From positions 1-26,432 of the forward strand of contig JACPJC010000008.1 in the NCBI GenBank assembly GCA_016187745.1: DNA of 26,432 nt, in the 5' to 3' direction. Shown one piece after another: positions 1-26,432 of the stretch; the stretch's first letter is position 1, and each line of letters starts with the position of its first letter. The DNA is from Candidatus Iainarchaeum sp. Its GTDB lineage: Archaea; Iainarchaeota; Iainarchaeia; Iainarchaeales; JAXPJC01. The notes beneath the pieces were generated by a model, which was not told the origin of the DNA, searched no databases, and saw only the letters and a list, made by a program, of their open reading frames with translations. The position numbers and the translations under genes were made by a program.

Positions 1-1
1 A

Positions 2-481
2 AGATTAAACAAAAAAGCGCTGAACGCATTAAAACGCAAACGGTCAAAAATGATTAGGTGGGGAACCGCATCCCCTGAAAAGATTGCCGTAAGGAAAGAA
101 CTTTTGAAAGAGTTGGGGGCTGATTTAAAGGGCCTTGGAAAAATCCAGCGAGAACAAATACTGCATGAGAAAACATTCAAAAAGGCGCTTAGCAGTTTAG
201 AACTTGAGGCAAAGATAGATGTTCCAAAAATAGAGAGTGCATTGTGGAAGATGTCTGGAGATTACGATCTTGCATTTTTTACCGAAGATTTTCAGAGAAT
301 TAGAAACTTGGATGAACAACTTAAAAATTTATATAAAATCAAACTGAAGCACCTTTATAGAGTTCTGGATCATGCGAAAAATGCCCCGGGAATTAGTGAA
401 ATAGAAAGAAAAGAGAATGTAAAAAGTCTTGCTGGGGAGATTAGATATCTAATTAAATGTAAAAAAGAGGTATTTGAATAA
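2..481 (+). CDS. Hypothetical Lys/Glu-rich helical protein, probably 5'-truncated by the window edge
   Basis: ORF track gives 50..481, but the frame is open back to base 2 (RLNKKALNALKRKRSK-M). AT-rich codons; no recognised motif. Confidence 0.6.
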   Translation, partial: RLNKKALNALKRKRSKMIRWGTASPEKIAVRKELLKELGADLKGLGKIQREQILHEKTFKKALSSLELEAKIDVPKIESALWKMSGDYDLAFFTEDFQRIRNLDEQLKNLYKIKLKHLYRVLDHAKNAPGISEIERKENVKSLAGEIRYLIKCKKEVFE

Positions 482-495
482 TAACTCGGGAAAAA

Positions 496-1551
496 TTATT
501 TGAATCCCGCCCCAAGAACTGAAATTTCCGCAGGCTCCCCCAAAGAGCCGGAAACCTCAAATTTCACTGGCAAAAATTTCTCAACAACAAAAATATTTGT
601 TTGCGCATGCTCGGTAAGGGAAGTCGTTTCTATTGTGCTGTAGCCCTGCGCGAGCGCCATAAATGGAATCAGCTGGTCTGCAAGATGGGAATCGCAGGGC
701 TTTTTTGCCGAAAGCTCCTTAAGAAGCTTTTCCGCGGCTTCCCTTCCGACCTTTTCCGCGGGCTTGCCCTTTTCTCCAAGAGCATTTGCGCCAATTATTG
801 CGCCCGAATCAAAATATGCAAACAGGTCTATCCCGCTCCCTGTGGTTTCGCTCTTTTCCCTGCATTCGATGGATTCATCAAAATCAATGTCCCCAAGCGC
901 ATCGGTTGTTGTTTTCTTTGCGGATTTTAATTGGTTGAGCGCGACTTCCTTAGGGAGGTTTGCGCAATGGGAAATTATCCTTATGCGCTCAAGGTTTCCC
1001 AGATTCACAAGGGAAACCGGCTTGAGCGGGAGCCTTGCGGGCTTCGAGCTGAAGCTTGCGGAGCCCAATCCTTTTGGGTAATAGCCGCGCGCATTAAGCT
1101 CCAGATCAAATTTTGCACCGGCTTTTGAAAGCGCAGGAAGCAGGACATTCTGCATGTAATTTGCGCTTGGGGCCCATGCAACGTCTGTGCCTCCCACAAT
1201 GCGCAGCTTTGTTTCATGCAAAAGCGCGGGGAGAATTATGGACTGCAGGAGAAGGGTAATTGAGCCTGCTGTGCCTATATTGATGTGCAATTGCGCGGAA
1301 TGTGGCGCGCGCGGGGAGAATTTTATTTCCTGCGAAAGCTGCTTTGCGCCTTCAACCTGCGCATCGCATATCTGCTTAAGTGTTGTTAATGCTGTTAAGT
1401 GCTGCGCCTGAAGCCCGGGGGTTGGGCGGTTGTAGCGGATTTTATTTACAGAAATCGGCTTCTGGAGCAGTGCGCTCAATCCGAGTGCTGTGCGCAAAAT
1501 CTGCCCGCCTCCGGAGCCATAATCGCCTGAAAGCCCGATGAATTCAGCCAT
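496..1551 (-). CDS. rtcA: RNA 3'-terminal phosphate cyclase
   Basis: GSGGGQILRTAL, R..PGLQAQHL, GGTDV..AP, RGYYPKG and the catalytic His motif DSHLADQL. Start moved to ATG 1551 (MAEFIG). Confidence 0.95.
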   Translation of the reverse strand: MAEFIGLSGDYGSGGGQILRTALGLSALLQKPISVNKIRYNRPTPGLQAQHLTALTTLKQICDAQVEGAKQLSQEIKFSPRAPHSAQLHINIGTAGSITLLLQSIILPALLHETKLRIVGGTDVAWAPSANYMQNVLLPALSKAGAKFDLELNARGYYPKGLGSASFSSKPARLPLKPVSLVNLGNLERIRIISHCANLPKEVALNQLKSAKKTTTDALGDIDFDESIECREKSETTGSGIDLFAYFDSGAIIGANALGEKGKPAEKVGREAAEKLLKELSAKKPCDSHLADQLIPFMALAQGYSTIETTSLTEHAQTNIFVVEKFLPVKFEVSGSLGEPAEISVLGAGFK

Positions 1552-1604
1552 GATATAATTGAAAACAATTAGATTATTAACCAATTCCAAACATAAAATT
1601 GGTT

Positions 1605-2528
1605 ATGGGGAAAAAGGTTCTGGTAACCGGCGCTTGCGGTTTTCTTGGGAAATTTGCTGTTAATGAGCTGCACGGCGCGGGATATGAGATTGAGGAGTTT
1701 GACCTGGAGGGGGGGAATGACATACTTGATTATGCGCAGGTTGAAAATGCATGCAGGGGAAAGGACATTGTTGTGCATCTTGCCGCTGCGCTTGATGAGG
1801 CATTGCCCTATGAGAGGCTGCATGCGATAAATGTGAAGGGCACTGAAAATGTATTGGAGGCTTGCGCAAAATGCAATGTGAAGAGGCTTGTTTTCGCCTC
1901 AAGCGTCGGGGTAATGGGGAATATTGCGGGAGAGGCTGACGAGTCCTTTCCATATGCGCCTGAAACGAATTATGAAAAAACAAAGGCGGAAGCGGAAAGG
2001 CTTGTGCTGAAATATCAGGAGCTTCTTCCGGTAACAATACTGAGGTTTGCGCTTCTTTATGGCGCGAATAGTTATTGGAAACAGATAATAAAACTGATAA
2101 AAAAGGGCTTTCCGATTACAGGGAGCGGAAAAAACAAATTCCAGCTGCTTTATGTGAAGGACGCCGCAGGCGCAATAAGGTTTGTTGCAGGGGATGAGAA
2201 TTCAGAGAATGAAATTTATATTGCTGCGGAGGAATGCGCAAACACGCTGGAGGGGGTTTACACCGAAATTGCAAATTTGCTGAATGTGGAAATTCCTAAA
2301 AAGCATCTGCCGGTGTGGCAGGCAAAGCTGCTTGCGCATGTGCTTCTCGCAAAGGCAAAAATGCAGGGGAAGAAAACAGTAATAATGCCCGCGCACATAG
2401 ACAGGCTCGTAAGGGAAAGGGCTTACAATACCGGAAAAATAAGCAAATTGGGCTGGCATGCGAAATATTCCCTGCACGAGGGGATGAAGGAAACTGTTGA
2501 AGAATTGAAATCAAAAGGGGAAATCTGA
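1605..2528 (+). CDS. NAD-dependent epimerase/dehydratase (extended SDR)
   Basis: VLVTGACGFLG (GxxGxxG), HLAA, NVKGT, FASS, YEKTK (YxxxK). ATG 1605 preferred over TTG 1599. Confidence 0.92.
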   Translation: MGKKVLVTGACGFLGKFAVNELHGAGYEIEEFDLEGGNDILDYAQVENACRGKDIVVHLAAALDEALPYERLHAINVKGTENVLEACAKCNVKRLVFASSVGVMGNIAGEADESFPYAPETNYEKTKAEAERLVLKYQELLPVTILRFALLYGANSYWKQIIKLIKKGFPITGSGKNKFQLLYVKDAAGAIRFVAGDENSENEIYIAAEECANTLEGVYTEIANLLNVEIPKKHLPVWQAKLLAHVLLAKAKMQGKKTVIMPAHIDRLVRERAYNTGKISKLGWHAKYSLHEGMKETVEELKSKGEI

Positions 2529-2969
2529 ATGCCGTTGTTGCGTTTGTTCGGTGCATTGGTCAGGAGGCGGGGGAAGGCGGCGCATGAAATGGCGCCAGGC
2601 GCTTTGAGGCAGGCGCAGGAAGCGGGCGCGGAAAGAATGCGCGAATATGTGAACAGGATGCGCGGGGAGGAAATTGAGGCAGAGGGCGAGCGCAGGCTTC
2701 ATAAGAAAATGCATGAAATAGAAGTTGAGGAACTGCGCAAAAAGCTTGTGGAGTTCGGATTTGACCAGGGAAATATTTCCGAACACATTAACAACTTAAA
2801 AACGCTTAAATCATTGTATGAAAATGGCTTGAGAAATGGCAATCTGTGGGGCGCGGTAAATTACGCAAGGGAGCAGCTCGGGCTTGAGGAAAGAAACAAT
2901 GAAAAAATGCGAGAAAAAATAGAGAAAATTCTTTCAGACCCGGCGATTGCCACTTTGCTAAGCAAATGA
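2529..2969 (+). CDS. Hypothetical helical protein with Arg-rich N-terminus
   Basis: 146-aa ORF starting directly after the SDR stop and ending 5 bp before the convergent gene; no motif recognised. Confidence 0.65.
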   Translation: MPLLRLFGALVRRRGKAAHEMAPGALRQAQEAGAERMREYVNRMRGEEIEAEGERRLHKKMHEIEVEELRKKLVEFGFDQGNISEHINNLKTLKSLYENGLRNGNLWGAVNYAREQLGLEERNNEKMREKIEKILSDPAIATLLSK

Positions 2970-2974
2970 TGTTT

Positions 2975-3766
2975 TTATTTTCTCTCTTTTCCGGCCTTTT
3001 TGACTGAAGATGTTATTTTTTTGAGGGTTGAGGAAAATTTCTCAATGCTTCCGTTTGAGGCTTCCAGCGCGCTTCCCACATGGATTATGTCCGCGCCCGC
3101 CTTTACTGTGTTGTAGGCGTGCTTCTCATTTTTTATTCCCCCGGCAACAACAAGCGGCACATCAATGAGGTTCTTCACATAGGAAATCATTTTCTGCGGC
3201 GCTGGCTCCGGAGCCCCCCCGCCGGATTCGAGGATTATCAGATGAGCGCCGATGTACTGGCCTGCAAGGGCGGTTATTCCCCCCAAATAATCAAAGCTTC
3301 TTGGAATCAGCTGCGCACGGCCGACCCACCCCACTGCCCTTCCTGGCTCCACAATTATGTAAGAGGTCGGAATTACCTCCAAGCCAAGCTGCTTTACAGG
3401 ATAGCTTGCGGTTATTTGCGCGCCGCTCAAATAATAAGGGTCAAGGGAATTCAGCATCTGCATGAAGTAAATCGCGTCCGCATATCTGCTTATTGTTGCA
3501 ATATTCCCGGGAAAAAGTATTACAGGCAGCGAGGAATTTTCCTTTATTGCCTTTATGCATTCGTCCAATAGTGCGCCCTGCGCGCCGACGCTTCCCCCAA
3601 CTGCAAATGCATCAAGCCCGTTGGATTCCGCCGCTTTCGCAATCCTTCCGCACTGCTCGGGAACGTATTTCGGGGGGTCAAGCTGCATGAAAGTGAGCGC
3701 CCCGCTTTTGTCAATCCCGTCAAGGATTTTCCTATAGACCTTTCCGAAATGCCCTTCATCCCTCAT
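2975..3766 (-). CDS. Geranylgeranylglyceryl phosphate synthase (PcrB/GGGPS family, group II-like)
   Basis: LDPPK, VGGS, LPVILFPG, ADAIYF..MLNS.DPY, SYIIVEPG, ESGGGA, VAGGIK, GADIIHVG. Start set at ATG 3766. Confidence 0.9.
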   Translation of the reverse strand: MRDEGHFGKVYRKILDGIDKSGALTFMQLDPPKYVPEQCGRIAKAAESNGLDAFAVGGSVGAQGALLDECIKAIKENSSLPVILFPGNIATISRYADAIYFMQMLNSLDPYYLSGAQITASYPVKQLGLEVIPTSYIIVEPGRAVGWVGRAQLIPRSFDYLGGITALAGQYIGAHLIILESGGGAPEPAPQKMISYVKNLIDVPLVVAGGIKNEKHAYNTVKAGADIIHVGSALEASNGSIEKFSSTLKKITSSVKKAGKERK

Positions 3767-3862
3767 AAAATCACAAGAATTATTAATCAAAACAGGTTTA
3801 AAAAGCAAGCGCCTGACGAAGCCGCAAAAGTACATTCAACGCATTCTTAAAAAGTAAAACAA

Positions 3863-5827
3863 TTATCCGCCCCTTAACAGCCTTGTGAAAAATACAAGAT
3901 TGTAGTCTCCACTGGCATCAGGCCCAACACCCCAGACAACATCAAGCTTATTAAGGCCTGTTTCTGCCTTTGCATCTTGGTTTGCCCTTGCAACAGCAGC
4001 ACCAAGATTGTTGTTTGTTAGATTTATAATATTATCAAAGCTTAAGGTTGAGGCGTTATAGTGTCTGTAAAACAAATCATCGCCGGAATCCCACTTGTGC
4101 CAGAAGAAATAAACATTGTTGTCTGAATCAACACTCATTGAAGGCATCCATCCTTCAACTGCAGTAATGTTTGCCAGCGGACTCCAGTTGCTGATATTGC
4201 TGCAATTTGATGCGCAGGATCTGTAGAGAATTCCCTGCCAGGAGCAATCAAACGCAACATAAATTTTCCCTGCATTATCCTGAGCCATGTACTGATGGAA
4301 CCTGCCGTAGTAGCAATTGCTGCCTTCGCTGAGATTTACATCTGCGCTCCAGTTGTTTAAGTTGTTGCAGCCAGTTGTGCAGGTTTTGTAGAGGATGTTT
4401 CCATCCCAGAAGGTTAGATGTTTTGTGCCATTGTTATTTACTGCAATTTGCGGATTATCGCTTGTTGTGCTAATGCTCAATTGACTGCTCCAGTTGCTTA
4501 AATCATTGCAATCGTTTGAGCAGGTTGTATATATAACCCCTGGGTTTGCATCAAGGACCAAATATAATGTATTTGAATCTGCTGCAAGGTCGTGCCTGAA
4601 GCTCTGGAAAACAAACTTTATCGGAGCAGACCAGTTGCTTGGGCTTGTGCAGTTCTGCCTGCACTGGCTGTAAAATGTAGTGTACCATCCGAAGGTTGGA
4701 GGATAGATATGGAGCCATGCAACATTTATGAACCCGTTTGAATCAACTGCAATTGTCGGATACGCAGATCCCATTTGCGCCCCTATTGGATTTTTGCTTA
4801 TGTTTGCGGGGGCACTCCAAGTGCTTCCATTATCGTCGCTTTGAATGAAATATACTTCTGAGCTGGTATCATTGAATTCCCCGCTTGCATATACAAAATA
4901 AAGGATATTGCGCTCTTTGCTTCTTGCAAGCGCCTCCATGTTGCCTGTTACATAATCCGTGCCGCCTCCATATGCAAATGCTGATTTTGCTATATATTTG
5001 TAGAGCATGAAATTATTGTCTGAGGAGTCCTCGGCGCCTGAGGCCTCATCGGAAACCTTCAAATCCAGGTAATAGCGCCCTGTTGTCTGTATGCTGTAGG
5101 AATTCCAGTCATAGTAGCAGGTCTGCGCTGTTGAGAAATCCCCCCCTCCGGAGCAGTTCCTGTCGGGCTGCGGGCTTTGCGCAAGGCTGAGAAGGTCCAA
5201 ATTCTGCACAATAGGGGTTTTCTTTGCGCCCTGCTGCGCGCTGTAATAAATATCCGCCTTCGGGTTTGAATCGTCCAAATCAAGGACTGTGAATTTTATT
5301 ATCATTTTCGGCCCGTTGCTCCAGAAGTCGCCTCCGTTGTTTGGATACAACAGGGCTGTTTGCGGCGGGATGTTCGGGATTGTAATTGGCACAAAAAGGG
5401 CGGTGCCTGTGCAGGCCGCCTTCTCAACGTGGGCCGCCCCTCTCCTTGTCTTGTAGTTTATTTTTATGTTTCCGCTGTATGTTTGCCCCTGCGAAAGGCC
5501 TGTTATGCAGTATATGTTGAAATCGTCCGCCGCATTTACTGCTGATGAGCTCGGGGCGCAGCTGCCCGCCAAACCCTCTGCGGCCTCAGCGCTCACATTT
5601 GTAATCCTTTCTCCTGTTCCGTTGAGGAGATAAATCACAAAATTCCCGTTTGAGTCAACTGTATGGTCGGAATAGGCGAACTTCCCGAGGCCTGTGCAGG
5701 TGCTTGCTGTCGGCAGTTTTATGATGCCCATAAAAATAAGCACCCCTGCAACAACTGCAATTATTACAAGGGCAAAGCCGTATGTTGAGAGATATTCAAG
5801 CGCGGCCTGCGCCTTCCGGGATTGCAT
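3863..5827 (-). CDS. Class III signal peptide (type IV pilin-like) protein with beta-rich middle domain and C-terminal Asp-box/beta-propeller-like repeats; candidate adhesin
   Basis: MQSRKA/QAALEYLSTYG followed by a hydrophobic helix; SDDNGSTWS Asp-box; four YxxCxxxCxxxxNWS repeats. Confidence 0.8.
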   Translation of the reverse strand: MQSRKAQAALEYLSTYGFALVIIAVVAGVLIFMGIIKLPTASTCTGLGKFAYSDHTVDSNGNFVIYLLNGTGERITNVSAEAAEGLAGSCAPSSSAVNAADDFNIYCITGLSQGQTYSGNIKINYKTRRGAAHVEKAACTGTALFVPITIPNIPPQTALLYPNNGGDFWSNGPKMIIKFTVLDLDDSNPKADIYYSAQQGAKKTPIVQNLDLLSLAQSPQPDRNCSGGGDFSTAQTCYYDWNSYSIQTTGRYYLDLKVSDEASGAEDSSDNNFMLYKYIAKSAFAYGGGTDYVTGNMEALARSKERNILYFVYASGEFNDTSSEVYFIQSDDNGSTWSAPANISKNPIGAQMGSAYPTIAVDSNGFINVAWLHIYPPTFGWYTTFYSQCRQNCTSPSNWSAPIKFVFQSFRHDLAADSNTLYLVLDANPGVIYTTCSNDCNDLSNWSSQLSISTTSDNPQIAVNNNGTKHLTFWDGNILYKTCTTGCNNLNNWSADVNLSEGSNCYYGRFHQYMAQDNAGKIYVAFDCSWQGILYRSCASNCSNISNWSPLANITAVEGWMPSMSVDSDNNVYFFWHKWDSGDDLFYRHYNASTLSFDNIINLTNNNLGAAVARANQDAKAETGLNKLDVVWGVGPDASGDYNLVFFTRLLRGG

Positions 5828-5977
5828 ATTTTCTATAATGGTTTTGGTATTAATAACCCTGTTTTTTGGCTTTATTTTTAAGTTTTGCCTATGGAAAGCA
5901 ACAAAGGTTTAAATATGCATATGGCCGTAGTTATATTGGCTTTGAAAAAAGCTTATTCTGATTGGGAGGAAAAAACA

Positions 5978-6130
5978 ATGGCTAAGAAAGCATTTGGTGG
6001 TTACAGCATATGCTTCAAGGGCTGCGACGAAACAGCGCAGGACATCTTCGGCACGGGCAATCTGGCGCCGAGCGAGATGACAAAGAAGATCTGGGCATAT
6101 GTGAAGAAGAAAGGAATAGCCGGCAAGTAA
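5978..6130 (+). CDS. 50-aa basic protein resembling the N-terminal half of a SWIB/MDM2 domain
   Basis: GGGAGG SD-like element at 5964-5969 before ATG 5978; IFGTGNLAPSEMTKKIWAYVKKKGI matches the SWIB pattern G..P..EvtKklW.YiK...L. Confidence 0.75.
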   Translation: MAKKAFGGYSICFKGCDETAQDIFGTGNLAPSEMTKKIWAYVKKKGIAGK

Positions 6131-6169
6131 TTGCTTGCTGAGCTTTTTCTTTTTTTATTTTTATTTCTT
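6123..6169 (+). terminator. Hairpin plus long oligo-T tract after the SWIB-like gene
   Basis: GCAAGTA-AT-TGCTTGC spans the stop codon and is followed by a T-rich run at about 6144-6169. Confidence 0.6.
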
Positions 6170-6240
6170 CAGTTTTGTTCTAATTATAAGTGGCTGCATC
6201 GCACAAAACGTATTTATATAACTTATAATGTAAGTTAATT

Positions 6241-6558
6241 ATGGTAAGATTTCCAAAGATTTTGAGAGTTAATAAGAGGAAAACCCCTGCAAATAAAAGC
6301 TTTAAAATTCCAGGCGTCATTGATGAAAGATCAATTGGCGGCATTCCTAAGACTGCAATTACGCCACAAGACAGAAGACGACTTGAACTTATTGTAAATG
6401 TGCTTGTTAAGAAAGGGGCAATTCCAACAAGGGAAATTGATGTCAATAACGCTCCAACTATGGTTGAATTAGAATATCCGTTGGGCGGAAATAAGCATTC
6501 TTTTTTAGTTATCCCAAATAAGGTGCCAAAGCTGTTACAAAAATACCTAAGGTTTTAA
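6241..6558 (+). CDS. Hypothetical basic protein
   Basis: 105-aa AT-rich ORF with a TTTATATA box about 25 bp upstream; N-terminus MVRFPKILRVNKRK. Confidence 0.65.
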   Translation: MVRFPKILRVNKRKTPANKSFKIPGVIDERSIGGIPKTAITPQDRRRLELIVNVLVKKGAIPTREIDVNNAPTMVELEYPLGGNKHSFLVIPNKVPKLLQKYLRF

Positions 6559-6680
6559 TTTATATAAAATTTACTGAAAAATTAATATGCTTTTGTTTGC
6601 AAACTAAACTTGCACTTTTTCACCGGCGGAATGGTTGCGAAAGCATTTTAATGGATTTGCAGGACACTTCTTCTGAGAGC

Positions 6681-8054
6681 ATGGAAATTCCAATATTTGA
6701 AAGGATATGCAGGGGCTCCGGAAAGGCGCCTGATGAGCTGCAGAGGCTGATTGAGCAGAAGAGGAACAAGTTCTCCGGGCTTCTCACCGAGGAGGGCGCC
6801 GCGCTTCTTGTTGCAAAGGAGCTTAATGTGAGGCTTGATTCTGACGCTTTTCCAGAGCGCATGAAAATCTCAAATCTGCAGGACGGGATGAAGGGCGTTG
6901 GGCTGCTTGCAAGGGTTATGCAGGTTTATCCACCAAGAAATTTTGAAAAATCAGGGAAAAAGGGGATGCTTGCAAATCTGCTTGTGGGGGACAATTCGGG
7001 GGAGGTGCGCCTGACCTTGTGGAATGAGGATGCGAAGAAGGTTGATTCTTTGGGGATAGGGCGCGGAAGTGTTTTGCTGCTGAAAAACTGCAGTGTTACA
7101 AGCTATAACGGGAAACTGCAGTTGAGCCTTGCATATGGCGGGGAGCTTTCTGCAAACCCTGAGAATGCGGATGAGAAGGAGCTTCCAAAAATAGAGAAAA
7201 GGGAGCTGAAAATATCCGGGCTTCAGCCTAATTTGAATTCTGTTGATGTGATTGCAAGGGTTGCGCGGATTTACGGGAAAAAGGAATTCCAGAGCGCCTC
7301 GGGGAAGGGGGAGATGATTGCGTTTGAAATTGCGGATGAAACCGGAAACATAAGGGCCGTTGCATGGAATTCAGCGGTCGGGCAGGCGGCAAAGCTGAAT
7401 GCCGGGGAAGCGGTAAAAATAGAGAACGCATACACGAAGGAAAGCCTTAATGGGGGAACAGAACTGCATCTCGGGTTCAATGCAAAAATTACCCAAAATC
7501 CGAAAGACGCGAAACTTCCGGAACTGCCGAAGGAGGAGTTTGAAAGGAAGGCGCTTGGGGAACTTGAAGAAAACAAAAATGCGGAAATTTCCGCAAGCAT
7601 TGCAGAAATCAACAGAAGTGCGTTAAGATATTTTGCATGCAGTTCCTGCGGCAAAAAGCTGCAGAAGCTTGGGGACAAGTTCCTGTGCGAGAAATGCGGC
7701 GAACAAAAGGAGCCGAAAATTGAACTTATAGCATCAGTTGCGTTGGAAGATGAAAGCGGCGCAATAAATGCAATCTGCTACGGGGATGAGGCTGAGAAGA
7801 TTTTTGGCATGGGAAGGGAGCAGGTTAATTCGGAGCTTAGGGCAAAAAGCGCGGAGGATCTGCTTGATGAGATAAGGGATAAAATTGCAGGGCAGAAAAT
7901 AAAGGCAAATGGGTATTTGCGCACAAACAGGCGCACAAGTGAGAAGGAATTCGTAATTAAGCGCATAATTGAAATCGGAAAGGAAATCAAAAAGGCAAAA
8001 GAAGGGCGCGCCGAAAAGAGCATTGAAATTGAAGAGCCTGCGAAGTTTTATTAA
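6681..8054 (+). CDS. rpa: Replication protein A (multi-OB-fold ssDNA-binding protein with Zn finger)
   Basis: N-terminal GLLTEEGAALLVAKEL; OB repeats (GDNSGEVRLTLWN, ADETGNIRAVAWN, EDESGAINAICYG); CSSC...CEKC Zn finger. Start 6681 (alternative 6651). Confidence 0.9.
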   Translation: MEIPIFERICRGSGKAPDELQRLIEQKRNKFSGLLTEEGAALLVAKELNVRLDSDAFPERMKISNLQDGMKGVGLLARVMQVYPPRNFEKSGKKGMLANLLVGDNSGEVRLTLWNEDAKKVDSLGIGRGSVLLLKNCSVTSYNGKLQLSLAYGGELSANPENADEKELPKIEKRELKISGLQPNLNSVDVIARVARIYGKKEFQSASGKGEMIAFEIADETGNIRAVAWNSAVGQAAKLNAGEAVKIENAYTKESLNGGTELHLGFNAKITQNPKDAKLPELPKEEFERKALGELEENKNAEISASIAEINRSALRYFACSSCGKKLQKLGDKFLCEKCGEQKEPKIELIASVALEDESGAINAICYGDEAEKIFGMGREQVNSELRAKSAEDLLDEIRDKIAGQKIKANGYLRTNRRTSEKEFVIKRIIEIGKEIKKAKEGRAEKSIEIEEPAKFY

Positions 8055-8083
8055 TGCAGTTTGCGCATATGCTATTAGAGAGC

Positions 8084-8716
8084 ATGCTGAAACCAAAGCC
8101 ATTGCCAAAGGAAATATTAGCCAAAGTCAGGAATAAAATTTTAAAAAATCCTAAAATTTTTAAGTATCTGCCAATTATTGACGCTAGAAGTGATGGGAAG
8201 TACTCTAGGACTGTGGGTTGGTTAAGACACGTCAGGGCAGCAACAATAAAAACATGGCATTATCCAAAGGGGGTAAAAGTTGTTATAAAATATGTACATT
8301 ATAGTCCGTCTGCAAAGCAAAAAATAAAATTCATTACAAATGTGGCAAGGGCTCATAACTCAGAAAAAAAACCTGCATTGTATGAGCTATGGGAGCCTGC
8401 TGCGTCTCCGGTCGGGGTAGAGTTTATTGCAATGCCGGTAATATCTGCACCAACAATAAGGGATGTGTTGGGTCCTATCAACAAGTTTGCTGCAAAAAGC
8501 GGCAGGCTGTTTTTTAGGGATATGCAAAAGACATCGGGAATAAGTTCTGAAAAATTAAAAGAAAAATTAAAATATGCTTATAATGAACTTCACGAAAATC
8601 TGAATAACCTTACTTATTTGCAGGATGCCGAGTATGGGATTAAGGAAAGCAACTTTTTTGTGCTCGGCTACAAAAAGGGCAAATTCATTTTTATGCCTAT
8701 GATGGATATATGGTAA
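8084..8716 (+). CDS. Hypothetical basic protein with possible protein-kinase-like fold
   Basis: VVIKYV, FIAMPVISAPTIRDVL and IKESNFFV...PMMD occur in kinase-like order. Start 8084 or 8054 (the latter overlaps the rpa stop as TAATG). Confidence 0.55.
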   Translation: MLKPKPLPKEILAKVRNKILKNPKIFKYLPIIDARSDGKYSRTVGWLRHVRAATIKTWHYPKGVKVVIKYVHYSPSAKQKIKFITNVARAHNSEKKPALYELWEPAASPVGVEFIAMPVISAPTIRDVLGPINKFAAKSGRLFFRDMQKTSGISSEKLKEKLKYAYNELHENLNNLTYLQDAEYGIKESNFFVLGYKKGKFIFMPMMDIW

Positions 8717-8740
8717 AACTTCACCGGCAATCTGGTCCCG

Positions 8741-8753
8741 AAAGTATTTAAAA
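8741..8753 (+). promoter_or_regulatory. BRE/TATA-like promoter for radA
   Basis: AAAGTATTTAAAA about 110 bp upstream of the radA start. Confidence 0.55.
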
Positions 8754-8863
8754 GGGTTGAAACACAATTCTTACAACTGCTGGTTTCGGGACATGAGAGG
8801 GGTTCTGCTCAGGATTTCCTCCCGCAATGCCGGAAACCCGCTATAAGAAACGGAGCGTGATTT

Positions 8864-9856
8864 GTGATGAGCGAGAAGAATGAGAAGGAAGAGAAATCAA
8901 AGAAAACCATGACTATTTCTGAGCTGCCGGGCATTGGGCCCGCAAGCGCGGAAAAGCTTGCTGCAGCAGGATATAAAACATTGGAGAGCATTGCCGTTGC
9001 CTCGCCTATGGAGCTTGTGGAAGCTGCAGGAATTGGGGAGCTGACCGCAGGGAAGGCAATAAATGCGGCAAGGGAAAGCCTTGAAATGGGGTATGAGACC
9101 GCTGATAAAATAATGGAGCGCAGGAAGAACTTGGGGAAAATAAGCACAGGCTCAAAGGAATTGGATTCTTTGCTCGGGGGAGGAATAGAAACCCAGGGAA
9201 TTACTGAGGCATATGGGATGTATGGCTCGGGAAAAAGCCAACTGTGCTTCCAGGCGTCTGTAATGGCGCAGCTGCCTAAGGAAAAGGGCGGGCTTTCTGG
9301 AAATGTGCTGTATGTTGATACGGAGCATACCTTCAGGCCTGAGCGCATCATGCAGATGGCAAAGGTGAAAGGGCTTGACCCTGAGAAAGTGCTGAAGAAC
9401 ATTTTTGTTGCGCGCGCATACAATGCGGACCACCAGATGCTGCTTATTGAGAAGGCCGCGGAAATAATAAAGGAGAAAAACATAAAACTGGTAATTGTGG
9501 ATTCCCTTACTGCGCAGTTCCGCGCGGAATATATCGGAAGGGGAAAGCTCGCGGACAGGCAGCAGAAATTGAACAAGCACATGCACGCGCTGCAGAAGCT
9601 TGCGGAAATGAACAACCTGATTGTATTGGTAACAAACCAGGTAATGAGCAGGCCGGATATCCTGTTCGGGGATCCGACAGCGCCAATAGGGGGAAATATT
9701 GTGGGGCACACGGCAATGTACCGCCTGTATTTCAGGAAAAGCAAGGGAGAAAAGCGCATTGCAAGGCTGGTGGATTCTCCGGGATTGCCTGACGGAGAGG
9801 CGATATTTGCAGTAACAGAAAGGGGAATAGAAGACGCAAAGCCGGAGAAAGAATAG
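8864..9856 (+). CDS. radA: DNA repair and recombination protein RadA
   Basis: HhH ELPGIGP, Walker [22 protein letters not shown], Walker [20 protein letters not shown]; no intein. Confidence 0.97.
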
Positions 9857-10003
9857 GCTTTGTGTTTTTTTAATTTTTGCGGCAATTGTTCTGTTGGCTT
9901 GTTATAATAGTTGTTAAGTCCAATCGAGGTCGACTCGCATATGTTTAGGTGAGAAACTAACAATTTAGATATGTTTAAATAAGAGAATAATTAACTATAA
10001 CAT

Positions 10004-10603
10004 ATGAAACAAAAATATTTTTGGATTTTGGGGATTGTTATTGTTTTAGTTATAGCTGGAATAATTTTGATTATCCCTTATATTAAAGAAGATTCAACAG
10101 GGGGCGTACCTATATTTGGCATAGTAAGTCTAACTTCTTCTGGGCGGAACTATGCAACAGCAGTAATAAACGAACCTATTAATTTCGAAACAAAAATTGC
10201 GCCTACGCCAAATGGTACGATTTTTAGACTGGTTCTTCCTCAAGGGGTCGAGTATGTTTCCGGAGATTTTGAGTTGAAAAATGGTGAACTATTATTAGAA
10301 GGTGGGGGATTAGAAGGTGAGAATGTCAGACAAAACACAAATTATGATTTTGTTATAAAAGGGACAAGTGAAGGTAAACATAGTATTCAAATTTGGGCAG
10401 GTGCGGAGGATAAGCCAGGCCTTAGTGGTATGACATATAAGATTGAGGGACGCGATTATCGGTTTTGGGAATTTAAAATAGCAACACTATGCGCAGCAGA
10501 AACTTTAGAAAAAGCTACAGAATTATGTGTGCAGATAGAAGGAACTTGCGAAACTCTTGAATGTGTGCAAGAACGAATGAAAGGAGCTGGAACAGTAGAA
10601 TAA
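10004..10603 (+). CDS. Membrane-anchored/secreted hypothetical protein with beta-rich (Ig-like?) domain
   Basis: N-terminal K-rich segment plus hydrophobic helix; four C-terminal Cys; AT-richer than its neighbours. Confidence 0.75.
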   Translation: MKQKYFWILGIVIVLVIAGIILIIPYIKEDSTGGVPIFGIVSLTSSGRNYATAVINEPINFETKIAPTPNGTIFRLVLPQGVEYVSGDFELKNGELLLEGGGLEGENVRQNTNYDFVIKGTSEGKHSIQIWAGAEDKPGLSGMTYKIEGRDYRFWEFKIATLCAAETLEKATELCVQIEGTCETLECVQERMKGAGTVE

Positions 10604-10883
10604 TAATTTTAGCCGGCTAGTCTATACTTCTCCGAATTGCTTTACAATTCTTAGTTCTTTCTTGCATAAAAAAAGACTTAACAGCACTTTTTACGGTTAC
10701 ACCTTGCACTGCAACGATTGTACTATTTTTCATTTGTACCAAAAGCGCTTTATAAGGCGCCTGCGCAGTTATTTCAGATCTCACAAATCTGGCTGAAAAT
10801 TGGATTAAAACCTGCTTCTTTTTTGTTATTTTTGCCGGCGCAAAACAAAATCAATTTAAAGAGGGAGCGCGCTATTAATTGCA

Positions 10884-12602
10884 ATGAAGAATCTTGAAAT
10901 TGCTTCTCTCTTCTATAAAATTGCCGATTTGCTTGAAATGCAGAATGTGAAGTGGAAGCCGCAGGCATACAGGCGCGCCGCGCAATCGCTGGAGGCGCTC
11001 GAGAGGGACATTGAAGAGCTCTGGAAGGAAGGGACGCTGAAGGAAATTCCCGGGGTTGGGGAAGGCATTGCAAGGCATATTGACGAGTTTTTGCGCAGGG
11101 GAAAAATAAGGCCTTTTGAGGCAATTATGCGCAAGATTCCCAAAGGTCTTGGGGAGCTGATGGAGATTGAGAGCATCGGCCCAAAGAAGGCCTTTTTCCT
11201 TTACAAGAAATTGAAGATAAAAAATCTTGGGGATCTGGAAGCCGCTGTTAAAAGGCACAAACTGGGGGGTTTGCCCGGATTCGGGGAGAAAAGCGAGCAG
11301 AACATACTGAAGGGAATCGGCATGTACAAAAGCGGGCATGAGAGGATGCTGCTTGGAAAGGCGCTTTCAATTGCCGAGGGGATTGTTGATGAATTGAAAA
11401 AAAACAGGGGAATTGAGAGGATTGCAATTGCAGGAAGTTTGCGCAGGATGAAGGAAACCATTGGGGACATTGACATCCTTGCAACTGCGGAAAATGCAGA
11501 AGAGGTTATGGACGCGTTTGTGAATATGCCGGATGTCAGGGATGTGCTTGCAAAGGGAACAACAAAAACAACTGTTGTGCTTAACTCGGGGGTTCAGGCC
11601 GATGTGAGGGTATTGAAGGATAGCGAGTTCGGCTCAGCGCTGCAGTATTTCACGGGCAACAAGGAGCACAATATCAAATTGAGGGAGATTGCAATAAAGC
11701 GCGGGCTGAAACTGAGCGAGTACGGCCTTTTTGAGAAAAAAACAGGGAGGAGGATTGCGGGGAAAACTGAGGAGGAAATATACGCGAAATTCGGCATGAA
11801 ATACATCGAGCCTGAGCTGCGCGAGGACCGCGGGGAGCTGCAGGCAGCGATGCAGGGAAAGCTGCCTAAAATTATCAGCTATGGCTCAGCAAAGGGGGAT
11901 TTCCATGTCCATTCAAACTGGAGCGAGGGCTCTGAGGGCATTGAGGAAATTGCAAATGCTGCGAAGAATATTGGCTATGAATGGATATGCCTTACAGACC
12001 ATTCAAAATCCGAAAGGATTGCGCATGGCTTGGATGAGGAGAAAGTGCTGAAGCAGATTGCTGAAATAAGGAGAATTAACAGAAAATTCAGGGATTTCCG
12101 CATACTTGCGGGAAGTGAAGTGGACATAAAGGCGGATGGGGGGCTTGATTTTTCCAATGAAATACTGAAAAAGCTTGATGTTGTTGTTGTTGCCGTGCAT
12201 TCAGGATTCAAAAGCGCTAAGGGGCAGATGACTGCGCGCGTGTTGGATGGAATAAATAACAAGTATGTGAAAATAATTGCGCATCCCACTGGAAGGCTTA
12301 TTGGAAAAAGGGAAGGGTATGAAATTGATTTGGAAAGGGTTTTTGAGGCGTGCGCAAAAAGGGGCGTAATGCCGGAGATAAATGCCTATCCCGAAAGGAC
12401 GGATTTGAATGATGCGAATGCGAAAAGGGCAATTGAGCTTGGATGCAGGCTTGCAATAGGGACTGATGCGCACAGCATTGGGCAGCTGCATTACATGAGA
12501 TTGGGGATTGCAATGGCAAGAAGGGCATGGGCCGGGGGGAAGGACATTGCAAATACGCTCAATTTGAAGGAAATTGAAAATCTGCTTAAGTTACGGGAGT
12601 GA
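10884..12602 (+). CDS. polX: DNA polymerase X with C-terminal PHP domain
   Basis: AYRRAA, HhH repeats (IPGVG, IESIG, LPGFG), GSLRRMKETIGDIDIL, YFTGNKEHN, LSEYGLF; PHP motifs DFHVHS, TDHS, AHP, GTDAH. Confidence 0.96.
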   Translation: MKNLEIASLFYKIADLLEMQNVKWKPQAYRRAAQSLEALERDIEELWKEGTLKEIPGVGEGIARHIDEFLRRGKIRPFEAIMRKIPKGLGELMEIESIGPKKAFFLYKKLKIKNLGDLEAAVKRHKLGGLPGFGEKSEQNILKGIGMYKSGHERMLLGKALSIAEGIVDELKKNRGIERIAIAGSLRRMKETIGDIDILATAENAEEVMDAFVNMPDVRDVLAKGTTKTTVVLNSGVQADVRVLKDSEFGSALQYFTGNKEHNIKLREIAIKRGLKLSEYGLFEKKTGRRIAGKTEEEIYAKFGMKYIEPELREDRGELQAAMQGKLPKIISYGSAKGDFHVHSNWSEGSEGIEEIANAAKNIGYEWICLTDHSKSERIAHGLDEEKVLKQIAEIRRINRKFRDFRILAGSEVDIKADGGLDFSNEILKKLDVVVVAVHSGFKSAKGQMTARVLDGINNKYVKIIAHPTGRLIGKREGYEIDLERVFEACAKRGVMPEINAYPERTDLNDANAKRAIELGCRLAIGTDAHSIGQLHYMRLGIAMARRAWAGGKDIANTLNLKEIENLLKLRE

Positions 12603-13533
12603 AGAGAACCTTTGAGCTGAAGCCCGCGACTATGAAGAGTATGTAGAGCAGCAGGAACATCAGCCCGGCTTTGTTGTTTATTCCCTCATGTTTGAGTAGG
12701 TTATAGCCGAGGAAGGAATTCGCAACCACCAAAAACACTATCGGCAGCAGGAAGATGCTGAAATTTGCGGTTGTTGGATTTATAACTATTGCTGCGCCAA
12801 GCACAAGGGTAAGATTTACAACAGAGCTTCCGAGGATGTCCCCGAGCGCGAGCGCGACATAGCCCTTGCGGATTGCAGTGAAATCTATTGCAAGCGATGG
12901 CAGGGTAGTGCCAAACGCAATCAGGGTCATTCCAATAATCGCATCAGGCAGGCCCATCAGCCCCGCAATTACTATTCCCTCCTCAACAACGAATTTAGAG
13001 CTCACAAAAACAAACAGCAGCCCCAACAGGAATATTGATATGGCGCCGGAGAGCTGTTTTTTTGTAATGCCGTCCTTCATGTTAAGGGTAAAGCGCTTTT
13101 TAATCACAAAAAATACATAGAGGAAAAAGAGGATTATCAAAATCAATCCCTCGGCAAGGGTGAGTATGCCCCTTGACAAAACAACAAGCGGAATCAGGCT
13201 TATGAGGAAAAGGAGCTCCGCGCTTTCAATTGTCTGCTCGCGCCTCACCTTGATTTTTCTTATGAGCGCGGCAATTCCCAGAACAAGGCATATGTTCGCA
13301 ATGCTGCTTCCGAGGACATCGCCTATTGCAAGGGATGTTTTGCCTATCATGGATGCATTTACCGAAATCATGAAATCCGGCAAGGAATTTGCGACAGCAA
13401 CAATTATGAAGGCTATTGCGAGCTGCGATACCCCTAAATACTCGGAGATTTTTATTGCAGCCCTTATAACTGCCTCACTGCTTATAACAAGCACCACCAA
13501 AGCAATTACAAATATGGCAATTGTGAAAATCAT
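12586..13533 (-). CDS. CaCA (YrbG/NCX-like) cation exchanger
   Basis: About 10 TM segments in two repeats; alpha-repeats ANSLPD...GDVLGS and GTTLPS...GDILGS. Start at ATG 13533; 17-bp convergent overlap with polX. Confidence 0.9.
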   Translation of the reverse strand: MIFTIAIFVIALVVLVISSEAVIRAAIKISEYLGVSQLAIAFIIVAVANSLPDFMISVNASMIGKTSLAIGDVLGSSIANICLVLGIAALIRKIKVRREQTIESAELLFLISLIPLVVLSRGILTLAEGLILIILFFLYVFFVIKKRFTLNMKDGITKKQLSGAISIFLLGLLFVFVSSKFVVEEGIVIAGLMGLPDAIIGMTLIAFGTTLPSLAIDFTAIRKGYVALALGDILGSSVVNLTLVLGAAIVINPTTANFSIFLLPIVFLVVANSFLGYNLLKHEGINNKAGLMFLLLYILFIVAGFSSKVLFTPVT

Positions 13534-13614
13534 AATATAGTAATGGGGCTGCAGAATAAAAATAATGCTGTTGCAGGGGGAAAAATTAATAAATGGAAGA
13601 AGCGTCATTAAATT

Positions 13615-13917
13615 ATGAAAAAGCGCGGAAGGCTTGAGGGCTTTGCGGAGGAGCAGACGCTGCTTTCTAAGGAGCGCACGCTGCTTTCCAAGGAAAGGAC
13701 CGTGCTTACTGAAATAACCGTCTTTATTGCGGTAATTGCGCTCGGCTTCGGGCTGATAAGGTTTTTTGAGCATTCGCAATATGAGGCGCTTATGGCATAC
13801 CTCGGGATTTTTGTAATTCTGTTCGGGGTTCTGGGAATACTGCTTTCAATAAGGGGCTACAGGAAGTATGCGGATGAGGCGGGAAGCCTTGAGAGAAGCA
13901 TAAACAATTCGGATTAG
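13615..13917 (+). CDS. DUF202/YidH-like small membrane protein
   Basis: LSKERT.L motif followed by two TM helices. Confidence 0.75.
   Translation: MKKRGRLEGFAEEQTLLSKERTLLSKERTVLTEITVFIAVIALGFGLIRFFEHSQYEALMAYLGIFVILFGVLGILLSIRGYRKYADEAGSLERSINNSD
13651..13710 (+). repeat. In-frame degenerate 21-bp tandem repeat (about 3 copies)
   Basis: gagcagacgctgctttctaag / gagcgcacgctgctttccaag / gaaaggaccgtgcttact, encoding EQTLLSK-ERTLLSK-ERTVLT. Confidence 0.8.
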
Positions 13918-13979
13918 CCTTGGCGCGCAATTCCCTCCTTTTTTTAAATTGTGTTCAGGAAAGGTATTATTGGGAGAGC

Positions 13980-15872
13980 ATGGCAAAGGGTTCAATTGCG
14001 GAGCTGCTTGAAACGCTGCAGGGATATGAGACGGATGAGCACATTGCCGGGGTGCAGAAGGCATTTGAGCTTGCCAGGGGCCTTTATGGAAGTGAATTGA
14101 GGGAATCAAGGAAATTCTGCATAAAGCACCTTGTTGAGGTTGCGGGCATTGTTGCGGGATTAAGGCTTGACTGCAATGCGGTTTCCGCGGCGCTGCTTCA
14201 TGAGGCTGTTGCGGACGGGAAAATTACGGCCGAGGAGATAGAAAAGGCAACAAACAGGGAAACCGCTGCGCTTGTTGACGGGCTGGCAAAGCTAAAGAGA
14301 ATTTCCCTCAAGATAAAGAACATTGCCGAAATGGAAAACATGAGGAAGGTGCTGCTCGCAACAAGCAAGGACATAAGGACTTTGATAATTCTCCTTGCTG
14401 AAAGGGTTGCGGAGCTCGGGGAATTTGGCAGGCTCGGGAAGGAGAAGCAGGAGGAGCTTGCAGAAGAAAACCTTAACATCTATGCGCCAATTGCGCACAA
14501 AATGGGAATGAACAAGATAAAGGACATTCTTGAGGACAATTCATTGAAATACCTTAAGCCGGAAATTTACAGCAAGCTTGCGGGGATGCTTTCAGCCTAC
14601 CGGAAGGAAAAGGAAAAAAGCCTTGAGAAGGCAAGGCAGGCGCTCAGGAAGAAATTTGAGGAGCTCGGGATAAATGCGGAAATACAGGGGAGGACAAAGC
14701 ACATTTACAGCATATACAGGAAAATCTATGAGCGGAACATAAAATTCAATGAGATATATGATTTGGTTGCGCTGCGCGTAATTACAGGGAGCGTAAAGGA
14801 ATGCTATGAGCTGCTTGGGATGATACACTCAATCTGGAATCCGCTTCCGGGAAGGTTTGATGATTACATTGCAAGGCCGAAGCCCAACATGTACCAGAGC
14901 CTGCATACGACAGTAATAGGGCCGGACAACAGGCCCATTGAGATACAGATAAGAACTTTGGAGATGCACAGGATTGCGGAGGATGGAATTGCAGCGCACT
15001 GGCGCTATAAGGGGGAGATGGGCGAAAAGGATTATGACAAGAAGCTGCTCTGGCTAAAGGAGATTTATGACTGGCAGCGCGGAAAGGAGGAAAAGGGGAA
15101 TATTGATTCGCTGAAAATTGATTTTTTCGAGAACAATATTTTTGTTCTGACACCAAAAGGCGAGGTAATAGAGCTGCCTGAGGGCTCGACCCCCATAGAC
15201 TTTGCATATGCAATCCACAGCGATCTGGGGGGCAAATGCGAAAGGGCAAAGGTCGATGGAAAGCTTGTTCCGCTGTCCTATGCGCTTGAGTCCGGGGACA
15301 ATGTTGAAATTATAACTTCCCCAGCGCAGATGCCGAAAAGCGCGTGGCTGAATTTCGTGAAAACAAGCAAGGCAAGGGAGAAAATAAGGGAGGCGCTGCA
15401 GATTCAGGCAGCAAAACCCCAAAAGGCAAGAAAGCGCGGGGCAAGGCAGGTCATAATAAAGGCCTCGGACAAGAGGCTGAGGCTTGCAAAGTGCTGCAGC
15501 CCGCTCCCCGGGGACGAGGTTGTCGGGATACTCACAACAAAGCGCAAAATTTCAGTGCACAGGGCAAATTGCGAGAACATAAGGGTTCTGGGCTCCAGGG
15601 AAAAAATTGTGAATGTTGATTTTTCAGGGGGAAAAGGAAAATTCCCCGCATCGTTTGCGGTTGAGGCAAAGGACAGGCCCAATCTGCTTTCGGACATTCT
15701 CAACCTCATTTCAAGGGACAATGTGACCATAAGCTCGGCAGAGGCAAAATCCCTTGGAAAGGAGCAGACCGCATGCAAATTTGTTGTTATGGTGAGCAGG
15801 CCGGAGCAGCTCGAAAGGATAATAAATAATTTGTCCAGTGCAAAGGGAATAACACGCGCTTACAGGATTTAA
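13980..15872 (+). CDS. rel: Long RelA/SpoT homologue (pseudo-HD, synthetase, TGS, ZFD, ACT/RRM)
   Basis: GRTKHIYSIYRK, YDLVALRVI, DYIARPKPNMYQSLHTTV, EIQIRT..MH..AE.GIAAHWRYK; TGS DFAYAIHSDLG; ZFD AKCC..HRANC; ACT DRPNLLSDI. Start at ATG 13980. Confidence 0.95.
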   Translation: MAKGSIAELLETLQGYETDEHIAGVQKAFELARGLYGSELRESRKFCIKHLVEVAGIVAGLRLDCNAVSAALLHEAVADGKITAEEIEKATNRETAALVDGLAKLKRISLKIKNIAEMENMRKVLLATSKDIRTLIILLAERVAELGEFGRLGKEKQEELAEENLNIYAPIAHKMGMNKIKDILEDNSLKYLKPEIYSKLAGMLSAYRKEKEKSLEKARQALRKKFEELGINAEIQGRTKHIYSIYRKIYERNIKFNEIYDLVALRVITGSVKECYELLGMIHSIWNPLPGRFDDYIARPKPNMYQSLHTTVIGPDNRPIEIQIRTLEMHRIAEDGIAAHWRYKGEMGEKDYDKKLLWLKEIYDWQRGKEEKGNIDSLKIDFFENNIFVLTPKGEVIELPEGSTPIDFAYAIHSDLGGKCERAKVDGKLVPLSYALESGDNVEIITSPAQMPKSAWLNFVKTSKAREKIREALQIQAAKPQKARKRGARQVIIKASDKRLRLAKCCSPLPGDEVVGILTTKRKISVHRANCENIRVLGSREKIVNVDFSGGKGKFPASFAVEAKDRPNLLSDILNLISRDNVTISSAEAKSLGKEQTACKFVVMVSRPEQLERIINNLSSAKGITRAYRI

Positions 15873-15929
15873 CAGCACAATGGCAAAGCTCGGCGCAGGG
15901 AAAATTATATTAAGCTGAATTGCCCTATA

Positions 15930-16679
15930 GTGAGGAATATGGAGCGCGTTGCAACGGGAATAGACGGCTTTGACAGGCTTATTGATGGCGGATTGCCAAA
16001 AGGGAGGACCTTCCTTGTTACAGGAGGCTGCGGAACAGGAAAGACGCTTTTTTCACTTGAGTATATTTTCAACGGGGCGAAGGAATATTCCGAGCCGGGT
16101 GTTTTTGTGACAATTGATGCGACCCCGAAAACAATAAGGGAGGACGCGCTCGCAATAGGCATGGACATCAAAAAGCTTGAGGAGAAGGGGCTTGTGAAAA
16201 TAATTGATGCCTCTGTTGCAAGGATTGGAATCCCCTCGCAGGAGGAGTATGCGATGCCCGTTACCGGCTTTGACCTGGACAAGCTGCTCCTGGAAACAAT
16301 GCGCGCGACAAAAAAAATCGGCGCAAAAAGGGTTGTGATTGATTCAACACCTGCGCTGGGGCTGACTTTCCAGAATTCCGAGGATGTGAGGAAGGCTGTT
16401 CTTAAAATCAATTATGTGCTCTCGCAGAGCGGGGCAACTTCCATGATAATTTCCGAAATTGCTGAAGGCTCAAAGGCGCTGAGCAAATATGGGGTTGAGG
16501 AATATGTTGTTGACGGGGTAATTGTCCTGCATTACCTTGAGGCAGGGGCAGGGGCGAACCGCCTGCTGCATGTGAGGAAGATGCGCGCGACGAAGCATTC
16601 CGAGGACCTGCATCCGCTTGAGATAACTGATTCCGGGATAAAAATTTACAAAATAGAGGAATTCAGGAAGAAGCGCTGA
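15930..16679 (+). CDS. Single-domain KaiC/RAD55-family ATPase
   Basis: TGIDGFD.LI.GG.P, Walker A GGCGTGKT, Walker B VVIDS, EEYVVDGVI, RKMRAT.H. Confidence 0.93.
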   Translation: MRNMERVATGIDGFDRLIDGGLPKGRTFLVTGGCGTGKTLFSLEYIFNGAKEYSEPGVFVTIDATPKTIREDALAIGMDIKKLEEKGLVKIIDASVARIGIPSQEEYAMPVTGFDLDKLLLETMRATKKIGAKRVVIDSTPALGLTFQNSEDVRKAVLKINYVLSQSGATSMIISEIAEGSKALSKYGVEEYVVDGVIVLHYLEAGAGANRLLHVRKMRATKHSEDLHPLEITDSGIKIYKIEEFRKKR

Positions 16680-16723
16680 GCAACTTGGTTGGAAAACTTG
16701 GGGTTGATAAGGGCATAATGCCC

Positions 16724-18325
16724 TTATATTTCCTGCAGCCTTTTTATTATCTTGTCAATGCCTATTGCAATTGCAAGCGAGCCGAATTTCGGCCCCTGCT
16801 CCTTCCCTATTGTCATAAGGTATAATTTTCTGAATATTTCCCTTGGCTGGAGCTCATGCTGCTTTGCGGAGCCGTAAATTAGCATCTGTATTTCCTCGGG
16901 GGTTTTCGCTTTTGGCAGCTGCCTTGCTATTTCGCTGAAAACTTCCCTTGTTTTGCTGTCATGCTCTAATCCTTTGGGGGCTTTTTCAAGAAATCTTATT
17001 TTCATTTCCTCAGGGGCATAATTGTCCAGCCAGTATTTTGCCCTGAGAAGCTGCTGCCTTATTTCGCCCTTCTGCCCCTTTGCCTGCCCTGCGCTTATGT
17101 GGCTTGTTTCTGAAAGTATTTCAAGCGCCTTTTCAATGTTTTTTTCCGGATCCGCAATCTGCGCAACGAGGGTCTGCAGGGAAAAGGGAATCTGCGCAGG
17201 CATTTCTTTCTGGGCTTTGCGCATTTGCGAGAGTGCATAGTCCTTCCTTGCTGTTCCTGTAAGGCCTTCATCGCGAAGTTTTTCCGCGCCATAGTAGACG
17301 CGCTCTGCCTGCTCATATCTTTCAACAAGCAGGGGGAAGGAATTGTCATTTAGGCTGAACTCTATTGCAGAGCCCGGGCGGTAGGAAAGGTTCATAAACC
17401 TGAAAATTTCCGGCTTTGCAACTTTCAGCCATTCCTGCAAATCAATTACGTTCCCAATAGAGCCTGACATTTTTGCGCCGCGAAGCTGGATGAATTCAGC
17501 GCCATAGAGGAGAGGCGCTTCCATTCCGAAAATTTCCTTTGCAAATGCCTTTCCAGTATCTACTGATCCCCCGCGGGCAAAATGGTCCTTTCCCCCGGAT
17601 TCAAATGCGACATTGAAGACGCTCCAGCCTGCGGGCCAGTGCATGCGCCAGTGCAATTTTGCCCTTCCATCAAAGGGCCTTGTTTTTGCCTTGTGCCCGC
17701 AGCCGCCTGATTCTTTTTTGCATGCGTATTCGACTTCCTTCCCGTCCCAGTTCCCTGCTTCAGTAAAACTTAATTTGCCGCAGTTTTCGCACACTATCTG
17801 GATTGGAAGGAAATTTGGCGCCTTTTCAGTCCCGGTTATTTCATTCCAAATCCCCACAATCTTCTGCGCATTGTCAAGCGCGGTTTTTATTTTCTCATTG
17901 TAAAGGCCTTTTTTGTAGGATTCGTAGCAGCTTATCCTGTTGGGAACTGCCCCAAAATCCCCAATGGCCTCAAAAAGCTTGCCGGTAAAGCAGGAAGCCC
18001 AGGATTTGTATTCCGGGAAAGGGCTCGGGATATTGTAATATGGCACGCCCTTGTACTGCTCAAAGTCCTTTTCTTTTATTGGGAGATTGCCGGGAATTTT
18101 GTCCATGGGGTCAAAATCATCAGCAAGGAAATTGAATTTTGCCTTGAGCCCTTTTGCAGCCAGCGCCTCATAAACCAGTTCCGGGACAAAATACTCAACC
18201 CTTGCGTTGCCTATGTGGAAGTATCCGCTCGGAGTCCACATTCCGTGGCATACGTATTCCTTAAGGTTTTTTTCAGCAAGCGCGCCTGCAATTAACTCAG
18301 GCCATGCCTTTTCAGAGGAAGCCAT
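16724..18325 (-). CDS. lysS: Class I lysyl-tRNA synthetase
   Basis: TPSGYFHIGN, two Cys-rich Zn segments, KLHWR.HWP, ESGGKDH, KMSGS, GPKFG. Confidence 0.95.
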   Translation of the reverse strand: MASSEKAWPELIAGALAEKNLKEYVCHGMWTPSGYFHIGNARVEYFVPELVYEALAAKGLKAKFNFLADDFDPMDKIPGNLPIKEKDFEQYKGVPYYNIPSPFPEYKSWASCFTGKLFEAIGDFGAVPNRISCYESYKKGLYNEKIKTALDNAQKIVGIWNEITGTEKAPNFLPIQIVCENCGKLSFTEAGNWDGKEVEYACKKESGGCGHKAKTRPFDGRAKLHWRMHWPAGWSVFNVAFESGGKDHFARGGSVDTGKAFAKEIFGMEAPLLYGAEFIQLRGAKMSGSIGNVIDLQEWLKVAKPEIFRFMNLSYRPGSAIEFSLNDNSFPLLVERYEQAERVYYGAEKLRDEGLTGTARKDYALSQMRKAQKEMPAQIPFSLQTLVAQIADPEKNIEKALEILSETSHISAGQAKGQKGEIRQQLLRAKYWLDNYAPEEMKIRFLEKAPKGLEHDSKTREVFSEIARQLPKAKTPEEIQMLIYGSAKQHELQPREIFRKLYLMTIGKEQGPKFGSLAIAIGIDKIIKRLQEI

Positions 18326-18367
18326 AAAGCATCATATAAATTAGAGTAGATAAATTAAATAAGCCTG

Positions 18368-18655
18368 CTAAAAGATTTCCCAGTCGTCATTGCTCCGGAG
18401 TTCTGGCCTTTTCTTTATCCTTTCCTTCAGCGGAACATCAGGCTCTGCGCCCGCCCCTGCCAATTCCTTTGGGGGCCTTAAGATGCTTGTTTGCGAGCTT
18501 CCCCCTTTGATGCTTTTTTTGAAGGAGTTTATTTCATCAATGCTGCCTTCCCTCATTGCGCCAACATAGTTGCAGCGCCTGCAGCGTTCGCTATTTAGGC
18601 TTTTTGCAAGATCAAAACCCGCACACTGCGGGCAGTATTTCAGCTTCAAAGACAA
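18368..18655 (-). CDS. Small Zn-ribbon protein
   Basis: YCPQC...CRRCNYVG and an acidic-aromatic end (DDWEIF). Probable TTG/GTG start at 18655/18658; the longer ORF would overlap the upstream gene. Confidence 0.7.
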   Translation of the reverse strand: MSLKLKYCPQCAGFDLAKSLNSERCRRCNYVGAMREGSIDEINSFKKSIKGGSSQTSILRPPKELAGAGAEPDVPLKERIKKRPELRSNDDWEIF

Positions 18656-18696
18656 CACCCCGAATTCTGACTTATAATGTTCGGAAGAAGTTGTAT

Positions 18697-19014
18697 TTAA
18701 TTCTTTTGTGCTTTGGGCTCGTCTTTTGGCGGTTCCTGGGTTTTCTGCGCCCACTTGCTGAAATACCATATGCCTATTACACAGATGATTGTTACAATTA
18801 CCGCTGCAAGAATCCTGTAGATGTAGGCTGAAACAACAGGCATCCCGAGGATTTTCAGCATTTCATTCACGCCTTCCCGAATCACGCCCTGCCAGTAAAG
18901 CGCAATAACCAATGCAAAGGCCGTTGTGATTGCGAGCGCGAGCCTTGTGCGCATTTCTGCCTCAAGTTTTCTCGCCTCTTCCTGCAGGCTTTTTGTAATC
19001 TTCCTTCCATCCAT
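18697..19014 (-). CDS. DUF5654-like two-TM membrane protein
   Basis: ITTAFALVIALYWQ..I resembles the DUF5654 pattern AFGLVAALAW; second TM AAVIVTIICVI. Confidence 0.75.
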   Translation of the reverse strand: MDGRKITKSLQEEARKLEAEMRTRLALAITTAFALVIALYWQGVIREGVNEMLKILGMPVVSAYIYRILAAVIVTIICVIGIWYFSKWAQKTQEPPKDEPKAQKN

Positions 19015-19053
19015 AATTTTCCATCCTTAAGCTTGTTTTGTTTTCGGTTTTTC

Positions 19054-19178
19054 TTTCGGGGTAAAACCCGAAATATTTTTCTCTTTGGGTAAAACCTAGA
19101 CTTTCTCTTTTCCTAAAAGAGAAAGGATTGGTTTTTCTTTTGAACCCCGGGGCCTTTTCTTTTTCCAAAAAGAAAAGG
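19054..19178. repeat. Cluster of short inverted repeats 3' of tRNA-Phe
   Basis: TTTCGGG/CCCGAAA (19054-19073); second GGGTAAAACC (19087-19096); 11-bp IR 19101-19125; 12-bp IR 19153-19178. Confidence 0.8.
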
Positions 19179-19186
19179 GGCTGTTG

Positions 19187-19338
19187 TGGGGAAGGCGGGA
19201 TTTGAGCCCGCGACACTAACCGGGTTATTGGAATAACCGCACGGTTGCTGCTCAGCTGGAAACTTCAGCTTCACATAGGCCAAATCTTTTTGTTGACTTT
19301 AACCAATCGTGTGCTCTACCAGACTGAGCTACTTCCCC
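19187..19338 (-). tRNA. tRNA-Phe(GAA) with three introns (30/31, 37/38, 43/44)
   Basis: Removing 19270-19307, 19246-19262 and 19217-19239 gives a 74-nt cloverleaf: GGGGAAG TA GCTC AGTCTGGTA GAGC A CACGG CT GAA GA CCGTG GTGTC GCGGG CTCAAAT CCCGC CTTCCCC A. Each junction lies in a BHB or relaxed-BHB motif. Confidence 0.88.
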
Positions 19339-19375
19339 GTCAAATGAATTGCTCCTCCAAATGATTTTTATATTG

Positions 19376-19492
19376 CGAGCCCGGGGGGATTTGAACCCCC
19401 GACAAACGGATTAAGAGTCCGTTGCTTACTGGGAAGATGAAATTTAATTTGAATCAAACTTCAACTTCTCTACCAGGCTGAGCTACGGGCCC
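19376..19492 (-). tRNA. tRNA-Lys(CTT) with 43-nt D-arm intron (22/23)
   Basis: Intron 19427-19469; mature 74-nt cloverleaf with anticodon arm ACGGA-CT CTT AA-TCCGT and G73; CCA not encoded. Confidence 0.95.
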
Positions 19493-19530
19493 AACACATA
19501 TAATTGGAGAGGGAAAGAATTTAAATAAAG

Positions 19531-19644
19531 TGGCGAGCCCGGTGGGATTTGAACCCACGACAAACGGCTTAAAAGGCCGTTGCTTACTGGGAAATTCTGA
19601 TTAATTAAAACCAGAGTTTCTCTACCAGGCTGAGCTACGGGCCC
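19531..19644 (-). tRNA. tRNA-Lys(TTT) with 37-nt D-arm intron (22/23), CCA encoded
   Basis: Intron 19585-19621; anticodon arm ACGGC-CT TTT AA-GCCGT; ends G-CCA. Confidence 0.95.
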
Positions 19645-19701
19645 ACACACATAATATCTGTGAATGATTAACTATTTAAATATACAAAATGCAATCTATC
19701 T

Positions 19702-20397
19702 ATGCAAAGATGGAGCGTTGGAAAGCCTGTTATACTAATTCCTGCCTATAATGAGGAAAAACTTATTGGAAAAACTATAGACTTGATAAAAAGGACGGGG
19801 GTTAATGCAGGCATAATTGTTGTTGATGATGGCAGCACTGACAGAACTGCAGAAATTGCGGCGCGGAGAGGCTGCAGAGTTGTGAGCCTACCAAGAAATT
19901 TTGAAAAATCTAATGTGTTTTTTGCAGGAATAAAGGAGGCGCTTAAAACAAACCCCGCCGCAGTTGTGACAATAGATGCTGATTTGGTTAAACTTACTGG
20001 CGCATCTTTGAAGAATATTATTGATGATGCGGCAAAGGCAACAAAGAATGGAAAGGCAAGGATGTTTGTTGCAGAGCCAAGGGAAAGAAGTTTCCCTGGC
20101 ATGTGGTTTTTGTCCGGATTTAGGGCTTTTAGTTTGCCAGCATTATATAAATTGCGCGCATCAAAACTTAAAGCTGTTCCAAAAGGCTTTGGGCTGGAAA
20201 TTTTTTTGAATGATTTCTTCAAATACGGAAATTTGCCAGAACGCTTAATTAGTGCTAGATTGAACCGTTATGATGGGGCGGTATTTGAGAAACAATACAG
20301 GGTGCGGGGCAGCCAGGAAAAGCAGGCTTTTGAAATTGACTTAACAGTTAAAAGACTTAAAAGGCGGGCACCAAAAAGAAGAAATTTGCCAAAATAA
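19702..20397 (+). CDS. GT2-family glycosyltransferase-like protein with basic C-terminal tail
   Basis: IPAYNEE, VVDDGSTD.T, DAD (DxD), SGFRAF; C-terminus KRLKRRAPKRRNLPK. Confidence 0.85.
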   Translation: MQRWSVGKPVILIPAYNEEKLIGKTIDLIKRTGVNAGIIVVDDGSTDRTAEIAARRGCRVVSLPRNFEKSNVFFAGIKEALKTNPAAVVTIDADLVKLTGASLKNIIDDAAKATKNGKARMFVAEPRERSFPGMWFLSGFRAFSLPALYKLRASKLKAVPKGFGLEIFLNDFFKYGNLPERLISARLNRYDGAVFEKQYRVRGSQEKQAFEIDLTVKRLKRRAPKRRNLPK

Positions 20398-20401
20398 AGA
20401 G

Positions 20402-21769
20402 CTAGTTATGTTTCTTTTTTGGCTTTGCCTTTTTCTTCTGCTTGCGCGCTTTTGGTTTTGCTGCTTGTCTTGCCTTTTTGCCCTTGGCCTTTTCAGGCTT
20501 TGGAAGCGCTTTCCTTATTTCCTTTATTCCGCGCATATAGGGAACCAGAACCTTGGGAATTTTTATGCTGCCGTCTGCCTGCTGGTTGTTTTCCAAAAGC
20601 GCAATCATGAGGCGCGGGAGAGCAAGCCCCGAGCCGTTCAGGGTATGCACAAATTTTGCGCCTTCAGGGGTAAAATACTTTGTGTTCATGCGCCTTGCCT
20701 GGAAGTCCTTGCAATCGCTGCAGGAGCTTGTTTCCAGATAGCGCCCCATTGCTGAGGCATAGCACTCAATATCATAGGTTTTTGCAGAGGCAAAACCCAT
20801 ATCGCCTGTGCAGAGCAGAAGCGTTCTATAAGGAACTTCAAGCAGCTCAAGGAGCTTTTCCGCGCGGGCGCGCATTGCTTCAAGTTCTTTTTGGGAATCC
20901 TCCTGCTTGCATATAACTACCATTTCAACCTTATCGAATTGGTGCAATCTGAATATTCCGCGGGTTGCTTCGCCGTGTTTTCCCGCTTCAGTGCGGAAGC
21001 AGGGGGTATAGGCGCAATAGCGCTTTGGAAGCTCTTTTGGATTCAATACTTCAGCGGCATGGAGGTTTGTAAGCGGAACTTCGGCTGTCGGAATTAAATA
21101 AAGGCCTTCGCGGGTTTTGAACAAGTCATTTTCAAATTTCGGGAGCTGGCCTGTTCCGAACATTGTTTTCTCATTGACCAGTTCCGGGGGGAAAATTTCT
21201 GTCCAGCCGTCCCTTGTGTGGAAATCAAGCATGAAATTTATCAGCGCCCTTTCAAGCGTTGCGCCCAACCCCTTGAAAACATAGAATCCGGAGCCGGCCA
21301 ATTTTGCGGAGCGCTCCAAATCAAGGATGTCAAGGCCCTTCCCGAGCTCGGAGTGGTCCTTTGGCTTGAACCTGAATTTCGGGATTTTTCCCTGTTGTTT
21401 TACAACTTTGTTGTCCTCTGAGCCCGCGCCCTTTGGAACTGAAGCATCAGGGAGATTCGGGAGGGTTTTGGTTATTGCGTCAATCTGGCCCTTCAAAGCG
21501 TCTGCCTGAACCTCAAGGGATTTTATCTGCTCGGGAATTATCCTGACTTCCGCAATCTTTTGCGCAGCATCAGCCTTTTTCACAATAAGCTCCTTGATTT
21601 CTGCTGAAAGGACATTGCGCCTGTGCCTGAGCGCGTCAGCCTGCTCTTTGAGGCTCTTCCATTCTGAATCCTTCCCCGCAAGCCCGTCAATATCCGCATT
21701 ATAGCCGCGGCTCTGCAATCCCTTTTTCACAACTTCCGGGTTTTTCCTGATTAGGTCAATGTCAAGCAT
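20402..21769 (-). CDS. serS: Seryl-tRNA synthetase (standard/bacterial type) with Lys-rich C-terminal extension
   Basis: True start MLDIDLIR at 21769; GTGQLPKF, LIPTAEVP, FRTEAG, HQFDKVE, FQARR, HTLNGSGLA..R. Confidence 0.96.
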   Translation of the reverse strand: MLDIDLIRKNPEVVKKGLQSRGYNADIDGLAGKDSEWKSLKEQADALRHRRNVLSAEIKELIVKKADAAQKIAEVRIIPEQIKSLEVQADALKGQIDAITKTLPNLPDASVPKGAGSEDNKVVKQQGKIPKFRFKPKDHSELGKGLDILDLERSAKLAGSGFYVFKGLGATLERALINFMLDFHTRDGWTEIFPPELVNEKTMFGTGQLPKFENDLFKTREGLYLIPTAEVPLTNLHAAEVLNPKELPKRYCAYTPCFRTEAGKHGEATRGIFRLHQFDKVEMVVICKQEDSQKELEAMRARAEKLLELLEVPYRTLLLCTGDMGFASAKTYDIECYASAMGRYLETSSCSDCKDFQARRMNTKYFTPEGAKFVHTLNGSGLALPRLMIALLENNQQADGSIKIPKVLVPYMRGIKEIRKALPKPEKAKGKKARQAAKPKARKQKKKAKPKKKHN

Positions 21770-21811
21770 TTGTCTCTGATATAAAAAGATATTCATATAA
21801 CTTAAATAATT

Positions 21812-22345
21812 ATGGTTAGGGCAAGTGTTTTGAGATATGGGCACAGGAGCGTCAGGGATTATCGCGTTACAAGCCACTGCGCGCTTGTGGCAAGGGCTTT
21901 CGGCGCAGAGGGCATAACCATATGCGGGGAGGAGGACGAAAGCATCAGGCGGAGCATTGAGAAAGTTTCTGAGAAATGGGGCGGAACTTTCAGCGTCGGT
22001 TTTTCCGATTCGTGGAAAAATGAATTTAAGAAGTTCAGGAAGAGGCGGAATTCCGCAATAGTGCATCTCACAATGTATGGGATTCCATTGCAGAAGGCGA
22101 TTGGGAAAATAAGGAAATTCGGGAATATTATGGCTGTAATTGGCTCGCAGAAGGTTGAGGGCGCGGTGTATGGGGATTCTGATTTCAATGTAAGCGTCAC
22201 GCAGCAGCCGCATTCTGAAATTGCCGCGCTTGCTGTTTTTCTGCACGAATTGTTCGGGGGAAAGGAGCTTGAAAGGAAATTTCCAAATGCAAAAATAAGG
22301 ATTATCCCTAAAGAAAAAGGGAAAAAAGTTCTGAAAGGGGAATAA
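21812..22345 (+). CDS. trm56: tRNA (cytidine56-2'-O)-methyltransferase aTrm56
   Basis: LRYGHR..RD.RVTSH.ALVARAFGA, VHLTMYG, IGSQKV, QPHSEIAALAVFL. Confidence 0.96.
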   Translation: MVRASVLRYGHRSVRDYRVTSHCALVARAFGAEGITICGEEDESIRRSIEKVSEKWGGTFSVGFSDSWKNEFKKFRKRRNSAIVHLTMYGIPLQKAIGKIRKFGNIMAVIGSQKVEGAVYGDSDFNVSVTQQPHSEIAALAVFLHELFGGKELERKFPNAKIRIIPKEKGKKVLKGE

Positions 22346-22384
22346 ATTGCTTTTTAATCCTTTTTCTATCAAGTTATATAAAGC

Positions 22385-22924
22385 ATGGCTAAGAAAGACC
22401 TGGTTGAGTTGTCTGTTGTCAAGGAATTCCTGAACAGCAAGGCGGGAGAACATGCCTGCGAGCTGGTAAGGATATGCAACAGCAAGAAAATTGTGAATGA
22501 TGAGTTCATAGCAGGCAAGCTGGGGCTGAAAATTACTGAAGTTAGGGCCATACTCAACAGGCTGCATTACCATGGGGTTGCGTATTATGACAAGAAGCAT
22601 GATTCGCGCTCGGGGTGGTATAGCTACACCTGGAAGATAAACAGCAAAAGGATAGCTGAATTGATTCTTGGGCAGCAGGCCGAGGAAGTGCAGAAGCTTG
22701 AGAGCAAGAGGGATTTCGAGAAAAACTACAGCTTTTTCAGCTGCAGGAAGAACTGCGACAATTTCCAGTTTGAGATTGCTGCGGAATACGGATTCCGCTG
22801 CCCGCAGTGCGGGGACATGATGAATTCCGTTGACAGCAAAAAGCGCATGAATCTTGTAAACAACAAGATAAAAAATATCAGGGAAGAGATTGATGTGCTT
22901 GAGAAGTTCTGCAAGGCCGTATAA
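22385..22924 (+). CDS. tfe: Transcription factor E alpha subunit
   Basis: Winged helix (DEFIA..LGL...EVR.IL..L...G...Y, SGWYSYTW) plus Zn ribbon (CRKNC...FRCPQCG) and coiled tail. Confidence 0.93.
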   Translation: MAKKDLVELSVVKEFLNSKAGEHACELVRICNSKKIVNDEFIAGKLGLKITEVRAILNRLHYHGVAYYDKKHDSRSGWYSYTWKINSKRIAELILGQQAEEVQKLESKRDFEKNYSFFSCRKNCDNFQFEIAAEYGFRCPQCGDMMNSVDSKKRMNLVNNKIKNIREEIDVLEKFCKAV

Positions 22925-23028
22925 AAACACATAAATCTGGACGAAATCAGCAGGCATTAAAAGGGATTAAATTTAACAGCAAATGTTAAAAGAAGGTTGA
23001 TTTTGGTTTTGTTTGCATTTTTGTCTTG

Positions 23029-23054
23029 TTTTTTACCAGTTAACTGGTAAAAAA
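23029..23054. promoter_or_regulatory. Perfect 26-bp palindrome upstream of the initiator tRNA gene
   Basis: TTTTTTACCAGTT|AACTGGTAAAAAA; function unknown. Confidence 0.55.
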
Positions 23055-23098
23055 GTTTAAGGATGAATTAAAAAAGGTTTTGGAAGTAATATAATAAT

Positions 23099-23213
23099 AG
23101 CGGGGTAGGGCAGCCAGGAGTGCCCGTCGAAATTGTTTCTGTTTTATTAAATATGAAACAGTTGCGGATGGCTCATAACCCGAAGGTCGAAGGTTCAAAT
23201 CCTTCCCCCGCTA
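23099..23213 (+). tRNA. Initiator tRNA-Met(CAT) with 40-nt intron at 29/30
   Basis: A1:T72; mature anticodon stem TCGGG/CCCGA (three G:C pairs). Intron 23130-23169 sits in a strict BHB: GC-CCGT-CG^A ... GCGG-AT^G-GC. Confidence 0.96.
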
Positions 23214-23522
23214 CTTTTACTATTTCTATCTATTTTTTAGTTGTTTGCCGAAGTTTATAATAGGCTTCAAATTGCTGGCGCTTGGTGCACTGGTTGTGCG
23301 GCTTGTATTTTAGGCTTGTTTTTATTAGATAATTTTTGAGGCAGGCTAGCGGAGCAAGCTTTCAGGAAGTGTGACACACAATATGGCTTGCTGGGAACAC
23401 TAACTTTTTGTGCAAGACCGGTAGTTGGGGTGTTGGGATTACTTACCTACTGCCAACCCGCTCACTTCCACTATTAATTTTAACTCACTTTTAGCTTAGG
23501 TTGCATACTTGTTTGGGAAGTT

Positions 23523-23555
23523 GGTAATTACTGTAAAGATAGGTCATTACCGTAA
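23523..23555. promoter_or_regulatory. Tandem operator-like repeats GGT(A/C)ATTAC(T/C)GTAA
   Basis: Copies at 23523-23536 and 23542-23555, each containing the palindrome TTAC-N-GTAA, just upstream of a TTTTAAG TATA-like box. Confidence 0.55.
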
Positions 23556-23585
23556 GTATTTTAAGTAATTATGTTCATTATAGTA

Positions 23586-24113
23586 ATGACAAGTGATAAA
23601 ATGGGTATTGGAAAATCTTTATTTAGTTGGCTTGCGGGAGCCTTTAAGCGCCTGGAAGTCCTGTCGGATGAGTTTGCTCCCCTTGAGAAGGGTTCAGTAG
23701 CGGAGCAGGGAGCTGCGGAGCAGGCAAAGGAGGCCCATGAGGTGCATAATTTCTGGGATTACCTGAAATTCCAGGAAAACACACAGGCACACCATCTTGC
23801 GAACATATTGAATTTTGAGGAATGGCTTGAGATGGAAGAGATAAGGAGGAGGATTTCAGAGCTATTTGGAATAACCTATAAGAATGAGAGGAGCCTTTAC
23901 CCCTATCTCAAAACCCTCGTGGATATAGGGCTTGTGGAAGGCAGCAACATAGGGGGAAGGCGCAAGTGGCGCAAGAAGGCCCTGTTGATAAAGTTCTCCG
24001 AACTCAAGAAGGCAAGGGAAGACGCCAAGAAAGAAAAAACTGCGGAGCAGGTTGCGCGAACTGAAACAAAAAAAGCAGAGCAAAACTCTGAAAGCAGTGA
24101 TGAGGGGTTATAA
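23586..24113 (+). CDS. Hypothetical protein with putative winged-helix domain
   Basis: MEEIRRRISELFG...SLYPYLKTLVDIGLVE..NIGGRRKWR reads as HTH plus wing. Start uncertain (23571/23586/23601). Confidence 0.7.
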   Translation: MTSDKMGIGKSLFSWLAGAFKRLEVLSDEFAPLEKGSVAEQGAAEQAKEAHEVHNFWDYLKFQENTQAHHLANILNFEEWLEMEEIRRRISELFGITYKNERSLYPYLKTLVDIGLVEGSNIGGRRKWRKKALLIKFSELKKAREDAKKEKTAEQVARTETKKAEQNSESSDEGL

Positions 24114-24191
24114 CTGCTACATAACAGATTGCTGTGTTTGAAGTGGATTTTTGCGTGTTTTCTTCGCTCCGCTGAATAAAATAGCTTAAAA

Positions 24192-24758
24192 TCAGCATTT
24201 GAATTGCTTCAGCATTTCCTTCAATTTTTCCATAGGCAGGCCGACAACATTGCTATAACTGCCTTCAATTTTCTCTATCCACCCCTTATCCATTTCCTGA
24301 ATTGCGTAGGCCGCGAAGCCGAAAAGTGAGGACTTTAACTTTTTAACATATCCATCAATTTCTTTACCAGTTAGCTTTTTGATTTTCACTCTTGTGGATT
24401 CAAAATCAATAATTTCTTTTTTGTTTTTTGCATCAATCAGTGCGATTCCAGTTATAACTTCGTTAACCTTATTGCTTAGTGTTTTAAGCATCTCTTTAGC
24501 TTCTTCTGTGTTTTTTGGCTTGCCAAGGAGTTTATCGTCTATTACAACAAGTGTGTCTGCGCCAATTACAATGCCTTCGGAAAGCTTGCAGGCTACGGAG
24601 CGCGCCTTGTTCAGTGCGTGCTCTTTCACTAAGTCCTGCGGATTTTTGATTTGAAAATTATTTTCAATATAGGCGCTTGGGATTATTTTGAATTTGTAAC
24701 CGGCTTCTTTGAGAAGCTGCGCGCGCCTTGGTGATTGGGATGCAAGAATCAGCTTCAA
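24192..24758 (-). CDS. maf: Maf-family nucleoside triphosphate pyrophosphatase (YhdE-like)
   Basis: LILASQSPRR, NKA, IGADT, LGKP, AYAIQ, IEGSYSNVVGLP; TTG start directly abuts the upstream stop. Confidence 0.93.
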   Translation of the reverse strand: MKLILASQSPRRAQLLKEAGYKFKIIPSAYIENNFQIKNPQDLVKEHALNKARSVACKLSEGIVIGADTLVVIDDKLLGKPKNTEEAKEMLKTLSNKVNEVITGIALIDAKNKKEIIDFESTRVKIKKLTGKEIDGYVKKLKSSLFGFAAYAIQEMDKGWIEKIEGSYSNVVGLPMEKLKEMLKQFKC

Positions 24759-25352
24759 TTAAGCTCGCCCCAGTGAAGACAATTCCTTAACAAATTCGCT
24801 GAGCTTGCCTGATTTTTGCGAGCATTCCTTGAACCATGAGGCGCTTGCAAGCGCCTGGCCACCAGCCAGCAGGGCTTTCTTGTAATTTTCCTCAGGGTTT
24901 GCCCCGTTTCTTGATTGCTGCGAGATAAGCGCAATTTCATCCGAAAGTTTTCTGGGCTCCTTCTCTGAAGATATTATGAATGTCCTGTCAAGAAGCTCCT
25001 CAACCGCTTTTACGGCCTCTTCCTCGCTCACATCCTTCTCATCCATATAATAAGTGGCCTTCCAATCCCCTTTAACGTGCCAGTAGTGTGTGGGATTTTT
25101 CCCTGTGAGGAAGAAATTTTTAAGGTCCTGCAGTGCGTTTGTAGGTATGATAACGCAGTTCTTTCCGGGCCTTAAATAAGGATATGCTGACAGAATTCCC
25201 TTCCTGTGATACCTGTATGTTTTTCCGCTTGATTTGCACACCGTTTGCGTGTAGCCGTAAATTGCGCGGAATAATTTCTGATAGGTGTATGAGGAATGCT
25301 TAATGGATTTAGGAATTATAAATTTATACTGGATAAAATAAGCTTTTGGCAC
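24759..25352 (-). CDS. Hypothetical protein with basic N-terminal domain (possibly ferredoxin-fold nucleic-acid binding)
   Basis: Long ORF translationally abutting maf; KLFRAIYGY...YRY.RKGIL...PY.R..K.CVIIP. GTG start at 25352 or 25367. Confidence 0.7.
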   Translation of the reverse strand: MPKAYFIQYKFIIPKSIKHSSYTYQKLFRAIYGYTQTVCKSSGKTYRYHRKGILSAYPYLRPGKNCVIIPTNALQDLKNFFLTGKNPTHYWHVKGDWKATYYMDEKDVSEEEAVKAVEELLDRTFIISSEKEPRKLSDEIALISQQSRNGANPEENYKKALLAGGQALASASWFKECSQKSGKLSEFVKELSSLGRA

Positions 25353-25492
25353 AACCCCACCCCACACTTCCCCTATTCCTTGTTTTTTGTATTTGGCATG
25401 TTATTATGTATAAAGTATAAACATAAAAATATATAAATGTTTTTATAGGAATAAAAAGAAAATAGAAATAGAAAAACAAAAGAAAGTATTAT

Positions 25493-25795
25493 TCAGCGCC
25501 TGTGGTAATAAGTTGGCCTTTGTGCAGGGGCTGGAGCCGCTTCTTCCGGCTCAGTGAATTTTCCGGTGCCAACAATAATTATATCCTTGGTTGACCTGAC
25601 ATTCCTGAAGGGAATGCTTTTTTCACTGATTATCTTCTTAGCTTCCTGCTTGCTTTTTACCTTCAAAGGCTCTGTGGTTATTGTTTCAATCCTGCCCTTC
25701 TCAAGGTTTATAACAAGATCGAAAACCTTGCCCTTGTATTCGGCGTCTGCTGTGTAGATGTCCATGCCGAAAAGCTTAGATAAACGCAAAGTCAT
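25493..25795 (-). CDS. PRC-barrel domain protein
   Basis: RLSKLFGMDIYT..AEY.GKV.DLVIN...G.I...IPF..V...KDIIIV; GGAGG SD upstream. Confidence 0.9.
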   Translation of the reverse strand: MTLRLSKLFGMDIYTADAEYKGKVFDLVINLEKGRIETITTEPLKVKSKQEAKKIISEKSIPFRNVRSTKDIIIVGTGKFTEPEEAAPAPAQRPTYYHRR

Positions 25796-25922
25796 GTTTC
25801 TGCCTCCTTTTCATTAAAAAACAAATTCCCTTATTATAAAAATTTGTTTTACTATATAAAGGTTTCGGTAAAATATGCCTTAACCACTCATAAAATAGCA
25901 AATAATGAGAAAGGACAGCACA

Positions 25923-26066
25923 TATACATAACAGCAATTTTCACCTGAATTAAAAAAACCTAAAAGAGTCAAACAATTCAGATTATACATAAATTTTTAT
26001 ACATATATCCTGCAACATATTGTATTTAGTATATAAACTGCAATATATACATAATAATTTATACAT
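25923..26066 (+). repeat. Five phased TATACAT direct repeats in a divergent promoter region
   Basis: Copies start at 25923, 25984, 25998, 26046 and 26060. Confidence 0.65.
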
Positions 26067-26139
26067 TTTCTGGCGTCTGCTAGAAAAATTTATTAATCAG
26101 TTGAGGCCTAATAGATTGGAAGGGCCTGGATTTGGGAGA

Positions 26140-26427
26140 ATGGAAAATTTCAAGGAGAATAAACTGCTCTACACATTCCTGCGCGAGAAGCCGGGAATGG
26201 CGCTGATAAGCCTTGCAGACCAGAAGACAGAGTGGTATGCGTCATTGCTTGCGAAGAAAATTGACTGCACTTATCCGCATGTTGTAAAAATGCTTGCTGT
26301 TTTTACTTCCCTCGGGCTGATAAGGCAGAAAAACAAGGGCAGGAAAAGGATGATTGCCCTTACAAACAAGGGAAGCGAGATTGCGCATGATTTGGAAAGC
26401 CTTGTCATGCATGTTGGAAAATTGTAA
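26140..26427 (+). CDS. MarR-like winged helix-turn-helix protein
   Basis: YASLLAKKIDCTYPHVVKML..F..LGLI.....GR.R.IALT.KG..IA; start moved to ATG 26140. Confidence 0.88.
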   Translation: MENFKENKLLYTFLREKPGMALISLADQKTEWYASLLAKKIDCTYPHVVKMLAVFTSLGLIRQKNKGRKRMIALTNKGSEIAHDLESLVMHVGKL

Positions 26428-26432
26428 AACCG

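Follow-up and report, generated by a model that had tools for sequence, protein, structure and literature searches.

Signalling by (p)ppGpp is regarded as a bacterial and plastid trait. The long RSH examined here comes from Candidatus Iainarchaeum sp. and is encoded on contig JACPJC010000008.1 of assembly GCA_016187745.1, from which a stretch of 26,432 nt (hereafter the window) was analysed. The gene, P0001 (13980..15872, + strand), encodes a 630 aa protein of the kind that we call type A, in which a pseudo-hydrolase domain is followed by a synthetase, TGS, a short helix, a zinc finger and ACT. The presence of RelA/SpoT genes in Diapherotrites is already known, since they were reported in 2021 in 69% of these archaea and acquisition of the family from Bacteria was predicted (PMC8407392). 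Together with our finding of the family in 156/204 genomes of a phylum sample, this shows that a first-pass annotation of the window was wrong, for this lineage, to treat long RSH as sporadic in DPANN. The openly accessible literature yielded no split synthetase/hydrolase pair in archaea beyond that report of presence.

Domain architecture and catalytic motifs

No stop interrupts the translation of the ORF (13980-15872, +), and since close homologues have 630-631 aa, the ATG at 13980 is favoured as the start over an in-frame TTG at 13920 that would add 20 aa. P0001 belongs to the long RSH family as defined by TIGR00691 (NCBIfam; 613 bits for a cut-off of 499.2), with the domain order HD, SYNTH, TGS, helical, ZFD and ACT, the helical part being only a remnant. 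Its best structural-sequence match is B. subtilis Rel (6yxa, 464 bits), and the N-terminal half of a confident AlphaFold model (mean pLDDT 81) superimposes on S. aureus Rel (7oiw) with a TM of 0.95 and an rmsd of 1.6 Å. These bifunctional Rel proteins of Bacillota, to which RelSeq (1vj7) also belongs, share its domain order and are its best matches in sequence and structure, but P0001 lacks their HDxxED/LADRLHN catalytic residues, has RFDD instead of RFKD and has a truncated helical domain. Motif residues were identified by alignment to 6yxa and by direct reading of the sequence, and were tabulated for 38 type A, 17 type B (see below) and 34 bacterial sequences. All the motif positions are in register with the 34 bacterial sequences, so the pattern in P0001 is not a matter of chance.

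The pseudo-hydrolase domain (residues 28-177; 14061..14510, +; Pfam HD_4, 114 bits) has kept its fold, with a pLDDT of 87-93 across most of its length, while its catalytic residues are altered. HDxxED is replaced by HEAVAD (residues 74-79, H74-E75-A-V-A78-D79; 14199..14216, +) and KLADRLHN by LLAERVAE (residues 138-145, L-L-A-E141-R-V-A144-E145; 14391..14414, +), the former seen in the alignment to 6yxa and the latter both there and in the motif table. In the close kin P0002-P0006, the HD of HDxxED is present and A or F occupies the first acidic position of ED. The catalytic motifs of the synthetase domain (RelA_SpoT, residues 237-346; 14688..15017, +; Pfam, 147 bits) are all intact (GRTKHIYSIYRK, YDLVALRVI, YQSLHT and IEIQIRT), and the RxKD/ExDD charge motif reads RFDD (R292-F-D294-D295; 14853..14864, +; alignment to 6yxa and motif table). 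The TGS domain (residues 387-446; 15138..15317, +; Pfam, 81 bits) carries an AIH413SDLG motif in which H413 aligns with H432 of E. coli RelA. It is followed by a shortened helical linker (residues 447-503; 15318..15488, +; from linker lengths and the model), a zinc-finger domain (C505, C506, H527 and C531; 15489..15572, +; motif table) and an ACT/RRM domain (residues 553-629; 15636..15866, +; Pfam ACT_4, 60 bits). The first-pass annotation had reported that the synthetase motifs, TGS His, ZFD and ACT are retained next to the two hydrolase substitutions, and the register with 6yxa bears out both observations.

P0001 has two sequence features of the monofunctional, synthetase-only [hS] class, loss of the hydrolase catalytic residues (HEAVAD, LLAERVAE) and canonical residues at all the synthetase catalytic positions checked, and it has the DD of the ExDD that goes with this class, but R for E. 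It lacks the combination of intact HDxxED, LADRLHN and RxKD that characterizes bifunctional Rel [HS]. A missing HDxxED is the mark of a monofunctional enzyme, and ExDD goes with such enzymes (PMC2666561). The rest of the clade behaves in the same way. All type A proteins (38/38) have the canonical residue at ten synthetase positions (R, K, K, D, R, D, Y, Y, E and Q), at the TGS histidine and at the four zinc-finger positions. At the catalytic positions of the hydrolase the canonical residue occurs in just 1-27/38 depending on the position, for example in 1/38 for the His of LHN, 2/38 for the first acidic residue of ED and 6/38 for the Asn of LHN. This conservation pattern indicates that P0001 would be a synthesis-only, RelA-like long RSH, as the first-pass annotation had proposed. 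That annotation had also seen in RFDD a hybrid motif; RFDD is indeed there, but it is no special hybrid, for the first position of the charge motif is E in 18/38 type A sequences (EFDD in 18/38), R in 7/38 and S in 3/38, and the third is D in 28/38. Judged from this spread, EFDD, which is RelA-like, is the commoner form in the clade and RFDD a lineage variant of it.

A second long RSH with the reverse pattern

A synthesis-only enzyme had been expected to need a separate hydrolase. A candidate is encoded in the genome, although it need not be of the SAH/Mesh1/Nudix kind, since it is a second long RSH, P0121 (type B, 571 aa), on another contig (G000 contig C4, 18220-19932). The HD_4 and RelA_SpoT profiles each match at exactly two places in the genome, the HD_4 search revealing no protein of SAH/Mesh1 type beside the two long RSH, and none of three generic Nudix genes is linked to the pair. 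The profile scores of P0121 (158 bits for HD_4 and 86 bits for SYNTH) are the reverse of those of P0001 (114 and 147). Within a long RSH architecture with TGS and ACT, P0121 retains all the hydrolase residues, its losses being the catalytic residues of the synthetase, the TGS His and the zinc finger. This holds for type B as a whole, in which nine of ten HD positions are canonical in 16-17/17 sequences and the tenth (Arg of LADR) is Lys in 15/17, while none of the 17 has the catalytic Glu or Gln of EVQIRT or either of two SYNTH arginines, the TGS histidine is found in 2/17 and the ZFD in 0/17. In 14/17 type B loci argS lies directly upstream on the same strand (estimated gaps of 4-136 nt), and P0121 is probably co-transcribed with it. 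In public databases, a protein 95% identical to P0001 (P0122) and the representative of the cluster of the type B paralogue (P0130) are both named 'bifunctional', a name that, judging by sequence, is probably wrong for both paralogues.

Sequence and phylogeny establish the domain architecture, the reciprocal decay of motifs, the distribution and, as detailed further down, the common origin of types A and B. The explanation that we favour, and consider probable, is that P0001 is the synthetase-only [hS] half of an alarmone circuit with two enzymes, run by a DPANN archaeon of the Diapherotrites/Iainarchaeota type, and that P0121 is the degrading half, both halves stemming from a duplication in archaea. 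P0001 would transfer pyrophosphate from ATP to GDP or GTP, giving (p)ppGpp, its N-terminal HD domain would be a folded non-catalytic module, and P0121 would degrade the alarmone made by P0001. Types A and B would have arisen by duplication of one archaeal short-linker Rel, followed by reciprocal loss that left one activity per copy, independently of the proteobacterial RelA/SpoT split.

The parallel with that split is close. Monofunctional [hS] RelA of E. coli (5iqr, 5kpv) has, like P0001, a pseudo-hydrolase, an active synthetase signature, TGS His, ZFD and ACT, it is similarly partnered by a second, hydrolase-carrying long RSH, and it shares with type A an acidic xDD motif (EFDD in 18/38 of the clade). 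However, P0001 has an archaeal host, R rather than E at the first position of the charge motif and a helical domain of 91 rather than 179 residues, and it is no orthologue of RelA in view of its score on the RelA equivalog model and its position outside the bacterial split (see below). SpoT, including the hydrolase-only SpoT of PDB 7qpr, is comparable to P0121, whose HD is intact and whose synthetase is degenerate within a long RSH frame with TGS and ACT, but P0121 has neither zinc finger nor TGS His and groups with type A in the ML tree, although a B+SpoT grouping is not rejected. Make-and-break halves in one small archaeal genome, with what appears from sequence to be a clean reciprocal loss of activity, would make an archaeal stringent response directly testable. 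The A/B pair would be a second, natural instance of the division of labour between RelA and SpoT and could show which features always go with hydrolase loss, the candidates being the acidic charge motif and the keeping of tRNA-sensing parts in the synthetase only.

Possible ribosome sensing and the shortened helical domain

How, or whether, such a factor would read the archaeal ribosome is a question raised by its shortened helical domain. From the TGS histidine to the first ZFD cysteine there are 91 residues in P0001 and a median of 175 in bacteria (29 sequences), which upholds the short linker noticed at first pass. The helical domain is ~85 residues shorter in P0001 than in bacteria, and measures 86-95 residues in type A, 95-100 in bifunctional archaeal forms and 119-189 in bacteria. 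In the model, the linker of P0001 consists of a single helix of 16 residues (463-478) and, after it, a loop of low confidence, and Pfam RelA_AH_RIS gives only a weak partial match, below the cut-off, to residues 451-531 (profile positions 98-172 of 185). Judging by these lengths, the shortening is a deletion common to type A and to the bifunctional archaeal forms. The latter are bifunctional-looking short-linker Rel proteins of other small-genome archaea (P0028, L202, L206 and L207) that are similar to P0001 in length (623-638 aa), in their short helical domain and in falling with the archaeal-type sequences, apart from bacteria, in the tree, but differ from it by their high scores on both HD_4 and RelA_SpoT; in P0028 no catalytic residue of HD or SYNTH has been lost, and the motif is E-x-K-D.

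By analogy with RelA, we infer that ribosome-bound deacylated tRNA would trigger synthesis by P0001, acting through TGS H413 and ZFD/ACT. H432 of RelA stacks against the CCA end of tRNA (PMC7797070), and the A-site finger is bound by ZFD and RRM (PMC5829649). A fuller version of this scenario, which we put forward tentatively and with some doubt, is an independent archaeal stringent response in which a short-helix RelA-like sensor would read the CCA of uncharged tRNA on the archaeal ribosome, a SpoT-like hydrolase sharing a transcript with argS would reset the signal, the pair would have arisen by duplication and reciprocal loss within archaea, and the alarmone would act on archaeal targets.

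Alternatively, P0001 might make (p)ppGpp without sensing ribosome or tRNA, responding to another input such as an ACT ligand or a KaiC-like ATPase, the truncated helix then reflecting the loss of RelA-type docking. We regard this as unlikely, although several observations speak for it. Besides the missing ~85 residues and the dissimilarity of archaeal and bacterial ribosomes, there is the finding that the TGS of B. subtilis Rel on its own forms no stable complex with tRNA, while a TGS-Helical fragment does (PMC7797070), so that tRNA sensing by a protein with a truncated helical part may be weak or different. In addition, 58 nt downstream of P0001 lies a gene for a single-domain KaiC-like ATPase (15930..16679, +; Pfam KaiC, 246 bits), and such a gene is found directly downstream of type A, on the same strand, in 14/30 loci. 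However, this linkage is missing from the other 16/30, and the TGS His and the four ZFD residues, invariant in type A, are found in 2/17 and 0/17 type B sequences, respectively, as would be predicted if ribosome-associated tRNA were still read by type A but not by type B.

Possible residual hydrolysis and other possible products

The reading of P0001 as a synthetase-only enzyme would have to be revised if it were still bifunctional, with weak (p)ppGpp hydrolysis by a metal-binding H-H-E-E site and P0121 as an extra hydrolase. Among the metal ligands, H50 and H74 are present and two Asp have become Glu rather than unrelated residues (H-H-E-E instead of H-H-D-D), partly conservative changes that make residual metal binding possible. 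Bifunctionality would also fit the public names of P0122 and P0130, and five A-only genomes (90-99% complete), in all of which the HD_4 match is type A itself and nothing else (5/5), which implies either another hydrolase there or an enzyme that is not very active. Nevertheless, this alternative is very unlikely, for in P0001 Ala stands in for the first acidic residue of ED, and Ala and Glu for the His and Asn of LHN, and the free drift of these positions in the clade (2/38, 1/38 and 6/38 canonical, in that order) is evidence against selection for catalysis. The general HD model PF01966 matches P0121 and P0028 but finds no match in P0001, and the loss of HDxxED is, as mentioned above, an accepted mark of monofunctional enzymes.

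That the synthetase is silent or makes something else is highly improbable. Synthesis of (p)ppApp and modification of tRNA are on record for some RSH enzymes (PMC10118264). Pyrophosphorylation of the tRNA end is an activity of some small RSH toxins, and (p)ppGpp is undetected in archaea. However, the long-RSH synthetase signature of P0001 is fully canonical, including the YQSLH loop and EIQIRT, the Tyr, Glu and Gln being found in 38/38 type A proteins, and type A is accompanied by a paralogue that is a dedicated HD hydrolase of (p)ppGpp type. The product of P0001 would be (p)ppGpp.

Origin and distribution of the two paralogues

In an ML tree of 59 sequences and 627 columns (supports given as SH-aLRT/UFBoot), the bacterial sequences (29, including E. 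coli RelA and SpoT) are separated from all archaeal-type sequences by a split with 98.9/98 support. Type A (89.4/97) and type B (100/100) are each recovered, as is their grouping (94.7/96); both are long branches, so that mutual attraction is possible. The A+B tree is the best in a likelihood comparison of four trees (LG+F+G4, fast searches), which for proteobacterial RelA/SpoT sampled only E. coli RelA, one RelA-like sequence and E. coli SpoT. Constraining A+RelA, where the RelA side consists of two RelA-like sequences, costs 43.6 lnL and gives a borderline AU p of 0.051, and B+SpoT is not rejected (AU p 0.43). Other trees were made with FastTree and with a mixture model on 48 rows. The loci of the class to which the L146 genome belongs were left out because genomes there mostly have one long RSH and the class is therefore not a RelA/SpoT class.

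P0001 scores below the cut-offs of both the RelA (NF008124, 434.4 versus 728 bits) and SpoT equivalogs (NF008303, 472.5 versus 947 bits). The A/B split has the appearance of a duplication of its own that parallels proteobacterial RelA/SpoT, and the convergence with RelA suggested at first pass is supported by the bacterial split and by the RelA score. Recent transfer from bacteria (specifically of proteobacterial RelA) or contamination of the bin is hardly credible, in spite of the bacterial origin of the family (PMC8407392) and of an A+RelA constraint that is not formally rejected, since the gene is flanked on both sides by archaeal genes (RadA, RPA, GGGP synthase and class I LysRS), GC content is even along the window, the family is present in 36/41 relatives, the closest bacterial matches are Rel of Bacillota with 45-50% identity and the split from bacteria is well supported; nesting within proteobacterial RelA and a chimeric contig, the outcomes that the first-pass annotation had named as refuting, were rejected.

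The synthetase domain is found in 36/41 related genomes that belong to the same order and to many families, a one-contig genome among them. Type B is present in 18 of these 36, always together with type A (18/18). Among outliers of the phylum, five genomes (G205, G180, G182, G186 and G056) contain only short or partial RSH-like pieces.

A long RSH with an intact synthetase and a degenerate hydrolase

The ORF at 13980-15872 (+) encodes a 630-aa protein, P0001, in which Pfam recognizes HD_4 (residues 28-177), RelA_SpoT (237-346), TGS (387-446) and ACT_4 (553-629) domains, together with a partial, sub-threshold match to the RelA helical/RIS model. In NCBIfam, it clears the cut-off of the general RelA/SpoT family TIGR00691 (613 bits vs 499) and reaches neither the RelA (434 vs 728) nor the SpoT (472.5 vs 947) equivalog. 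When P0001 is aligned to its closest solved relative, B. subtilis Rel (6yxa, 464 bits), HDVVED is replaced by HEAVAD, LADRLHN by LAERVAE and RFKD by RFDD. Its synthetase motifs are intact, as are H413, the TGS histidine, and the Cys/His residues of the zinc finger. Each of the motif changes and retained features listed in the first-pass annotation was thus seen, and its core reading of a synthesis-only protein holds, subject to corrections on which protein is the hydrolase partner, how widely the family occurs and what RFDD means. The feature is real and well defined, its function being a prediction. RelA/SpoT genes have already been reported in Diapherotrites, where they were found in 69% of genomes and predicted to be of bacterial origin (PMC8407392).

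An AlphaFold model of P0001 built on a 40-sequence alignment (mean pLDDT 81) has a confidently folded pseudo-hydrolase domain, and its N-terminal half superposes on the catalytic domains of S. aureus Rel with a TM score of 0.95 and an rmsd of 1.6 Å. A single 16-residue helix (463-478) and a loop of low confidence are modelled between TGS and zinc finger.

A paralogue with the reciprocal decay

A profile search of the host genome returned two matches each for HD_4 and RelA_SpoT, and revealed on contig C4 a second long RSH gene encoding P0121 (571 aa). This protein retains RxSGxPY..HP, LLHDVIED and KLADKLHN, and reads KYYKNCYTINKK at the synthetase GRxKHxYSIYxK site and KVYIAT at the EVQIRT site. 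TGS and ACT domains are still present, but the zinc finger and the TGS histidine are both missing. These motif states indicate that the hydrolase expected elsewhere is a paralogue of the same family. The separate hydrolase that P0001 would need is probably encoded in the same genome, by a long RSH that has kept its HD motifs and lost those of the synthetase.

The same division is seen in an alignment of 38 sequences resembling P0001 (type A), 17 resembling P0121 (type B) and 34 bacterial sequences, left after removal of seven archaeal rows (fragments or small RSH) and a bacterial row that had been poorly extracted. All ten synthetase positions are canonical in 38/38 type A, and in type B the catalytic Glu, the Gln and two arginines are each conserved in 0/17. 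Conversely, hydrolase positions are canonical in 1-27 of 38 type A and, at nine out of ten positions, in 16-17 of 17 type B, the tenth (Arg of LADR) being Lys in 15/17. The TGS histidine is found in 38/38 type A and 2/17 type B; the four zinc-finger residues are kept in 38/38 type A, and the zinc finger is absent from 17/17 type B. Bacterial sequences are canonical in 33-34 of 34 at nearly all these positions, the exceptions coming mostly from one RelA-like sequence. P0002-P0006, the close kin of P0001, have kept the HD doublet and, like P0001, have lost the His and Asn of LHN as well as the leading acidic residue of ED; their LADR Asp is likewise Glu, a pattern that fits drift in a disused site.

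RXKD has been associated with bifunctional and EXDD with monofunctional enzymes, from which HDXXED is missing (Sajish et al., PMC2666561). The first position of this charge motif is E in 18/38 and R in 7/38 type A, and the third is D in 28/38; the type A clade as a whole is thus shifted to the RelA-type ExDD. RFDD, previously read as a hybrid between RxKD and ExDD, is rather a variant of P0001 and its close kin within this clade.

Distribution

Of 41 related genomes, 36, all from the same order and spread across 32 families, encode the synthetase domain, as do 156/204 genomes of a phylum sample; for this lineage, this is at odds with the notion that long RSHs are only sporadic in DPANN. The domain is rare beyond the main families (3/18 in one family, 1/18 in five further families). 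The genes extracted from the related genomes comprise 30 type A, 17 full or nearly full type B plus one fragment, and a few shorter A-like forms. Two of these A-like forms (L066 and L067, from genomes G002 and G033), 460-466 aa long, lack zinc finger and ACT, have intact synthetase motifs and TGS histidine, and sit on a very long tree branch.

Type A is present in 18/18 genomes with type B, and several genomes have type A alone. In five such genomes that are 90-99% complete, including a single-contig assembly (99%) and a two-contig assembly (97%), no further HD_4 protein was found (5/5). These genomes (G016, G015, G025, G013 and G020; loci L160-L164) have a synthetase without an RSH-type hydrolase, contrary to the bacterial rule.

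A 2011 survey detected no archaeal long RSH (PMC3153485), and archaea are not discussed in the consulted passages of a 2019 update listing 13 long-RSH subfamilies (10.1101/575399). Among freely available main texts, we found no published description of a split synthetase/hydrolase pair in archaea. Public records call both P0122 (type A, 95% identical) and P0130 (a cluster mate of type B) 'bifunctional'.

Origin

The closest bacterial matches of P0001 are Bacillota Rel (45-50% identity over ~75% of the query). Preliminary trees (FastTree, 93 rows; site-mixture IQ-TREE, 48 rows) both gave three groups: A (support 97), B (99-100) and the sampled bacteria including E. coli RelA and SpoT (97-98). 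A search seeded with P0028, a 638-aa archaeal relative with every catalytic residue intact, added a third archaeal group of short-linker Rel proteins that score high for both HD and synthetase; two of its four members (L206 and L207) lie on contigs with the archaeal markers aTrm56 and GatD. In a full maximum-likelihood search (59 sequences, 627 columns, LG+F+G4, 1000 ultrafast bootstraps), SH-aLRT/UFBoot supports were 89.4/97 for A, 100/100 for B, 98.6/100 for the bifunctional archaeal group, 94.7/96 for A+B and 98.9/98 for the split between 29 bacterial and all archaeal-type sequences.

The last split, which sets the bacterial sequences (E. coli RelA and SpoT among them) apart, supports the earlier proposal of convergence with RelA. 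Topology tests, made by fast searches and weaker than the full supports, also placed the A+B tree best: joining A with RelA was 43.6 lnL worse (AU p 0.051), and joining B with SpoT was not rejected (AU p 0.43). Duplication of a single archaeal short-linker Rel, with a split in function independent of RelA/SpoT, is thus probable but not secure, since these tests are weaker, the proteobacterial paralogues are represented in the trees only by RelA and SpoT of E. coli and a further RelA-like sequence, and A and B are both long branches. An independent character, linker length, agrees with an archaeal duplication: the TGS histidine and the first zinc-finger cysteine are 86-95 residues apart in type A, 95-100 in bifunctional archaeal forms and 119-189 in bacteria (median 175; E. 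coli RelA 179).

Among the bacteria, the large genomes G206 (L169 and L170) and G216 (L177 and L186), of 9.3 and 9.6 Mb, each have two long RSH genes, with a strong synthetase score in one and a weak score in the other, in a class where most genomes have one. The strong-synthetase gene of G206 (L146) resembles RelA and clusters with the E. coli enzyme of that name. L281, a 627-aa RSH from a low-GC (0.29) metagenome contig, branches within the bacterial group; just 17 residues follow its zinc finger, and it hence lacks ACT.

Putative mechanism

The sequences and trees show the architecture, motif states, paired paralogue, distribution and common descent of types A and B. By analogy, P0001 is predicted to make (p)ppGpp and to be unable to degrade it, which P0121 would do. 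More tentatively, P0001 may be switched on by ribosome-bound deacylated tRNA. The CCA end of the tRNA is stacked upon by H432 of E. coli RelA, and the H432E variant is no longer activated by deacylated tRNA (PMC7797070); the contact that ZFD and RRM make with the A-site finger is key to both binding and activation (PMC5829649). That every type A sequence has the TGS histidine and the zinc-finger residues, which type B has lost, fits type A being the sensor. However, in B. subtilis Rel, TGS alone did not bind tRNA stably, unlike TGS plus the helical domain (PMC7797070), and the helical domain is largely missing in P0001, which argues against activation by tRNA.

Host and gene neighbourhoods

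The P0001 gene is flanked on either side by archaeal genes (RadA, an RPA-like protein, GGGP synthase, class I LysRS, a KaiC-like ATPase and PolX), and the named nearest homologues of the host RadA are mostly 'Candidatus Diapherotrites archaeon', so the host is a DPANN archaeon of the Diapherotrites/Iainarchaeota type. GC content is even along the window, and the genome (964 kb, 10 contigs) is 91% complete. An ORF of 654 aa at 3863-5827 (-) matches no Pfam family at E<=0.001.

Immediately downstream of type A, on the same strand, is a KaiC-like ATPase gene in 14/30 loci (15930-16679 in the window); an FtsX-like permease is convergent with type A in 7/30, and a triose-phosphate isomerase gene (Pfam) adjoins it in 11, upstream and on the opposite strand. 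Immediately upstream of type B, on the same strand, is an arginyl-tRNA synthetase gene in 14/17 loci, with estimated gaps of 4-136 nt; one of the other three loci begins at a contig end. The two genes are probably co-transcribed. A class I synthetase of the Ile/Leu/Val/Met type is convergent downstream of type B in 7/17 loci, and at least two loci have an alanyl-tRNA synthetase in the vicinity, a suggestive link between the hydrolase gene and tRNA charging.

In the host, class I LysRS (16724-18325, -) and SerRS (20402-22957, -) lie within 0.9 and 4.5 kb, respectively, of the type A gene, and the type B gene on contig C4 has ArgRS on one side and a class I aminoacyl-tRNA synthetase on the other; both paralogues thus sit among tRNA-charging genes. 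The SerRS ORF is 851 aa long, with ~390 N-terminal residues without Pfam match and a SerRS N-terminal domain that begins only at residue 397. In one related genome (G028), a small Nudix gene (L040:1009-1464) immediately follows type B.

What the first reader, a model, noticed from the sequence alone, without database searches (positions are those of the whole stretch)
19187..19338. Three-intron tRNA-Phe with 7- and 6-nt micro-exons and interlocking splice motifs that dictate order
Seen: introns of 38 nt (30/31), 17 nt (37/38) and 23 nt (43/44) make up 78 of 152 nt; the internal exons are GCTGAAG (holding the anticodon) and ACCGTG. The intron 1 BHB (AG-CACA-CG^A ... TGTG-AA^G-CT) uses C32/T33. 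The intron 3 BHB (GCA-ACCG-TG^C ... CGGT-TA^G-TGT) uses positions 38-41 and borrows its outer helix GCA from the end of intron 2. The relaxed intron 2 motif needs 32-35 and the anticodon stem, which are free only after introns 1 and 3 are removed. Inference: obligatory order (1 and 3, then 2), with one intron serving as a splicing element for another. Established: triple-intron tRNAs are rare, known mainly from Thermoproteales, and standard scans often miss them.
Basis: partly seen in the sequence, partly recalled or inferred. Interest (0 to 1): 0.85.

Follow-up and report, generated by a model that had tools for sequence, protein, structure and literature searches.

The report
Three-intron phenylalanine tRNA gene
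This is a real gene for the phenylalanine transfer RNA of a tiny groundwater archaeon, cut into four pieces by three short introns whose splice signals overlap, a rare but already known kind of gene layout.

Summary
A tRNA-Phe(GAA) gene lies on the minus strand at 19338-19187. It has introns of 38 nt (30/31), 17 nt (37/38) and 23 nt (43/44), and internal exons of 7 and 6 nt. Joining the exons in silico gives a perfect 74-nt cloverleaf. The same junction region is contiguous in intronless tRNA-Phe genes of relatives.

- **Intron 1:** its motif has strong covariation support in 12 genomes.
- **Intron 3:** a strict motif whose outer helix does use the last three bases of intron 2.
- **Intron 2:** a relaxed motif (3 Watson-Crick pairs plus A·G) that several relatives share.
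- **Independent data:** the whole 152-nt gene recurs in DNA contigs of three other studies. The only differences lie in intron 3 and keep its structure.
- **Second copy:** no second tRNA-Phe was found in the 0.96-Mb genome, which is 91% complete.

The motifs of introns 1 and 3 exclude that of intron 2. Folding models favour the order 3 and 1, then 2. "Obligatory" is not shown, because no RNA data exist.

Up to three introns per tRNA, and motifs that form only after other introns are removed, are already described for Crenarchaeota. In a red alga the 37/38 intron was shown to be removed last. This is therefore a new member of a known kind. It sits in a lineage with a plain, single-copy EndA.

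The parts
19308..19338 (-). Exon 1: tRNA positions 1-30 (acceptor 5' strand, D arm, first four bases of the anticodon stem)
   Evidence: Rfam alignment; segment table and ARAGORN cloverleaf
19270..19307 (-). Intron 1, 38 nt, between positions 30 and 31; strict bulge-helix-bulge motif whose central helix uses C25-A28 and whose outer helix uses A23,G24 with C32,U33
   Evidence: Covariation over 12 genomes: 95.1% of 144 cells paired, 8 of 12 pairs changed on both sides, 0 of 500 shuffles as high
19263..19269 (-). Exon 2, 7 nt GCTGAAG: positions 31-37 with anticodon GAA
   Evidence: the same 7 nt in all tRNA-Phe genes of relatives
19246..19262 (-). Intron 2, 17 nt, canonical position 37/38; relaxed motif (3 Watson-Crick pairs plus A35xG). 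Its last three bases GCA form the outer helix of the intron-3 motif. Its middle is complementary to the 5' half of the D arm
   Evidence: Duplex with exon 1 is -17.7 kcal/mol, reached by 5 of 2000 shuffles. 16 of 17 bases identical in metagenome locus L135
19240..19245 (-). Exon 3, 6 nt ACCGTG: positions 38-43
   Evidence: contiguous with the neighbouring exons in intronless relatives
19217..19239 (-). Intron 3, 23 nt, between positions 43 and 44; strict motif (outer 3 pairs, central 4, inner 7 counted (6 plus a 4-nt loop in the MFE fold))
   Evidence: The two population variants at 19224 and 19232 fall here; by my mapping the first turns a G-C pair into G-U and the second lies in the loop
19187..19216 (-). 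Exon 4: positions 44-73 (variable loop, T arm, acceptor 3' strand, discriminator A73); no CCA encoded
19365..19374 (-). A/T-rich box AATATAAAAA, 27-36 nt upstream of the first tRNA base; possible archaeal TATA box (inferred from position only)
   Evidence: Read; not tested
19080..19186 (-). 3' trailer made of two hairpin modules of about 50 nt that recur elsewhere in the genome
   Evidence: depth 10-15 times that of the flanks in metagenome contigs

Best explanation
This is the working, and probably the only, tRNA-Phe(GAA) gene of a roughly 1-Mb archaeon from groundwater. Its EndA looks most like those of Nanobdellota (DPANN); that placement is a lead only.

The 152-nt transcript carries three protein-spliced (bulge-helix-bulge) introns at 30/31, 37/38 and 43/44. 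The genome's single tRNA-splicing endonuclease EndA would cut them and the ligase RtcB would join the exons. Both genes are present.

Introns 1 and 2 are old: homologous introns sit at the same positions in other families of the order. Intron 3 is a later gain, seen here and in one metagenome relative.

In the primary transcript the motifs of introns 1 and 3 can form together. The intron-2 motif cannot, because its partners (bases 32-33, bases 38-41 and its own 3' end) are used by the other two motifs. The favoured path is therefore introns 3 and 1 in either order, then intron 2.

Shown: gene structure, motifs, conservation, mutual exclusion. Inferred: expression, the enzymes that act, and the order.
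For: - **Model match and cloverleaf:** Rfam tRNA at 42.8 bits. The in-silico spliced product is a perfect tRNA-Phe(GAA) cloverleaf.
- **Homology:** the product is 55-68 of 74 identical to 18 contiguous, intronless tRNA-Phe genes of relatives. Most of these carry the region across all three junctions unbroken.
- **Census:** of the 31 relatives in which tRNA-Phe was recovered, 18 have no intron, 1 has one, 11 have two and 1 has three. The 30/31 intron is in 11 of them and the 37/38 intron in 10.
- **Intron-1 motif covariation:** 95.1% of cells paired against 20.8-41.7% when the partners are slid; 8 of 12 pairs changed on both sides; 0 of 500 shuffles as high.
- **Intron-2 mismatch is shared:** the same relaxed A35xG occurs in G013, G001, G076, G036, G005 and L135. 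G036 has this intron alone.
- **Independent DNA:** 155-nt contigs spanning 19186-19338 in three runs of three other studies show 0-2 differences, both in intron 3. By my mapping both are compatible with the structure.
- **Second example of 43/44:** L135 carries the 17-nt intron 2 (16 of 17 identical) and a 33-nt intron at 43/44.
- **No second tRNA-Phe:** the spliced-alignment scan of all 10 contigs scores 130.7 here and 83.9 at the next independent locus. The two ARAGORN 'Phe' calls on C5 are a class II, Leu-like tRNA and a non-tRNA.
- **Enzymes:** EndA (87 bits) and RtcB (567 bits) are present.
- **Order:** constrained ensembles.
Against: - No RNA data exist. None of the 20 listed runs is on record as RNA, so neither expression nor intermediates were seen.
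- The genome is 91% complete, so an intact copy could lie in the missing part.
- All three motifs are minority conformers in the thermodynamic model. The intron-1 core costs +3.9 kcal/mol and the MFE uses a shifted, non-motif register of the CACACG repeat. The intron-2 core costs +6.8 kcal/mol even in the last intermediate.
- In that last intermediate a register shifted by one base is a strict motif and is 1.5 kcal/mol more stable than the functional one. It would delete G37 and A38. The model does not explain how the right register is chosen.
- EndA aligns without a gap to the M. jannaschii enzyme, a type reported to cut only strict motifs (passage in PMC5829648). Intron 2 is not strict.
Confidence: 0.8

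Rival explanations
1. The gene is real and spliced, but there is no fixed order. The endonuclease captures short-lived conformers, any intron can go first, and the shared bases are a by-product of packing three introns into 14 positions of the anticodon arm.
For: - The intron-3 core still forms at probability 0.08 with intron 2 gone.
- The borrowed outer helix is only 3 pairs including a G-U.
- Among the 10 relatives that have a 37/38 intron but no 43/44 intron, my reading of the intron ends finds that G005 could form 3 such pairs and G045 2.
- All motifs are minor conformers in the model, so enzyme binding must drive folding anyway.
Against: - The intron-2 core is 1e-11 in the primary transcript against 1.6e-5 after the other two are removed.
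- Bases 32-33 cannot serve two helices at once.
- In the red alga C. merolae, a three-intron tRNA loses its 37/38 intron last (passage in PMC3728597).
Confidence: 0.3
2. It is a decaying or silent copy, and the working tRNA-Phe lies in the unassembled 9% of the genome.
For: - Genome completeness is 91%.
- The T loop reads CUCAAAU where most relatives read UUCAAAU.
- The shifted decoy register of intron 2.
Against: - All stems of the product are perfect.
- The exons are unchanged in contigs of three other studies, and the only two variants lie in intron 3.
- Motifs for all three introns are present (strict for introns 1 and 3, relaxed for intron 2).
- No other candidate was found in 964 kb.
Confidence: 0.05
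3. The exon and intron boundaries are different (two introns, or shifted cuts), or the locus is an assembly artefact.
For: Many chance motif candidates exist in the 152 nt.
Against: - At each junction the flanking bases differ, so no other cut gives the same product (read).
- The product matches contiguous genes of relatives across all junctions.
- The same 152 nt is assembled in 4 of the 4 runs laid.
Confidence: 0.02

Closest known systems
Multiple-intron tRNA genes of Crenarchaeota (Thermoproteales), including 'nested' introns (Sugahara et al. 2007, 2008; Tocchini-Valentini et al. 2009). The papers themselves are not held; I saw them cited in passages of PMC4033280, PMC3728597 and PMC8450103.
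   Same: Up to three bulge-helix-bulge introns per tRNA, at canonical and non-canonical positions, with very short exons. Introns lie so close that one motif forms only after another intron is removed.
   Different: The host here is a roughly 1-Mb groundwater archaeon with a single 169-aa EndA of the short homotetramer length, not the two-subunit crenarchaeal enzyme. Intron sequences have no similar copies in other tRNA genes of this genome. Intron transposition was reported for Thermoproteales.
tRNA-Ile(UAU) of the red alga Cyanidioschyzon merolae (Soma et al. 2013, PMC3728597; PMC9602550), passages read
   Same: Three introns. RT-PCR found that the two outer introns go first, in either order, and the 37/38 intron last. 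That is the order inferred here.
   Different: In the alga the motifs fold independently and sit in different arms (D, anticodon, T). Here all three lie within positions 30-44 and share bases. The alga is a eukaryote.
Disrupted tRNA genes of DPANN archaea with short (alpha4-type) EndA (Kaneta et al. 2018, PMC5829648), section 16 read
   Same: Small-genome archaea with an alpha4-type EndA and many interrupted tRNA genes. Incomplete tRNA sets are said there to need manual curation.
   Different: That paper links the disruption to an inserted loop (L3). The EndA here aligns to the M. jannaschii enzyme over residues 3-169 without any gap. I did not see the paper's figures or supplements, so I cannot say whether this order or this tRNA was covered.

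Membership tests
tRNA (Rfam RF00005), isotype Phe | Score above the family's gathering threshold | tested here: met
   42.8 bits against a threshold of 29, model positions 1-71 of 71
tRNA (Rfam RF00005), isotype Phe | Cloverleaf with a 7-nt anticodon loop, anticodon GAA and discriminator A73 after intron removal | tested here: met
   ARAGORN on the in-silico spliced 74-mer calls tRNA-Phe(gaa) with all stems fully paired. It is 55-68 of 74 identical to tRNA-Phe of 18 relatives.
Archaeal bulge-helix-bulge intron, strict form (hBHBh') | Two 3-nt bulges on opposite strands separated by a 4-bp helix, flanked by helices of at least 2 bp, with cuts after the second bulge base | tested here: met
   Met for intron 1 (outer 2, central 4; inner 1 pair, then a U-U mismatch, then 7 more) and for intron 3 (outer 3, central 4, inner 7). 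Covariation supports intron 1.
Archaeal bulge-helix-bulge intron, strict form (hBHBh') | The same features, applied to intron 2 | tested here: not met
   The central helix has 3 Watson-Crick pairs plus A35xG, and the inner helix has 2 pairs. It fits only the relaxed forms. G013, G001, G076, G036, G005 and L135 share the same mismatch.
Nested or ordered multiple-intron pre-tRNA | At least one motif can form only after another intron is removed | tested here: inconclusive
   Base sharing is shown directly from the sequence. Modelled probability of the intron-2 core is 1e-11 in the primary transcript and 1.6e-5 after introns 1 and 3 are out. There are no RNA intermediates and no enzyme assay.
Protein-dependent tRNA splicing pathway | EndA endonuclease and RtcB ligase encoded | tested here: met
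   PF01974 at 87.1 bits: one 169-aa gene on C8, with no paralogue found. PF01139 at 567 bits on C5.
Expressed, functional tRNA | Mature spliced RNA present in cells | not testable with these tools
   All 20 listed runs are DNA.

The most novel reading that the evidence does not exclude
Intron 2 is more than a passenger: it acts in cis as a scaffold for the splicing of its two neighbours and is kept by selection for that role.
- Its middle pairs with the 5' half of the D arm (10 pairs, -17.7 kcal/mol). That would free the D-stem 3' strand, which the intron-1 motif needs.
- Its last three bases make the outer helix that turns the intron-3 motif into a strict one.
- In a lineage whose plain, loop-less EndA may accept only strict motifs, these contacts between introns would fix the order 1 and 3, then 2.

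Hints:
- Intron 2 is 16 of 17 identical in L135, while intron 3 there differs in length (33 against 23 nt) and interior.
- The C at the second-last position of intron 2 occurs only in the two sequences that also have intron 3.
- In the model, removing intron 2 first lowers the core probability of the intron-1 motif about 10-fold and of the intron-3 motif about 60-fold.
Probability: 0.2. Interest if true: 0.65.

Novelty: new member of a known kind. Interest (0 to 1): 0.42.

Why it matters
The finding adds a clear, comparatively supported three-intron tRNA to a lineage outside the Crenarchaeota. The 30/31 and 37/38 introns of tRNA-Phe are shared by several families of that order.

It shows that default annotation of such genomes will lose or misname an essential tRNA. 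ARAGORN finds nothing by default and calls tRNA-Ala when introns are allowed.

It also gives a compact test case for how a short, apparently plain EndA handles three things:
- a relaxed motif;
- overlapping motifs;
- a competing strict register that would give a defective tRNA.

All of this is testable with one enzyme and one 152-nt transcript. The concepts themselves (three introns, nested motifs, ordered removal) are already in print.

Tried and rejected
**Searches that found nothing or could not be run**
- ARAGORN by default found no tRNA in the window. With introns allowed it gave many wrong calls, including tRNA-Ala for this gene and two false 'Phe' calls on contig C5. I rejected those two after looking at them.
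- A bare motif scan is uninformative: 1341 candidates.
- The search for related loci on genome contigs with LysRS found nothing. A degenerate 3'-exon pattern on genome contigs also found nothing. I therefore could not obtain organism names. The only taxonomic lead is that the nearest Atlas cluster of EndA is commonest in Nanobdellota. The LysRS Atlas hits were mixed bacteria and archaea and told nothing.
- No RNA holder was listed among the 20 runs.
- blastn-short of the three introns against the genome found only the introns themselves, so there is no sign of intron transposition within this genome.
- BLAST of the 152 nt against 100 genomes of the order found no homologue of intron 3.
One, L135, is real.
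- A literature search for the intron positions as numbers returned only irrelevant papers.
- Sugahara 2007 and Tocchini-Valentini 2009 are not held. I know them only through citing passages and recall.
- Supplements of papers were not opened. Those of PMC5829648 and PMC8450103 may list tRNA introns of DPANN genomes that bear on novelty.
- Locus L037 (G003) was dropped from the census. It has a Lys-like acceptor stem, its 'Phe' call rested on forced alignment, and G003 has an intronless tRNA-Phe at L015.
- Intron positions in G094, and the first two in G048 and G031, rest on alignment plus my reading of the motifs, not on a separate test.

Full report
**What is there.** Rfam's tRNA model matches the minus strand at 19338-19187 with 42.8 bits (gathering score 29). 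It leaves 66 and about 24 unaligned bases inside the anticodon and variable regions.
- exon 1, 31 nt
- intron 1, 38 nt
- exon 2, GCTGAAG
- intron 2, 17 nt
- exon 3, ACCGTG
- intron 3, 23 nt
- exon 4, 30 nt

Joining the exons inside a script gives a 74-nt RNA. ARAGORN draws it as tRNA-Phe(GAA) with every stem fully paired and A73 as discriminator. RNAfold returns the cloverleaf at -31.5 kcal/mol. The flanking bases differ at each junction, so no other cut gives the same product.

**Homology fixes the junctions.** BLAST of the locus against 40, then 100, genomes of the same order was followed by a spliced alignment and ARAGORN. This recovered tRNA-Phe(GAA) in 31 relatives:
- 18 have no intron;
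- 1 (G036) has only a 37/38 intron;
- 11 have two introns, of which 9 have 30/31 plus 37/38;
- 1 (G031) has three introns, at other positions plus 30/31.

The in-silico product of the window is 55-68 of 74 identical to the 18 contiguous genes. Most of them carry the stretch that spans all three junctions unbroken. This is the strongest evidence that the parse is right. The loci were picked by similarity to this gene, so the census is a sample, not a survey.

**The three motifs.**

*Intron 1.* The outer helix is A23-U33 and G24-C32. The central helix is C25-A28 with UGUG of the intron. The bulges are CG^A and AA^G. The inner helix has one U-U mismatch. Across 12 genomes 95.1% of 144 cells pair, and 8 of 12 pairs change on both sides. 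None of 500 shuffles reaches the observed percentage paired or covariation score, and slid controls pair at 20.8-41.7%. The intron is therefore old and its motif is under selection.

*Intron 3.* This is a strict motif, with 3 outer, 4 central and 7 inner pairs.

*Intron 2.* It sits at the canonical position with C32-G, U33-A and G34-C plus an A35xG mismatch, and only two inner pairs. The same mismatch occurs in G013, G001, G076, G036 and G005 and in L135. It is a lineage trait, and in G036 it works without any other intron.

**Independent DNA.** No RNA run holds the locus. I laid the contigs of four DNA runs from four studies. One contig of the best holder covers 19135-19648 without a difference. 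That run may be the source sample. In each of the three other studies a 155-nt contig covers 19186-19338 with 0, 2 and 2 differences. Both differences (19224, 19232) lie in intron 3. By my mapping to the minus strand, one turns an inner G-C pair into G-U and the other lies in the hairpin loop. The exons are unchanged. This argues against an assembly artefact and against decay.

**A second example of the 43/44 intron.** A gapped pattern was scanned over metagenome contigs. Of the 80 loci returned, one was real. L135 has exon 1 joined directly to exon 2, so it has no 30/31 intron. It has a 17-nt intron 2 that differs from the window's at one base, and a 33-nt intron at 43/44 that keeps the same ends but has another interior. 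Its contig is cut inside exon 1.

**Is it the only tRNA-Phe?**
- BLAST finds one copy in the genome.
- A spliced-alignment scan of all 10 contigs scores 130.7 here. The next independent locus scores 83.9, which falls within the scores non-Phe tRNAs gave under slightly different parameters.
- ARAGORN's two 'Phe' calls on C5 fail. One has a long variable arm and a G at position 33 (23.3 bits in Rfam), so it is a Leu-like class II tRNA. The other has no Rfam match at E up to 1.
- The genome is 91% complete, so a second copy is unlikely but not excluded.

**Order of removal.** The intron-1 and intron-3 motifs use separate bases and can coexist. The intron-2 motif needs three things: bases 32-35, of which 32-33 are in the outer helix of the intron-1 motif; an anticodon stem that intron 1 interrupts; and bases 38-43 together with its own 3' end, which the intron-3 motif uses.

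The core probabilities from constrained partition functions at 37 C are:

| State | Intron 3 | Intron 1 | Intron 2 |
|---|---|---|---|
| Primary transcript | 0.13 | 1.8e-3 | 1e-11 |
| One neighbour removed | – | – | 1e-8 to 3e-8 |
| Both neighbours removed | – | – | 1.6e-5 |
| Intron 2 removed first | 2e-3 (complete strict form 3e-5) | 1.6e-4 | – |

Values at 15 C rank the same way. The model thus favours 3 and 1, then 2. It also suggests that intron 2 helps the others.

The model does not show necessity. The intron-3 core still forms at 0.08 when it is the last intron. In addition, every motif is a minority conformer, so enzyme binding must select the conformers.

**Two further points from the folding.**

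First, the MFE of the primary transcript pairs intron 2 with the 5' half of the D arm: 10 pairs with one bulge, -17.7 kcal/mol. Only 5 of 2000 shuffles of the intron reach this against exon 1, and 17 of 2000 against everything upstream. This would release the D-stem 3' strand that the intron-1 motif uses. A shorter version (CCAGG with CCUGG) is visible in G013 and G076 but not in G001 or G036. That is my reading, and it is a lead only.

Second, once only intron 2 is left, a register shifted by one base is possible, with cuts at 36/37 and 38/39. It is a strict motif and is 1.5 kcal/mol more stable than the functional register. It would delete G37 and A38. Its extra pair needs the C at the second-last position of intron 2. 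That C is found only in the window and in L135, the two sequences that also have intron 3, where it pairs with G46. How the right register is chosen is unexplained.

**Machinery and host.**
- The genome has one EndA gene (169 aa, next to TrpRS) and no paralogue.
- This EndA aligns to M. jannaschii EndA (1a79) over residues 3-169 without a gap.
- 26 of the 30 relatives searched gave a match to this EndA, as a single place in 25 and as two fragments in G027.
- The Tyr and His of the catalytic triad are kept. The SVRK motif reads NL(K/H/R)T in this order, and the window's genome has His there. The residue roles are recalled, not tested.
- RtcB is present.
- The genome is 0.96 Mb with 45% G+C, and it is the only member of its family in the collection. 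The order holds more than 30 families of genomes of 0.5-1.5 Mb.
- The holders are groundwater and soil metagenomes.
- 17 of the 34 Rfam tRNA matches in the genome span more than 100 nt, so interrupted tRNA genes are the rule here.

**What is known.**
- Passages I read say that archaeal tRNA genes hold up to three introns, mostly in Thermoproteales, and that multiple-intron tRNAs also occur in N. equitans, Korarchaeum and ARMAN (PMC4033280, PMC8450103).
- They also say that some introns lie so close that one must be removed before the next motif forms (PMC8450103), and that in some archaea the last intron can form its motif only after the others are processed (PMC3728597, citing Sugahara 2008 and Tocchini-Valentini 2009).
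- In C. merolae tRNA-Ile with three introns, RT-PCR showed that the 37/38 intron goes last (PMC3728597, PMC9602550).
- Kaneta et al. report alpha4-type EndAs with an inserted loop in DPANN lineages, together with more tRNA disruption, and they call for manual curation (PMC5829648, section 16).
- My searches for tRNA introns in DPANN or Woesearchaeota found no description of this tRNA-Phe intron set. Supplements were not seen.

**Verdict.** The interlocking is real at the level of base sharing. The proposed order is the most likely one but is unproven, and it is not a new principle. I rate this a new member of a known kind. Its specific interest lies in the plain EndA, the conserved 30/31 intron, the possible scaffold role of intron 2 and the unexplained decoy register.

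Noticed in passing
window 19376-19492 (-) and 19531-19644 (-): Two tRNA-Lys genes (CUU at 53.1 bits; UUU below threshold at 28.6 bits) lie just upstream on the same strand. Each has an intron of about 40 nt in the D arm and its own A/T-rich box upstream. The UUU gene encodes CCA; the other two genes do not.
   Followed up: partly
window 19080-19186 (-); also G000 C8:4005-4058, C2:80677-80727, C1:38391-38436, C1:13955-13990, C4:10468-10520 and others: Two hairpin modules of about 50 nt (pyrimidine-rich arm, purine-rich arm, then an A-rich tail) follow tRNA-Phe. At least 21 further copies lie in the genome: directly after 3' ends of tRNA genes, in spacers some of which appear to follow protein genes, and inside the 37/38 introns of other tRNAs (Gly, Ser, Ala, Arg, a Val-like gene). 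Depth over them in metagenome contigs is 10-15 times that of the flanks. They may be terminator-like or mobile; their presence inside introns is unexplained.
   Followed up: partly
L001 1474-1983 (-) = G000 C8:51398-51904: The single EndA has no insertion relative to M. jannaschii EndA. It reads NLHT where that enzyme has SVRK, the motif holding the catalytic Lys (recalled). Relatives read NLKT, NIKT, NLHT or NIRA. The genome is nevertheless full of interrupted tRNA genes.
   Followed up: partly
G000 C5:59131-59273 (L052): A class II, Leu-like tRNA with a long variable arm and at least one long insertion scores only 23.3 bits in Rfam, and ARAGORN misreads it as tRNA-Phe. It is an example of the heavily interrupted tRNAs that scanners miss in this genome.
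   Followed up: partly
L005 (G031) and L042 (G094): G031 also has a three-intron tRNA-Phe, with introns after position 9, in the D loop and at 30/31. G094 has two introns in the acceptor and D region. Intron content of this one tRNA ranges from 0 to 3 within the order.
   Followed up: partly
window 13920-15872 (+): A full-length RelA/SpoT homologue (HD, RelA_SpoT, TGS and ACT domains) sits in what is otherwise an archaeal genome with class I LysRS, EndA and RtcB.
   Followed up: no
window 20402-22957 (-): The seryl-tRNA synthetase ORF is 851 aa. It has about 400 residues with no Pfam match ahead of the usual N-terminal domain.
   Followed up: no
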